From Candidatus Cloacimonadales bacterium (GTDB taxonomy: Bacteria; Cloacimonadota; Cloacimonadia; Cloacimonadales; JAFGVF01): a stretch of 64,000 bases of DNA. Under the pieces are notes generated by a model. It worked only from the letters and a program-made list of their open reading frames with translations, did no database searches and was not told the DNA's origin. The position numbers and the translations under genes are program-made. The stretch lies in the NCBI GenBank assembly GCA_963667035.1, contig OY762964.1:1824001-1888000 (forward strand), written 5' to 3'. Position 1 is the first letter of the stretch. Every line of letters begins with the position of its first letter. Below are positions 1 to 64,000 of this stretch, one piece after another.

Positions 1-2
1 AT

Positions 3-824
3 GATGGAGATGATGCCGGTATTAAAGCTGCGATACGGGGAGCAATAATAGCATTGGGTACCGGATTCAAACCGTATATTATTGAGTTTCCGGAAGGAGA
101 AGACCCTGACAGTTACCTTCTTAAGATGGGAAATGACAGTTTTCGGTCTTTAATTGATAAAGCATTGCCATTTATAGATTTTTACTCTTTAACGGACAAA
201 ATAAAACTTGACAAAAAGGGTAGATTAAACGAATTACTTCAAGTCTTTAATAGTATCTCCGATGAGATAGCAAAAGATTTGCTAGTCAAGGAGATATCCG
301 ATTCTTTCAAGGTAAAAGAGAGCTCAATAAGAAAGAGCTTATCGGGAAAGAATAGGCAAAGAAAGAGTTCCGAACATGAAGTCAGAAATGAGTCTGTTAC
401 GAAGTTTACTGAAGAGAAATATGTACTTATAGCGACAATAAATGAGAATCTTTATGAACATCTACTTGAAGAAGTAGATGAGAGTTATTTCTTTGTAGAA
501 AAATACAGAAAAATTTTTGATTTCATAAATGTTAATTATAATGATATAATGGGGATTAATGAGCCTTCAGCAATACTGAATCTCACAGAAGATCCTGAAC
601 TCCTAAGTACTTTGAGTGAACTAATCTATGAGGAGTCACCGATAGCTCCCATTGATAAGTTCATTATTGAGATGAAGCTTAGAAAACTCAAAGAAGACTT
701 TGATGTGGTAAGTAATAAGATTACTCAAGATCCAGATAACCAAAGTTTGTACACGGAAAAAGAGTATTTACGAACCCAGATTCGATTACTTGGAAGCCAA
801 GTAATCAGTAAGACATTACAGTAA
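3..824 (+). CDS. dnaG: DNA primase, C-terminal part (5' end outside window)
   Basis: Frame is open from base 3 and reads DGDDAGIKAA (TOPRIM DxD motif), then PEGEDPDS; lies directly upstream of rpoD. Confidence 0.93.
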   Translation, partial: DGDDAGIKAAIRGAIIALGTGFKPYIIEFPEGEDPDSYLLKMGNDSFRSLIDKALPFIDFYSLTDKIKLDKKGRLNELLQVFNSISDEIAKDLLVKEISDSFKVKESSIRKSLSGKNRQRKSSEHEVRNESVTKFTEEKYVLIATINENLYEHLLEEVDESYFFVEKYRKIFDFINVNYNDIMGINEPSAILNLTEDPELLSTLSELIYEESPIAPIDKFIIEMKLRKLKEDFDVVSNKITQDPDNQSLYTEKEYLRTQIRLLGSQVISKTLQ

Positions 825-833
825 GGAGCATTA

Positions 834-2573
834 ATGCTAAGTTACAACGATTGCGTTAAGAAACTGGCGGAATTAGGAAAAGATACCGGATATATCACTT
901 ATAAACAAATAAATGAGATATTGCCGGATAGCCCAATTTTCCTCGACAAGATTGATGAAATTATCGTCGAGCTCAATGATGAAGGTATTGAGGTAATTGA
1001 CGAGACTGAAAAAAGAATTACCAAACGCTCCACAACAAAAAAGGCTGCACCGACCAAAAAATATCAATCCAAGCGATATTATGACGACCCCGTTAGAATG
1101 TATCTCAGAGAAATGGGTAGAGTTCCTCTTCTTGATAGAGAAGGTGAGATAAGAATTGCCAAGAAGATAGAAACCGCTCAGAAAATGATTACTCATAATG
1201 TCTATAAATCTGGTAGTACTCTAAGAGAAATGTTTAACTTCCTTTATAGATTCAAAGAAAAGAGAGTTCGCCTTGATCAAATATTTAAAATGGAATTAGG
1301 TAGCTGGATGGATAAATCTCAGGATGAGAAGCTTGTCACCAGATTCTCTAACATTTTAAAGGATACGGAAGTATATTTCAATGAGATAGGTGAAATACTT
1401 GATAATACGGAATATGACGATACCGGAATTGCAGAGAGACAAGAAGAAATCGATTCAAAGAGAAATTATATAGTAGAACAATACAGTACCCTCTCCTTTA
1501 ACGATAAACTTATCAAACGTATGGTATACCGTGTCAAAAGCCTTGTTGATAGAATTGAAGAAAGCAATAAAGCTATTAGTGATCTTACAAGGATTAAACG
1601 TTATACTATTGATGAGATCTGCACTTACGGCAGAAGAGCCAAGAAATCAGATGAAGACTTTATTGAAGTTAAAGAAGAGACAAACGTTGATCCTACCCTC
1701 TTTATCGAAACTTTGAGAAAAATTAAAAATGCAAGACGTAAAATCAGACGTGTTGAGCTTGAAACTAGAATGACTGCTAACGAGTTAATATTTCTTTCCA
1801 GGGAGATTAGTCGTGGTGAAAAGATGAAAGAGAAAGCTCAGAATGACATGATTGAGGCTAATGTACGACTTGTTATAAGTATTGCAAAAAGATACAATAA
1901 TCGCGGGCTTGATTTCCTTGATTTAATTCAAGAAGGTAATACAGGTCTTATGCGGGCAGTTGAGAAGTACGATTATCGTAAAGGTTATAAATTCAGTACC
2001 TATGCTACTTGGTGGATTAGACAAGCTATTACAAGAGCTATAGCCGATCAGGCTAGAACTATTCGTGTTCCTGTTCACATGATAGAATCCATCAATAAAA
2101 TCAATAGAACAAGTCGTAGGCTAATGCAGAAATTGGGAAGAGATCCATATCCTGAAGAGATTGCAGCAGCTCTCGACATGCCGGTAGAGAAAGTTAAGAG
2201 TATTCTTTCAATTTCTAAAGAACCTGTTTCTTTGGATAAACCTATCGGTAACGACAATGAAGATAGCATTCTTGGTGATTTCATTGAAGATAAGTCAACA
2301 ATCACTCCTGAACGTATGGCTGAGAGAACTCTTTTAAAGAAGCAGGTTGATGAGGTACTTCAAACACTCACAGCAAGAGAAGAAAAGGTTATTAGACTGC
2401 GTTTCGGTATTGATGACGGCTTCCATAGAACATTGGAAGAAGTCGGGCATATCTTCGGAGTTACAAGAGAACGAATAAGACAGATAGAGGATAAAGCTCT
2501 TAAAAAGTTAAGGCATCCTACAAGAAGTCAACAACTTCACGAATTCTTCCGTAACTTTAATGTTAAGGAATAA
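834..2573 (+). CDS. rpoD: RNA polymerase primary sigma factor
   Basis: Region 1.2 [12 protein letters not shown], region 2 [33 protein letters not shown], region 4 [25 protein letters not shown]. Confidence 0.97.
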
Positions 2574-2641
2574 TATATTATCGTCATATTATACTTGACA
2601 GGTCAACACATATAAAAAAGTTATGTTACTGATAATTAAAT

Positions 2642-2717
2642 GGACCTATAGCTCAGCTGGTAGAGCTTCCGGCTCATAACCGGACGGTCAGAGGTTCGAC
2701 TCCTCTTGGGTCCACCA
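2642..2717 (+). tRNA. tRNA with CAT anticodon, most likely tRNA-Ile2 (lysidine)
   Basis: 76-nt cloverleaf: acceptor GGACCTA/TGGGTCC, anticodon arm TCCGG-CTCATAA-CCGGA, GGTTCGAC T-loop, encoded CCA. G1-C72 pairing excludes the initiator tRNA. Confidence 0.93.
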
Positions 2718-2746
2718 GTTTATAATCCCGAAAGGGTACATAGATA

Positions 2747-2778
2747 AAAAGTCCACATCTAGTGGACTTTTCTTTTTT
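2747..2778 (+). terminator. Intrinsic terminator after the tRNA
   Basis: AAAAGTCCAC-ATCTA-GTGGACTTTT followed by a T-run. Confidence 0.75.
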
Positions 2779-2924
2779 ATGAAGTAATACTTGCTTTCCC
2801 TTAATATGCTTATTTGATTCCAATAAAAAAAAGCATGTTTCTCATCCTTAAACATAAATATAATGTAGACATAAAGAAAAGGGTTATATTTATTATGTTT
2901 AGGATTATAGACAAGGCGGGTAAA

Positions 2925-4013
2925 ATGAAAGACAATTTGTTGGAATACATAGAAAGCCATTATAAAACACCTGTTGATTATGTATTAAGTAAATTTGAAA
3001 CGCATGATATAGTAATTCTTGGTGAAATACATAGAGTAAAGCAGCAATTAAATCTATATCATCAACTCATTCCTCTCTTGATAGAGAATGGTGTAAATAT
3101 CATTGCTACAGAATTTGCTCGTAGGGAAATGCAACCAGAGTTAGATAAATTAGTTACTTCTAAGGAATATGATTTAGATTTAGCAAAATACATAACTATA
3201 AAACAAGAAGCTTATTGGGGATTTCAAGAGTATCTTGATATTTATTATCTGGTCTGGAAGTATAATCTGAATAAACCTAGGATAGAGCAAATCAGAATGA
3301 TTGGTCTTAATGATCCAATTAAGTGGAACGTTTATAACAATATTTGTAGAAAGTATAATAGAAAACCGAACAATGAAGAGCTGAAATATATTTGGAAAGA
3401 TTGTGGTGAAAAGTATTGGTTAGATGCTATAAATAATAATTGTTCGATAGGCAAGGATAAGGTACTCGCTATAATGGGATCTCATCATGCTTTTACTAAG
3501 TACAAATTGCCACTCTTTGAAGTACAACAAGGTAAAATAATCCATAAAGGATTTAGTAAAAACTGCTTTGGTAACTACCTTTTTGAAGAATATGGAAATA
3601 GAGTATTTAATATTTGTTTCCATGACCCTTGGCAGCATAAATTTGATAGTAACAAATCAGTACAGCCTGTAGAAGGTATCAATGAAGAAGTAATCTCACC
3701 TAAATATCAGAGCATCGGGTTTGATTTAAAAGATTCTCCGTTTGGTGAATTACCTAGCAATGATTGTATTTATAGCATAGGTTTGCCTGAATATACTATA
3801 AGCAATATGTTTGATGGCTATATTTATACGGGACCACTGAAAGACCTTGCTCCGGTAACTCCTGTTGAAGATTTCTATACAGAAGAAAACTTTTTCTTGT
3901 TTGAGAAGTATACACCTTTCAATGAAGATTATGGTAAAACATATAAAGAAGTTAATCAATCTATTATAGATGATGCAAAGAATATACTAAATTATATTCA
4001 GGACTTTATGTAA
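2925..4013 (+). CDS. Hypothetical protein, EreA/ChaN/Tiki-like hydrolase superfamily
   Basis: DIVILGEIH, IIATE and MGSHH motifs; the in-frame ATG at 2925 is preferred over the TTG at 2814. Confidence 0.6.
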   Translation: MKDNLLEYIESHYKTPVDYVLSKFETHDIVILGEIHRVKQQLNLYHQLIPLLIENGVNIIATEFARREMQPELDKLVTSKEYDLDLAKYITIKQEAYWGFQEYLDIYYLVWKYNLNKPRIEQIRMIGLNDPIKWNVYNNICRKYNRKPNNEELKYIWKDCGEKYWLDAINNNCSIGKDKVLAIMGSHHAFTKYKLPLFEVQQGKIIHKGFSKNCFGNYLFEEYGNRVFNICFHDPWQHKFDSNKSVQPVEGINEEVISPKYQSIGFDLKDSPFGELPSNDCIYSIGLPEYTISNMFDGYIYTGPLKDLAPVTPVEDFYTEENFFLFEKYTPFNEDYGKTYKEVNQSIIDDAKNILNYIQDFM

Positions 4014-4116
4014 TAGTTATCTAGTCGCTACAATAATGATGAGAAAAGAGATAACTAATAATAGTTTCGATGTCTCAGGTGAAAAAATGAGTATCACTCT
4101 ATATCTTTGCTATTTC

Positions 4117-5223
4117 TTAAATCTTATCCAACAAAGATGAATAAATTCCTACTCCAATCTCAATAGCTTTAGCATCAGGTAAGAAATGCGGAGAGTGTAA
4201 TCCGTAATTAGATACTCCTGTTCCTAACCAGAAGAGTAAAGATGGATATATTGACGAATAGAAGCCAAAATCTTCACCTGTCATAACAGTTTCAGCCTCC
4301 ATGAATGTAACATTCGGTAATCCAATAATTGCATCTTTAAATGTATTATAGAGATTATCATTATTGTTAACTGCATCATAGACTGAGACCTCTTGGAATT
4401 TATACTCGGCTCCGGTCATACTCTCTACCGCCTTTCCGGTTGAATGAATCAACTCATCCATTAGCCTATGATTCTCTGCAGACAGAGTTCGATGTGTTCC
4501 TTGTAGCTGAGCTTTACTAGCTAGAATATTCTCAGCATCACCGGAAATAAACTTACCTATATGGAAGATTACGGAATCAGTAGGACTAAACCTTTTTGTA
4601 ATCACTGATTGCATTATGTTATAGAACTGAATCCCCGCATAAATTGCATCAATACCTTTATTAGGAAATGCAGCATGTGAGTTCTTGCCATGAAACTCAA
4701 CAATAAACTCCTCCGGTATCCCAAAGAATATACCCGACTTAGTTGATACCGTTCCTACAGGTAAGTCAGGACTACAATGAAGTGCAAAAGCATTCTTTAT
4801 TGCCCACTTTTCGAGGACTTTACTTTTAATTATATGCTGGGCACCACCCTTTCCTTCCTCTGCCGGTTGAAACAAAAACAGCAGATTCTTCTTCGGTTTC
4901 TGTTTACAAACATGTTGGATAAATCCAATCAAAATTGTAATATGGATATCATGTCCACAAGCATGCATATAACCTTCATGCTTAGAGTGAAACATACATC
5001 CTGTCTTTTCATTTAAAGGCAAGGCATCAATATCGGATCGAAACAGTGAATATTCTCCATCTCCCCCATTGTAAACAGCAAGTAATCCTGTAGGCTTAAG
5101 CTTTATTAATTCAAGTTCTCTAAGACTACTTAAAACGGCATATATATATTCAGTGGTTTTAAACTCTTTAAAAGCAATCTCCGGTATTTTGTGTAAATCC
5201 TCTCTAATTTTGTATAAATCCAT
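4117..5223 (-). CDS. M20D amidohydrolase (N-acetyldiaminopimelate deacetylase-like)
   Basis: REDLHKIPE, RSDIDALP, MHACGHD, FQPAEEG, GEDFG and LHSP motifs; co-oriented directly after asd. Confidence 0.88.
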   Translation of the reverse strand: MDLYKIREDLHKIPEIAFKEFKTTEYIYAVLSSLRELELIKLKPTGLLAVYNGGDGEYSLFRSDIDALPLNEKTGCMFHSKHEGYMHACGHDIHITILIGFIQHVCKQKPKKNLLFLFQPAEEGKGGAQHIIKSKVLEKWAIKNAFALHCSPDLPVGTVSTKSGIFFGIPEEFIVEFHGKNSHAAFPNKGIDAIYAGIQFYNIMQSVITKRFSPTDSVIFHIGKFISGDAENILASKAQLQGTHRTLSAENHRLMDELIHSTGKAVESMTGAEYKFQEVSVYDAVNNNDNLYNTFKDAIIGLPNVTFMEAETVMTGEDFGFYSSIYPSLLFWLGTGVSNYGLHSPHFLPDAKAIEIGVGIYSSLLDKI

Positions 5224-5233
5224 TTCTTATCCT

Positions 5234-6211
5234 TTAAGCATTATTCAACTCATGTAACTTTTTCAAGATTCTTACAGCATTTAAAGCTGCTCCCAGTCTG
5301 ATGTTCTCAGCCACATTCCAGTAAGTTAAAGAGTGCTTATCAACTCCATACCTAAGGCGTGAGACATAGCTATCGGTGCTATTATGTAATTCTATAGGAG
5401 TAATAAAATCGTCATTTTTACATGATACCGCCGGCATGTTATCAAGTGCTTCTATAGCTGTATCTAAATTAACTTCATTCTTGAATTCGCAATAAACAAC
5501 CTCAGAGTGCCCGGAAACAACCGGAACTCTAACAGTTGTAGCAGAGACCAATATATCCTGTCTTCCAAGAATCTTATTAGTTTCAAATCTCATCTTCTCT
5601 TCTTCCTCAGTGTAAAGATCGTCTCTAAACTCACCGATTTTAGGAATTACATTTCTATGTATTGGTCTATTGTATAGAACACAATCATTACTCCCCTTTT
5701 CCTGGTTCTCCAATTCGACTATTCCCTTTCTACCGCTACCCGATACAGACTGATAAGTTGATACAATGACCTTCTTCAATCCAAACTTCTTATCCAAGGC
5801 AGCCAAAGGAAGTACCATTTGAATAGTTGAGCAATTAGGATTAGCAATGATACCTTGGTAGTTTGTTAACACATGTCCATTAATCTCAGGTACAACGAGT
5901 GGAATATTCTTATCCCTACGAAAAGCACTTGAGTTATCAATTATTGTGTTACCATTCGAAGCCGCAATTGGAGAATATTTCGAGGAAACAGAGCTACCGG
6001 CAGAGAATAGTAAATAATCATATTTATCGGTCATTGCTTTTTCCGTGAGTTCTTCAACAATGTATTCTTCTCCAGCATACAATATCTTCTCTCCTGCGGA
6101 TTTAGATGAGGCAAAGAGCTTTAACTCTTTCACAGGGATACTTAATTCTTCCAAGACTCGAAGCATCATCCTTCCAACTTCACCTGTAGCACCAACAACA
6201 CCTATCTTCAT
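5234..6211 (-). CDS. asd: Aspartate-semialdehyde dehydrogenase
   Basis: VVGATGEVG, NPNCSTIQ, STYQSVSGSG, VRVPVVSGHSE. Confidence 0.96.
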   Translation of the reverse strand: MKIGVVGATGEVGRMMLRVLEELSIPVKELKLFASSKSAGEKILYAGEEYIVEELTEKAMTDKYDYLLFSAGSSVSSKYSPIAASNGNTIIDNSSAFRRDKNIPLVVPEINGHVLTNYQGIIANPNCSTIQMVLPLAALDKKFGLKKVIVSTYQSVSGSGRKGIVELENQEKGSNDCVLYNRPIHRNVIPKIGEFRDDLYTEEEEKMRFETNKILGRQDILVSATTVRVPVVSGHSEVVYCEFKNEVNLDTAIEALDNMPAVSCKNDDFITPIELHNSTDSYVSRLRYGVDKHSLTYWNVAENIRLGAALNAVRILKKLHELNNA

Positions 6212-7002
6212 GATTTTAATCTCCTAAATTCATGTAAGAAACTTTTGACTCTATTAATATCTATTGAGTTACTCCATAATCCTTCTTTCTTAAAATATGA
6301 ACCGACGATAAATCCGTTTGCTAAGTGATAGTAATCTGCTAAATTATCCGCAGTTAATCCTGATCCTATCAATATCGGTAATTCAGTTGTCTCTCTTACT
6401 CTCTTTAACTCTTCTATAGAAGCGGGTACTCCTGTAGAACTACCAGTAATGATTAAACCGTCACTTAGAAAAAACTCGGCAGCATTAGCATGTTCCTCAA
6501 TCAACAAGTCATTTGTTATCATATGTGATGAATGCTTTTTTTTAATATCAGTATAAATACTGACTTTATCCGCTCCTATAGCTTTCCTATATCTTAGAAG
6601 TTCTCCTGCACAACTATTCATTAATCCTTCGTCGGCAATATGACTATAAACATAACCTTCTACTCGAACAAAATCAAGACCGGTTGCAAAGGCAACAGCT
6701 AGAGCTTCTTTATTGCATCCGGCAAGGATTTGAATCCCTATCGGTCTTTCTGTCAGATCTCTTATACTCTTTGCTACAAGAGTCATAGTTGAGACTATCT
6801 CAGGTCCACATTTACTATTAAGATATGGTATATCATGCATATTCTCAATGATAATCCCATCAATACCTTCTTTAACATATTTCTCTGCTTCATTGATTGC
6901 TATCTCAGCTATAACATTAGGTGATAAATTGTTTAATGGTGTTCCCGGCAATGCTCTCACATGCACCATCCCATATACCTTTTTATTTTCATTCATAATC
7001 AT
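6208..7002 (-). CDS. BtpA/SgcQ family TIM-barrel protein
   Basis: GMVHVRALPGTP, IIENMHDIPY, DIKKKHSSH, LIITGSSTG, LIGSG. Confidence 0.88.
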   Translation of the reverse strand: MIMNENKKVYGMVHVRALPGTPLNNLSPNVIAEIAINEAEKYVKEGIDGIIIENMHDIPYLNSKCGPEIVSTMTLVAKSIRDLTERPIGIQILAGCNKEALAVAFATGLDFVRVEGYVYSHIADEGLMNSCAGELLRYRKAIGADKVSIYTDIKKKHSSHMITNDLLIEEHANAAEFFLSDGLIITGSSTGVPASIEELKRVRETTELPILIGSGLTADNLADYYHLANGFIVGSYFKKEGLWSNSIDINRVKSFLHEFRRLKS

Positions 7003-7121
7003 TACCTCTTACACCTAATAAAAACTTTGTTTTAATTAAGGCAAGCAAATAAAGATTCAAGTTTATGATGAGTAAAACTAAGCTTTGTAATTTCAACTTA
7101 TCCTAAAACTTACATTAAAGT

Positions 7122-8228
7122 TTAATCGTCAAAGAATGGTAAAATCATCTGATCATCCGAGTTATCATCTGTATCTAGAGTTGAAACACAGATACCTATT
7201 AGTCTTATTTTTCTTCCTGCTGGCCATGATTCTAAAAAAAGATCTCTAGCTAATCGGAATATTTGTTCTCGACCATTAGTATAGTTTTTCACTGTAGCAG
7301 ACCTATTTATAAGCGTAAAATCGTTGTATTTAACTTTTATAGTTATTGTTCTACCTTTAACATCTTTAGCTTCCATCCTATCTGCAAGTCTATGAGCCGT
7401 TTGCTCTAAAGAAAGCATGATATCAGGTAAATGAGAAATATCTTTGTTAAAAGTTCTTTCCGTACTAATAGACTTTCTAATATGCTCATTATGTACCGGT
7501 CGATTATCTATTCCTCTGACAATATTATAGTAAAAGACACCCACTTTACCGAAGTGATTAATCATCTGTTGGAGACTCAGTTTCTTTAAATCTGCACCTG
7601 TTTTAATACCTAGATAATGCATTTTTGTTTCAGTGGACTTACCAACTCCATGGAATTTACCAATCGGGAGATTCTCAATAACCTCCTCAGCCATCTCAGG
7701 AGTTATAACATATAATCCGTCAGGTTTCTTCATCTCCGAAGCAATTTTAGCTAAAAACTTATTAAATGAAACTCCTGCAGATGCAGTTACTCTAACAGTA
7801 TTTACTATATCCTTCTTTATCATTTCAGCTATCCAAGTAGCCGATGGGATATTCTTTTTATTAACTGTAACATCTAGATATGCTTCATCTATTGATACAG
7901 GCTGAACCAGATCGGTGTAATTGTTGAATATCTCCATAATCTGCTGAGAAGCTTCTCTATAAGCTTCAAATCTTCCTCTAACAAATACAGCATGGGGGCA
8001 TAGTTTAACAGCTTGAAAACTAGGCATTGCAGAATGAATTCCAAATCTTCTGGCAATATAATTGCAAGTAGATACAACCCCTCTACTATTAGGAGGTCCT
8101 CCAACAATTACGGGTTTATCTGCCAGAGATGGATTATCCCTAATCTCAATAGCTGCAAAAAACATATCCATATCGACATGAATAATCTTTCGTATCTCTT
8201 TTTGGGAAGTATCAAATTTTAAAATCAT
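7122..8228 (-). CDS. dinB: DNA polymerase IV
   Basis: IIHVDMDMFFAAIE, SIDEAYLD, NKFLAKIAS, KPDGL. Confidence 0.95.
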   Translation of the reverse strand: MILKFDTSQKEIRKIIHVDMDMFFAAIEIRDNPSLADKPVIVGGPPNSRGVVSTCNYIARRFGIHSAMPSFQAVKLCPHAVFVRGRFEAYREASQQIMEIFNNYTDLVQPVSIDEAYLDVTVNKKNIPSATWIAEMIKKDIVNTVRVTASAGVSFNKFLAKIASEMKKPDGLYVITPEMAEEVIENLPIGKFHGVGKSTETKMHYLGIKTGADLKKLSLQQMINHFGKVGVFYYNIVRGIDNRPVHNEHIRKSISTERTFNKDISHLPDIMLSLEQTAHRLADRMEAKDVKGRTITIKVKYNDFTLINRSATVKNYTNGREQIFRLARDLFLESWPAGRKIRLIGICVSTLDTDDNSDDQMILPFFDD

Positions 8229-8233
8229 AATGC

Positions 8234-8262
8234 ATTATCTGGGGCTGGAAAAGAACTGTCAA
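8234..8262 (-). promoter_or_regulatory. Sigma70-type promoter of dinB
   Basis: Minus strand TTGACA-17 nt-GATAAT, ending 5 nt before the ATG. Confidence 0.6.
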
Positions 8263-8341
8263 AAAAAACTTTACGAATAAGAATATCTAAGATATTTAGA
8301 ATATGTACAAATAGCATCCGGAATAAAGAAATAGAGAGAAT

Positions 8342-8896
8342 ATGGCAAAAACAATTAAAGTATTGAAAAAGCACGACATAACATTACATGATAATGATTT
8401 TGTTATTGTCCCGCTAGAAGCTGATAAAGTTAAGCTTGTAGTTAAGTGGATACGTAAAAGTAATTTACTAACATTCATATTTCCTGAAGACAGATTACAA
8501 AAACTGACTAAGAAAGAGAGACTCGGACATAAGCTGTTCAGAGGTTTAATCATTCAATCGATGATTATTCATTGGAGTCATAAAGGACATGTTTTTTTAG
8601 TTAAAAAAAACGATAAGTTGATAGGATTCACAGCTTCATGGTTACTTGATAAAGATAGAAATGCTTTCCGAATTCCGTTATACTTAATACCTGATGAAAG
8701 GAGAAAAGGTTACGGTTCAAAGATTCTAACAATGGTTGCCGAGTTTATCAAACTCTCTTCACCATCTTCTATTATATTGGTACCAAGTATCCCACAAACA
8801 GAAGACATAATTGTTAATTTTTATAAAAAGAACCACTTCAATATAATCGATAACTCAGAGCAAACCAATTTTACTATGTATAGGAAGAATGTTTAG
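8342..8896 (+). CDS. GNAT family N-acetyltransferase
   Basis: YLIPDERRKGYGSKIL acetyl-CoA motif A and NFYKKNHF motif B. Confidence 0.75.
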   Translation: MAKTIKVLKKHDITLHDNDFVIVPLEADKVKLVVKWIRKSNLLTFIFPEDRLQKLTKKERLGHKLFRGLIIQSMIIHWSHKGHVFLVKKNDKLIGFTASWLLDKDRNAFRIPLYLIPDERRKGYGSKILTMVAEFIKLSSPSSIILVPSIPQTEDIIVNFYKKNHFNIIDNSEQTNFTMYRKNV

Positions 8897-10010
8897 GAAA
8901 ATACTGATACTACTATTTTTGCTAATTCTTGTACATCTTAGTTCTCAAGATAACCTGAACGAGAAGAAAGAGGAACTGAAGAAATTGGAAGATGAACTTA
9001 ATCTATCAAAACAAAAGCTATTGGAAACAGAAAGTTTGAAAAAGAAAAAAGAGAACTCGCTCAGTTCTTCAATAGTTTTGAAAAAACAAACAGAGATACA
9101 GTTAAAAGACTTAGCAAAGAAAGAACGTATGAATAAAGATTCCCTATGGGTTGCTCATGTTAGACTTCTTAATGCTAAGAGGAGAATAAATCGAAGCTCC
9201 GATCTTCTTAACAATGAGTTTCACTATTTGTATTTGGAGGACACAATAGGGGATTTGGATCCTGACTCTATGATAGATGCAATGCTGTTGGCAACTGCTA
9301 CAAGCGTGACTAATAATCTTATCAATACAACTGAAACGAAGAAGAGCGATTTACAAAAAAGTAAAGAAATGAAGGAAGAGGTTTATAATCAAGTTTTTGG
9401 AGCAATGAACCAAGCTAAGAAAGATGAGCTTCATGTTAGTTCAACAGTAAATAAACTTAGAAATGAGGTAAAAAGTCTTGATGAAAGGAAAAAAGCTGAA
9501 GAAATTGCAATCAAAGAACTGGAAGAATCGCTTTCCCAATTGCAGGAGTTAATCACACGACTTGAGAAAGATGCAACAAAAACAGATAGAGATTATAAGT
9601 TTGATAATGAACATCTAAGTTGGCCGGTCAAAGGGAAAATCATAGCAGACTATGGATTGCAAAAAAATCCCTTGCATGGTACAACAACTTTGAATAATGG
9701 AATTGAAATACAGGTAGAAGTTGGTTCCGAAGTTAAAGCTGCAGCGAAAGGCAAGGTAGTATTTGCCGAGAACTATATGCGACTCGGTAATGTCGTTGTT
9801 ATTGATCATTTGAATGGATATATGACAGTTTATTCGTATAACAGTTCTCTCTTAACCAAAAAGGGTGAAGAACTGGAAGAAGGGGATGTAATAGCTTTAA
9901 GTGGAGAAAAGCCACGTTCGGGGGAAGCATGTTTACATTTCGAGATTAGAAAAGATGGGAAGCCAATAGATCCGCTAAATTTTCTAGAGAGAAAAGGAGT
10001 TAGTTTTTGA
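8889..10010 (+). CDS. EnvC-like coiled-coil protein with degenerate M23 domain
   Basis: Signal peptide, long coiled coil, WPVKGKII, NNGIEI and LHFEIRKDGKPIDP; zinc ligands are degenerate. Confidence 0.85.
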   Translation: MFRKILILLFLLILVHLSSQDNLNEKKEELKKLEDELNLSKQKLLETESLKKKKENSLSSSIVLKKQTEIQLKDLAKKERMNKDSLWVAHVRLLNAKRRINRSSDLLNNEFHYLYLEDTIGDLDPDSMIDAMLLATATSVTNNLINTTETKKSDLQKSKEMKEEVYNQVFGAMNQAKKDELHVSSTVNKLRNEVKSLDERKKAEEIAIKELEESLSQLQELITRLEKDATKTDRDYKFDNEHLSWPVKGKIIADYGLQKNPLHGTTTLNNGIEIQVEVGSEVKAAAKGKVVFAENYMRLGNVVVIDHLNGYMTVYSYNSSLLTKKGEELEEGDVIALSGEKPRSGEACLHFEIRKDGKPIDPLNFLERKGVSF

Positions 10011-11086
10011 AAACTTATAGAATAATGAAACCGGCAGATGTTGAGAAGATTCATAAGAAGTATTGGAAAGATAATAGTGTTTTTCTTCACCATACCGGAG
10101 ACATGTTTGGAATAGGATGCTCAGTTGATTCTAATGATGCTATTGAAAGAATATCCAATCTAAAAATGCGTGACAATAGCAAAGGATATATTGTACTGAT
10201 TCCTCATCTTGAATGGCTTTCTGATAACGGATTTAAAGTGTATCCATCTGTAAAACGACTCCTATCACAGTATTGGCCAGGAAATCTAACCATGCTTTTT
10301 AAGAATACCCTTCCTCAACTCAACCACTTGGCTATGAACGGTAAAATAGCCTTTAGAGTTCCGGGAAATCCGGGGTTATGTGATTTTATTGATAAATTAG
10401 GATCTCCAATTGTAAGCACAAGTATTAATATTTCCGGTCTCCCCTATTTAAGCTCACTCCAAGAGATTAAACAAAAAGCTTCGGATTGGTTTGATTTTGC
10501 AATTCTGCCGGATAGAGCTACTACAAAAAGAGAAGCTCGTCCCTCAACAATTATTGAGATTGAGGACAATAATCTTAAGTGTTTACGAGAAGGTTCCATT
10601 CCTTATTACGAGATTCGTAATTCATTTGCAAAGTCATTAATTCTTTTTGTTTGTACGGGAAATGTGTGCAGAAGTCCTATTGCCGAATATCTGTTAAGAG
10701 AGAGGATTCAGAATAATAATCTACCATTCAGTGTTGCTTCGGCGGGGACATTAAAAGATTATAAAAGCGGAATATCCCTTTTCTCGGGGCAATTATTACA
10801 AGAAGCTGGGATAGATGCATCCCAACATGCCTCTCAACCTGTAACCGAGAAATTGTTATCCGAGAGTTGGCTAGTACTTACAATGGAGAAAAGGCATAAA
10901 GATGAGCTTTTAAACAGATACCCTGAGTTTGGGTTTAAAATATTTACTTTAAGTGAGTATGCAAATATGGAGGGTGATGTTGATGACCCATATGGAAAAG
11001 AACTTGAAGATTATCAGAGAGCTTATTCCGAAATATCAACAAGAATTGATGTAATTTATAATAAAATAATAGAAGAAGGTAATTGA
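10007..11086 (+). CDS. Fusion of TsaC/Sua5 (threonylcarbamoyl-AMP synthase) domain and low-molecular-weight protein phosphatase
   Basis: N-terminal [34 protein letters not shown]-terminal [14 protein letters not shown] and DVDDPYG. Confidence 0.88.
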
Positions 11087-11087
11087 A

Positions 11088-13295
11088 ATGATTGAACCTA
11101 TAATCACTAAAGAAATAATTGAAGAGCATGGTTTAAACGAATCTGAGTATCAACTTGTTTTGGATACTTTGAAGAGAGAACCTACATTTACTGAGCTGGG
11201 AATTATTTCCGTTATGTGGTCTGAGCATGCGTCTTATAAAAACTCTGTTAATCTTCTTAAAACACTCCCCAAAGATGGTGAGTTTATGCTAGCTAAAGCT
11301 GGTGAAGAGAATGCTGGAGTTGTTGATATAGGTGATGGACTAGCAGTATCATTTAAAATTGAAAGTCACAATCATCCATCAGCTGTTGAGCCTTATCATG
11401 GAGCAGCAACAGGTGTTGGAGGTATTTTGAGAGATATTTTTACTATGGGAGCTCGTCCTGTGGCAGCCCTTAACTCTTTACGATTTGGTAATCCCGATAA
11501 CCCTCAAGTTAAGCACTTAATGAAAGGGGTAGTTGATGGTATTGCTGATTATGGTAATTGCTTTGGTGTACCTACTGTTGGCGGCGAAATTTATTTTGAA
11601 GACAGTTATGAGGGAAATCCTCTTGTAAATGCTATGGCTGTAGGAATTCTCAAGCACGAAAACCTTGCCAAGTCATCTGCTAAGGGTGTTGGTAATCTTG
11701 TCGTTTACGTAGGAGCAAAGACAGGTAGAGACGGTATTCACGGAGCAACTTTTGCCTCAGTTGAATTAACCGATGAATCAGAATCAAAACGCACGGCTGT
11801 TCAAGTTGGTGACCCTTTCATGGAAAAACTTCTTTTAGAAGCAACTCTTGAAGTTATACAAGCAGGGCTGGTAGTCGGTATTCAAGATATGGGAGCTGCC
11901 GGTTTAACATGTTCAAGTTCGGAAATGGCCGGAAAGACAGGTGTTGGTATTGAACTTGATGTCAGGAAAGTACCTGCTCGCGAAACAGGTATGACTCCTT
12001 ATGAAATCATGCTTTCCGAGTCACAAGAGCGAATGCTTATGATTGTGGAACCAAACAATTTTGATAAGGTGCAAGCAATATTTGAAAAGTGGGATTTACA
12101 TGCTGAGATAATAGGTAAAGTTACTGATAATGGTAATCTTAGAGTATTAGACAATGGAGAACTTAAAGCCGAGTTACCTGCTAAAATGCTTGTTCTAGGT
12201 GGAGATGCTCCAAGATATAATAGAGAAACTAAAGAACCAGAATACTTAAAAGAAACAAGAAACTTCAATCCTGACAATGTAAAACAACCTGATAATTACG
12301 CTGAAGTGTTGAAGAAACTTCTTGGAACTAAGAACATAGCAAGTAAGAAAAGTGTTTACCGGCAATATGATCACATGGTTCAAATCAACACAATGGTAGA
12401 ACCAGGTTCTGATGCAGCGGTCATAAGAATTAAAGATAGTAATAAAGCAATAGCAATGGCAACTGATTGTAACGGCAGACACTGCTATCTTGACCCTTAT
12501 GAGGGAACTAAAGGTGCGGTCGCTGAATCTGCACGTAACGTTGTTTGTTCCGGAGCAAAGCCTGTAGCAATAACCAACTGTTTAAATTTCGGTAATCCTT
12601 ACAAACCTGAAGTGTATTGGACATTCTCAGAAGCAATCAGAGGAATGAAAGATGCTTGTCTTGCTTTCGGCACTCCAGTTACAGGTGGTAACGTATCATT
12701 TTATAATGAAAACCCGGAAACAGCTATTTATCCGACTCCGACAATTGGCATGTTAGGAATCGTTGCCGATAGAAGTAAAACCATAACTCAATATTTCAAA
12801 AGTATTAATGATGTAATCATTCTTTTAGGAAATGAATGTAACGAAGTAGGAGGATCTGAATATCTCAAAGACTTTCATGGCATGATTAAAGGTATGCCAC
12901 CGAAAGTTAACTTGGAATTGGAATCCAAACTATATGAGTTAGTGTTGGAATTAGCTGATGAAAAGCTTATCAAATCTGCTCACGATTGTTCTGATGGTGG
13001 ATTAGCTGTAGCCTTAGCTGAATGTTCTTTCTTAACTAATGATAAGAATCTTGGTGTAGAAGTCAATTATGATTGGAAAAATAGACCGGACTTTGCCTTG
13101 TTTGGTGAATCTCACTCAAATATAGTAATTACTTCCTCCCCGGACCAGCTGGATAGAGTAAAAACTATTATTGACAAATATAACTTTCCATATTCAATAT
13201 TGGGTAGAGTTATTGAAAATAAATTCATGATAAATAATTTGATTGATTGCAGTACTCAAGAGTTAAGACAAAAATGGGATTCTGCCTTCGATTAA
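11088..13295 (+). CDS. purL: Phosphoribosylformylglycinamidine synthase subunit PurL (small type)
   Basis: [49 protein letters not shown]. Confidence 0.97.
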
Positions 13296-13305
13296 AGGAG
13301 GGAAC

Positions 13306-13476
13306 ATGAGTAATAAGAAATTCAGTTGGTTTAACCTGATAATAGGTTTAGGTTTTATCCTCTGGGGTGCCTCGGTTATTGTTAAAACGGTTTGGGGTAT
13401 AGATATACCTGTTTTCAAACCTCTACTTGGAATTGTCATTATTGCTTTTGGAGCAAGAATGATTTTTGATAAATAA
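13306..13476 (+). CDS. Small two-helix membrane protein, 56 aa (absent from the ORF track)
   Basis: AAGGAGG RBS; MSNKKFSWFNLIIGLGFILWGASVIVKTVWGIDIPVFKPLLGIVIIAFGARMIFDK; fills the gap between purL and the next gene. Confidence 0.8.
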   Translation: MSNKKFSWFNLIIGLGFILWGASVIVKTVWGIDIPVFKPLLGIVIIAFGARMIFDK

Positions 13477-13484
13477 AGGAGTAA

Positions 13485-14066
13485 ATGATGAGAAACTTTA
13501 TTTTTTCAGGAGCATACTGGGGCATAATACTGGTATTAATTGGACTCGGATACGTCTTTAATTCGGTTGCCGATAAGCACCTACCTATCTTTAGAATGGC
13601 TGTTGGTGTTGTGATACTCTCGATTGGTATTCAGATAGTCTATTCTGCATTATCACCAAAGAAATCAAGCTACACTGTTTTCAGAGAAACAACAGTTAAC
13701 CATGACACATCCGGTTCATATTCAGTAGTTTTCGGAGCGACTACAATTGACCTTTCAAATGTGGACTTATCGCAAGGAGATGTAAAGAAAAGAATAGAGT
13801 GCGTATTCGGTTCTGCAGAGATATACATTCCTCGTGATGTCGACGTAGAAATTAAAGCGGAAACCGTGTTCGGTAACACTGAATCTCCATTTGGTGATTC
13901 TTCAGGTTTTGGAGATAGAAAGTTTGTTCAGAAAGGAACAGAAGAAAAGACTCATCGTCTCATCATTAAATCCGAATGTGTTTTTGGTAATGTAGAATTC
14001 CTTTATAAAAAGGCTAAAAAGAAAGAAGTAGTGCAAGAGGTAAAAGAGGATACTACCTCTTACTAG
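13485..14066 (+). CDS. LiaF-like membrane protein (DUF2154-type C-terminal domain)
   Basis: Two N-terminal TM helices, then repeated VFG turns (VVFGATTIDLS, CVFGSAEIYIP, TVFGN, CVFGNV). Confidence 0.75.
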   Translation: MMRNFIFSGAYWGIILVLIGLGYVFNSVADKHLPIFRMAVGVVILSIGIQIVYSALSPKKSSYTVFRETTVNHDTSGSYSVVFGATTIDLSNVDLSQGDVKKRIECVFGSAEIYIPRDVDVEIKAETVFGNTESPFGDSSGFGDRKFVQKGTEEKTHRLIIKSECVFGNVEFLYKKAKKKEVVQEVKEDTTSY

Positions 14067-14072
14067 ATCATT

Positions 14073-16241
14073 ATGAGGGTGAAGACAAAAACTTCACCCC
14101 TCTTTTTTCTTTTCCTTATGCTAATCACTCCCCTGTGGAGTGAGCAGCGTATAGGGTTAGCATTAAGTGGTGGTGGAGCTAGAGGATATGCACATATAGG
14201 AGTGCTGAAAGTATTGGATGAAGAAGGGATAAAACCGGACTACATTGCAGGTACGTCTATAGGGTCACTAATCGGAGCTTTATATTCAAAAGGATATTCA
14301 GCTCTTGAAATAGAGAAAATGGCTTTGGACGGTAGACTCAATCTTTTAGCTGAAAGCACAAACAACCGTAGCGAAATACATATCATGCAAAAGCATTGGC
14401 AACCATACGGTAACTTCAAAGTACCTCTTTCCAAGTATTTTGTACCTATTATTCCATCCGGACTTGAGTATGGTCAACAATTGCAACTGCATCTATTTGA
14501 GCTCTTCTTTCCCGATTACTATCTTGATTCGTTTGATTCACTCCAAACTCCTTTTAGAGCTGTATCGACTAACTTTAAATCAGGAGAATTAGAGGCATTT
14601 AATTCAGGAACACTCAATGAAGTATGTCGGGCCTCAATGAACACACCAAGTTTACTTGAACCTTTTAGTTATAAGAATAATCTATATGTAGACGGTGGAT
14701 TAGTGCAAAATCTTCCTTGTGAAACTGTTGTTAAAATAGGGTCTGATTATGTTATCGCTTCAAAAGTTAACAGTAAACTAAGGGAAAATCCTGAATTTAA
14801 CAATTTTGTACAGAATTTCGATCAAGCAATGAATATCGCTATCACCGAAAACGTTAAGAAATCCATTCGATGCTGTAGTTTATTAATAGAACCGGATCTA
14901 TCCGGAATAACCAATTATCAATTCAACCTGATTAAAGAGATAATAGACTTAGGCGAAACCGAAGCGAGAAAGCACATTGAAGATCTGAGGAATCTAAAAC
15001 ATTCGGATAATTCGAAGTATCACACTCTCTCATTATCTAGTATTGATGATAGAAGTAAGATATCATTTACAAAGCTAATGGTTGAAGGGAATAAAGGTTT
15101 TTCTTCCCTCCAGATTAAAGAATTCTTACAACTTGAGAAGAATGTGAAATATACTGCTCAAGAAATTACTTCTGCTTTTGATAAAGCTTATAGCACCGGA
15201 TTATTCGAATTCATATATCCGCGACTTGTTAAGAAAAATAATAAAGTATACTTATATGCTATTCTTAAAGAAAAACCCCAGAAGCATCTATCTTTAAACC
15301 TATCCTACAACAATTATGAAGACTTATGTGCCGGAGTAGTCTTTGAGTTCACTAACTATCTAGTAAGAAACTCTCAATTGTTAATGGAGATAGAGATGGG
15401 TGGAAGAAATGAGGTTCAAATGGACTTTGTAAAGAACTATGGTAGATACAGCGGAATGTACTTTAGACTTTTCCCCTATTATAAAGAATCTAAACTATAT
15501 ACTTACGATCAAAAATTCTGGCGAACAGGTAGCTTCTTAGCACAAGAGTATGGAGCTACAGCAGGGTTAGGCTTTTACTTCGGTCAACTCTTCAACATTG
15601 AATTATTCTCATATGAGTATAACTTCGATATAGTACGTGGTGTTGATGATGCTTCCATTGATGAAAAGACCTCATCTTTCGGTGTTGGATTTAAGATAAA
15701 CCAAGATTCAATAGACAATGTTAGCTTCCCTATGTCAGGTTCAAGATTCATGTTTAAGCTCAATCTTGCTCATCCTGATTATCTTAGTGATGTTAAGACT
15801 CAAAAGATACACGGCAAAGTATTGTTTTGTGATCATTTACTAGACAATCTATCCCTAAGTTTAAGTAGTGAATACGGTTCCTATTTGAAATATTCGGATG
15901 TATCCCAATACCAGGATTTTTTTATAGGAGGAGTGGATAGTTTCCCTGGATATAGGGCAAAGCAGATATCAGCACCTTCATTTAAAACTTTTAGTTTCGG
16001 TTTAAACTGGAAAATATACAACAACTTATTCCTTCAAGGATATGCAGGAGTTATCAATTATTCCGATAGTGACGATTGGGATCCTTGGAGTAATTTTGTT
16101 AACGGTGGCTCTATCTCTCTAGGTTATAACACAATAGCAGGTCCAATAAAACTAGGTGTAGGCACTAATGAAGAAACAGAACCCGATTTCTTCATTAGTT
16201 TCGGATTTAGTCACGATATCTTTGAATTCTCTCATAGATAA
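14073..16241 (+). CDS. Patatin-like phospholipase with POTRA and beta-barrel (PlpD-like)
   Basis: Signal peptide, LSGGGARG, GTSIG, VDGG, POTRA-like segment (VEGNK..AYSTGLFE), aromatic-rich C-terminal barrel. Confidence 0.88.
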   Translation: MRVKTKTSPLFFLFLMLITPLWSEQRIGLALSGGGARGYAHIGVLKVLDEEGIKPDYIAGTSIGSLIGALYSKGYSALEIEKMALDGRLNLLAESTNNRSEIHIMQKHWQPYGNFKVPLSKYFVPIIPSGLEYGQQLQLHLFELFFPDYYLDSFDSLQTPFRAVSTNFKSGELEAFNSGTLNEVCRASMNTPSLLEPFSYKNNLYVDGGLVQNLPCETVVKIGSDYVIASKVNSKLRENPEFNNFVQNFDQAMNIAITENVKKSIRCCSLLIEPDLSGITNYQFNLIKEIIDLGETEARKHIEDLRNLKHSDNSKYHTLSLSSIDDRSKISFTKLMVEGNKGFSSLQIKEFLQLEKNVKYTAQEITSAFDKAYSTGLFEFIYPRLVKKNNKVYLYAILKEKPQKHLSLNLSYNNYEDLCAGVVFEFTNYLVRNSQLLMEIEMGGRNEVQMDFVKNYGRYSGMYFRLFPYYKESKLYTYDQKFWRTGSFLAQEYGATAGLGFYFGQLFNIELFSYEYNFDIVRGVDDASIDEKTSSFGVGFKINQDSIDNVSFPMSGSRFMFKLNLAHPDYLSDVKTQKIHGKVLFCDHLLDNLSLSLSSEYGSYLKYSDVSQYQDFFIGGVDSFPGYRAKQISAPSFKTFSFGLNWKIYNNLFLQGYAGVINYSDSDDWDPWSNFVNGGSISLGYNTIAGPIKLGVGTNEETEPDFFISFGFSHDIFEFSHR

Positions 16242-16360
16242 TCAGCAATTTTATTTACTGAAATATTCAGTATACCTCCCGGCTTTAAAAAACATTCAAT
16301 CTTGTTATGGATAGAATTCTATTGTAATGAAGTTGTATCATATCTGCCGACTTCGTCGTC

Positions 16361-16420
16361 ACTGCAACTCAGGGGAGTTGCAGTACAATCGTAGTGCAAG
16401 TGCTCTCTCTTGCACATAAC
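16361..16420. repeat. Back-to-back pair of REP-like hairpins
   Basis: Minus strand GTAC-TGCAACTC-CCCT-GAGTTGCA and plus strand GTAG-TGCAAG-TGCTCTCT-CTTGCA, 4 nt apart; the second recurs at 38600-38629. Confidence 0.6.
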
Positions 16421-16445
16421 AAAAGGGCTGATTTCTCAGCCCTTT
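16421..16445 (-). terminator. Intrinsic terminator of hutU
   Basis: AAAAGGGCTGA-TTTC-TCAGCCCTTT hairpin just past the hutU stop. Confidence 0.75.
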
Positions 16446-16467
16446 AACGTACTTTATATTCTCTATC

Positions 16468-18489
16468 TTATCTTAATTTATCATCAATGAGTTTATTAAT
16501 CAACTCGTCATCAGAGCGATAGGGAATAGTAATCTGTCCTTCAGAATCGTGCTTATCATTCCATTTAGCGGATGTTTCGATAGCATTAACATTTCCTGCC
16601 CAATTACGGCGTCCAACACCACCCATGACATCCCAAGACAAGCCAGAACGAATTACATCATCCATACGTTTGCTTCCATCCAAGAGGATACCGTTACCAC
16701 CGTTTGATGAACGACCAATACCGACTCCACCACCGTTTGAAAGCACAACAAGAGTCATTCCTCTGGCAACATTACCGGCAAAGCATTGTACCGACATATC
16801 AGCCATAACGTTACTTCCGTCATAGATGTTTGCTGTCTCTCTGAATGGGGAATCAGTACCTGAAACATCATGATGATCTCTTCCAAGCATAACAGGTCCT
16901 ATTACACCCTTACGAATCATTTCATTAAAGTTAAGGGCTATACGGACACGTCCCTCTTCATCTGAATAAAGGATACGAGCTTTTGTACCTACCACCAACT
17001 TATTTTCTTCGGCAGTAGCAATCCAATGATGATTATCTCTATCCAAAGAACTGTTATCAGGATCTATGCAACTCATAGCTAGCTCATCTGTTATTCTTAA
17101 ATCCGAATCTTTACCTGACAAGCAAACCCATCTGAAAGGACCGTAACCACGGTCAAAGCAAACGGGACCCATTATATCTTCAACATAAGAAGGCCAGATA
17201 AAACCATCGAATGTATCGATTCCATTCTTTGATATTGCCTTTTCTCCTGCATTGAAGACAGAAGCCATAAAGCTGTTACCGTAATCCCAGAAATAAGAAC
17301 CTTTTCCTGTTAGCTTCTTAATCACTCTGAAATGTCTTCTTAATGATTCATCAACCAACTCTCTGAATTTAGCGGGATTCTCTTTATTAATCTTACGTCC
17401 CTCTTCATAAGTAACACCTGCAGGTGTGTATCCGCCTTCATAAACAGCGTGACAAGAGGTTTGGTCAGAGATAAGCTCAACCTTCACATCATTAGCATCA
17501 ATGTATTCGAGTAAATCAACTATATTACCATGATAAGCAATGGAGATAGGCTGTTTCTTTTCTCTGTATTCTTTCATCCAAGCGACAATCTGTGCTAAAT
17601 CATCTGATATAAGTGAAACCCAACCTTGCTCATGTCTGGTTTTGATTCTGCTATATTCAACTTCAGCAATAACACCTATACCACCGGCAATCTCAACAGC
17701 TTTAGGTTGTGCCCCCGACATTCCGCCAAGACCTGACGATATGAAGAAGTTACATTGCATATCCTGATCTTCCGGTACTCCGAGATATTTACGACAAGCA
17801 TTAAGAACCGTTATATATGTACCATGTACAATTCCCTGTGGTCCGATATACATCCAACCACCCGCAGTCATCTGTCCGTAATTAGCTACACCAAGTGCAG
17901 TTAGACGCTTAAAGTTCTCGGGATCATCCCAATTACCAACCACAAGACCGTTAGTAGAAATTACTCTTGGTGCTTCGGGACGAGAAGGGAACAATCCAAC
18001 CGGATGACCCGATTCTACAACGAGTGTCTGGTCATCTGTTATCTCTTCTAAATAACGCATAATCAGACGATACTGCATCCAATTCTGCATTACCTGACCT
18101 GTTTCTCCGTAAGTGACTAATTCATAAGGATACAGGGCTATATCGAAATCCAAGTTGTTATCAATCATTACTTGTAGTGCTTTACCAGCCTGACATTTAC
18201 CTTTATACTCTTCAATCGGTTTTCCGTAGAGTTTACCGACCGGACGATAGCGATACCCGTATATTCTTCCCATCGTCACAAGCTCTTCAAGAAACTCGGG
18301 AGCCATGATTTCATGGTACTCTTGTGGTACATAACGTAACGCATTCTTTACTGCCAAAGCAATCTCTTTTCTGTTCAAATCGAGTCCTCTGTTCGGAGCT
18401 CTTCGATATCGCTTATCAAACTCCTTAACTTCCGGAAGCTCATCCGGAATTCTAATCTTCATCACCTTTTGAGGGTTGAAATCGATCAT
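16468..18489 (-). CDS. hutU: Urocanate hydratase (long type)
   Basis: YPYELVTYG, YGQMTAGGWMYIGPQGIVHGT, GLGGMSGAQ, SDQTSCH, GRDHHDVSGTDSPFRET. Confidence 0.96.
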   Translation of the reverse strand: MIDFNPQKVMKIRIPDELPEVKEFDKRYRRAPNRGLDLNRKEIALAVKNALRYVPQEYHEIMAPEFLEELVTMGRIYGYRYRPVGKLYGKPIEEYKGKCQAGKALQVMIDNNLDFDIALYPYELVTYGETGQVMQNWMQYRLIMRYLEEITDDQTLVVESGHPVGLFPSRPEAPRVISTNGLVVGNWDDPENFKRLTALGVANYGQMTAGGWMYIGPQGIVHGTYITVLNACRKYLGVPEDQDMQCNFFISSGLGGMSGAQPKAVEIAGGIGVIAEVEYSRIKTRHEQGWVSLISDDLAQIVAWMKEYREKKQPISIAYHGNIVDLLEYIDANDVKVELISDQTSCHAVYEGGYTPAGVTYEEGRKINKENPAKFRELVDESLRRHFRVIKKLTGKGSYFWDYGNSFMASVFNAGEKAISKNGIDTFDGFIWPSYVEDIMGPVCFDRGYGPFRWVCLSGKDSDLRITDELAMSCIDPDNSSLDRDNHHWIATAEENKLVVGTKARILYSDEEGRVRIALNFNEMIRKGVIGPVMLGRDHHDVSGTDSPFRETANIYDGSNVMADMSVQCFAGNVARGMTLVVLSNGGGVGIGRSSNGGNGILLDGSKRMDDVIRSGLSWDVMGGVGRRNWAGNVNAIETSAKWNDKHDSEGQITIPYRSDDELINKLIDDKLR

Positions 18490-19775
18490 TATTCCTCCAA
18501 TTTATTCTTTTTATTTACCATTACATTTAAAATCACATCGTCGCATTGTGGCATTCCGTTATTAATAACGATACCCATGTTATCAATAGTTTTCTCAATA
18601 TCATCTTCAATGATGCCGTCATCACCACCAATAAACTTACCATTTCTTGCCATTAACACGGAATAAAGAGCCGTGCTTATTGTTGAGGCAATTTTAAGTC
18701 CGCAACTTGTCTTGGCACCATCACAAATCATGCCTGTTAAGTTTGCAAGCATATTCTTGATAACATATTCAAGTTCTTTCTCTCCTCCGTCAAGCAGTAT
18801 GCTCATACCGCATCCTGCTCCTGTGGCAGCATTGATAGCTCCACACATACACGAAAGTATTCCAAGATGGTTCTTCAAATGAATTGAAACCATGTGTCCG
18901 ACAAACAAAGCTCTTATAAAATCAGCTTCAGATTTCTTAAAGTGAAGATAAGTCTCATAAATCGGGATTGTTATTGTTATGCCTTGATTTCCACTTCCTG
19001 AATTTGTTAGAACCGGTAAAGCACTACCACACATTCTGGCTTCTGAAGCTGCACAAGTTAAGGCTACTACCTTATGGAAGAAATCGTTTTCCAGAATACC
19101 GTTTTCTACTTCATTCATAATGATTCCACCTAAAGTGTAGTTACAGTTCAATCCTGCTTTTGCTATCACTTTATTCATCTTAGCTCCTTCGATTAAGAAA
19201 GAGAACTCATCAGGATTCATGACTTGTGAGAATCTGAATATCTCATGGATACTCAGTTCTTCTTTCAGACAGCACTTTTCTTTCGCCTCGGCTTCAACAT
19301 TATGCTCTTCAATATATTTCTCATCCACCTTGACGTATTTAACTCCTGTGTGGTGCTCAATTACTTTACATTCGGAAACATGATTATCAGTAATAAGTCT
19401 AGCGACTATAAACAGTTTTTCATCGGATTCATGTAGGATAAGTTTTACCTTTTTTGCTTTAACGAATTCTTGAGCTTTTTCGACTGTAGTTTCAGGGATT
19501 CCGGTCAAAACTTCCAGAGCGTTATCGGCATCTCCACCAAATGCTCCCAGAGCTGCAGCAATCTCAAGTCCTTTCATCTCGGTACCGGGAATTCCTACTC
19601 CCAGACCATTCTTAAAAACGTTTCGACATAAAAGTAATTCGATTGCCTTCACTTCTTCATCAAGTGCTGTTGCAGCTTTGGCAGAAGCAAGAGCCACCGC
19701 TATTGGCTCGGTACAACCTAAGGCAGTTGATAATTCACTGCCAAGTATCTTTAAATAATCCTCTTTTGTTAACAT
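18489..19775 (-). CDS. L-cysteine desulfidase-like protein (UPF0597/YhaM/CyuA, serine dehydratase alpha family)
   Basis: ALGCTEPIAVA, KNGLGVGIPGT, NSGSGNQG, GMICDGAKTSCGLK. Confidence 0.88.
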   Translation of the reverse strand: MLTKEDYLKILGSELSTALGCTEPIAVALASAKAATALDEEVKAIELLLCRNVFKNGLGVGIPGTEMKGLEIAAALGAFGGDADNALEVLTGIPETTVEKAQEFVKAKKVKLILHESDEKLFIVARLITDNHVSECKVIEHHTGVKYVKVDEKYIEEHNVEAEAKEKCCLKEELSIHEIFRFSQVMNPDEFSFLIEGAKMNKVIAKAGLNCNYTLGGIIMNEVENGILENDFFHKVVALTCAASEARMCGSALPVLTNSGSGNQGITITIPIYETYLHFKKSEADFIRALFVGHMVSIHLKNHLGILSCMCGAINAATGAGCGMSILLDGGEKELEYVIKNMLANLTGMICDGAKTSCGLKIASTISTALYSVLMARNGKFIGGDDGIIEDDIEKTIDNMGIVINNGMPQCDDVILNVMVNKKNKLEE

Positions 19776-19995
19776 ACTAGCCTATCCTCACTGAACCGAT
19801 ATATTTTAGTCCCAAATTATTAACAATCCCTACTATTGCAATGTTTTTTCTAAAGTTGTTCACCTGAAAACTATAAACCCTCTTATTAAGGTGTATTAAC
19901 AACATTTCAGAGGAAATATCTATGAATAACTAATCATTATTATTCACCTTTCAATCAAGCAGTTTGTTTAGTATTCGTTAATTGCTCCGATTCAA

Positions 19996-20050
19996 CTCTC
20001 GGGATTCACACGGGAATCTCACGGGACTCTCTCGGGAATCACTCGGGACT
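19996..20050. repeat. Five tandem degenerate 11-bp repeats, consensus CWCWCGGGAHT
   Basis: ctctcgggatt, cacacgggaat, ctcacgggact, ctctcgggaat, cactcgggact. Confidence 0.85.
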
Positions 20051-20219
20051 TCACCCGAGAAATTCCCGCTAAATCCACAAACAAATCACGAACTATTCCC
20101 GTGGGTTGATTGAGTTCACTATGACGCTACAATTGATTTGTATTATTTTCATGATATTGTTTATCAAGTGTTTAGGTTTTTCATATGATGGCATCAATAA
20201 CGTTATTTAAAATAATCAA

Positions 20220-20248
20220 TTGACAAAGTTAGGCATAGCTAACACATT
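20220..20248 (+). promoter_or_regulatory. feo promoter with overlapping DtxR-family-like operator
   Basis: TTGACA at 20220-20225 followed by the imperfect palindrome GTTAGGCATAGCTAAC at 20228-20243. Confidence 0.65.
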
Positions 20249-20277
20249 GTTCCCAGTTCATTACTAGGAGATTGAAA

Positions 20278-20502
20278 ATGGAAAAGAAATTAGGAAATTT
20301 AAGCATTGGTGAAAGAGGTAGAATTACTCATCTTTCAGATAACATTCACCTGAAGAAAAAACTCTCGGAGATGGGATTAACAGGTGGTACAGAGATTACA
20401 AAAGTTAGCGTTGCTCCTTTAGGAGATCCGATTCAGTATTCTGTAAGAGGCTATAGAATAGCATTACGTAAATCAGAAGCAGATCAGATAACAGTTAAGT
20501 AA
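20278..20502 (+). CDS. feoA: Ferrous iron transport protein A
   Basis: LSEMGLTGGT, APLGDPI, IALRKSEA; AGGAG RBS 7 nt before the ATG. Confidence 0.93.
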   Translation: MEKKLGNLSIGERGRITHLSDNIHLKKKLSEMGLTGGTEITKVSVAPLGDPIQYSVRGYRIALRKSEADQITVK

Positions 20503-20519
20503 TATTTTTTTAAAGAAGA

Positions 20520-20535
20520 GTTAGGCTTAACTAAC
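20520..20535 (+). promoter_or_regulatory. Second DtxR-family-like operator, between feoA and feoB
   Basis: GTTAGGCTTAACTAAC, the same GTTAG-N6-CTAAC frame as the upstream site. Confidence 0.6.
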
Positions 20536-20548
20536 TAATGGAGACTTT

Positions 20549-22633
20549 ATGAGTTTATATAAAATCGCTTTAGCAGGAAACCCGAACAGCGGGAAAACTA
20601 CTATTTTTAACAACCTTACAGGTGCCAAACAGAAAACCGGTAACTATCCGGGCGTTACGGTAGAGAAGAAAACCGGAAACTGTACTATTCAAAATAAGAA
20701 GATTGAAGTTATTGATTTACCAGGAACATATAGCTTATCAGCTAACTCGCCTGAAGAAATAATAGCTAGAGATGTAATAATTAATGAAAAACCTAACCTT
20801 GTTGTAGATATCATTGATTCTACGAATCTGGAAAGAAGCCTCTATCTGGCAGTTCAGTTAGCTGAGTTGAGAGTGCCATATTTACTGGTCTTAAACATGT
20901 GGGATGAGTTCGAAGCTAACAAGATGAAGCTTGCAGTACATAAATTGGAGACTCTCTTTGACACGGAAGTAATTTGTACAATCGGTCACAAGAATAAATC
21001 CATGGAGGATTTGAAACAGGCAATCATAAAGCATTTGGATGTAAAGTGTAACTTTGTGCCGACATATTCATCCAAAACAGAATCCATTATTAGTGAGATT
21101 GTTCGTTTTATAGGTACAAGTGACAAGGTAGATAGCAGGTGGATAGCTCTTAAGTATATCGAGAAAGAGCAAGAGACAATAGAGAGTTATGTTAACAGGT
21201 CAACAAAAGAGATAGAGATTAAATCCGTATTACAGACTCAGTTGCCGGATGTAACGGAAGAAAGATATTCATTGATAAATAGAATCTGCAAGGAAAGCGG
21301 ATTTTGTAGTAATCAGGGTAAAAAGACTTTAACCGATAAAATAGATTCAATAATCACAAACAAATATCTGGGAATACCTATATTTTTTACCTTAATGTAT
21401 CTGGTATTCAAGCTTACATTCGTAGTGGGAGACCCATTCATGGGTTGGATAGAAGAAGGAATGGGAGCGTTAGGAGATTTGATTAGTGGATTTTGGTCTG
21501 AAGAAAGTGACAGTTTGCTTAGATCACTCCTGGTAGATGGTGTAATTGGAGGAGTAGGGGGTGTTTTAGTTTTTCTTCCAAACATTCTTTTACTCTTCCT
21601 TGCCATTGCACTTCTGGAAGGAACCGGATACATGGCAAGAGCCTCATTTATTATGGATAGGCTAATGAAGTCACTTGGCTTGCACGGAAACAGTTTCATA
21701 CCAATGCTAATCGGATTCGGATGTACTGTCCCTGCTATTATGGCAACCAGAACCTTACCAAATAAAAAGGACAGATTTACAACAATCATGGTTGCCCCTC
21801 TGATGAGTTGCGGAGCAAGATTGCCAATCTATGCTCTGCTGATACCTGCTTTCTTTGTTGAAAAATATCAGGCTTTAGTATTATGGAGCATATACCTTGC
21901 AGGTATAATACTTGCTATAATCTTTGCCAAAATACTTAGAAGCTCCGTTTTCAAGGGAGAATCAGACACTTATATTCTGGAATTACCACCATATAGAATC
22001 CCAACATTAAAATCTATCCTGTTACAAATGTGGTCTAGAGCTTTAATCTACTTACAGAAAGCAGGGACAATCATTTTATGGATCTCCATAATAATGTGGG
22101 TATTCATCACTTTCCCTAAATCAGATAAAATAGATAAGCAATATGAGCAGAGTGTTGCGTCCGTTATGAATCAGAATCTCTCTGACGATAAGAAGAGTGA
22201 AGCTTTAGAACAACTTGAAATGCAGTATCAGTCTGATGTCTTGGCATATTCAATTACAGGAAGAATAGGAAAAGCACTTGAGCCGGCTATCAAACCTCTT
22301 GGTTTTGATTGGAAAATAGGCTCTGCATTAATAGGAGCATTTGCTGCAAAAGAAGTCTTTGTTTCCCAATTGGGAATCGTTTACTCAGTAGGAGAAGCAG
22401 ATGAAGAATCTGAGACCTTGAGGGAAAAGCTACAATCAAATTATACAGTTCTTCAAGCCATCTCAATAATCCTCTTCTGTCTTATCAGTGCCCCTTGTAT
22501 GGCGACTATAGCAGTAACCAAACGTGAGACTAATTCATGGAAGTGGGCATTATTCCAACTGGCAGGCTTAACAGTAGTCGCTTATGTCATATCTCTATTG
22601 GTATATCAATTAGGTAATCTCATAATCGGTTAG
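20549..22633 (+). CDS. feoB: Ferrous iron transport protein B
   Basis: GNPNSGKTT, GNYPGVTVE, DLPGTYS, GFGCTVPA, MSCGARLP, ELPPYRIP. Confidence 0.97.
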   Translation: MSLYKIALAGNPNSGKTTIFNNLTGAKQKTGNYPGVTVEKKTGNCTIQNKKIEVIDLPGTYSLSANSPEEIIARDVIINEKPNLVVDIIDSTNLERSLYLAVQLAELRVPYLLVLNMWDEFEANKMKLAVHKLETLFDTEVICTIGHKNKSMEDLKQAIIKHLDVKCNFVPTYSSKTESIISEIVRFIGTSDKVDSRWIALKYIEKEQETIESYVNRSTKEIEIKSVLQTQLPDVTEERYSLINRICKESGFCSNQGKKTLTDKIDSIITNKYLGIPIFFTLMYLVFKLTFVVGDPFMGWIEEGMGALGDLISGFWSEESDSLLRSLLVDGVIGGVGGVLVFLPNILLLFLAIALLEGTGYMARASFIMDRLMKSLGLHGNSFIPMLIGFGCTVPAIMATRTLPNKKDRFTTIMVAPLMSCGARLPIYALLIPAFFVEKYQALVLWSIYLAGIILAIIFAKILRSSVFKGESDTYILELPPYRIPTLKSILLQMWSRALIYLQKAGTIILWISIIMWVFITFPKSDKIDKQYEQSVASVMNQNLSDDKKSEALEQLEMQYQSDVLAYSITGRIGKALEPAIKPLGFDWKIGSALIGAFAAKEVFVSQLGIVYSVGEADEESETLREKLQSNYTVLQAISIILFCLISAPCMATIAVTKRETNSWKWALFQLAGLTVVAYVISLLVYQLGNLIIG

Positions 22634-22642
22634 GAGGAAGTA

Positions 22643-22795
22643 ATGTTAGAAATAATTTCAATAATCATTATTGTTTTGATATCTGTACTATTGCTGGCTA
22701 AATCTCTCCTCAAAAAGGATAAAAAAATCACAGCGTGTAGTAGTTGCATCTACAAAGACAAATCTCACAGTTGCAGTTGCGGAGTTAAACAGTGA
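22643..22795 (+). CDS. FeoB-associated Cys-rich small membrane protein, 50 aa (absent from the ORF track)
   Basis: AGGAGG RBS; MLEIISIIIIVLISVLLLAKSLLKKDKKITACSSCIYKDKSHSCSCGVKQ; its TGA overlaps the next GTG. Confidence 0.85.
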   Translation: MLEIISIIIIVLISVLLLAKSLLKKDKKITACSSCIYKDKSHSCSCGVKQ

Positions 22796-23124
22796 AAGTA
22801 TTCTATCATCATATCTACGAGTACAATAAAGGGATTAGAGATCTAATTCTACATACACTCCCCAAGAGGTATGAGAAGCTTGTAAGGTTGAAACTTGAGA
22901 GCCAAAACATAGATTACATAATCCGGGAAATATCCAAAGATATGATTAATGTGTTCTTTGGCAATAAGAGCTGTGTTGAGCTCATAAACACATTTGGGAA
23001 TAAGCCTCTGGATGAATTCTCATTAGAGGAAGACTTCATTCTTGGAGTAATGCTTGGCTACAACCGACTTCAACAGGTTGAAAGATTTCTGAATAGAAAG
23101 CAATCAATAAATGAAATAGCATAA
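22792..23124 (+). CDS. DUF2023 family protein
   Basis: HHIYEYNKGIR, INVFFG, EEDFILGVMLGY; sits beside a flavodoxin gene. Confidence 0.8.
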   Translation: MKVFYHHIYEYNKGIRDLILHTLPKRYEKLVRLKLESQNIDYIIREISKDMINVFFGNKSCVELINTFGNKPLDEFSLEEDFILGVMLGYNRLQQVERFLNRKQSINEIA

Positions 23125-23147
23125 TAAATCAATATATAGGAGGAACA

Positions 23148-23582
23148 ATGAAAACAATTGTTCTTTATGGTAGCACGACCGGTAACAATGAACTAATCGC
23201 CGGGATAATCAATGAAACCCTAATTAAGATGGGATTCGAAGTAGTATTAAAGAATGTCGCGACAGCAAATTCTTCCGAACTAACTGACTATGATCTAATA
23301 GTTATAGGTTCTTCCACATGGGGAGACGGAGAGTTGCAAGATGATATGGTTGAGTTTAGCAGGGAAATGAAGAACATCAACTTATTGGGAAAGAAAGCAA
23401 CAGCATTCGGTTGTGGAGATGATAGCTGGCCGAACTTCTGCACCGCTCCCGATATTCTAGACAGGCAACTAATTAATTGTGGAGCAAATATTGTAGCTAA
23501 ACCTCTAAAAGTTAACGGTTCCGCTACGGATTCTGAAGATACAATTAAGCAATGGGCTAAAGAATTAGCCATGAGCATATAG
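23148..23582 (+). CDS. Flavodoxin (short chain)
   Basis: YGSTTGN, GSSTWGDGELQDD, AFGCGD, FC. Confidence 0.93.
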   Translation: MKTIVLYGSTTGNNELIAGIINETLIKMGFEVVLKNVATANSSELTDYDLIVIGSSTWGDGELQDDMVEFSREMKNINLLGKKATAFGCGDDSWPNFCTAPDILDRQLINCGANIVAKPLKVNGSATDSEDTIKQWAKELAMSI

Positions 23583-23604
23583 TGTATAATAAGGAGAGCT
23601 AATC

Positions 23605-24645
23605 ATGAATATCTGGGAATTGGATTTATCGCTAAGAATGTTGCTTTTTAAGATGTATGTTACTCAAAAGGATTTCGATAAAGTATATTTAAAAAGCAAA
23701 AGCCTTGTTAAACCTCTAATAGATTCTGATTGGCTCTCCTATCTTCTTAAGTACACCTCTTTTGAGACGATAATTGCCACTAAACTACAGAATAGACTGG
23801 ATATTAAATACTTAGTGGATATAAATAGCTTAAACTCTACAGACAACCTAAGAATGAAAATCTGGTCTAAAGTCAGATATGATACAGGCACTCATCATAT
23901 TCCTGAAGTAATGGATTTTATTGTTCAGATACTTGAGAGTTCAGAGAGACACACTCTTGAGCTTGAAAGATTTCGGAAAAATACTATTAAAGCTAAGGAT
24001 GAGATCAGATTGCTTAATTCTAAAAACAGAATCCTCAATACATCTATGAAATCACTTAAAGCAGAGGTAAAAGCTCTCAATGTTAAGATTAACTCAAAGA
24101 CATCAACAGATTCTTCTTATAAAGAGTTAAAAGAAGAAGTTGCAAAACGAAAGAGTGAGAACAATCATCTTCAATATCTTTTAAGTGCAAGAAACGAGTC
24201 TTACGAAAAACTCAAATCACGGCACAAGAGGTTGATGAAGGAGTTGTTTAACACAAGTAACCAGAACTCGAACTCATCAGGGTGTATGAAGCAACCAAAG
24301 GTAAGTTTCGGAGATGATGAATGTGTGAATTGTGACAACTTCGATCTTTGCCTAAAAAAAATTCTTATTGTTGGAGGAATAGACCGTATGGTTCCTCATT
24401 ATAAACAAACAATTGAAGATATGGGCGGAGAAGTAAGATTTCACACAGGCAAAAATCGCTCAATGGGTTCAAGCTTTCTATCGTTGGTAAAATGGGCTGA
24501 TATAGTTCTGTGTCCCGTAAGTGTAAACAGTCATAATGCCTGCTTACAAGCTAAAAAAGAGTGTAAAAGACTAGATAAAGAGTTTGTTTGGCTTCCTTCC
24601 ACGGGAATATCGGCAATTAAAAAAACACTAACCGCTTATAACTAA
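23605..24645 (+). CDS. Coiled-coil protein with Cys cluster and C-terminal DUF2325-like domain
   Basis: Central coiled coil, CVNCDNFDLC, ILIVGG, ADIVLCPVSVNSHNAC, AKKECKR. Confidence 0.72.
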   Translation: MNIWELDLSLRMLLFKMYVTQKDFDKVYLKSKSLVKPLIDSDWLSYLLKYTSFETIIATKLQNRLDIKYLVDINSLNSTDNLRMKIWSKVRYDTGTHHIPEVMDFIVQILESSERHTLELERFRKNTIKAKDEIRLLNSKNRILNTSMKSLKAEVKALNVKINSKTSTDSSYKELKEEVAKRKSENNHLQYLLSARNESYEKLKSRHKRLMKELFNTSNQNSNSSGCMKQPKVSFGDDECVNCDNFDLCLKKILIVGGIDRMVPHYKQTIEDMGGEVRFHTGKNRSMGSSFLSLVKWADIVLCPVSVNSHNACLQAKKECKRLDKEFVWLPSTGISAIKKTLTAYN

Positions 24646-24662
24646 ACACTTTTGGAGTATAG

Positions 24663-25676
24663 ATGAAAAAACTTCTAACTATATTTTTACTAATATTATC
24701 CATTTCTATGATATTTGCCATAGAGAAACCAAATATACACGCATCAATTATGCTTGATGCAAAATACTATGATGGTGAATCGGCAAATAAAGGCTTTTAC
24801 GATACATCAAACAGATTCCAAGTCAGGAAAGCAGCTGTAAATCTTGATGGAAATCTGGCTAAGTACATGAACTATGAGCTTGAGTTCGGCATTTCTACCT
24901 GTCAAGGGGCAGGGATAGATTTCAAACTTATGGATGCAACTCTAGAATATGAACTACCATTGAACACTGTGATAGCAGTTCAACAAGGTCATATTCTTAG
25001 AGGAATAGCAGGAGTAACCGAGTGCAGCGATAGAATGACAATGGAAAAACCGGTATTCTTCACTTCTCTCTTTAACTGTCATCCAACGGGCATACTGGTG
25101 AAGACTATTCAAGAATTAGGTGCCGAATCAGAGCTTGAGGTAGAAGCTGCCTTCATGAATGGAGGTAACTCCACAATGGATGATGAATGGGATTATAACT
25201 ACGGTATGACATATAGGACTCCGGTTACAGGACTTGCTATCACCGGTGTTTATAATCATATAGGACGCAAATATTACAATACCCTGGGTCAGAATTATTC
25301 AAGAGCCGGATATAGAGCAATAGGCGGACTTGAATATATCAACTACAATCTTGCCGCTACAGGCGAATACTACAAGGCAAAAGGCTACCTCACAAAGGAC
25401 AACGAAATTGAAGCTTGGTATATGATGTTGGGGTATGCCTTAAAAGTAAACAGTGACCGATTAAAAGCGATACAGCCGTATGCCATGTATGAATATTGGG
25501 ATAAGGAAGCTGAAAATGATATAGATAGTGAATACACTTATCTAAATATCGGTCTTAACTTCTCTTTGAACAAATACACTAAGCTAAGATTTGCCTATAA
25601 AACCGAGTTAGAGAACCCGAGCGGAGTCACCAATACGCCGGACAGTGCCATCATGAGACTCCAATTGGTTTATTAG
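24663..25676 (+). CDS. Outer-membrane porin (OprO/OprP-like beta-barrel)
   Basis: Signal peptide, RFQVRKAAVNLDG, LMDATLEY, amphipathic strands, C-terminal RLQLVY. Confidence 0.7.
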   Translation: MKKLLTIFLLILSISMIFAIEKPNIHASIMLDAKYYDGESANKGFYDTSNRFQVRKAAVNLDGNLAKYMNYELEFGISTCQGAGIDFKLMDATLEYELPLNTVIAVQQGHILRGIAGVTECSDRMTMEKPVFFTSLFNCHPTGILVKTIQELGAESELEVEAAFMNGGNSTMDDEWDYNYGMTYRTPVTGLAITGVYNHIGRKYYNTLGQNYSRAGYRAIGGLEYINYNLAATGEYYKAKGYLTKDNEIEAWYMMLGYALKVNSDRLKAIQPYAMYEYWDKEAENDIDSEYTYLNIGLNFSLNKYTKLRFAYKTELENPSGVTNTPDSAIMRLQLVY

Positions 25677-25686
25677 GAGCTGAATT

Positions 25687-26562
25687 ATGAAACATTTGTT
25701 AATAATGATGTTACTGCTATCATCACTTCTATATGCAGAAGAGATTGTTATGTATCCATCCGATGACATGTATACTGATGCTGAACACCCGGGTACTCCC
25801 CCATCTACAACTGAGCTATGGACAGGGAATTATTCTCCTGCAGGTCATTTTGAGAGAACCATGATAAAGTTCGACCTGTCTCAACTCGAAGGATATGAGG
25901 TGGAGAGTGCAAACTTAAGACTCACTCGTTTCTTCAGTTGCCCTTCGGGAGGGACAACAGCAACGATAATCTATCCTCTTACTCAAGACTGGAATGAAAC
26001 TACTTGGCCGTCAACGCAACATGTCTCTTATGATGCCACAATCGGTTATCCTTATGTATTCTCCGGACCTGGTAATACTGTTGATTATGAATTCAATGTT
26101 AATATAACGGAACTTGTTCAGTTGTGGGCTGCGGAAGTAATTGACAATCACGGATTGTTAATCAAAGCTAATGCCAATAACAAATTTAGTAAATTCTACT
26201 CCAAGGAGTATTCTAACACTTCATTCAGGCCTGAGCTAACTGTAAATGCTAATCCTGTAAGCAATGAAGAAGAGACTATATCAACTGTCATTTCATATAT
26301 CGGTAACTATCCTAATCCTTTCAATCCTTCAACATCAATTGAGTTAAACCTGAAGGAGAAATCAGAAGTCTCAATAAGTATCTTTGATATTAAAGGGAGA
26401 AGAATAAACACCTTAGTGAATGATGTGCTTTCTTCCGGTAGACATTTATTTAAATGGAATGGTATTGATTCTAACGGTAAAGCACTACCAAGTGGAATTT
26501 ATCTCTATCGAGTAAAAACATATAACTCGGTTATAACGAAAAAAATGACCTTAATGAAGTAA
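25687..26562 (+). CDS. Secreted DNRLRE/CBM96-like domain protein with FlgD/T9SS-like C-terminal domain
   Basis: Signal peptide; DMY, IKFDLS, SANLRL, WNETTW, ITELVQ.W, NHGLLIK, FYSKE, RPELTV; then NYPNPFNPST...WNG...SGIYLY...KKMTLMK. Confidence 0.8.
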   Translation: MKHLLIMMLLLSSLLYAEEIVMYPSDDMYTDAEHPGTPPSTTELWTGNYSPAGHFERTMIKFDLSQLEGYEVESANLRLTRFFSCPSGGTTATIIYPLTQDWNETTWPSTQHVSYDATIGYPYVFSGPGNTVDYEFNVNITELVQLWAAEVIDNHGLLIKANANNKFSKFYSKEYSNTSFRPELTVNANPVSNEEETISTVISYIGNYPNPFNPSTSIELNLKEKSEVSISIFDIKGRRINTLVNDVLSSGRHLFKWNGIDSNGKALPSGIYLYRVKTYNSVITKKMTLMK

Positions 26563-26563
26563 C

Positions 26564-27022
26564 ATGAAACGATTAATGAACCTATCGCTGATACTGTCTT
26601 TTAGTTTACTAACGGCAATTGATTTTAAACACAATGAGAAACTAATATCATCTGTTCTTAAACTTGATCCTAATAGCTTTCGTGCTGATCCTGAAGGAAT
26701 TTACACTCCCATTGAAAGCAAAGACTATCAGTATTTGATTTTTACTAATGACTTCTCAGAGATATATGGATTTAATGGACTGACAAATGTCGCTGTCTTC
26801 CTCGATAGTACTTTTGCGGTAACAAACCTTAGTATTGTCGAAAGCGAGGATACACGTACCTATGTCAGAAGAGTAAAACGTAGGAAATTCCTTAATCAGT
26901 TTATTGGCTTTGGGTATAGTGGTGATATTGTGCCTGTTACAGGTGCAACAATAACTTCCGATGCTGTTAAAGAATCCGTAAAAACAAGCATTAATAAACT
27001 GAAACAACTCATTAAGAATTAG
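26564..27022 (+). CDS. Exported FMN-binding domain protein
   Basis: Signal peptide, GFNG, FLNQFIG and VTGATITSDAV (the [ST]GA[ST] flavinylation motif). Confidence 0.82.
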   Translation: MKRLMNLSLILSFSLLTAIDFKHNEKLISSVLKLDPNSFRADPEGIYTPIESKDYQYLIFTNDFSEIYGFNGLTNVAVFLDSTFAVTNLSIVESEDTRTYVRRVKRRKFLNQFIGFGYSGDIVPVTGATITSDAVKESVKTSINKLKQLIKN

Positions 27023-27027
27023 TACCG

Positions 27028-27077
27028 AGAGCTTGCCACTTATCCGCTTTCTCTCTCCGGCAAGCTCTATTTTTCTT
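27028..27077 (+). terminator. Terminator-like hairpin ending the feo operon
   Basis: AGAGCTTGCC ... GGCAAGCTCT (10-bp stem, 21-nt loop) followed by ATTTTTCTT. Confidence 0.6.
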
Positions 27078-27165
27078 ATGAACGTCAATTAATTAATAAT
27101 AAACAATAAAACAACTACCAATATGATGGTTTTGGAATCATTCTGATCATTTTAAGGAAGAATAT

Positions 27166-28977
27166 ATGGAAATTCTTTGGTCCTTTGTAAAGGGGAAAAA
27201 ACTCCAATTTATTATGACAGCAATCTTAGCTACAATTGGAGCTATATTATCAATTTTCCCATTTGTATTAATCTATAAACTTATCTCTCTATTTATGGAA
27301 AAAGGTAAGAATATTACAATTGAAGAAATTACGACTATTCTGCTAATAACAATGGGAGCTATACTTTTAAAGTACTTATTTACTATAGCGTCGTTTGTTT
27401 TTAGCCATATTGCAGCTTTCGATCTCTTATACTCTCTAAGAACAAAGCTTACGACTCATCTTGGTAAGCTCCCGATGGGATTCTGGACAAAAAATAGCTC
27501 AGGCAAAGTACGCAAAATAATCCAAGAAGATGTTGAGCGAATAGAGCTCTTTGTAGCTCATCATTTACCTGATACAATATCCGGTGTAGCATTACCACTA
27601 GTAACAGTTATTTTCCTAGCCTTTATTGATTGGAGAATGGCTTTAGTTACTTTAATTCCCCTTCCAATAGGTTTTTTAATGGTCAAACTGATGTATTCAG
27701 GCGTTGCAATGAGTGAAGGTGGTAGAAAGGAGTTATGGGAAAGGTATCATAAATCTGTCGAAGATATGCACTCAACTATTGTTGAATTTGTTGAAGGGAT
27801 GCCTGTTGTTAAAGCTTTTACGATGACTGTACGCTCTTTTCAAAGACTACAATCGTCTGTATATAGCTATAGAGATTTCACAGTTAAAATGTCAAAAACA
27901 CAAACTCCGTTTTATGCAGTTTTTACTGCAATGACTATCGGAGGAGGACTCTTTATTATCCCCTTTGGCTTGTATTTTATGAAATCAGGATCGTTAGATA
28001 TACCAACTTTTTTAATGTTTCTTACTCTTGGTTGTGGTTGTTTTCATCAATTTGTCAAAGTAATGATGATTACAGGACATATGGAGATTATCTTTGCAGG
28101 GGGAAGAAGAATAGATTCTATTCTTAAAGAAATACCACTATCGGAACCCTCAATTCCACAGATACCCGAAGCGAAAACAATTCAAATATCCAATCTAAGT
28201 TTTAAATATGATAAGAAGGGTAGAGATATTCTGAAAGATATAAATCTTACTATTCCGGAGAACAGCTTTGTTGCAATAGTCGGACCTAGTGGCTCAGGTA
28301 AGTCTACAATGGTTAATTTGATAGCTAGAATGTGGGATGTTTCAGTTGGTAGCATCTCGATTGGAGAAAAGAATTTAAAGGATATTGGTACTTATGGGAT
28401 TAATCAAATAGTTGGAACTGTGTTTCAAGAAGTTAAAATCCTTACCGACACAGTATTCAATAATATAAGAATGGATAAAACTGATGCTTCTATTGAAGAG
28501 GTTATCAATGCTGCTAAAATAGCAAATGTACACGATTTTATCAGGCAATTACCAAAGGGATACGATACGGTAATCGGCGAAGGAGGAGAAGCTCATCTTA
28601 GTGGAGGTGAAAAACAACGAATTTCTTTAGCAAGAGTAGCTTTGAAAAATCCACCAATAGTTCTTCTTGATGAAGCAAGTTGCTATGCGGATGCCGATAA
28701 TGAAGTCAAGATTCAGCAAGCATTCTCAAAACTAATGAAGAATAAGACGGTTGTAGTAATTGCACATCGATTATCCACTATTGTAAAAGCTGATAAAATA
28801 ATCGTGGTTAATAATGGAAGAATTGATGAATCTGGAACCCACTTCGAATTATTAAAAAAGAACGGGCTCTATGCCAGAATGTGGAAGATACATACTCGCT
28901 CTTCGGATTGGAAAATTGAAAATAAACAGAAAAATCTGTTTGAAGCTACACAAGAAGGAGGGAATCATGAAGAATAG
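27166..28977 (+). CDS. ABC transporter fused permease/ATPase (YbtP/IrtA-like half)
   Basis: TM domain with SHIAAF and ELFVAHHLPD; GPSGSGKST, LSGGEKQRI, LLDEA. Confidence 0.9.
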   Translation: MEILWSFVKGKKLQFIMTAILATIGAILSIFPFVLIYKLISLFMEKGKNITIEEITTILLITMGAILLKYLFTIASFVFSHIAAFDLLYSLRTKLTTHLGKLPMGFWTKNSSGKVRKIIQEDVERIELFVAHHLPDTISGVALPLVTVIFLAFIDWRMALVTLIPLPIGFLMVKLMYSGVAMSEGGRKELWERYHKSVEDMHSTIVEFVEGMPVVKAFTMTVRSFQRLQSSVYSYRDFTVKMSKTQTPFYAVFTAMTIGGGLFIIPFGLYFMKSGSLDIPTFLMFLTLGCGCFHQFVKVMMITGHMEIIFAGGRRIDSILKEIPLSEPSIPQIPEAKTIQISNLSFKYDKKGRDILKDINLTIPENSFVAIVGPSGSGKSTMVNLIARMWDVSVGSISIGEKNLKDIGTYGINQIVGTVFQEVKILTDTVFNNIRMDKTDASIEEVINAAKIANVHDFIRQLPKGYDTVIGEGGEAHLSGGEKQRISLARVALKNPPIVLLDEASCYADADNEVKIQQAFSKLMKNKTVVVIAHRLSTIVKADKIIVVNNGRIDESGTHFELLKKNGLYARMWKIHTRSSDWKIENKQKNLFEATQEGGNHEE

Positions 28978-30700
28978 TGTTTTCTCTGAATACAAAAGTA
29001 AAATTATTGGCATAGTAATTGGAAATATTATTACTAATTTTCCTAGAGGATTCTTCAATGGAGTAATCTACTTTTTAATTCTTGGTTTAACGATTCCCAG
29101 TTTATCAGGAGATGCTGTAGATTTCGGTAAGTTAAACAGCTATTATATCATGTATCTTGTTGCTTTCTTTGTGTACATCCTCTTTTCAATCCTGAGTTCA
29201 ATCAATACTTTTGTCCAAAGCTATGGGATAAGCTCTGATATAAGAATGAAGTTAGGCGAGAAATTACGTAAATTATCATTAGGTTTTTTTAAAGATAATG
29301 ACCCGGGAGACGTTACTTCAAGAATGCTACATGATGTATCGAAAGCTGAAGAAACGCTTTCTCATTACATAATTGATTATATCAACGGTTTAATCATACC
29401 AATATTAATTGGTATATTCTTAGCTTTTGTTAACTACAAGCTCAGTTTAATTCTTCCGGTTACCATTATCATATCATTTGCTTTCTTCTATATCGCTAAG
29501 AGGATTATCAATGTAATGGGTAAAAAGCATCTTCAAGTTATAAATCAAACATCATCAAGAATACTTGAATACACAAGTTCAATAAAGCTTCTTAAATCAT
29601 TTAATATGGTCGGTGAAAGTTTTAACGAATTGGATAAATCATTACTTAAACTAAAGAAACTCAGCTTTAAAACAGAGGTCTGGTCCGGTATACCGGTTCA
29701 AATAGCATTACTCATACTTGATTTTGGTTATCTTATAATGTTATTCTATGGTGCAAAGATGTGTGTATCAGGATTGTTAGGAATTCCTGAGTTCTTTACC
29801 TATGCAATTCTTGGATTCTACTTCTTTGAGCCCGTGAAACAGGTAGGTATATCGGTTGTTCTTATGCGTCACGCAAAAAACTCTCTGGATAGAATAGATG
29901 ATATTCTTTCAAAAGAAGAATCAGATTATTATAAAAACCAACAACTTTCGGATGAAAATAGTATTGAATTTAAAGATGTCACTTTTACTTATAATGACAC
30001 TCCTGTTCTTAAAAACATCAGTTGTAACTTCCCTCAAAAAAGTATGACGGCACTTGTCGGTATCTCAGGTGCAGGCAAGACAACTATAACAAGTTTGATA
30101 GCAAGATTCTGGGAAATTCAGAAAGGAATCATCACACTAGGTGGAATCAATATTAAGAAAATAAAACCTGAGTTACTTCTTTCAAAGATATCAATGGTTT
30201 TCCAAGATGTGTATCTTTTTAATGATACAATTCTTAACAACATTCGTGTTGGAGACCTCAAAGCTACTGATGAAGAAGTTATCCAAGCGGCGAAACTTGC
30301 TCAATGCCACAATTTCATCAGCACTTTACCTAAGGGATATAATACGCTTGTAAGTGAAGGAGGAAGATCTCTTTCCGGAGGAGAAAAACAGAGAATCTCG
30401 ATAGCCCGTGCGATCCTTAAAAAAGCAGATGTAATCCTACTGGATGAAGCTACAGCATCTTTAGATCCTGAGAATGAAAATGAAATACAACTGGCTCTTG
30501 ATAATCTTACAAAAGATAAAACTATCATTGTAATCGCACATAAGTTTTCCTCAATCATGAATGCAGATAATATTCTTGTCCTAAATGAAGGCAAGATTAT
30601 CGAAAGTGGAAAGCATACAGAGCTAATAATGAAAGATGGATTGTATCGTAAACTCTGGAACTTACAGAAACAATCCGGTAGTTGGAAGATGGTAAACTAA
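28967..30700 (+). CDS. ABC transporter fused permease/ATPase (YbtQ/IrtB-like half)
   Basis: ATG at 28967 after GGAGG; GEKLRKLSLGFF, GISGAGKTT, LSGGEKQRISIARA, LLDEATASLDPENE. Confidence 0.9.
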   Translation: MKNSVFSEYKSKIIGIVIGNIITNFPRGFFNGVIYFLILGLTIPSLSGDAVDFGKLNSYYIMYLVAFFVYILFSILSSINTFVQSYGISSDIRMKLGEKLRKLSLGFFKDNDPGDVTSRMLHDVSKAEETLSHYIIDYINGLIIPILIGIFLAFVNYKLSLILPVTIIISFAFFYIAKRIINVMGKKHLQVINQTSSRILEYTSSIKLLKSFNMVGESFNELDKSLLKLKKLSFKTEVWSGIPVQIALLILDFGYLIMLFYGAKMCVSGLLGIPEFFTYAILGFYFFEPVKQVGISVVLMRHAKNSLDRIDDILSKEESDYYKNQQLSDENSIEFKDVTFTYNDTPVLKNISCNFPQKSMTALVGISGAGKTTITSLIARFWEIQKGIITLGGINIKKIKPELLLSKISMVFQDVYLFNDTILNNIRVGDLKATDEEVIQAAKLAQCHNFISTLPKGYNTLVSEGGRSLSGGEKQRISIARAILKKADVILLDEATASLDPENENEIQLALDNLTKDKTIIVIAHKFSSIMNADNILVLNEGKIIESGKHTELIMKDGLYRKLWNLQKQSGSWKMVN

Positions 30701-30722
30701 CTATATTCATTATAATCCATTC

Positions 30723-30758
30723 AGGCTGTTGGTTAAAATTCATTCCAACAGCCTTTTT
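30723..30758 (+). terminator. Intrinsic terminator after the ABC pair
   Basis: AGGCTGTTGG ... CCAACAGCCT followed by TTTT. Confidence 0.75.
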
Positions 30759-31107
30759 ATTTGTATTTGTAGAACAAATAGTAATTCAAAATATAAAAGA
30801 TAAACTCTTATCCAAAGGTTTAGGATGATTGGGAGATGATTAACAAAGAGAAGTAAGAGACAATACTACAAAGAATTCCTTGTTTTCAAATAGTATAAAT
30901 ATTCAAATACGTATACTATTCAATATCTTTTTCATAGACAGAAATACTTGCAGTTGGTTTTTTGTTATTTGTAATATTATATATAAAGTAGTATATACAG
31001 CTAGCCTCAATTTTTGATAAGAAAATTCTATCAGAACCAATCGTTCTAGAATAGCAAAGGAATCAGGAGTAGGTAAGCAAAGTATAAATAAGTTTTTGGA
31101 GGAATCC

Positions 31108-32823
31108 ATGCAAAAGAAATGGATTGGGATAGGCTGTTTATCAGTTTTAGCCGTTATTGTTCTCTTTTTCTACGGAACATCCCGAATGTTGAAAGGGATA
31201 ACTAAGAACCAGAAGAAAATTACAGAGAATAGTTGGCTGGTTATTGACTTGAAGGGAATGGTAAATGAGCATAGTTTATATGAAGATGACATGTTTGGAC
31301 TAAGTTCAACCGGATTGTCAGATGTAATGGAGAAACTAGCACAAGCAGCTAATGATGAAAAGATTAAGGGAATAGTTATAAAACCCAAGAGTGCTTTTAT
31401 GGGGATGTCACAAGTTAATGAGTTTCATCATTTAATAAAGGAATTCAAGCTGAGTGGCAAGCCTGTTGTTTCATATCTCGATACCGCAGTAGGATCTGAT
31501 TATTTTTTAAGTAGTGCAGCGGATGAAATCTGGTTAAATCCATCCCATTCAGCAGGAATAGTATTAAATGAAGTAGGTGCTACCGTTGTATTCTATAAGG
31601 ATTTACTAGCAAAATTAGGAATTAAAATCAATGTAATTCATGCTGGTAAATACAAGAGTGCGGGAGATTCCTTTTCAAGGACTTCCATGTCTCCGGCAAT
31701 GAAAGAAAGTTATACTGCTGTATTCGAAGAGAGATATAATAAATTGAAGCAATTCATTAGTCAAGCTAGAGATATAACCCCTGAGCAGGCTGATGACATA
31801 TACCAGAAACGTGATAGTTTCTTCATTAAAGGTGATTTTGCTAAAGAGTCAGGTTTAGTAGACGAACTTGGATATGAAGGTGACCTTTATGATAAATACG
31901 GTATTCGTGAAAACAAACTAATCAAGATTTCCGAGTACGGAAAACCTCAATTCCCTTATCCCGGAGATAAAGTGGCTATTGTTTTTGCAGAAGGAGCTAT
32001 CTCTTCTGTTAGTTCCGGTGCGACACCTAATATATCTTCCAATAAACTTAATAAAGTACTTGATAAACTTTCAGATGACCCCAGCATAAAAGCAGTTGTT
32101 TTAAGAGTTAACAGCCCCGGAGGTTCTTCTCTTGAATCTGACATTATAGCACAAAGAATCAGAATGTTGAAAGAGAAGAAACCCGTAGTTGTGTCAATGG
32201 GAAGTGTAGCTGCATCAGGAGGATATTATATCAGTGCACCTTGCGATTATATATACGCCGACCCGTTCACAGTTACAGGTTCTATCGGTGTCATTATGAT
32301 GTTCCCTGATGTTAGTAAACTTGGTGAAGATATAGGAATTAAGACAGAAACTATCAGCATGAGTAAGTTCCATAGCGTAAACAACATTTGGTCAGAGCGT
32401 TCACCAATGATGTTAGAATCACTTGAGCAAGAAGTAAACTCTGTGTATACTGAATTCAAGAGTGTAGTCTCTCAAGGAAGAAAGATGCCTATGAGTGAAG
32501 TTGAGAAGTATGCTCAAGGACGTGTTTGGGGTGCTGATTTAGCATTAAAGCATGGTCTTGTTGATGAAATAGGTACTCTTAACAATGCTGTAAACAAAGC
32601 AGCTCAATTAGGTAATCTAGAAGCTTACACAGTTTCAACCTACCCTAGAAAGAAATCTGTGTTCGAATACTTGATGGAGAACAAAGACCATTTATTTTCA
32701 ATGGCATTACAAAATCATGGTAGCATCAAATCACAGTTAATGCAAAAAGCTGAGAATCTGGAAAGAATGCTTAATGAATATCGTATGTATATGATAATGC
32801 CTTATGAGTTGGAATTTGAATAA
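31108..32823 (+). CDS. sppA: Signal peptide peptidase SppA (long type)
   Basis: GKYKSAG, VLRVNSPGGS, SMGSVAASGGYY, TGSIGV, AQGRVW; GGAGG RBS before the ATG at 31108. Confidence 0.94.
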   Translation: MQKKWIGIGCLSVLAVIVLFFYGTSRMLKGITKNQKKITENSWLVIDLKGMVNEHSLYEDDMFGLSSTGLSDVMEKLAQAANDEKIKGIVIKPKSAFMGMSQVNEFHHLIKEFKLSGKPVVSYLDTAVGSDYFLSSAADEIWLNPSHSAGIVLNEVGATVVFYKDLLAKLGIKINVIHAGKYKSAGDSFSRTSMSPAMKESYTAVFEERYNKLKQFISQARDITPEQADDIYQKRDSFFIKGDFAKESGLVDELGYEGDLYDKYGIRENKLIKISEYGKPQFPYPGDKVAIVFAEGAISSVSSGATPNISSNKLNKVLDKLSDDPSIKAVVLRVNSPGGSSLESDIIAQRIRMLKEKKPVVVSMGSVAASGGYYISAPCDYIYADPFTVTGSIGVIMMFPDVSKLGEDIGIKTETISMSKFHSVNNIWSERSPMMLESLEQEVNSVYTEFKSVVSQGRKMPMSEVEKYAQGRVWGADLALKHGLVDEIGTLNNAVNKAAQLGNLEAYTVSTYPRKKSVFEYLMENKDHLFSMALQNHGSIKSQLMQKAENLERMLNEYRMYMIMPYELEFE

Positions 32824-32833
32824 AGAGGATACA

Positions 32834-34339
32834 ATGAGAAATGAAATAATAGTAAATGTACATCCTCTTGAAAAACGTCTTGCAGTCCTTGAAAACAATA
32901 AGCTTGTTGAGATGATTGTTGAAAAGAAGGACAAAGAAAACGTAGTTAATAATATATATAAAGGTACCGTAAAAGATGTCTTACCCGGAATGGGAGCCGC
33001 TTTTATCGATATAGGTCTTGATAGAACAGCCTTTCTACATTACTCTGATATAGTTGGAGATTTTCTTGAGTATTTCGATCAAGGAATCCCTGATAAGCTT
33101 ATGAATGACCACGATTCATCTAAGATTGGAGATATTTTAAAACCTGGACAAGAGATTGTAGTACAGGTGCAAAAAGGACCTATTAATAAGAAAGGTGCCA
33201 GATTAACGGGGCGTATTTCTCTTCCCGGTAAGTTCCTAGTCTTCTTTCCCAATCAGAGAAAGATAGCTATTTCACGAAAGATTACTAATCAGAATGAACG
33301 TAATCGTATTCGGAATATTCTAAAGGAAGTGAAAGATAAGAATGTAGGACTTATTGTCAGGACAGAAGGTGACGGATGTACTAAAGAGGAATTTGAAACT
33401 GAATATAAAGCCATGAGTAAGACATGGAGATTGATTGAGAAGCAAATTAAACATGCAAAACCTCCACTATGTGTTTTCGAAGAAAATGATTTAGCAAATG
33501 TACTTATTCGTGATTTATTCAGTGCTAAAGTTGATCATCTAGTGATAGATGATAAAGTTTTTACTAAATATATTAAGGGACAGATACAGGATGTTTCTCC
33601 CGAACTAGCTGACAGAGTTGAACATTATCAGGAAGATTCTCCGATTTTTGACGCTTATGGTATCGAGAAGAAAATTGAGTCTATCTTCCAGTCAAAGATT
33701 TATTTACCAAGTGGTGGAAACATTGTTATCGAACAAACCGAAGCAATGGTAGTTATAGACATTAACACCGGTAGCTTTACAGGGAAAACCAGCTATGAGC
33801 AGACTGTGAAAAAGACTAACATCGAAGCAGCAAGAGAGATTGCCAGACAGCTAAGATTGAGGGATTTAAGCGGTATTGTCGTAGTTGACTTTATTGACAT
33901 GAAAGAAGAGAGCAGTAGGGATGAAGTTATGACAGCTCTTAAAAAGGAGCTCAAGAAAGATAGAGCAAAAACAAAAGTCTATCCGTTTGGTCCTCTTGGC
34001 TTAGTAGATATCACACGTAAACGAGTTAGAAACTCTCTTATGTTAAGCTATTCAGAGCAATGTCCTCAATGCTTTGGTACAGGTAGGATAGTGTCCAGAG
34101 ATGCTGTTATGATGAGAATCAATCGTTGGGTGAGTAGAGCCGAGTACTTTTTAGCAAATGACAAGATAAAGATAAAAGTACATTCAAACGTAAGAAAGTA
34201 TTTACTGGATAATCCCAATGCTTTACGAAGTTATAGTCTGAAAGTTGATTTTGAGACAGATGATCTACTAAGACCTGATGAATTTAAAGTGTTGCGTCCT
34301 TCAGACGGAGCGGAAATCACTGAGGAATATAATGCTTGA
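32834..34339 (+). CDS. rng: Ribonuclease E/G family protein (RNase G-sized)
   Basis: NIYKG..AAFIDIG, KGARLT, VIDINTG, RLRDLSGIVVVDFIDM, CPQCFGTG. Confidence 0.9.
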   Translation: MRNEIIVNVHPLEKRLAVLENNKLVEMIVEKKDKENVVNNIYKGTVKDVLPGMGAAFIDIGLDRTAFLHYSDIVGDFLEYFDQGIPDKLMNDHDSSKIGDILKPGQEIVVQVQKGPINKKGARLTGRISLPGKFLVFFPNQRKIAISRKITNQNERNRIRNILKEVKDKNVGLIVRTEGDGCTKEEFETEYKAMSKTWRLIEKQIKHAKPPLCVFEENDLANVLIRDLFSAKVDHLVIDDKVFTKYIKGQIQDVSPELADRVEHYQEDSPIFDAYGIEKKIESIFQSKIYLPSGGNIVIEQTEAMVVIDINTGSFTGKTSYEQTVKKTNIEAAREIARQLRLRDLSGIVVVDFIDMKEESSRDEVMTALKKELKKDRAKTKVYPFGPLGLVDITRKRVRNSLMLSYSEQCPQCFGTGRIVSRDAVMMRINRWVSRAEYFLANDKIKIKVHSNVRKYLLDNPNALRSYSLKVDFETDDLLRPDEFKVLRPSDGAEITEEYNA

Positions 34340-34405
34340 CAGTAGTCCTACCCCAAATTTATTTGCAAAAATCATTAGATGGTTTTAATAATTAAGGAGA
34401 TATAG

Positions 34406-34732
34406 ATGTACGCTATAGTTGAATTTAGAGGTACACAGCTCAAAGTAGAAAACAACGCTGTGGTGAAAGTACCTTATCTCGCTGAGATGAAACAAGGCGA
34501 GAAAGTTGAAATCAGCGATGTTCTTATGCTAAGAACAGACGACGATATCAAAATTGGTACCCCCGTTGTCCCCGATGTAAAAGTCATCGCCGAAGTTATA
34601 TCAGACCCTGAAGATCTTAAATACAGGGATAAGAAAATAATCGTTTTCAAGAAGAAAAAAAGAAAAGGCTTCCGTAAAAAAAGAGGTCACAAGCAGAAAT
34701 ACTCTCTTCTTAGAATTGAAAGCATTAAATAA
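34406..34732 (+). CDS. rplU: 50S ribosomal protein L21
   Basis: MYAIVE..G.Q.KV, KIIVFKKK.RKG, GHKQ. Confidence 0.96.
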   Translation: MYAIVEFRGTQLKVENNAVVKVPYLAEMKQGEKVEISDVLMLRTDDDIKIGTPVVPDVKVIAEVISDPEDLKYRDKKIIVFKKKKRKGFRKKRGHKQKYSLLRIESIK

Positions 34733-34750
34733 ACAAAGAGGATTTAGTAC

Positions 34751-35005
34751 ATGGCACATAAGAAAGGTGTTGGAAGTAGTAAGAACGGCCGCGATAGTAA
34801 CCCTCAATATCTGGGTGTTAAGAAATATGGCGGTGAGTTAGTTAAAGCCGGTAACATCATCGTACGTCAGCGTGGGACTAAATTCCATCCTGGCAACAAC
34901 GTTGGCATAGGTAAAGATCACACTATCTTCAGTCTTATTGAAGGTAATGTTAAGTTTGAAACCAAAGCTAAAGGTAGAAAGTTCATCAGCGTTTATCCTG
35001 CATAA
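34751..35005 (+). CDS. rpmA: 50S ribosomal protein L27
   Basis: [29 protein letters not shown]. Confidence 0.98.
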
Positions 35006-35024
35006 ACTTTCCCTACATAAATTT

Positions 35025-35051
35025 AAAAGCCTGCTTTTCAGCAGGCTTTTT
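35025..35051. terminator. Bidirectional terminator between rpmA and the M23 gene
   Basis: AAAAGCCTGC-TTTTCA-GCAGGCTTTTT between convergent genes. Confidence 0.8.
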
Positions 35052-35074
35052 CTTTATTCTTAAAACCATCATTA

Positions 35075-35923
35075 TCAATCAATCCAATTATACACTCTCT
35101 GCTCTGAATTCTCATCTACCAAGAACATAGGATTGAGCTTCTTATCAAACCAATAAGTTTGCCAATGAAGATGGGGACCTGTAGATCTTCCGGTAGAACC
35201 AACCTCTCCTATCACTTGATTACGAGTAACTGTCTGACCTTCTTTAATCTTTATTTTGCTTAAATGGAAATACTCGGAGCTAAGCCCTAAACCGTGATCG
35301 ATGAATATGAAATTACCACTATAATAGAAATCATCAATAAGTACAACAACTCCATCTGCCATTGCTCTTACATTAGCCCCCATACCTTTAGCTATATCGG
35401 TTCCTGTGTGAATACTTTCTTTCCAACCATTGTATACTCGCTTAGAACCGAATTTAGTAGATATTCTTCCAGTATATGTTGGTTGTTGAATCTCATTGAA
35501 ATACTGCTTATCAGTCCTAGATAAAGCCTTTCGAGTGCTAACTTTGATATAGTATTCCTTCTCTAGTCTTTGTTTAAGTTCTTCGCTCTTGGGTGGGTCA
35601 ATCATCTCAGGAGCAACAGTAATGGAATCAATTTGCCCGGCATCGTATCCAGGTATCGGTAAGTTTATTTGTATCCTTTGGCTCGCATTGATATTAATGA
35701 CTAACGTTCCATTTCTGTTCTCTCCCAAACCAAAACCAAAAATAAACTTATCACCATCCATTTTTAACTCCCGGCTATTGAAAGAAATCTGTTCTACATC
35801 TCTAAGAACCTTACCTTGTATCAGGCCACACTCGGTAAAATCACCTGTAAGTTCAACGACCCTCTCAGCCTGTAATCCTAAAATAAAAAGCAACAGGAAA
35901 ACAATAACCATTCTACATCTCAT
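35075..35923 (-). CDS. M23 family metallopeptidase
   Basis: Signal peptide; HTGTD, YFHLS and GRSTGPHLHW with intact zinc ligands. Confidence 0.9.
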   Translation of the reverse strand: MRCRMVIVFLLLFILGLQAERVVELTGDFTECGLIQGKVLRDVEQISFNSRELKMDGDKFIFGFGLGENRNGTLVININASQRIQINLPIPGYDAGQIDSITVAPEMIDPPKSEELKQRLEKEYYIKVSTRKALSRTDKQYFNEIQQPTYTGRISTKFGSKRVYNGWKESIHTGTDIAKGMGANVRAMADGVVVLIDDFYYSGNFIFIDHGLGLSSEYFHLSKIKIKEGQTVTRNQVIGEVGSTGRSTGPHLHWQTYWFDKKLNPMFLVDENSEQRVYNWID

Positions 35924-36384
35924 TAGTTTACATCTCCCAAATAAATAGGTCCATTATATGACTTATCTCGGATAATTCCCTTTAAAGTCTTGGGATATAG
36001 TCTGACATTTGGTAAACTATCAATATCAATCCATTCTACACCTGTCTGATACGGATCTTTATGTTCACCTACTTCAGGCATACATCCATCAACAAGACTA
36101 GCTTCAAACATAAACTCAATTTGATGTACGTGATTATCAAATTCAGCAAACTCATGATTATCTGAGAGATATTCTCTAATGTAGAGAAGCTTTCCCGGAA
36201 CAACCTCGCAGTTTATCTCTTCTCTACACTCTCTGCGTAAAGTCTCCGGCATCGTCTCATAATGCTCTTGTCCCCCACCAGGTAGTAGATAGAAAATACC
36301 CAGATGGTCCTTACACTTAATCGTTAACAGTTTATCATCTTTTACAATAATTGCCTTTATGGAATTTCTTATTTTCTTAGTCAT
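35923..36384 (-). CDS. NUDIX hydrolase
   Basis: LPGGGQEHYETMPETLRRECREEI Nudix box. Confidence 0.9.
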   Translation of the reverse strand: MTKKIRNSIKAIIVKDDKLLTIKCKDHLGIFYLLPGGGQEHYETMPETLRRECREEINCEVVPGKLLYIREYLSDNHEFAEFDNHVHQIEFMFEASLVDGCMPEVGEHKDPYQTGVEWIDIDSLPNVRLYPKTLKGIIRDKSYNGPIYLGDVN

Positions 36385-36504
36385 ATATAACTCCTCTATA
36401 CGAAAACAAGGATTCTAACTATTCATGTAAAGTAAAAGTCATAAAGAAAAGGGTTTTTACAATTACTACATCATTGGAATTGGTATTGATTTCGAGCTAC
36501 TTAT

Positions 36505-37854
36505 TTATTCTATGAGAGCTTCAATTCTTTTTCTTAGCGTTTCACTATCAGGGATTTGTGATGAATATGCCAATTTTCCGTTAATTAGCATAGTAGGAAT
36601 AGATTTTATGTTAAGTGCTTTAATCAAAGCAACTCCCTCTTTTGTAGTTGATTTATACTCCCGTAACTCCACCTTATCCTCTAAGCCTATGATTGACTCA
36701 TGAACAGCTTTCACCATATACAGACAAGGCGGACAAGAACCGGAGTCCTGAGTTATAACTTCAATAATCAGCTTACCGTAGTTTTTATAATCAATTAAGT
36801 CTATGGAATCATTTACAACGTCCATGCTCTCTGCACTAATCGCTTTTTTACACCTGCACTTACAATGTACTGTATCTGCAACTGTAACTAAGTTCTCAAT
36901 AGGAGTATCATAAGGTAAATCACATCCCGGAGCCAAGAGGTAACCTAGTTCTCCCCCATCTTGCAAGCATTCGATTGTATGTTTCATGACTTGCGTTTTA
37001 GTTCCATGAAGTAGAACCTCACCTAGATTCAAGTTTCCACTAAACGATTTCTTATATTTATGACCAAGTTCTCTCATATAGCTCAATGAGATATTATCAT
37101 CTATTGATAAGTTGTCACAATCTGTTTTACACATAACTTCGAGATTACGCGTTGCATCCCCACAGACAAATAAAGAGCTTATCAATCCTGCTTTTCTAAT
37201 CTCTTTAAAAACTCTATTAACATAAGGTGCAACAAAGTTATTAAATTGCCCAGGAGTAATCTGACTTATCATCGGATCAACAACAGCAATAACATCTACT
37301 TTGTTATAAACATAGAACCCAGCTGTTTTCATTGTAATATCCGTACAATAATCCACTACTTCCTTAATCTTTTCAGGTTCTTTAATCATACCGAGTAACA
37401 TGTCATAACCGCATAAATGTAATGCAAGGGTAAATGGTCCCGTCACAAGTCCGTAAAGAGCAATACTTTCTTTGACCTTATCTTTAACTGCATGGATAGC
37501 TTTAGCTATTTCCTTAAAACGATTACTCTCGGTTTTGTATTTTGGTAAGTCTATTAAATCTTTGCTTCTTAATGGATGTGAAACAACAGCAGGAGGTAGT
37601 TTGTCGCTCCACTTTAGTTCACATCCTAATTGCTCAGCCTCTAACTGTAAGTCAAAGACAATAGGTAGCCCATCCGGTTTATATAATTCAACAGCTTTTA
37701 AAAGTCCTTTTGCAATCATTCTCCCCGATTGCAGATACTCATTAGCACTGATACCTAATAATTTACCACCGTGAACTCCGACAAACGGTACCCATGGTAT
37801 ACGATTGGTCTCCTCTCTATGTAATGCATTAATAACGAGTTCTTTACCTGTCAT
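36505..37854 (-). CDS. Uroporphyrinogen decarboxylase/MtaA-like TIM barrel fused to a C-terminal thioredoxin-like domain
   Basis: PWVPF, DLQLEAE.LGC, GPFTLA, VCGD, GNL, LAPGCDLP; C-terminal SCPPCLYM and IKSIPTMLING. Confidence 0.85.
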   Translation of the reverse strand: MTGKELVINALHREETNRIPWVPFVGVHGGKLLGISANEYLQSGRMIAKGLLKAVELYKPDGLPIVFDLQLEAEQLGCELKWSDKLPPAVVSHPLRSKDLIDLPKYKTESNRFKEIAKAIHAVKDKVKESIALYGLVTGPFTLALHLCGYDMLLGMIKEPEKIKEVVDYCTDITMKTAGFYVYNKVDVIAVVDPMISQITPGQFNNFVAPYVNRVFKEIRKAGLISSLFVCGDATRNLEVMCKTDCDNLSIDDNISLSYMRELGHKYKKSFSGNLNLGEVLLHGTKTQVMKHTIECLQDGGELGYLLAPGCDLPYDTPIENLVTVADTVHCKCRCKKAISAESMDVVNDSIDLIDYKNYGKLIIEVITQDSGSCPPCLYMVKAVHESIIGLEDKVELREYKSTTKEGVALIKALNIKSIPTMLINGKLAYSSQIPDSETLRKRIEALIE

Positions 37855-37897
37855 ACTAATAACTTATCCTTTTAGTTATCTCGAAAGATGTACCTTC

Positions 37898-38448
37898 TCA
37901 GGGATTACTTTTACAAACAATTGTTACTGAATTCTTATGCACAAGTTCTTTTACCAAAAGCATACCTAAGCCGATTCCCTTCTCATTATCTGTACCTAGA
38001 GTTGTTAGTCTGGATGATTTAAATAGGTTTATTACTTTATCTTTATCCATCCCAACACCATAATCACGAATAGTGATAATCATGTTCTGCTCTTGAACTG
38101 TGTATGACACATCTATCTTTGATGAATTGTGAGAGTACTTAATATCATTTTGAATCACATTTCTAAAGATAGTATTCACGGAAGTTATCTCACCCTTAAT
38201 CTTAGTCTCACTCAAGAGCAATGTTGCAATAATATATAGCGTTTTTATAATAGTCGATAGACATGTAAGTATAACATATATTAGTTAGTATACGATATAT
38301 AAACCTGTCCTCGTTCCGATTGTGTTTTCCTGAATAAAAATATGCTTTCATAAAGTGCTTTAAAGCTTTACATTAATTTATCAAAGCCACCTTTATCTTT
38401 CTTTACAGTATAAACATAAAGTTGCTTCAGACTCTCGACAATGTTCAT
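37898..38448 (-). pseudogene. Decayed TPR-sensor histidine kinase
   Basis: AGGAGG and ATG at 38448 with an early TAA; another frame gives TPR-like RILTNICYTYMSIDYYKNAIYYCNIALE*; a further frame gives HATPase boxes (NVIQNDIKYS, IRDYGVGM, GTDNEKGIGLGM); no H-box. Confidence 0.75.
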
Positions 38449-38599
38449 ATCGCCTCCTATTGATATTCTAAAACTCACTATTACATCTCTAATGTCAATC
38501 AATTTCATATATTAATGATGCTTAAACCGTATCTATTTATACATGTGTTTGTTTATCCTGATGGTTAGGCGAATAACAATAGAAATAGTAACTCTTTGA

Positions 38600-38629
38600 G
38601 CTATGTGCAAGTGATGGCACTCGCACTAC
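38600..38629 (-). repeat. GTAG-type REP-like hairpin, second copy
   Basis: Minus strand GTAGTGCGAGTGCCATCACTTGCACATAGC, 25/30 identical to 16391-16420. Confidence 0.65.
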
Positions 38630-39003
38630 AATTAATGTATCGACACAGACGATGTAGATCAAAAGTTATATGTGTGAACCGTCTATGTCAATTCATCTCA
38701 ACAAAGCTTAAAAACTCTCCAATGTTTAGCTTTAAATTTCCGTACATCTCATGAGATGCCCGTTAGCTCCCCGTTAGAAACTCGTTACAATAGTAGGGAA
38801 TCAGATTGGAATCAAATTGCTATTCGGTCTATATGATATCATTATTGAGAAAGTGCTAATATTCGATGAGAAAACAAAATAGTTGTATAGATTTGAAAGG
38901 ATTTATAGAGTATTCGACCCACTTCCGGATCAATGTATCTTTTTATATAGTTTCCATACACTTCGTACATGGCTACTCACATTTAATCCCCTTAGGATTA
39001 ACA

Positions 39004-39114
39004 AAATGAATCCTTAGTTTAATGGATAGTAGGTAAATAACTAAGTCCATACATCTGAATCACTCCAATCAACTATGTTTCAATCCTTGATTTAATGGAT
39101 AGTAGGTAAATAAC
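39004..39114 (-). CRISPR. Orphan CRISPR mini-array: 2 repeats (38 nt) and 1 spacer (35 nt)
   Basis: Repeat 39077-39114 reads GTTATTTACCTACTATCCATTAAATCAAGGATTGAAAC on the minus strand (ATTGAAAC end). The copy at 39004-39041 has 6 mismatches in its 3' part. Spacer 39042-39076; AT-rich leader-like sequence to the right; no cas genes in the window. Confidence 0.82.
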
Positions 39115-39795
39115 TAATATTCTCACGTATATATTTAAATATCAGATAATTACAAATAAATCTCAGAACTGAATATCTGATAAATTCATGTATGCTGATG
39201 CAAAAAATACATCGGAATTTGCTTCTCGGGAACACGTAAACACTCTATAATAAAGGGCAAAGAGCAGATTTCTATCAATTAAGCAATAATTTTGCCTCAG
39301 GAAAGATAAAATCAGTTTTATATTTATTTTCCAATCAGTAATTGTCAATTAAATTATAGTGTTAATATAGTGTTTTGTCCTAGAATAGTTGTATTAAACT
39401 ATAAAAAGAAATATTATGGAAGAGAAAGATGAAAAATGAGTTTTTGTAGTATTCAAATAGAATGGATTGGCATGGATAAGGAAGAAAGAACTAAACAAAA
39501 TGAGAAGTACAACTTACCAAACAGTAGATACTAAATATACGCCAATAATACAGATGTCTTAATCAAAATCCATACATAGAAATATTAGCTGTTTACAATG
39601 CTAAAACCTAAAGGCAGACGATTATGTATACTTATACATAATTCATCATAGCCAAATAATACTGACTAATCAATCATCAATATCTGATATAGACTAATTC
39701 ATACTGTTATATCAGTGGTAAGGTTATTGAAGCCTTAAAAGATAATGTAAAGGATGTCCTCTATGGCAATGAATTTGGAAAGAGTAGCAAGTAAC

Positions 39796-40402
39796 ATGAC
39801 AACTGACAATAATAGTAGTAAAATCATTGTTACTAACTACAGATTTGAAAGAAAATTCCATTTGAGCGAACTATCAAGATTCTAAGTTGAGAGTTTTGTT
39901 AAACTACATCCAGCCTTTTTCTCTGAGATATTCTATAAAAGATACATAAATAACATATATCTGGATTCTCATAACTTCACTAATTTACACGAGAATGTTG
40001 ATGGAGCATCGGACAGAATCAAAATTCGAATCAGGTGGTATGGTGATTTGTTCGGATATGTTGAGGAACCAACCCTTGAGATTAAAGCTAAGAGGGGATT
40101 ATTGGGCATGAAAATATCTGCTCATATTGAACCATTTCATTTCTCCAATACTACTGATATAACTTTAATGACGAAGAGTTTAGAATTATAATAGATAGCG
40201 ACCAATCCTTCTATACCGTAAACAAGAAAATAACTTGTTTATGAATCATCATAAAGACAGAGAATCTGTTATCCTGGAACCAAAGTATGGGAAGTATCTA
40301 GACCACAAAGCTAATAACATAACATCTAAATTCCCTTTCAGAGTAACAAGGTCGTTAAAGTATGTGAGTGGACTCCAAAAGATATATCAGCAAGTATTTT
40401 AG
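39796..40402 (+). pseudogene. VTC (polyphosphate polymerase-like) domain pseudogene
   Basis: RFERKF, NNIYLD, KIRIRWYG, LEIK, VILEPKY and LKYVSG motifs, broken by TAA at 39883-39885 and 40189-40191 and by frameshifts. Confidence 0.8.
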
Positions 40403-40403
40403 C

Positions 40404-42362
40404 TTAACTATTCATGCTTTTCTGAAAGTACTCCCTCCCTTCATGAGTTATGAATCTGAAGTCACCTTTTCTGAAAATCCAACCCTGCCTTTCGAAGACA
40501 AAGAGTAATGCTAAGCATATCTTTCTGTTGCCGTCAATTAAGTCTCTGAAATCTGATACTTTTACGCCCTCATTTGTTTCATTTAGATGCTTTAATAAAA
40601 CTAAAGCTGTTTTATGTACAATATCCGCATGCAAGTAATGCTCTTCCGACTTGAAAATCCTTTGTTTTTTTACAAGTAATGATAGAACTTGCTTGAAGAA
40701 TTTATCATTAACATTCATTCTTTTTAGCTGTGGTTCCAGCTTGGTAATCAATGGTAGAGTCATATCAGATTCCTTAAAGAAAGATTCAATCATATCAATT
40801 TGTTGTAACTCTTTATCTGATAGCTCTATATGATGTGTGTCAAGGACCCAAGTGTTACCCTCTTTTCTAATCTCCTTGTTCGTTTGCATCTCTGCTAACA
40901 AGAATTTGAATATAGCCAGAAAGTCTTGATTCTGCTCTGCCCCAAGCACTCCCAATAGCTCTTGAATAGTCTTACCTTCCGTATCCAATGGAAATCTCTT
41001 GTGATGAGTAGATAGTTGACTGACAATCCTTTTATGCCACTCCTCAAACCTCTTATTAAACACAAGATATTCTGCTTTAGAAGTGCTAACAAATCTTATT
41101 TCGTTAAGTAAAATCGGACTATTAATTTCTTCTATTCTACTTTCTTTAACATTTAAAACGGTACATATTTCTTCTAAAGTCGGAGGAGTAACACGTTTCT
41201 TAACTTCAGCAATGATCTTAACAATCAAGTCTCCTTCAGATAATGATTCTAACTCTTTTATCAATCTCTTGGGACGTCTCTTATGTTTGTTAGGATGTGC
41301 ATCAATTATAGTACCTCCACCTAATGTTATATCCCCGGAACTATTCCTTATGATAAAATGATCTTTGTATGCCAGAGCAACAGGTTTAGGAAGATGTACT
41401 TGAACGATAGCTTTTTCTCCGTGCATTAGCTTGTTGCTATTAATAAGATGTATCTTTGCGTTACATTGATATGTTCCGGCAAGAAATACTACTTGCGTCC
41501 ATATATTAAACTCACGGAGTTGACTAAAAAGTGTTAGTTCGGCATCAACAAGATTTGTCGTTTGAAGTACTCTATCCGCAACTAGCATTCCTCGCTCAAA
41601 CTCATCATGCCTTAAGCCGACAACATTGAAAGATGCTCTGTCTCCTGAGAATACTTCCTCGACTTCCTTATGATGTCTTTCTATCCGCCTGATTCTCAGT
41701 TCTTTTGCTCCCGGTAAAAGATACAATTTATCCTTTTTAGTAATATGCCCGGATAAAACAGAACCGTTGATAACCGTACCAAAGCCCTGCACTTGGAAAA
41801 TCCTATCAACGAACATCCTGAAGTAGTTCCCAATCTTTCTTTCTTGTGTGAATTCAAACTCTTTGTTCAGTACATTTATCAAATCCTCGAAACCTGCTTT
41901 TGTTTTGGAGGATACCGCAACTATCGGGCAATCTTTGAGAAAAGAGTCATTAATCAGCTCTTTAATTTCTTCTTTTGCTGCCTCAATTAACTCAGAATCA
42001 ACTAAGTCCGATTTTGTTAGAGCAATGAAACCTCTCTTCACTCCTAACATTTTTAAGATATTCAAATGCTCAACTGTTTGAGGCATAACGCCACTATCGG
42101 CAGCAATTACAAGCATTACAAAGTCAATCCCGCTAACACCTGCTATCATAGTGTTTACAAAGTTCTTATGTCCGGGTACATCAACAACCCCAATACTTCT
42201 TTCATCGCTAAGCTGAAGGTTTGTAAAACCCAAGTTAATAGTAATGCCGCGACTCTTTTCTTCTTTATGTGTATCGCAATTAAAACCTGTCAGAGCTTCT
42301 ATTAGAGTAGTTTTACCATGATCTATATGTCCGGCAGTTCCCATGATTAAGTGCTTTTCCAT
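40404..42362 (-). CDS. selB: Selenocysteine-specific elongation factor
   Basis: GTAGHIDHGKT, EEKSRGITINLGF, DVPGH, C-terminal winged helix FRDLIDGNRK; adjacent to selA. Confidence 0.96.
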   Translation of the reverse strand: MEKHLIMGTAGHIDHGKTTLIEALTGFNCDTHKEEKSRGITINLGFTNLQLSDERSIGVVDVPGHKNFVNTMIAGVSGIDFVMLVIAADSGVMPQTVEHLNILKMLGVKRGFIALTKSDLVDSELIEAAKEEIKELINDSFLKDCPIVAVSSKTKAGFEDLINVLNKEFEFTQERKIGNYFRMFVDRIFQVQGFGTVINGSVLSGHITKKDKLYLLPGAKELRIRRIERHHKEVEEVFSGDRASFNVVGLRHDEFERGMLVADRVLQTTNLVDAELTLFSQLREFNIWTQVVFLAGTYQCNAKIHLINSNKLMHGEKAIVQVHLPKPVALAYKDHFIIRNSSGDITLGGGTIIDAHPNKHKRRPKRLIKELESLSEGDLIVKIIAEVKKRVTPPTLEEICTVLNVKESRIEEINSPILLNEIRFVSTSKAEYLVFNKRFEEWHKRIVSQLSTHHKRFPLDTEGKTIQELLGVLGAEQNQDFLAIFKFLLAEMQTNKEIRKEGNTWVLDTHHIELSDKELQQIDMIESFFKESDMTLPLITKLEPQLKRMNVNDKFFKQVLSLLVKKQRIFKSEEHYLHADIVHKTALVLLKHLNETNEGVKVSDFRDLIDGNRKICLALLFVFERQGWIFRKGDFRFITHEGREYFQKSMNS

Positions 42363-42365
42363 TAC

Positions 42366-43745
42366 CTAACTCCAGATTTGCTTTAAAGTGTTTGCTATAA
42401 TTTCCAGATGTTCTTCCTCCAAGGTTAAGACTTTAAAAACTAACCTTCCATTATCCATCAATCCTACTATTGCAGGATTCTGTTTCATTAGTAGTTTATG
42501 GATTGAAGCTATTTTTTGCCTTTTACCGTCTTTATCGGCAATACAAACCTGCCAGGTAAAGAGTTCTTCTTCAGGAACTGAACCACCTCCAACGAAGCCA
42601 TTACACTTTTCAATGGTAATACTGGCGTTAATATCTAAAAGCATAAAAGCTAGTTTCTCTGCTAATTTCTTTTGTTCATCGTCACTGCGTAACAAATATC
42701 TCATTACAGGAGCCCGATCAGCTAATTCCTTTTCCTTTAAGAAACCCAAAAGAACTGAGTTCAATAGGGATAATGTTACTTTTCCGACTCTAAGCACACG
42801 CATCATCGGATCTTCACCAAGCATTTGTATATACTTCTTTTTACCTACGATAATACCTGCTTGAGCACCACCAATTAGCTTATCACTACTAAAACACACA
42901 ATATCAGCCCCATTAGCTAACGCTTGTTTCACTGACGGTTCTTTGCTTAAAGCAGGATTGTCTATTTCCTTCAAATACCCTGAGCCAATATCATTCACAA
43001 ATATAATATCATTCTTATGTGCCAACTCGGAAAGTTCATTCTCAGGTACATCTTTTGTAAAACCCACTATCTTATAGTTCGAAGTATGGGCTTTAAAAAT
43101 CATAGCAGTGTTTTCATCAATGTTCTGTGCATAATCTCTCAGATGAGTTCTATTAGTCGTGCCTACTTCAACCATCTTCGCTCCGGAAGAGTTCATGATA
43201 TCGGGAATTCTGAATGAACCCCCAATTTCAACAAGCTCACCTCTTGAGATAAGAACTCCTTTCTTTTGAGCTAGTATCTTTAATATCATATATACCGCAC
43301 TGGCATTATTGTTAACAACAATCGCATCTTCAGCACCGGTAAGCTCGCAGATCAAATCTCTCACATGTACATTACGATGTCCTCGCATACCTGTTTCAAG
43401 GTTAAACTCAAGATTTGAATAACTACCAAACAGATCACTAAGTTCATCTAAGGCTGTGTGACTCAAAGGAGCTCTTCCAAGGTTAGTATGGATAACTATT
43501 CCGGTTGCATTAATAACTTTCTTTAGAGTTCTCATTGATTTAGCATGAACTTTTTCAATAACTATATTTGTAATATCTTCTATAGATGGGATAGTCTTAT
43601 CATCTCCTAAGATACCTCTTAACTCGCTAAGCTGTTCACGAATGACTTTCAGAACCAAATCATAATTATATGTATTTATCAATTCTTTTATTTCTATAGA
43701 TTCAAGTAGTTTATTTACACTAGGTATGTTTTTTAAACGGCTCAT
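42366..43745 (-). CDS. selA: L-seryl-tRNA(Sec) selenium transferase
   Basis: VINATGIVIHTNLGRAPL, VVNNNA, SRGELVEIGGSFRIPD, FSSDKLIGG. Confidence 0.97.
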   Translation of the reverse strand: MSRLKNIPSVNKLLESIEIKELINTYNYDLVLKVIREQLSELRGILGDDKTIPSIEDITNIVIEKVHAKSMRTLKKVINATGIVIHTNLGRAPLSHTALDELSDLFGSYSNLEFNLETGMRGHRNVHVRDLICELTGAEDAIVVNNNASAVYMILKILAQKKGVLISRGELVEIGGSFRIPDIMNSSGAKMVEVGTTNRTHLRDYAQNIDENTAMIFKAHTSNYKIVGFTKDVPENELSELAHKNDIIFVNDIGSGYLKEIDNPALSKEPSVKQALANGADIVCFSSDKLIGGAQAGIIVGKKKYIQMLGEDPMMRVLRVGKVTLSLLNSVLLGFLKEKELADRAPVMRYLLRSDDEQKKLAEKLAFMLLDINASITIEKCNGFVGGGSVPEEELFTWQVCIADKDGKRQKIASIHKLLMKQNPAIVGLMDNGRLVFKVLTLEEEHLEIIANTLKQIWS

Positions 43746-43783
43746 TAATCCCCCAATTATTTCAAGTCTGATTTTATTGAATT

Positions 43784-43808
43784 AAAAAAGGGCAGTTCAA
43801 CTGCCCTT
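43784..43808 (-). terminator. Intrinsic terminator of the TPR gene
   Basis: AAGGGCAGT-TCA-ACTGCCCTT with an A-run on the left, which is a T-tail on the minus strand. Confidence 0.75.
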
Positions 43809-43835
43809 GTCAACAAATCTTTGTTATTTGAAAGT

Positions 43836-44846
43836 TTATTTCATTGCATCTAAATACTTCTGGGCATGAACTCCGTATTTCTTGTGATCTTTAGCAACTA
43901 TGAAATCAGCCTTTGCTCCTTCCATGTCACCAGTTTTATGCTTTGCAACTCCTCTGAGAAAATAAGCAACAAGCTCTTTGGGATTCTTAGCAATAACTTT
44001 ATCAGCATATTTGATTGTCTGAGTGTAATTGCCTTCTTTGTAATAAAGATTACAAACATAAAGAGCAACTTTAGGGTCATCTTCCTGATTGAGATATTTA
44101 ATAAACCAACTACGAGCATTGTCTGAGTCTTTCAAGCTTTTATACATTACTCCAAGAGACTTATAAAGGTCTGTCCTCTCTTCGGTAGGAGGGTTATTTT
44201 GAAGATAAAGCTTTGTTAGTTCAATTGCCTTGGGATAATCTTTTTTCTTTTTATAAGCATTAATTATATTCTTTGCAATTGCAGGATCATTCTCACTATC
44301 GTTTGCCTGATAGTATTCATACCACTTTATTGCATTAGTATAATCTTTAGTTCTGAAATAGTAATAGTTTCCAACCCTTTTAGCAGCTTTTGCACTAGTA
44401 TTAGTAGCAAGAAAATCTTCAAGCATATTAACGCCAGTCTCTTCTCTGTTAAGATCATTTTTAAGTATATCAAATTTCTGAAGATAGAGCTTTTCGTTAG
44501 CAGGTTCACGTACAATTCTCTTGTCTAAATATTGAAGAGCTTCTTCAAAATTACCGGCTTTGACATTTGCAACAGAAAGATTAGCTTCAAGTATACCTAT
44601 CTGCTCTTCTATAGTAGCTTCTTCATCAGTTTCAGCTAAGAGTACATTATACTTTTCCAAAGCATTCTCATAAGCTCCAACTGCTTTGGCAAAATCATTT
44701 GCGCCAAAGAATTGATCACCTTCTTTAGCTTTTTCAATAGCTTCATTTTTAGCATTGATATAGTCGTTTCCTGTTAAAGCACATAATGGCATTACTGTTG
44801 CTAACAACAACAAAATAAGTGTGATTATTTGTATGGCTTTTTTCAT
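43836..44846 (-). CDS. Exported tetratricopeptide repeat protein
   Basis: Signal peptide and repeated TPR-like helices (AGNFEEALQYL, DYTNAIKWY, YFLRGVAKHKTGDMEGAKADF). Confidence 0.85.
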   Translation of the reverse strand: MKKAIQIITLILLLLATVMPLCALTGNDYINAKNEAIEKAKEGDQFFGANDFAKAVGAYENALEKYNVLLAETDEEATIEEQIGILEANLSVANVKAGNFEEALQYLDKRIVREPANEKLYLQKFDILKNDLNREETGVNMLEDFLATNTSAKAAKRVGNYYYFRTKDYTNAIKWYEYYQANDSENDPAIAKNIINAYKKKKDYPKAIELTKLYLQNNPPTEERTDLYKSLGVMYKSLKDSDNARSWFIKYLNQEDDPKVALYVCNLYYKEGNYTQTIKYADKVIAKNPKELVAYFLRGVAKHKTGDMEGAKADFIVAKDHKKYGVHAQKYLDAMK

Positions 44847-45036
44847 TCTTCCTCCAGAAGGTTATTTCTTCATAGTTTATTCGATAAAATTCTATTATCA
44901 AATATTCCGTCAATAGTTTTTCTTTCATAAGAACTTCAATAGTTTAGCATAAACTATATAACTTCGGGCATTATAGCATACTTTGTTTGTTTAAACTCAT
45001 TATCTTGTAAAAGTAACTTTAAATATTCGTTGTACT

Positions 45037-45723
45037 TCAGATTACTTTACTTTGAATTAGCATCAATTCTTTGATTCCTACTTTAGCAAGATTGATTAAC
45101 TTATTCATCTCATCATCAGTGAAAGTATTGTTTTCACCTGTTCCTTGAATTTCAACAAATCGACCTTCTTCTGTCATAACAACATTCATATCAACATCAG
45201 CCCGTGAATCAAGGGAATAATCCAGATCAAGTACAGGTTCTCCGTCAATAATGCCAACACTAACAGCTGCTACCTGTCCTGTAATAGGATTCTCGTTTAT
45301 CCTTTTCTCAGAAAGCAGTTTTTGCACTGCATCATTCAAAGCAACCCATGCACCTGTGATTGATGCTGTACGTGTTCCCCCATCAGCTTGAATCACATCA
45401 CAATCAATTTGAATAGTGAATCCATTAAGTTTCTTCAAATCTACAATAGCTCTTAGTGAACGACCTATTAATCTCTGAATCTCTGCAGTTCTACCTGTAA
45501 CTTTACCTTTATTCACTTCTCGATTGAATCTGGTATTTGTACTTGGAGGAATCATACCATATTCAGCTGTTAGCCAACCCTCTTCATTAACTTCACAGAA
45601 TTTTGGTACCCCCTCACTTATAGAAGCAGAACATATAACTTTTGTATTACCTGCTGTTATTAAAACTGACCCGGCAGGATGCATTAGGTAGTTTCTTACT
45701 ATCGTAACATTTCTTAATGACAT
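45037..45723 (-). CDS. rph: Ribonuclease PH
   Basis: [51 protein letters not shown] at 45723 after AGGAG. Confidence 0.96.
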
Positions 45724-45860
45724 ATTATCTCCTTGTATATAAGATAAGGATATTGATAAGCCTGTCAATTAATAAAAGGGTTTCATAACCATTCAACAAT
45801 CCTGATAAGCATTCTATTATCAATCATGACCACCAGCTCAGCTGCTGGTTTTCGTTGTGT

Positions 45861-45888
45861 AAAAAAGAGCCTCTCTTTGGAGGCTCTT
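45861..45888 (-). terminator. Intrinsic terminator
   Basis: AAAAAAGAGCCTC-TCTTTG-GAGGCTCTT just past the stop of the 45905 gene. Confidence 0.75.
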
Positions 45889-45904
45889 GAATCGAATAAC
45901 TCTT

Positions 45905-47878
45905 TTATTTAAGTAAAGTTGCTTTTTTTATAATGCATTCTTCATCGGTTAACATTCTAATAAAATAAGTACCGGAAGATTCATTTATTGCATTCCATTC
46001 ATAAGAGTGAGTTCCTTCTTTAAGATAATGGAAGTGTTTATGATGAACTCTTTTTCCCCTAATGTCGTATATATCCAAATCAACTTCTGTATCTCCTTCG
46101 AGTGAAAAGAGTAGTTCGGTCCTAGGATTAAAAGGATTAGGATAAACATTTAAAGAAGTATCGGTAACTATCTCGGGAGTGTCTTCTCCATCGATATCTA
46201 AATCGGTCTTTACATAGAAAGGACCATACATTTGGCTGAGTCCATCCAAATCAATACTCTCAAGCCAATAGAAATATACTTCTGCCATTTCAAATTCTTC
46301 GTCCACAAATACATAACTGTTACCGGTGTTACTTTGGTCGGCAAAAATAGGATTGCCATTTCTTTGTTGCTTAAAAAAACCATTTGAGAATTGATCTCTA
46401 TAAATGTTGTAATTGCTAATATTGCTTTCACTATATGTTTGCCATCTTAGCTCTATCTCATCCTGACTAATTGCATATCCATGGAAACTTCCTAGTATAA
46501 GTGGTAAAGTAAACGACTCTTCCTCTTTAATCCTAATCAAAGTTACAGTACTGAATTGTACTTTAATATTAGCAGATAAGGAGTTTAATTCTTTAAGTTC
46601 CAATGCTATCACATCAGTTGCAGAATCGATTGTGACTATTGCATTACCGTTTGCTGAACCGAAGTCACCTGAATCTTTCTTTTGTAAAGATCTTTTAATT
46701 ATGGCTTTATCAACAATTGTACCACCAATACTTACACTACAATCCACGTCTATATCAACTCCACTCTCTCCCGGATTCGGATAGGTTAGACCAATATAAT
46801 AGCATAGTAAATACTTTCCGGAACTATCGTTAATCGGGGACATCGTGTCAGTTGCAGATGAAAAACTCCAAGATGAACCGTCCCTGATGAAATCTACTTG
46901 ATTCTCCTCTTTAGTCCAAATTCCGGATATTGTGGTAACAGTAATATTGTTATCATCCATCATACTTGTATAAGGTGCTGTTGAAGTACCGTCTAGTGGT
47001 ATAAGAAGGAAATTAGAAGTATTACTGGTAAAGCTTTTATTACTTCCGTCTGCTCTAACTTTAACTGAAACTTCATCTCCTCCGTTAACTGTTATAATCC
47101 CACAAGCCAGAGAATTTCCAAAGTCAGCATTACCATCAACTTGTCTTTGAGCCATAATTGTCGGAGTAGCATCATTTATCGATATACCGGTAAAAAATTC
47201 TGCAACATTTGCTGAGGACATACTTACACTGAGTAATGCATAGTATGTTCCTGCGGCTTCAGGAGATACTGTTAAAGTGTTAGAAGCAAAACTCCATCCG
47301 TTCAATTCTCCTGATGAATAACTGTTAATATCAACCCAATTTGTACCAAGTCTGCTTTGAGTTTGTGCAGTTGTGTTATATATCTCAGCATAATAAGGTG
47401 ATAACGATTCTGTTACCTCATAGATTGCAACCTGGGCATGATAAGCTGTAAAAGAAGTGACATTATTATCACACATAACTTGTAACTTAATACTTTCTCC
47501 ATCAGAAACATTTATTAAGCTTCCACCTGATATATTGCCTACATCAGCGTTTAGTTTCATCCTTCTCTGGTTTGTTGCATAATCTGTAGAGTTTACCTGT
47601 ATTATAGTATTCCATAAGCCTTCCGACCCCTTAAAACTAATAGAATACTTAACATAATAGAGTCCTCCCCCACTTGTATTTGTCAAAGCATTGTTCGAAT
47701 AACTCCATGCAGCTGAAGTAGTACTACTACTCCAGCCGGTTACATCATAATGAGCACCTGATAAAAAAAGCGGGGATCCTGTTTGAGTTGTACCTGAGAC
47801 AATGTACATAGCAGCGTATTCAGCCCCGTAAATAAAAGCAGGCAACAGACATATCAAAAATACTAACAATTTTTTCAT
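45905..47878 (-). CDS. Secreted protein with three tandem C1q/TNF-like beta modules and a FlgD/T9SS-like C-terminal domain
   Basis: ATG at 47878 after GGAGG; signal peptide; three similar modules; LPLILGSF..LRWQT.SE domain; VYPNPFNP...SGTYF...KKATLLK. Confidence 0.75.
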   Translation of the reverse strand: MKKLLVFLICLLPAFIYGAEYAAMYIVSGTTQTGSPLFLSGAHYDVTGWSSSTTSAAWSYSNNALTNTSGGGLYYVKYSISFKGSEGLWNTIIQVNSTDYATNQRRMKLNADVGNISGGSLINVSDGESIKLQVMCDNNVTSFTAYHAQVAIYEVTESLSPYYAEIYNTTAQTQSRLGTNWVDINSYSSGELNGWSFASNTLTVSPEAAGTYYALLSVSMSSANVAEFFTGISINDATPTIMAQRQVDGNADFGNSLACGIITVNGGDEVSVKVRADGSNKSFTSNTSNFLLIPLDGTSTAPYTSMMDDNNITVTTISGIWTKEENQVDFIRDGSSWSFSSATDTMSPINDSSGKYLLCYYIGLTYPNPGESGVDIDVDCSVSIGGTIVDKAIIKRSLQKKDSGDFGSANGNAIVTIDSATDVIALELKELNSLSANIKVQFSTVTLIRIKEEESFTLPLILGSFHGYAISQDEIELRWQTYSESNISNYNIYRDQFSNGFFKQQRNGNPIFADQSNTGNSYVFVDEEFEMAEVYFYWLESIDLDGLSQMYGPFYVKTDLDIDGEDTPEIVTDTSLNVYPNPFNPRTELLFSLEGDTEVDLDIYDIRGKRVHHKHFHYLKEGTHSYEWNAINESSGTYFIRMLTDEECIIKKATLLK

Positions 47879-48012
47879 AGTACCTCCTATAATTAGTAAC
47901 CCAATACTAATATGTACCAATAAATATGCAAGCACTTTTTATTTTACTAACTAATTAGTCTCTTATTCTTATTATTAGCATAAATCATATTTCACTATTA
48001 AATTATATATAG

Positions 48013-48039
48013 AAAAAGGTACTCATTTGAGTACCTTTT
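48013..48039 (-). terminator. Intrinsic terminator
   Basis: AAAAAGGTACTC-ATTT-GAGTACCTTTT. Confidence 0.78.
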
Positions 48040-48057
48040 AATGTTTAGCATAAACTT

Positions 48058-49119
48058 TTAGAATACGAAGCTAACTCCTGCTGAGAATGAATTAGTGTTG
48101 GAAAGGCTATATTCTGTATTAAGCTTAAAGAAGCCACTTCTGAAAGAAGATCCAAGAACCAATCTTGTAGAATCTTCCCCTTCCATTTCGAATTTAATCT
48201 TTTCAACGTCGGTAACACCATCATCCAATTCTGTTGTAAACTCATAACTAACTTCAATATTAGAGCTATCCATCATCAAACCTGCATAAGGCGTAATGTT
48301 AAACATTTTAAGTCCAAATTGTTTTGAAGCTGTCACTCCATAAGTTGAGGCAGTCGTTGTCGCAGTATTTTCAATCTCAAGAGTCTGTGTGTAATATGCA
48401 AGAGCAATATTTATGGGTAAAGGTATCTTCATCCACATTAATGGATTGTGTTGAATTCCTACACCAAAATAAGTCATCTTGCCTAAATCCTGTACATCAT
48501 AAGGTGGTAAAGCACGTAAAGTTATCTGAGTTCCGTAAACGGTACCAAGTTTTAACTGAGGAGTCGCCATCGGGAAAACATCCCAGTCATGCATAATGGC
48601 TTTTACAGGAAGTTCTATCTCGTATTCAGCGAGATTAACTGTCTGTGTTTCACCGTTCACATTTACTTCTACAGGCTGAGCAGGAAATAGTACCTTTACT
48701 TTGTCGTCTTTTTGACCGATAATTGTAGGACCACTAATAGTCACATCAAGATCCTGATTTAAAACTGCATCTACAGCATAAGGTTTTAATGCAGGATCAA
48801 TACTGCTATTATTAACTATATCCTCTGCTTGGCTTTGAGAAAAACCAAAGTCACTATTAACTGAAAATGATTTGTCTCCTGATAAATTAGAGACAGTTGC
48901 TATAAAACCGAACTCTGCATTGATTCCAAAGATTTTAGCTTTAGGGGAATCATTAAACCAACCCGCATTTACGCTTGGTCCAAATACATTGGCTACCGGT
49001 CTGATATATTCTTTTGCAGCCCTACCTGAAAGGTTTTCTAAAGATTCTTCTAAGTCACTAGCAAAAATAGGCATAATAAGAACTAATAAAAACATAACAA
49101 TTATAGTTGTTTTTCTCAT
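48058..49119 (-). CDS. DUF6588-like outer-membrane beta-barrel protein
   Basis: Signal peptide, NAGWF, PQLKLG, GVGIQHN, terminal SAGVSFVF. Confidence 0.7.
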   Translation of the reverse strand: MRKTTIIVMFLLVLIMPIFASDLEESLENLSGRAAKEYIRPVANVFGPSVNAGWFNDSPKAKIFGINAEFGFIATVSNLSGDKSFSVNSDFGFSQSQAEDIVNNSSIDPALKPYAVDAVLNQDLDVTISGPTIIGQKDDKVKVLFPAQPVEVNVNGETQTVNLAEYEIELPVKAIMHDWDVFPMATPQLKLGTVYGTQITLRALPPYDVQDLGKMTYFGVGIQHNPLMWMKIPLPINIALAYYTQTLEIENTATTTASTYGVTASKQFGLKMFNITPYAGLMMDSSNIEVSYEFTTELDDGVTDVEKIKFEMEGEDSTRLVLGSSFRSGFFKLNTEYSLSNTNSFSAGVSFVF

Positions 49120-49646
49120 AATTCCTCCACAAATTATTTTATTTAAATAAAGTGGTTAATCTTTGACAATTGTCAATTAATATTTTACCTATTCTACAAT
49201 ACTGTGAGATTACTGAGTAAACAATTCAAACAATGCTAAACAAAGAAGTGATTGAAATTCCTGTTCACAATTACGACTATTATCAACTCAAGTAAAAAAT
49301 GGTATCGGTAATTCCACTTTTATTTCTCTATTATGACTTGAAAAAGCATACTGTTTAAAGGCATATTTCTTTATCTATATATATATCTGTTATCCTGCAT
49401 CAACGTTAATGGTTGTCCTACAATGAGTTTAATATACATCAAGCATAACTCGTGTTTTATCAAGGTATTATATTATAGTTGACAACAAATGTGATTCGCA
49501 AAAAACAGTGCTAACCTCTTTCCTAAGATAAAATTAGTTGAAGTAATTCATTCGGAGAATTTATCTTGACACAATGGTAAGAGTGAAAATCTTTAGACTT
49601 CTAAACAACAGTGCTTGATAAAGATATTAATAGAAAGGAGTTCAAA

Positions 49647-49940
49647 ATGACAAAAGCTGATTTGGTTAAGATCATCTCCAATGAGACAGGAATTATCAGA
49701 AAAGATGTCGCAATCGTAGTGGACAGTTTCTTACAATCTGTAAAGGATAGTATGCGTGATGGTAATCACATTGAAATCCGCGGATTCGGAACTTTCAAAC
49801 TAAGACATAGAAAACCAAGAATGGGTCGCAACCCTAAGACTAACGCTACCGTTAAAGTTCCTGAGAGAATGGTACCTACTTTCAAATTCTCACGTGACTT
49901 CAAAAACGAGATTACCAGTCTTGATTGCAAGGAGGACTAA
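49647..49940 (+). CDS. HU/IHF family DNA-binding protein
   Basis: MTKADLV, IEIRGFGTF, GRNPKT, PTFKFS; AAGGAG RBS before the ATG at 49647. Confidence 0.94.
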   Translation: MTKADLVKIISNETGIIRKDVAIVVDSFLQSVKDSMRDGNHIEIRGFGTFKLRHRKPRMGRNPKTNATVKVPERMVPTFKFSRDFKNEITSLDCKED

Positions 49941-50029
49941 TGCCCTGTGGTAAGAAAAGAAAACGCCATAAAATAGCTACTCACAAAAGAAAAAAAAGAC
50001 TGCGTAAAAACAGACATAAAAAGAAATAA
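49940..50029 (+). CDS. Small basic ribosomal protein bS22-like (AURKAIP1/COX24 family), 29 aa (absent from the ORF track)
   Basis: MPCGKKRKRHKIATHKRKKRLRKNRHKKK; AGGAGG RBS; TAATG overlap with the HU/IHF stop. Confidence 0.88.
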   Translation: MPCGKKRKRHKIATHKRKKRLRKNRHKKK

Positions 50030-50035
50030 ACTTTT

Positions 50036-50061
50036 ACGGTTCCATCTGGAGCCGTTTTTTT
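50036..50061 (+). terminator. Intrinsic terminator
   Basis: ACGGTTCCA-TC-TGGAGCCGT followed by a T-run. Confidence 0.75.
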
Positions 50062-50097
50062 GTTTAAAGTGAGTTATTAATCATACCGGAGGTTCAT

Positions 50098-50508
50098 GTG
50101 CACGTTAGTTCAAGCTTTAACAAGTTGATATACAAACAGATTTGTGATTTATGGATTGAAACAGGAATTGCCAATCCGGCAAGACAAGATAGTTACGAGA
50201 TAATAAGCAAAACTCTTAGTCTAGGCGGCATGTTATATACCTTGTGGGACAACAAGCTCCTAATAGGCACAATTTGGCTCTCCAATGACGGAAGAAGAAT
50301 GCATGCTCATCATATGTGTATTCATCCGGATTATCAGGGTAAGGGCTTAGCAAAACTTCTACTCACCCCAGCTCTTGAGTATTCACAAAAATGTGGACTT
50401 CAACCAAAACTGGAAGTACACGAGTCTAATCCCGTAGCTCGTGAATTGTATAAGAAAAACGGTTTTATTGAACTTCCCGGATACATTGTTATGATAAAGA
50501 GGAAGTAA
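50098..50508 (+). CDS. GNAT family N-acetyltransferase
   Basis: IHPDYQGKGLAKLL, LEVHESNPVARELYKKNGF; GGAGG before the GTG. Confidence 0.88.
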   Translation: MHVSSSFNKLIYKQICDLWIETGIANPARQDSYEIISKTLSLGGMLYTLWDNKLLIGTIWLSNDGRRMHAHHMCIHPDYQGKGLAKLLLTPALEYSQKCGLQPKLEVHESNPVARELYKKNGFIELPGYIVMIKRK

Positions 50509-50775
50509 ACTTAAGACTTTCCCAACTAACAAATCAAAGAAATTTCATTTCTTTAGTTAAACAAAGCTTATACAACAAGACCAATTTTTAGGCAGTTATA
50601 AACAGAACTTGGTATTAATGAAATGAAATTAATTTGATATCTATATCTCTGTTTACTTAAACTCTATTCTCTACTTCTCATGTTAATTTGCCTTACAATT
50701 TATTTTTATTTAATTTTCTACTTGACATATTTTATAATATTATTATTACTAATCAATATTATTGTAGGGGAAGTT

Positions 50776-51168
50776 ATGAAAAAATCTTATTATGCTATAT
50801 TGTCTTTATTTCTAGCTTTATTTATTAATCTTTCTAGTACTGAAATTTTAATTCGTGATAGTGTAGATATTTACACAATTAAATCTATACAAATTCGATT
50901 TGATACAGATAGATTCATGCCAATCGAAAGTATTGTAATTGATGAGATAAGTAAGCCGTTTGCCTTTAGTTACGGTAGAATACAGGAAGCTATTAATTGT
51001 TATTCCTATTCAAACAAATTAATGAAGATAGTTCTTGAAGATAAAATCAATCATGAGATTACTATAACCCTTTGTAAATCAGAAAGAGATTCAACAAAAA
51101 TTAGTTACATCTATTTTTTCAATAATATGGATGAATTGATTGAGATCGATTATGAAATCAAATATTAA
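50776..51168 (+). CDS. Hypothetical exported protein
   Basis: ATG at 50776 after AGGGGA; signal peptide MKKSYYAILSLFLALFINLSS; overlaps the next gene. Confidence 0.65.
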   Translation: MKKSYYAILSLFLALFINLSSTEILIRDSVDIYTIKSIQIRFDTDRFMPIESIVIDEISKPFAFSYGRIQEAINCYSYSNKLMKIVLEDKINHEITITLCKSERDSTKISYIYFFNNMDELIEIDYEIKY

Positions 51169-54100
51169 ACACTATTTGATAATTTATCTCTTTGCTTTAG
51201 TATCGTCCCTAATCCCCTTTGAATTAGAAGCAGATGATTTCACGGTATTGTTTAACCATAATTCTATTACTGCCGGTACAAACTTCTTTGAGTTCAATCT
51301 TGGATTAAATATTAATCCAACATGTTATGCTTCACAAATAGAGATTAGTAATCCTTTTACAATATCTCAGAACAATTTTCCAATGTTTGTTTACCAGATT
51401 CTTATTGGAAGTAATTCAAAAGCAATTCTTCAGTCTGAAAATACCCCTTTAGATTCAACATATGTTACATGGTTTTACCACGAGGAGGAACAAAAGCTAA
51501 TTGTTAAGTTATTTGATAACACTTTTACAAGTTTTATATCAGTTAACTACATTCAGGATATACCTTGTTATGTATCAGAGTCTGAAGAGCTATATATAAA
51601 CATTATTGATAATGGAACTATTCTAAGACCTCAAAATTACGAAATTCCTATAGTGATATCACCATCATCATATCAAACTCTATTAATTGAGTCTTTCTAT
51701 TCAACAAATTATCGTGAAACTGAAGTGATTTATCTTACTTCAGGAGATGTAACTAATCTGTTTGCCATTAAGAGAGATGAATGGGGGAACTACATTGGGA
51801 AAAATGATAACTGTATTTGGAGTATTGAGCCACATATCGGAACTTTTATTTCATTTGAAGGAGGAGTTGAATTTGAAGGTTCATCCTTTGGATATGGGGA
51901 AATTTCCCTTGTTGACGATAATGACTTAACTCTATCTGATACCTGCCCTGTATTTATCGAAACAAACATACCATCACAACTCAATATTTTTGATTCATTT
52001 AATAACCAGATATTAGATACAACAAATCTATTATGCAGTGACTCACTTGCTGTGTATGTAGAAGTAACTGATACTTATGGTAATCAGATAACCGATGCAG
52101 ATATATCATGGAATATAGATCTAATCGGTGACTATCTCTCGTTCGAAAATGGCTATTCGAACGTATTTCATCCTGTGACAGAAACAACTTATACATTAAC
52201 AGTATCTGCCACTGCGAGCGAAACTACTATTGACAATAACCTTACAATAAGTACTTCAACAGGTATTCCTAATATACTTGCTCTTGAGAATGAAAACTTT
52301 AACTTAACCAATAATACCTATAATATTACGGTAGATGATACTTTTACTTTTGATTTTGTCATTAGAGATGACGATGGTAATCCTCATAACTATGAAGAAA
52401 TAACAGTTGAACCTCATTTCAGCTCTACAATTCCACCTATATTATCAGTAGTAGATAACACAGTTAGTTTAAGCATCGATGCAAATGCATCGGGTATAGG
52501 GACCGGTTATATCGAGATAGTAAAGACTTACCAAGGTATACAATATGAATTAAATACTCCTACAATTGTATTCGAAGAAGGTATACCTACTACGATAACA
52601 TTCTATGATACTTCAAGTAACCCAATCACAGAAGTTTCAGATTTATTGTGCAGTGACTCACTTGCTGTGTATGTAGAAGTAATTGATGCTTACGGTAATC
52701 AAATAAACAATGCAAATGTATCATGGAATATAGATTTAACCGGTGATTATCTCTCAATGGGCAATGGCTATTCGACGGTGTTCCATCCTGCGACAGAGAC
52801 AACATACACATTAACAGTATCTGCCACTGCGAGCGAAACTACTATTGATAGCACTCTTATCATTAATACAATAACCGGACTGCCAAATGCACTTGAACTC
52901 GAGAATGAAAACTTTAACTTAACCAATAATACCTATAATATTACGGTAGATGATACTTTTACTTTTGATTTTGTCATTAGAGATGACGATGGTAATCCTC
53001 ATAACTATGAAGAAATAACAGTTGAACCTCATTTCAGCTCTACAATTCCACCTATATTATCAGTAGTAGATAACACAGTTAGTTTAAGCATCGATGCAAA
53101 TGCATCGGGTATAGGGACCGGTTATATCGAGATAGTAAAGACTTACCAAGGTATACAATATGAATTAAATACTCCTACAATTGTATTCGAAGAAGGTATA
53201 CCTACTACGATAACATTCTATGATACTTCAAGTAACCCAATCACAGAAGTTTCAGATTTATTGTGCAGTGACTCACTTGCTGTGTATGTAGAAGTAATTG
53301 ATGCTTACGGTAATCAAATAAACAATGCAAATGTATCATGGAATATAGATTTAACCGGTGATTATCTCTCAATGGGCAATGGCTATTCGACGGTGTTCCA
53401 TCCTGCGACAGAGACAACATACACATTAACAGTATCTGCCACTGCGAGCGAAACTACTATTGACAATAACCTTACAATAAGTACTTCAACAGGTATTCCT
53501 AATATACTTGCTCTTGAGAATGAAAACTTTAACTTAACCAATAATACCTATAATATTACGGTAGATGATACTTTTACTTTTGATTTTGTCATTAGAGATG
53601 ACGATGGTAATCCTCATAACTATGAAGAAATAACAGTTGAACCTCATTTCAGCTCTACAATTCCACCTATATTATCAGTAGTAGATAACACAGTTAGTTT
53701 AAGCATCGATGCAAATGCATCGGGTATAGGGACCGGTTATATCGAGATAGTAAAGACTTACCAAGGTATACAATATGAATTAAATACTCCTACAATTGTA
53801 TTCGAAGAAGGTATACCTACTACGATAACATTCTATGATACTTCAAGTAACCCAATCACAGAAGTTTCAGATTTATTGTGCAGTGACTCACTTGCTGTGT
53901 ATGTAGAAGTAATTGATGCTTACGGTAATCAAATAAACAATGCAAATGTATCATGGAATATAGATTTAACCGGTGACTATCTCTCTATGGGTAATGGCTA
54001 TTCGAACGTATTTCATCCTGTGACAGAAACAACTTATACATTAACAGTATCTGCCACTGCGAGCGAAACTACTATTGATAGCACTCTTATCATTAATACA

Positions 54101-57100
54101 ATAACCGGACTGCCAAATGCACTTGAACTCGAGAATGAAAACTTTAACTTAACCAATAATACCTATAATATTACGGTAGATGATACTTTTACTTTTGATT
54201 TTGTCATTAGAGATGACGATGGTAATCCTCATAACTATGAAGAAATAACAGTTGAACCTCATTTCAGCTCTACAATTCCACCTATATTATCAGTAGTAGA
54301 TAACACAGTTAGTTTAAGCATCGATGCAAATGCATCGGGTATAGGGACCGGTTATATCGAGATAGTAAAGACTTACCAAGGTATACAATATGAATTAAAT
54401 ACTCCTACAATTGTATTCGAAGAAGGTATACCTACTACGATAACATTCTATGATACTTCAAGTAACCCAATCACAGAAGTTTCAGATTTATTGTGCAGTG
54501 ACTCACTTGCTGTGTATGTAGAAGTAATTGATGCTTACGGTAATCAAATAAACAATGCAAATGTATCATGGAATATAGATTTAACCGGTGATTATCTCTC
54601 AATGGGCAATGGCTATTCGACGGTGTTCCATCCTGCGACAGAGACAACATACACATTAACAGTATCTGCCACTGCGAGCGAAACTACTATTGACAATAAC
54701 CTTACAATAAGTACTTCAACAGGTATTCCTAATATACTTGCTCTTGAGAATGAAAACTTTAACTTAACCAATAATACCTATAATATTACGGTAGATGATA
54801 CTTTTACTTTTGATTTTGTCATTAGAGATGACGATGGTAATCCTCATAACTATGAAGAAATAACAGTTGAACCTCATTTCAGCTCTACAATTCCACCTAT
54901 ATTATCAGTAGTAGATAACACAGTTAGTTTAAGCATCGATGCAAATGCATCGGGTATAGGGACCGGTTATATCGAGATAGTAAAGACTTACCAAGGTATA
55001 CAATATGAATTAAATACTCCTACAATTGTATTCGAAGAAGGTATACCTACTACGATAACATTCTATGATACTTCAAGTAACCCAATCACAGAAGTTTCAG
55101 ATTTATTGTGCAGTGACTCACTTGCTGTGTATGTAGAAGTAATTGATGCTTACGGTAATCAAATAAACAATGCAAATGTATCATGGAATATAGATTTAAC
55201 CGGTGATTATCTCTCAATGGGCAATGGCTATTCGACGGTGCTCCATCCTGCGACAGAGACAACATACACATTAACAGTATCTGCCACTGCAAGCGAAACT
55301 ACTATTGATAGCACTCTTATCATTAATACAATAACCGGACTGCCAAATGCACTTGAACTCGAGAATGAAAACTTTAACTTAACCAATAATACCTATAATA
55401 TTACGGTAGATGATACTTTTACTTTTGATTTTGTCATTAGAGATGACGATGGTAATCCGCATAATTATGAAGAAATAACAGTTGAACCTCATTTCAGCTC
55501 TACAATTCCACCTATATTATCAGTAGTAGATAACACAGTTAGTTTAAGCATCGATGCAAATGCATCGGGTATAGGGACCGGTTATATCGAGATAGTAAAG
55601 ACTTACCAAGGTATACAATATGAATTAAATACTCCTACAATTGTGTTAGATGTTGGAACTCCAAGATTCCTATATATCAAGGATGCTCCTTTTCCAATAG
55701 AAGGTAATGATATTAGCTTGTCAGATGTAACTGTTGGCTCATCAGTAGATATGTATGCAATATGTGAAGACCAGCACTACAATAATATTGAGCTAGAACC
55801 TAATGCTTTAAACTGGATTATCTCCCCATTAGAACTAGAAAATAGTATAGAAGTTAATGGTATTTTCGCTACATTTCGTCCAACAACAGCTAGTTCAGAA
55901 GTTACAATAACCGTGAGTTATGTAGATTTTGAAATAAAACATTCAATAGGTCCTTTTAGTATATTTGATAGACCTAACCTTTCATACGTCGATTCAACTT
56001 TGACTCCATTAATTATTAGTCCCGGGGAGGAGATTTGCTTTTCTTTAAACATACGGAATCAAAATCGAGCATGTACAAGTATAGAGTTAAGTACTCAATC
56101 ATACCTTAGTCTTTTTGATTCTCAAACTGGTTCGGAATGCATAAGTCATCTTGAGCAAGAAGTTTCTATAAATGATTCTTCAATTAGTTTGTTAGAGTTT
56201 GAAAAATTAGAAATACCGAATGATTTTACTGCTGAGACATATCCAATCGAGTTACATCTGGATGGCACCTTTTCATGTTTAAATAGTGATGAATTAGGTG
56301 AATACTCTGAAACAATTATTATTGAAAATAATCAAGTCTGCATTTCTAATGTAGTTATAGAAACTGTATCTTCAGTAAATAGTGTTGTCTACCCTGGTGA
56401 TAAAGATACTGTTTTTGTCCAGTTTTCAAACTTTGGTACTCTTGATGTTTCAGTAACAGAGGTTCAGTTAACTTTTAATGGAACAGCAAATAATGATCAT
56501 AATTATGATACAGTTATTGAAAGTTTTTCTCTACCACCAAACTCGTCTAGAACAGAGGAATTCGAAGTTACAGTTAACAACAATGCATCGTTAGGTAATG
56601 TTGTATTGGATGCAAACTTTACAGCTATAAATCAGATTGGAAACCCATATCATGTATCCGATGCTCTATCTACAGATTCATGGGATATAGTAACACCACC
56701 TAATATAGAATATTGTCAATCATCATTGCATGTTAATGGTACTTCATTTGATGGAGAACTACATGTTACTCAAGGACAGAATACAGAATTTTCGTTTAAT
56801 CTACAGAACACTGGAAGTGTTGGAGTGAAACTAATTAGAGACTCAACATATATTGAATATATACATATTGATGGTACAGTTGTAAAAAGTTTAATGACTC
56901 AAGATAGCCTTTTAGTAAATCCTAATGACTCAAGTGCTATTGAATTTTGCTCTATAGAATCTTACTTTCCAAATTTAGGATTAGACACTTTACACTTTAC
57001 TTGTATGGGCATTGATAATAATGCATACAAGTATTCGACAAGTTTTTACATACCGGATCTTTTAACAGTAGTTGATTCATTTTCTCCAATAGTTGAGCAG

Positions 57101-59131
57101 AATAATATCGAGATTGTAAAAACATATCCTGTTAATCCCGAAATCCAATTGTCAAATATTGGAGGAGTTTTAGGAATTTTGTCTGAATCAAATACAAGTT
57201 TAACAATATCTGCTGTAAACTATGAAGAGGAATTAGGTAAACCAATATCAATAGGTATAGATAGTGAAGTAATGCTTATATTTGAGGAGTTTACATTTCC
57301 TGCTGATACTTCACCTCAGGTTGATTTTGTCCTTAATATTGAGGGTGTAGATTCTAACAATGCTTCATTTGCTCATCAGCTCCCAGGAACTTGTAATTTA
57401 AAAAATCCGGTTAGCTTTCAACTACTTTCCTACTCTCCTCATCAAGCAGTTTTAAATGATCAAGCAAGTTTTTCTGTTACAGTTAAAAACAATGGGGGTG
57501 TTTATTTTGACCCAACCGGACAAACCAAAATAAGTTTTATTAAAGATTCAATTAATTTGTTTACTTCTCTGGCTGAAATCGAGACAAGAGTATTATCAGG
57601 AGAAACATCTGAAATAACATTTTTCTCGGAAGAGATTGTTGCTGATATTGATCCAGGAATGGGAGTTTTTGAAGTAGAAATTATAGGCGTAGATTCACAC
57701 AATAATCCAGTTTATGAAACGGTTTCTTTACAAGTTGATATAGAGAATCGAGGATACCCACAAATTGAGTCTGTGTGGTTTATTGATGGAGGTCTAAATG
57801 AAACACCTAATGGTATTGTAGATTCTACTGATGCTTTAAAAGTTTGTTTTGATGATAAGCCGATAATTTCGAATGGCATTAGAGAAAGCTATTCGTTCTT
57901 CCAATTGATTGGTAGAAATGACAGTTTCGGAGAAATCAACACCTCTAAAATTGTAACTAGTGAGGAAATGTATTATACAGGTATAGATAAAGATAGTACT
58001 TTATTTGTACAACTTGCTCAAGATTGCAAGATTAGTCTTCCATATCAAGATAACCATTTTGATGCAGAGATAACACCTTCTTACTTAATCATCAAACCTG
58101 ATATTGAAAGAGATTTATTATGTGATGTAAACAAAGGGGATGCAGGTTTTGAATGTAATAGAACATTACTATCAGACCAACTTAATGAGATTTCTCAACA
58201 CATACCTGGTATTAACATCTGCTCCCATGAAGTAAGAATTCAAGATAATATACCACCATTGTTGTTAAATCCCTATCCAATCGGCAATGCTATGAATGAT
58301 AATTATTACTCTAAATACAGTGATGTATCTATCATGGCATCCGGAAGAAACTATGTTGATTCAAATGTTTTAAGACAAGAACTTATTCAATATTTTACGG
58401 ATTTAGAAGTTGATTCTATGATAAGCAATTATGATACTCTGTATGTAAAACTACAAAGTCTGACAGATGATGATATCAACTTTATTGCGAATAAATTCAA
58501 AAATCACATACCTTCATCAATTGACTTGAATCTTGATAATCTAATTGTGAATCCTTTTGCTCAAATGTATTCTGGATTAAAAGAAGAGTTTATCTCAGTA
58601 GAGTTAACTAACGAGTTTTCAAATTACAATAACTTGACAACAAACTATAATGAAATTGAAGATAAAATATATAATAATTTAACAGTAAAGAGTCAAAATA
58701 CCTTTGATGGCGAGATAACAGCAAAGCTGCAAGTATCAGATCACTATAATCAAACCTATAGTGATACAACCTTCCAATTCATTGTTAGTAAACCAGGAAG
58801 AGATTATATCACTTATGGAAATCAAGAGTATCTTCTTAGGACTGCTCCAAACCCTATTAATTTAAATAGGGATAAAGAGATTTATTTAGAATATATACTA
58901 CCAAACATAGCAGATCACATTGCAATTATAATAGTAGATTCAGGTGGTAACATCGTAAAAAAAATATCTTACACTAATGCGATGGACACAAATACAGGTA
59001 AACATCTTAAGCAAAATTTCTGGAATCTACGTAATGGTAGAGGTGATAGAATATCCAAGGGAATTTACTTAATCTTACTAGAAGTAGATGGTGATGTTAA
59101 AGCCGGATGGCATATTGTCGGAGATAAATAA
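51152..59131 (+). CDS. Giant secreted Ig-repeat surface protein (~2,660 aa) with FlgD/T9SS-like C-terminal domain
   Basis: Signal peptide; many DxxGN Ig-like modules; several F-x-x-x-x-x-N-x-G CARDB-like modules; C-terminal APNP..IVDSGGNIVKK..WNLRN.RG...SKGIYL. Confidence 0.88.
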   Translation: MKSNIKHYLIIYLFALVSSLIPFELEADDFTVLFNHNSITAGTNFFEFNLGLNINPTCYASQIEISNPFTISQNNFPMFVYQILIGSNSKAILQSENTPLDSTYVTWFYHEEEQKLIVKLFDNTFTSFISVNYIQDIPCYVSESEELYINIIDNGTILRPQNYEIPIVISPSSYQTLLIESFYSTNYRETEVIYLTSGDVTNLFAIKRDEWGNYIGKNDNCIWSIEPHIGTFISFEGGVEFEGSSFGYGEISLVDDNDLTLSDTCPVFIETNIPSQLNIFDSFNNQILDTTNLLCSDSLAVYVEVTDTYGNQITDADISWNIDLIGDYLSFENGYSNVFHPVTETTYTLTVSATASETTIDNNLTISTSTGIPNILALENENFNLTNNTYNITVDDTFTFDFVIRDDDGNPHNYEEITVEPHFSSTIPPILSVVDNTVSLSIDANASGIGTGYIEIVKTYQGIQYELNTPTIVFEEGIPTTITFYDTSSNPITEVSDLLCSDSLAVYVEVIDAYGNQINNANVSWNIDLTGDYLSMGNGYSTVFHPATETTYTLTVSATASETTIDSTLIINTITGLPNALELENENFNLTNNTYNITVDDTFTFDFVIRDDDGNPHNYEEITVEPHFSSTIPPILSVVDNTVSLSIDANASGIGTGYIEIVKTYQGIQYELNTPTIVFEEGIPTTITFYDTSSNPITEVSDLLCSDSLAVYVEVIDAYGNQINNANVSWNIDLTGDYLSMGNGYSTVFHPATETTYTLTVSATASETTIDNNLTISTSTGIPNILALENENFNLTNNTYNITVDDTFTFDFVIRDDDGNPHNYEEITVEPHFSSTIPPILSVVDNTVSLSIDANASGIGTGYIEIVKTYQGIQYELNTPTIVFEEGIPTTITFYDTSSNPITEVSDLLCSDSLAVYVEVIDAYGNQINNANVSWNIDLTGDYLSMGNGYSNVFHPVTETTYTLTVSATASETTIDSTLIINTITGLPNALELENENFNLTNNTYNITVDDTFTFDFVIRDDDGNPHNYEEITVEPHFSSTIPPILSVVDNTVSLSIDANASGIGTGYIEIVKTYQGIQYELNTPTIVFEEGIPTTITFYDTSSNPITEVSDLLCSDSLAVYVEVIDAYGNQINNANVSWNIDLTGDYLSMGNGYSTVFHPATETTYTLTVSATASETTIDNNLTISTSTGIPNILALENENFNLTNNTYNITVDDTFTFDFVIRDDDGNPHNYEEITVEPHFSSTIPPILSVVDNTVSLSIDANASGIGTGYIEIVKTYQGIQYELNTPTIVFEEGIPTTITFYDTSSNPITEVSDLLCSDSLAVYVEVIDAYGNQINNANVSWNIDLTGDYLSMGNGYSTVLHPATETTYTLTVSATASETTIDSTLIINTITGLPNALELENENFNLTNNTYNITVDDTFTFDFVIRDDDGNPHNYEEITVEPHFSSTIPPILSVVDNTVSLSIDANASGIGTGYIEIVKTYQGIQYELNTPTIVLDVGTPRFLYIKDAPFPIEGNDISLSDVTVGSSVDMYAICEDQHYNNIELEPNALNWIISPLELENSIEVNGIFATFRPTTASSEVTITVSYVDFEIKHSIGPFSIFDRPNLSYVDSTLTPLIISPGEEICFSLNIRNQNRACTSIELSTQSYLSLFDSQTGSECISHLEQEVSINDSSISLLEFEKLEIPNDFTAETYPIELHLDGTFSCLNSDELGEYSETIIIENNQVCISNVVIETVSSVNSVVYPGDKDTVFVQFSNFGTLDVSVTEVQLTFNGTANNDHNYDTVIESFSLPPNSSRTEEFEVTVNNNASLGNVVLDANFTAINQIGNPYHVSDALSTDSWDIVTPPNIEYCQSSLHVNGTSFDGELHVTQGQNTEFSFNLQNTGSVGVKLIRDSTYIEYIHIDGTVVKSLMTQDSLLVNPNDSSAIEFCSIESYFPNLGLDTLHFTCMGIDNNAYKYSTSFYIPDLLTVVDSFSPIVEQNNIEIVKTYPVNPEIQLSNIGGVLGILSESNTSLTISAVNYEEELGKPISIGIDSEVMLIFEEFTFPADTSPQVDFVLNIEGVDSNNASFAHQLPGTCNLKNPVSFQLLSYSPHQAVLNDQASFSVTVKNNGGVYFDPTGQTKISFIKDSINLFTSLAEIETRVLSGETSEITFFSEEIVADIDPGMGVFEVEIIGVDSHNNPVYETVSLQVDIENRGYPQIESVWFIDGGLNETPNGIVDSTDALKVCFDDKPIISNGIRESYSFFQLIGRNDSFGEINTSKIVTSEEMYYTGIDKDSTLFVQLAQDCKISLPYQDNHFDAEITPSYLIIKPDIERDLLCDVNKGDAGFECNRTLLSDQLNEISQHIPGINICSHEVRIQDNIPPLLLNPYPIGNAMNDNYYSKYSDVSIMASGRNYVDSNVLRQELIQYFTDLEVDSMISNYDTLYVKLQSLTDDDINFIANKFKNHIPSSIDLNLDNLIVNPFAQMYSGLKEEFISVELTNEFSNYNNLTTNYNEIEDKIYNNLTVKSQNTFDGEITAKLQVSDHYNQTYSDTTFQFIVSKPGRDYITYGNQEYLLRTAPNPINLNRDKEIYLEYILPNIADHIAIIIVDSGGNIVKKISYTNAMDTNTGKHLKQNFWNLRNGRGDRISKGIYLILLEVDGDVKAGWHIVGDK
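52028..55644 (+). repeat. Intragenic tandem array of about six 615-bp (205-aa) near-identical units
   Basis: LLCSDSLAVYVEV begins at 52028, 52643, 53258, 53873, 54488 and 55103; identity ends after ELNTPTIV near 55644. Confidence 0.96.
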
Positions 59132-60114
59132 TGAAGAAATATATCTTAATTGCTACTAACTTACTGCTTGCAGTATTCATATACTGTGGTTCATATTATG
59201 GTGGAGGAGTTAATGCTTGGTTTTCTAATCCAGGAACTGCTAGAGAAATTGGTATGGGAATGACTGGAGTGTCTAATGCTAAAGGAGCTTCTTCTTTTCT
59301 ATGGAATCCTGCGAGATTAGATTCTCTAGATTTGGCAATAACGATAAGCGATTTCGCGAATTCGGAAGACTTATTCTGGTCACAACAGAAGAGTAATGAG
59401 ACTTATTCAGGGCATTTATCTACAGTATATAGAGATTGGGGATTTAATCTTAGATATAAGCAAATCAATCATATCGGATATACCAATTATGATCCATTAA
59501 CAAGTACTATTATTGTTGATAGATGGGAAAATAGTTATGATTGGTCAGCTAATATAAACTACTCTCACAGTTTCAATAGTTCGATAGCTGTAGGTTGCAA
59601 TTTAAGATCATCGTATAATGAAATTTTTGAGAGTAGCTATACCATTGGAAGTGATGTTGGCGGATTAGTACGTTTCCCATATTCCTTTTCAGCTAAAGAT
59701 ATTTATAGATTCCAATACGGAATTGTTCTATCATTAGACTCCGAAATAGGTAACGAAAATCCTGTGTATCAATACAGTCTTGCAAGCGGATTATCTTATA
59801 TAATAAGTGATAATTGGAGCGTTTCAACTGACTTTAAAACAGGTAATTACCAATCGAACTCTATAAGTCTTGGAAGTGAGTATTCTTTGTGGGATCAATT
59901 ATATCTTAGGATAGGTTTAAGTAATTATTTTAGTAGTAAATTTCCGAATGAAGTTCTAAGAACTCCAACAAAACCTTTTGAAGGTTCCACTTATGGAATT
60001 GGTTTCAAAATAAAGAAATTTATGCTTGATGTTTCTCATGTAGTACAAAGCTCAAATTATTATTATTATTATACACAATCAACGACATTTTTATCATTTA
60101 GTTATAGTCGTTAA
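59131..60114 (+). CDS. PorV/FadL-like outer-membrane beta-barrel
   Basis: Signal peptide; PGTAREIGMGMTGVS..GASSFLWNPARL hatch motif; LGSEY, LYLRIG, YGIGF; terminal LSFSY. Confidence 0.82.
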   Translation: MKKYILIATNLLLAVFIYCGSYYGGGVNAWFSNPGTAREIGMGMTGVSNAKGASSFLWNPARLDSLDLAITISDFANSEDLFWSQQKSNETYSGHLSTVYRDWGFNLRYKQINHIGYTNYDPLTSTIIVDRWENSYDWSANINYSHSFNSSIAVGCNLRSSYNEIFESSYTIGSDVGGLVRFPYSFSAKDIYRFQYGIVLSLDSEIGNENPVYQYSLASGLSYIISDNWSVSTDFKTGNYQSNSISLGSEYSLWDQLYLRIGLSNYFSSKFPNEVLRTPTKPFEGSTYGIGFKIKKFMLDVSHVVQSSNYYYYYTQSTTFLSFSYSR

Positions 60115-62268
60115 ATGGAGGGAAAATATATAATGGTTACATTAGCAACTAATTCCAAACATTCTTTTTGGATAAAAATCAGGATTATCTTTGCTTTCTT
60201 TATTTCACTTGGTGCTATTATGGTTGCCTTGTGTTTCACCATAAATGGTCTAAAAAAGCATCAAGAGAATATAACAACTATAATGATGAGTTCAGATTAT
60301 CTCTCTGCTGCAGTCGATTATTTGCAGAAAACATCTGAGTATTATAATGGTGAAACTAATGAAGAATTTTTGAGCAAAATTGATAAAGAACTTATTAACT
60401 CTAACCAGAACACACGAAGTTTTTTTAGAGCTTTGATCGAAAGAGATTCAACTATCGTAAGTTCATTAGTAGATAAATTTGAGTTAAACTCAAAGATTTA
60501 TCATATAGATGAGCAGTTTTATCAATTTTTTGATCATATTATGTACTTGGTTTATAATGAAGATCCATTAATTTATGAACTTAAATTTCATAGGTTACAT
60601 AAAGAATTGATAATAGTTGCAGAAGATAAGACATCGTTGGAAGTAGAGAAAGATAATAAGAACTACCATTCTATAATTAAAATGCTAAATAGAAGAAGAA
60701 AACGTTTGTTTCTAAACATACTATTGGAGATTTATCATTACTCTTCAATAGATATCGACAGCATAATTCTAGATGAAATCTCGAATATGAATGACGTCAA
60801 AGAAGATATACCATTATATTCTATTTACAGCGGACTTATACGACACGACAAGAACAAGAACAATGAATTCACGCAGATGTTGTTTGAATCCACAAGAAAA
60901 GACCCGACATTAACTAATCAATTAGTCAATTTAAATCTTAGGATTTATAATCGAATAGATAGTTTAACAACAAAGTTTAAAATTGATGAGAGTGAGGATG
61001 AGTATTATAAAAAATATATCGATAGTGCTAGAGATTATTTATATTACTTAGGAATTACATATAATGATCGTATCGCAAATATTGATGAAACAATTTGCAA
61101 TGTTCAGTGTAGGAATTCCTATCAGTATAAGCTAACTGATTGGCTAACATTTTCAATATATATTACTATGGGGATAGTTATTTGTATCTTTTGTATACTT
61201 TCATTAAGATATCATAAGCAGTATAACTTAGATGATGAGTTAACGAAAACAATTTGTACTGATAACCAAGAGTTAAGCGAATTAATGCTGAGTAAATTAG
61301 ATCCTCTGAGTTTATCCAAAAAAAATAATGGGATTAAAATGTATTTACTAAATGTGTTAAAACTTAAAAATGATAACATATACATTCCGAAAGTGCTACA
61401 TGAAGAATATTTAAATGAGTATTATCTGCAAGAAGAGTATGAGAAAGAGAAAATTAGAAATACTTTTGTGTGGCTTATTAGATTGGGTATTATTGGTACA
61501 CTTTTAGGTATATACTTGGCATTTAGTGAAATGCAAAATGGAATGTCTGCAGAAACTGAAGGTGTACATTTTCTTGATACTTTAGTGAAAGCTGTTGGAG
61601 GAAATGCTGTAGCTGTTATTACTAGTTTAGTAGCTCATTTCGTTACATTTTTTTTTGAAGCATCAGTTTGCTTTAAACTGTTTGAATTATCTTCAACAGC
61701 TATGATTAGAGAAATTTACAAACAGTTAATGGATAAAAGTACATTAGAAGATCCATTTAGTGATGCGAGAGAAGATCTCAATAGAATTGTTATAGAATTT
61801 AAATTTTGGTTTGAGATGATTAAGAAATCGAAACTTGAAGAAAAGATTGTTGAGACGACAAATACAATAACAATCTGCAATAATTGTCTAAAATTATTTT
61901 ATTCTAAACTTAGAATAACGATTGAAGAGTCTGATTATATGCACTATTATATAAATAGCCTGATTCAAGTATTAGAAAGTGTTCGAAATGATTTAAGAAA
62001 CATTGATATGATAAGCATTAGCGAAATTTTGGATACATCACTAGAACTAAATGATGCTTTTGAATCAGAACTATTTCTTGTAGAAACTATCAAAGAGAGT
62101 AAAAATATAATCATAGACTCCATTTCATCACTTAGTAAATTTAATCAAACATTGAAAGATTTTGACAGTTCACAAATTGATAAGATTAGTTTGGTCATGA
62201 CTGACATTAGTAAAGCTATCATCAATTTGAAAATTTCGCTTGGAGTAAAAAATGATAACAAAGATTAA
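60115..62268 (+). CDS. Large MotA/TolQ/ExbB-like membrane protein with inserted soluble domain and long C-terminal tail
   Basis: Four hydrophobic segments; the last two read LIRLGIIGTLLGIYLAF and GGNAVAVITSLVAHF, matching the MotA/TolQ/ExbB channel hairpin. Confidence 0.7.
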   Translation: MEGKYIMVTLATNSKHSFWIKIRIIFAFFISLGAIMVALCFTINGLKKHQENITTIMMSSDYLSAAVDYLQKTSEYYNGETNEEFLSKIDKELINSNQNTRSFFRALIERDSTIVSSLVDKFELNSKIYHIDEQFYQFFDHIMYLVYNEDPLIYELKFHRLHKELIIVAEDKTSLEVEKDNKNYHSIIKMLNRRRKRLFLNILLEIYHYSSIDIDSIILDEISNMNDVKEDIPLYSIYSGLIRHDKNKNNEFTQMLFESTRKDPTLTNQLVNLNLRIYNRIDSLTTKFKIDESEDEYYKKYIDSARDYLYYLGITYNDRIANIDETICNVQCRNSYQYKLTDWLTFSIYITMGIVICIFCILSLRYHKQYNLDDELTKTICTDNQELSELMLSKLDPLSLSKKNNGIKMYLLNVLKLKNDNIYIPKVLHEEYLNEYYLQEEYEKEKIRNTFVWLIRLGIIGTLLGIYLAFSEMQNGMSAETEGVHFLDTLVKAVGGNAVAVITSLVAHFVTFFFEASVCFKLFELSSTAMIREIYKQLMDKSTLEDPFSDAREDLNRIVIEFKFWFEMIKKSKLEEKIVETTNTITICNNCLKLFYSKLRITIEESDYMHYYINSLIQVLESVRNDLRNIDMISISEILDTSLELNDAFESELFLVETIKESKNIIIDSISSLSKFNQTLKDFDSSQIDKISLVMTDISKAIINLKISLGVKNDNKD

Positions 62269-62860
62269 AGTCAGTAAATATTGGGAAAGTATACTATTAA
62301 TCTCTTTAGATACATTTATGTTACTAGCTGTTATGGGTATTACATTGGGCGTAATATTTATTGTGATGAACTCAGAAATACCAAATAAAAAGCCTGATTA
62401 TGCTACTGACTGGGGTAAAATGGCAGAAGAAAGCATTGATGAAATAAGAACAATGAGTTATCTGAAGAATTTGGTGACTAAAGAAGAAATTCCAGGGGAA
62501 GAGAGACTGATTATCAAATATCATAAACTAAATAGCTTATTCAGCTCAAATACTTATGATAGTTTATGGGGAAAGTATTTTCCGCAAAACATTTACGAAA
62601 CAAAAATAGAGTGCTTTGTTGATAATAAAAAAAAATATGACAAAAAATATGGCTCGGGTATCCGAAAGGTCAGTATAAAAGTAGACTTTAAAACGAATAA
62701 TTATGATCAAGAAGTATGCACTATGATTGAGTACAATGGCTATGAAGAAAATAGTGTCTACAAACTGATCCCAGATGCAAATGATGTTTACATATATACT
62801 GGAAATCGCATAAAGAATAATATGCTTGAACTGCTATCTGAACTAAATAATGCAAAATAG
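62252..62860 (+). CDS. Single-pass membrane protein, possibly MotB/ExbD-like
   Basis: One N-terminal TM containing Asp20 (ILLISLDTFMLLAVMGITLGVIFIV); overlaps the MotA/ExbB-like gene. Confidence 0.55.
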   Translation: MITKIKVSKYWESILLISLDTFMLLAVMGITLGVIFIVMNSEIPNKKPDYATDWGKMAEESIDEIRTMSYLKNLVTKEEIPGEERLIIKYHKLNSLFSSNTYDSLWGKYFPQNIYETKIECFVDNKKKYDKKYGSGIRKVSIKVDFKTNNYDQEVCTMIEYNGYEENSVYKLIPDANDVYIYTGNRIKNNMLELLSELNNAK

Positions 62861-63794
62861 TAAGTCACATATGTTACTTCAAAATCGTTTTTTTTTAGTA
62901 TTAATGCTAATAGTTGTCTTTGTGCATTCTTATTCTCTTGAAATTCGAGAGGATAATGATATGATAAAATATACTTTTGTATATAAAGTTGATGTAAAGT
63001 TTAATGAGTTTAACCAAAAGTTGGAAAAACCTCTACCCTCAAGATCACAAGATAATATAACGCTTGATGTTTTTATCCGAATCAATATCGTTGAGCTTAG
63101 GGGGAACTCTTTTGCTGAAACAAGCCAAATAGATTCGGTAACGTTAAAAGAACTATGTAAAGAAATGTTTATAACATTTAGTAAGGGGAATTCTAAAGGT
63201 TTACATACTCGAATGGAGATAGGTAAAGGTTCTGACAATAAGCAAGTAGGAACTTGGCTTCTGAATAATGATGTAATAAAAGCAAAATTACTGAAAGATC
63301 TCCTCAAGATTTTTTCTCTTCAGAATGACAGTTTATATACAAAACTGTATTCTTTTGATAAACCAAGGATAATAGAAAATAAAAACGAACAAAGCTTTTT
63401 AATCAATAAACCCCCAGAAATCAAAATACACTCTTCAGTCAATACAATAAGTGAACTGCACGAAATAGAATTAGATACTTTTATCTTCCAGAAGAGTACT
63501 ATTGATAAAAATGTTCCGATAGACATAGGTACATGCTACTCTTTCCACAAATCAGATACTATTAAAAATGAAGCTATAGCATTGAAAGATACCGTGAATT
63601 ATGATGCTATAGTGTTTGATGCTAAACCAGACTCGTTATCAAAACTTATATTTTTAAAAAGGAGCAAGGTTAAAGAGTTGCTAAAGGGCTATGTAGGTAA
63701 AAAAGATAGGAAAGTAGAAAAGGAAAATAGAAAGCATGCTATTATTTTATCAATTATCTCAGCTGTTGCTGTAATCCTGTCAGCAATTCGATAG
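62850..63794 (+). CDS. Hypothetical protein with N-terminal signal/TM and C-terminal TM
   Basis: FFLVLMLIVVFVHSYS at the N-terminus and AIILSIISAVAVILSAIR at the C-terminus; overlaps the previous gene. Confidence 0.7.
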   Translation: MQNSKSHMLLQNRFFLVLMLIVVFVHSYSLEIREDNDMIKYTFVYKVDVKFNEFNQKLEKPLPSRSQDNITLDVFIRINIVELRGNSFAETSQIDSVTLKELCKEMFITFSKGNSKGLHTRMEIGKGSDNKQVGTWLLNNDVIKAKLLKDLLKIFSLQNDSLYTKLYSFDKPRIIENKNEQSFLINKPPEIKIHSSVNTISELHEIELDTFIFQKSTIDKNVPIDIGTCYSFHKSDTIKNEAIALKDTVNYDAIVFDAKPDSLSKLIFLKRSKVKELLKGYVGKKDRKVEKENRKHAIILSIISAVAVILSAIR

Positions 63795-64000
63795 TAACAC
63801 ATCTCATAAGATAGAGATGTTACTCACTAGAGAAGTACTCTTATAACTCTTATAAGCTTTTTAATAATTGAGCAAGAGCTAAAAGAATTCAACTGTAACA
63901 GTTTTAACAAACTTCGTACGAAGGATTTTAACCAGATTCTTAATAAGATTACGTCTGATATCAAGTTCTTGAGGTAGATTAGGATCTTGATGAGCTTCAT

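Follow-up and report, generated by a model that had tools for sequence, protein, structure and literature searches.

Ion-driven membrane motors of 5:2 stoichiometry are known to drive flagella, the Ton and Tol systems, gliding, type IX secretion and Zorya defence. The B subunit of the flagellar stator is defined by a plug and an OmpA-type domain (PMC12505986, in part), and Zorya requires a peptidoglycan-binding domain on B (PMC11890865, in part), with the tails of ZorA relaying signals (PMC11946911, in part). In type IX secretion (the T9SS) of Bacteroidota, energy that a motor chain supplies expels the carrier together with its cargo, and cargos of type B are retained on a carrier dedicated to them (PMC12635249 and PMC9143113, both in part). 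The locus described here combines parts from these superfamilies, while the whole system matches no known one, and no earlier description of a surface protein, barrel and motor combined in this way was found in the literature searched.

The window, meaning the whole 64,000-nucleotide stretch of DNA that was analysed, carries at 50776-63794 six open reading frames, all on the + strand (Table 1), whose junctions overlap in gene order by 17, 1 (TAATG), 0, 17 and 11 nt; the gene downstream of this block is convergent, at 63879. A preliminary description of the block as six co-oriented, overlapping or abutting genes of AT-rich composition is borne out in its coordinates and junctions by the ORF check and in its composition by a GC content of 0.318, against 0.356 for the genome, which is as low in 0.36% of 3090 genome windows of 13 kb. 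Promoter and terminator scans stayed at chance level (75 vs 82.7 and 5 vs 4.1, respectively). Five of the genes form a conserved module, comprising a cargo with a C-terminal sorting domain (CTD), a PorV-family barrel, motor subunits A and B, and protein C, all of which are envelope proteins that together reach from the inner membrane to the surface. The preliminary description had counted all six genes in the module; genes 2-6 are conserved, but gene 1 found no meaningful match in family-profile scans and no counterpart at other loci, as far as tested, and was rejected as a member for want of similarity to the 161-aa gene at the same position in locus L026 (109 of 200 shuffles reach at least its score).

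Table 1. Features of the block, in positions of the window
Feature	Positions	Strand	Remarks
Gene 1	50776..51168	+	130 aa, small exported protein
Gene 2, giant cargo	51152..59131	+	2659 aa
Six tandem Ig-pair repeats, 615 bp (205 aa) each	52025..55714	+	84-100% identical DNA
Cargo-family region before CTD	57740..58777	+	~350 aa; DGG/PDG, GRN and NPxxxM motifs
C-terminal sorting domain, FlgD-like	58778..59131	+	FlgD_ig E 0.02, family alignment
Gene 3, PorV-family outer-membrane barrel, module-specific branch	59131..60114	+	327 aa
Gene 4, motor A subunit	60115..62268	+	717 aa
Gene 5, motor B subunit	62252..62860	+	202 aa
Gene 6, protein C	62850..63794	+	314 aa

Across 23 loci (17 clusters), every one of the 20 that extend downstream has B after A, and every one of the 16 with sequence on the upstream side shows a CTD there at 1.2-1.5 kb, with the barrel between CTD and motor, recognized by its motif in 13 of these 16 and by alignment or tree placement in the other three. 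This fixed order in the neighbourhood check confirms the co-occurrence of cargo, barrel and motor that the preliminary description had put forward. Cargo and motor profiles select the same six of 834 genomes (two of 232 in the home phylum, three of 301 and one of 301 in two further samples), the cargo profile for these searches having been built from the window's genome (G000) and G101 only, and its threshold for the two 301-genome samples (1e-16) having been set after CTD-only matches were seen. Matches dropped from these counts comprise three of the five to the cargo profile in the home phylum, which covered the CTD only (E about 1e-13), and eight of the nine to the motor profile in the G232 class sample, which covered the coiled-coil tail only (E about 1e-9) and were dropped uninspected. 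The idea that cargo-barrel and motor-protein C are two independent units merely travelling together draws on the link between the halves being known here from genes alone, and on cargo-barrel pairs that stand alone in the window's genome, but it is largely refuted and scarcely credible, given that the same order and overlapping genes recur at 17-27% A identity in hosts of at least three lineages and that neither half was found without the other in the 834 genomes.

The cargo comprises a signal peptide (read from a hydrophobic stretch at its N-terminus), Ig repeats (Big_1, E 6e-11), a family-specific C-terminal region and an FlgD/T9SS-type CTD. Repeat copies 3 and 5 are identical, and Tandem Repeats Finder missed the array because its period is above that program's limit. 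The family-specific region matches no known family; its DGG/PDG motif occurs in nine of 11 aligned cargos, L013 ending before it and L010 being without the region, which is present in L044 too. The FlgD/T9SS-like CTD of the preliminary description holds, weakly by direct comparison with FlgD_ig and more firmly through the last 117 aa of the cargo, which share 38% identity with the CTD of the L010 homologue, itself over the FlgD_ig cut-off; no Por_Secre_tail match was obtained for the cargo in Pfam and NCBIfam scans. The cargo shares 25% identity over 891 aa with that of G101 (E 1e-51) and 30% over ~500 aa with those of L026 and L015; one module cargo measures 941 aa.

By its sequence, the barrel is a PorV homologue of a separate, module-specific branch. 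Its score against PorV_fam (NF033709) is 62.7 bits, where the cut-off is 90, its family profile finds PorV as the top match in the PDB (6h3i_F, E 3e-7), and a branch with support 96/96 splits 13 module barrels from 11 others. Pfam and NCBIfam gave no PorP/SprF match for it, and the SprF-like twin-cysteine tail is absent from all 13 barrels, which have 0-1 Cys in their last 25 residues. A T9SS inventory, suggested in the preliminary description, succeeded for sprA, which is over the cut-off in the window's genome and in four of five other module genomes (G101, G232, G233 and G234, not G235; module genome G244 was left out), but not for the motor components, as GldM was matched in none of one genome and GldL in none of five and the control was likewise silent, so that the search does not establish their absence. 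The module can be called a linked cargo, barrel and motor set, as that description had it, but not a self-sufficient one, because the translocon is missing from it. The window's genome contains 11 PorV-family loci and at least five other neighbouring pairs of a CTD protein and a PorV-family gene, all without motor genes, which implies that most cargos need no private motor.

The module resembles type B secretion by the T9SS (SprB-SprF, PG1035-PorP-PorE; PMC9143113 and PMC12635249, both in part), energized by GldLM/GldKN, in that the gene for a large CTD protein lies beside that of its own barrel, SprA is present in the host, a membrane motor is implicated and PorE-like WD40/OmpA genes occur at some loci. 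It departs from it in its PorV-family rather than PorP/SprF barrel without a twin-cysteine tail, in its FlgD/type A-like CTD, and in having a MotA/ExbB-superfamily motor in the same putative operon and no ring or track genes. A giant repeat adhesin, a dedicated barrel and a motor also make up the parts list of gliding (PMC12635249, in part), such that the motor could propel the adhesin along the cell in the manner of SprB on SprF, and the WD40 and OmpA-domain genes that follow several loci could supply wall anchors. This minimal form of surface motility is nevertheless very doubtful: no track (GldKN-like) gene occurs at any locus read, the barrel is without the twin-cysteine tail, the window, G101, L010, L026, L027 and L044 all lack the WD40/OmpA genes, and one cargo has only 941 aa.

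Subunit A consists of an N-terminal helix, a predicted periplasmic domain of ~300 aa, a three-helix MotA/ExbB/ZorA core (helices at residues 344-362, 451-469 and 494-512) and a 202-aa helical tail. Gene 4 scores 21.7-23.3 bits against MotA_ExbB, straddling the cut-off of 22.9, and PF01618 is found in 12 of 14 A cores (best E 5e-10). In a PDB sequence search, the A core profile matches E. coli ZorA across all three helices (E 1e-7), compared with E 0.33 for TolQ and E 0.49 for MotA, making Zorya ZorA its nearest solved relative by sequence; PADLOC ZorA matches are weak and confined to few of the 14 A members (E 3e-4 at best), and the whole window A protein has none. Tied top matches in a fold search were TolQ (Z 10.9, rmsd 4.6 over 208 residues), ExbB (Z 10.3, rmsd 4.3 over 208 residues) and type II ZorA (Z 10.0, rmsd 2.5 over 99 residues), all with Z values <13 that carry the caveat of helical bundles, with the periplasmic domain barely covered and a model of low confidence (mean pLDDT 57.7; core 68-84; tail helical, about 50-66). 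Sequence and predicted fold agree in placing gene 4 in the MotA/ExbB superfamily, in keeping with the preliminary description, which called it MotA/ExbB-like; by sequence it is nearer to ZorA than to MotA or ExbB. A word-index search with gene 4 returned only itself and one with the A6 alignment three proteins, against 33 from a full HMMER scan; ESM Atlas yielded no usable match for gene 4 or a protein C homologue.

Residues G458, G461, T462 and G465 of A are invariant in all 33 aligned proteins; the intramembrane Arg456 is invariant too. The positions of PomA T158/T185/T186 correspond to T462/G496/N497 (G in 32 of 33, N in 28 of 33), with the register taken from the ZorA alignment and PomA mapped by motif spacing (PMC10374538, in part), without direct alignment; a sodium triad of PomA type at T462/T503/S504 was dropped on recount of the ZorA alignment. 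Because the PomA-type threonine triad is absent, H+ is more likely than Na+ to be the coupling ion, and the invariant intramembrane Arg together with the filter Asn marks a distinct ion-coupling variant. Like MotAB/PomAB (PMC10374538 and PMC12505986, both in part), the module has a GxxGTxxG glycine zipper, an Asp on B and four hydrophobic helices in A; unlike them, it has no OmpA domain on B, no such triad, weak sequence similarity and no flagellar context.

Likeness to Zorya ZorA5B2 of types I and II (PMC11946911 and PMC11890865, both in part) extends to the three-helix ion-motor core, the GxxGT motif (T462 corresponding to ZorA T147), an Asp on the B helix, a long cytoplasmic helical A tail and adjacent A and B genes. 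The module differs from Zorya in lacking an OmpA-like wall-binding domain on B and any ZorC/D/E or F/G-type effector, in the extra N-terminal helix and periplasmic domain of A, its Asn at the position of ZorA S184 and its Arg456, and in always occurring with a cargo and barrel of T9SS type. Conflict systems are typically patchy in distribution, poor in GC and quick to change in their exposed parts, as this module is. These features, the ZorA matches by profile, PADLOC and fold, and the A tails, which run to 113-348 aa after the last helix in all 33 aligned proteins and score against chemoreceptor and other coiled coils, point to a Zorya-like sensor, in which the giant protein would be an antenna or bait. 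Touch, a pull, or an attack on it by phage or predator would be passed through the barrel and protein C to B, opening the motor, with output as ion flux or through the A tail to a partner in the cytoplasm whose gene lies elsewhere. This reading is somewhat unlikely, if the strongest of the alternatives, since no conserved cytoplasmic output, effector or regulator gene adjoins A-B at any locus read, PADLOC on the five window proteins gave no effector genes and at most a weak ZorA, B is without a peptidoglycan-binding domain, the flanks read by eye as housekeeping or envelope genes, and the tail matches are those of generic coiled coil.

Subunit B has one hydrophobic helix with Asp20 directly before it, the Ser-Leu-Asp(20) motif being invariant in all position-defined B genes, followed by a small, variable and very poorly conserved periplasmic domain, which in the window does not score against that of its family (E 0.26); the B profile omitted five truncated-looking matches and the A12 alignment omitted seven of 55. 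Profile searches of 16 B proteins gave no OmpA match at E<=1, with a library that does find OmpA in neighbouring genes, and no ExbD match, nor was there a PDB sequence match. No Gld family matched genes 4-6 in Pfam and NCBIfam, or the A core in the PDB sequence search, which distinguishes the pair from GldLM. Complex prediction with three A cores and one B (score 0.06, mark 0.32) is evidence neither way. Protein C has an exported domain of ~270 aa and a hydrophobic helix at its extreme C-terminus, preceded by Lys/Arg; 12 members gave no meaningful Pfam or PDB match, conservation is very poor, and the window copy, at a non-significant E 0.18, is assigned as an orthologue by position and layout. 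Its description as doubly anchored is probably wrong, because the N-terminal stretch resembles, by eye and across the family, a cleavable signal peptide, likely leaving a single anchor.

ExbB-ExbD-TonB and TolQ-TolR-TolA share with the module the fold of the A core (Z about 10-11, tied with ZorA), a short, unanchored B periplasmic domain and a third, membrane-tethered periplasmic protein beside the pair. In the module, however, no ExbD/TolR or TonB/TolA domain is detected, the tether of the third protein is C-terminal rather than N-terminal, the A tail is long, and the outer-membrane partner is neither a TonB-dependent receptor nor TolB-Pal. In a Ton-like uptake system, substrate captured by the giant protein would be imported when the motor, working via protein C as a TonB in reverse, opened the hatch of the FadL-like barrel. 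Weak matches of the barrel profile to the FadL-family channels CymD, TbuX and TodX (E 0.002-0.03) and the tied TolQ and ExbB folds are consistent with such a role, which is quite improbable given that the barrel, invariably placed after a CTD, has its closer match in PorV, and that conserved transporter, binding or catabolic genes are lacking near the module loci.

We tentatively favour, at slightly less than even confidence, a private ion-driven energizer that acts on its own secreted adhesin, in a module known here from genes alone. The predicted motor, of A5B2 composition and seated in the inner membrane, would exert its pull on the dedicated outer-membrane barrel, to which the giant surface protein is likely attached through its CTD. 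Following established T9SS biology, the cargo would cross the outer membrane via SprA and dock on its own carrier barrel. An A pentamer would surround two B helices, with cations passing Asp20 of B and Thr462/Asn497 of A; because B is without a cell-wall anchor, it would serve as the shaft, and bracing would fall, as it does in GldLM and ExbBD, to the A ring together with its domain in the periplasm and its helical tail in the cytoplasm. The least supported steps are that the B periplasmic domain may work through protein C on the barrel, and that the outcome may be that barrel and cargo are expelled together from the translocon, or that the displayed adhesin is tensioned and retracted. Fixed gene order, cargo and motor in the same genomes, motor-type residues, sprA in the host, the lack of a conserved cytoplasmic output gene, the envelope location of all five products and the Bacteroidota precedent of motor-driven ejection and dedicated carriers argue for the energizer. 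Against it stand the sensory function of ZorA, the nearest solved kin of the A core, and the ZorA-like A tail, the CTD-protein and PorV-family pairs of the window's genome that do without a motor, the presence of the module in only about six of 834 genomes, the barrel without an SprF-like twin-cysteine tail, the unexplained route of force across the peptidoglycan, and the very poor conservation of the B periplasmic domain and protein C. In this last respect they are unlike the contact surfaces of TonB and ExbD.

As its B subunit carries no domain for binding peptidoglycan and is followed by no effector gene, the system is not Zorya, Ton, Tol, Mot or GldLM. On balance, and by a narrow measure, it appears to represent a further class of 5:2 rotary motor, Zorya-related and released from the wall, which would connect across the whole envelope with the giant protein that the T9SS displays for it and work as a mechanical winch or sensor of touch, in bacteria of the FCB group where GldLM was not found, and which possibly links the Zorya, Ton/Tol and type IX lineages. 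The block fails a defining test of each known motor system considered, yet keeps its five genes together in at least three lineages. It offers a compact, clonable test of how FCB bacteria in which GldLM was not found energize SprA-type secretion or move or read their surface proteins. As a ZorA-like tailed motor outside a recognizable defence operon, it bears on the origins of Zorya motors, and its Arg456/Asn ion-coupling variant is a worthwhile target for structure determination.

The module consists of five consecutive genes, encoding a cargo with a T9SS-type C-terminal sorting domain (CTD), a PorV-family barrel, the motor subunits A (gene 4) and B, and protein C. The six ORFs, lengths and overlapping junctions of the preliminary description were all reproduced, and the block is AT-rich as described, with a GC content of 0.318 vs 0.356 across the single 3.10-Mb contig of the window genome (G000), 0.36% of 3090 13-kb windows being equally low. 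Gene 4 (GC 0.282) falls in the lowest 0.1% of G000 ORFs of at least 250 aa. Its relatives number 33 by full HMMER scan, all sharing one motif set; a word index returned gene 4 alone. Pattern scans, which depend on a conserved motif and may miss divergent members, recovered 16 metagenome loci and four genome loci (titled Melioribacteraceae, Neomarinimicrobiota, uncultured bacterium and euryarchaeote), and G244 is one further module genome beyond these. The set analyzed comprises 23 loci (17 clusters at 90% core identity), many of them kin from marine samples. B directly follows A in 20/20 loci with downstream sequence, a CTD motif lies upstream of A in 16/16 with upstream sequence, and a barrel motif lies between the two in 13 of these 16, the remaining three having been aligned or placed in the tree as barrels. 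Wherever the gene after B is complete (15 loci), it encodes a protein with an apparent signal peptide and a hydrophobic helix at its end. Motor, barrel and cargo thus co-occur, as had been proposed, and five genes are conserved as a system; gene 1 of the six originally proposed, encoding a small exported protein, is not among them. That the motor is merely linked to the cargo-barrel pair is very improbable.

The module is rare, occurring in 6/834 genomes. Within the home phylum, motor matches occur in 2/232 genomes, G000 and G101, the latter with all five genes in the same order, and full-length cargo matches are found in the same two. A reciprocal cargo profile, built solely from these two cargos, with its threshold set after the results were known and some rows dropped, matched G233, G234 and G244 in one set of 301 genomes and G232 in another set of 301, which are genomes of the motor search; two of the matches in the first set cover the CTD part only, with a motor gene adjacent. 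The motor hits in G232 and G234 are not independent, as motor profile A6 included their proteins; the cargo-profile hits are independent of A6. The module was not found in three listed same-genus genomes (72-99% complete), which, together with its low GC, suggests lateral spread. Locus L029, titled Euryarchaeota archaeon UBA136, carries a barrel and CTD cargo in a genome with no sprA match, and is likely a mis-binned bacterial contig. The duplicate flanks in G101 reflect tandem duplication or an assembly effect.

Features of the module loci (L numbers), the window genome and motor subunit A
Location	Feature	Support or remark
Window 45905-47935 (-)	676-aa type A CTD protein	Weak PorU N-terminal match
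Window 48058-49119 (-)	DUF6588 gene preceding the 676-aa CTD protein gene	
G000:C1:243422-252952	Run of genes: receptor-like, ExbB, two ExbD-like, TonB-like, PorV and a 1018-aa CTD protein	ExbB and PorV by profile searches; rest by eye
G000:C1:328935-339041	AglRQS/GltG-like cluster with TPR proteins	PF01618 match; other labels by eye, in part presumed
G000:C1:2799986-2801372	MotA/MotB-like pair	PF01618 match; other labels by eye, in part presumed
L003 1-10962, L004 2673-17729 (G101)	Near-identical gene sets on both sides of module	
L010 5840-8665 (G234)	Cargo with Big_9/cadherin-like domains	Module-type CTD kept; family-specific region absent
L010 12800-20753 (G234 contig 75)	sprA, starting ~2.7 kb downstream of module	
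L044 5703-7004 (G244)	Transposase-like gene 0.4 kb beyond protein C	By eye
L012 2721-4949	WD40/OmpA genes	M23 peptidase with OmpA gene
L015 13335-19228	WD40/OmpA genes	
L018 10496-15216	WD40/OmpA genes	M23 peptidase with OmpA gene, plus PD40
L023 2637-4684	WD40/OmpA genes	WD40 by Pfam
L024 3369-5545	WD40/OmpA genes	M23 peptidase with OmpA gene
L025 8088-9670	WD40/OmpA genes	
A residues 24-42, 344-362, 451-469, 494-512	Hydrophobic helices	Hydropathy

The barrel scores 62.7 bits against PorV_fam, below the cut-off, and PorV is the best PDB match of its family profile (E 3e-7). G000 contains 11 PorV-family loci, several adjoining CTD proteins without motor genes, so the cargo-barrel pair alone is ordinary in this genome. 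The barrel itself is module-specific: in a midpoint-rooted tree with long branches, a 96/96 branch separates 13 module barrels from ten G000 paralogues and one G244 barrel. sprA is above the cut-off by profile search in G000 and in four of five other genomes searched (in G233, on a different contig from the module), and 20 C25 peptidase domain matches occur in G000; GldM and GldL profiles gave no match, with controls equally silent. Five further PF01618 genes in G000 indicate that the module is an add-on and not the sole energiser of the cell. The ExbB-containing run in G000 offers a second example of motor genes adjoining a CTD protein and its PorV neighbour. In six loci, a WD40 propeller gene and then an OmpA-domain gene immediately follow the module (both by Pfam in four loci, WD40 in L023, others by eye), recalling PorE; neither was found downstream in the window, G101, L010, L026, L027 or L044.

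The MotA/ExbB-type fold anticipated for gene 4 is supported by PF01618 matches in 12/14 A cores. The best solved match of the core profile is Escherichia coli ZorA (E 1e-7), with TolQ (0.33) and MotA (0.49) far behind; beta-2 adrenergic receptor matches (E 0.002 and above) were treated as chance helix matches. A structural model (overall pLDDT 57.7) ties TolQ, ZorA, ExbB and type II ZorA at Z 10-11, a range that helical bundles can reach by chance. R456, G458, G461, T462, G465 and A507 are invariant in 33/33 proteins; position 503 is T or S in all 33, and N497 (28), S504 (30), H508 (29) and E515 (32) are kept in most. Counted along the profile alignment with ZorA, T462 and N497 pair with its T147 and S184, which are filter residues (PMC11946911), and the PomA sodium triad (PMC10374538) is therefore not kept. 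Judging from helix position, R456, T503, S504, H508 and E515 would line up as a second layer of polar residues closer to the cytoplasm. Complete members carry 71-348 aa before the core. After it, all aligned members continue into a tail of 113-348 aa with coiled-coil scores. This tail and the likeness to ZorA favour a sensor, given that Zorya tails relay signals (PMC11946911); however, Zorya signalling needs wall anchoring (PMC11890865), and neither an anchor nor an effector was detected in the module. We hold this reading to be rather unlikely.

B has an invariant Ser-Leu-Asp ahead of its one helix. Its 55 relatives span 87-202 aa, within a 74-354 aa search range, and no OmpA or ExbD domain was detected in 16 members. 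The periplasmic part is highly variable, that of the window copy not scoring against those of other members by family profile. For protein C, neither family nor PDB searches gave a match. Seven of 11 tested copies are significantly related; the window, G101, L026 and L044 copies are not. All 11 end in a hydrophobic helix of 15-19 residues that is preceded by Lys/Arg and followed by no more than one basic residue, an unusual anchor; by eye, their N-termini resemble cleavable signal peptides.

The 2659-aa cargo begins with a hydrophobic stretch, followed by six 205-aa repeats of Big_1/Glyco_hydro2_C5 Ig folds (84-100% DNA identity), further Ig-like sequence (CARDB, E 2e-4), a family-specific region of ~350 aa and the CTD. 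The CTD alone matches FlgD_ig weakly (E 0.02); it aligns within a CTD family in which one member exceeds the FlgD_ig cut-off. Cargo lengths vary (941 aa in L010, 2004 aa in L026, >2670 aa in L015 and L016), and the window and G101 cargos share 25% identity over 891 aa. The different domains on a module-type CTD in L010 indicate that the passenger is swappable. The 866-aa G101 cargo may be truncated, as it lacks an evident signal peptide and adjoins a divergent gene, which we take to be membrane pyrophosphatase-like.

By the defining test of each, the module is none of Zorya, Ton/Tol, flagellar stators, GldLM or PorP/SprF pairs. A full-text literature search covering few subscription papers found no description of the five-gene arrangement, and no paper combining Zorya with T9SS. 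PMC12505986 notes motors outside the flagellum that have large periplasmic domains and whose function is unknown; the text consulted gives them no five-gene context of this kind, and its supplements could list a module member. In Bacteroidota, a motor-driven chain ejects carrier-cargo complexes from SprA (PMC12635249), and type B cargos remain on dedicated carriers (PMC12635249, PMC9143113). All five module products are envelope proteins, placed between the inner membrane and the cell surface, and the module loci share no conserved gene for a cytoplasmic output. Together with motor-driven ejection in Bacteroidota, this favours, tentatively, a motor that would serve as a dedicated mechanical energiser, acting on its own cargo alone. 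A role in uptake is improbable, and one in motility slightly more so. On sequence evidence, the module is a real, conserved and rare five-gene system, for which we tentatively infer a function in energising the cargo that it encodes.
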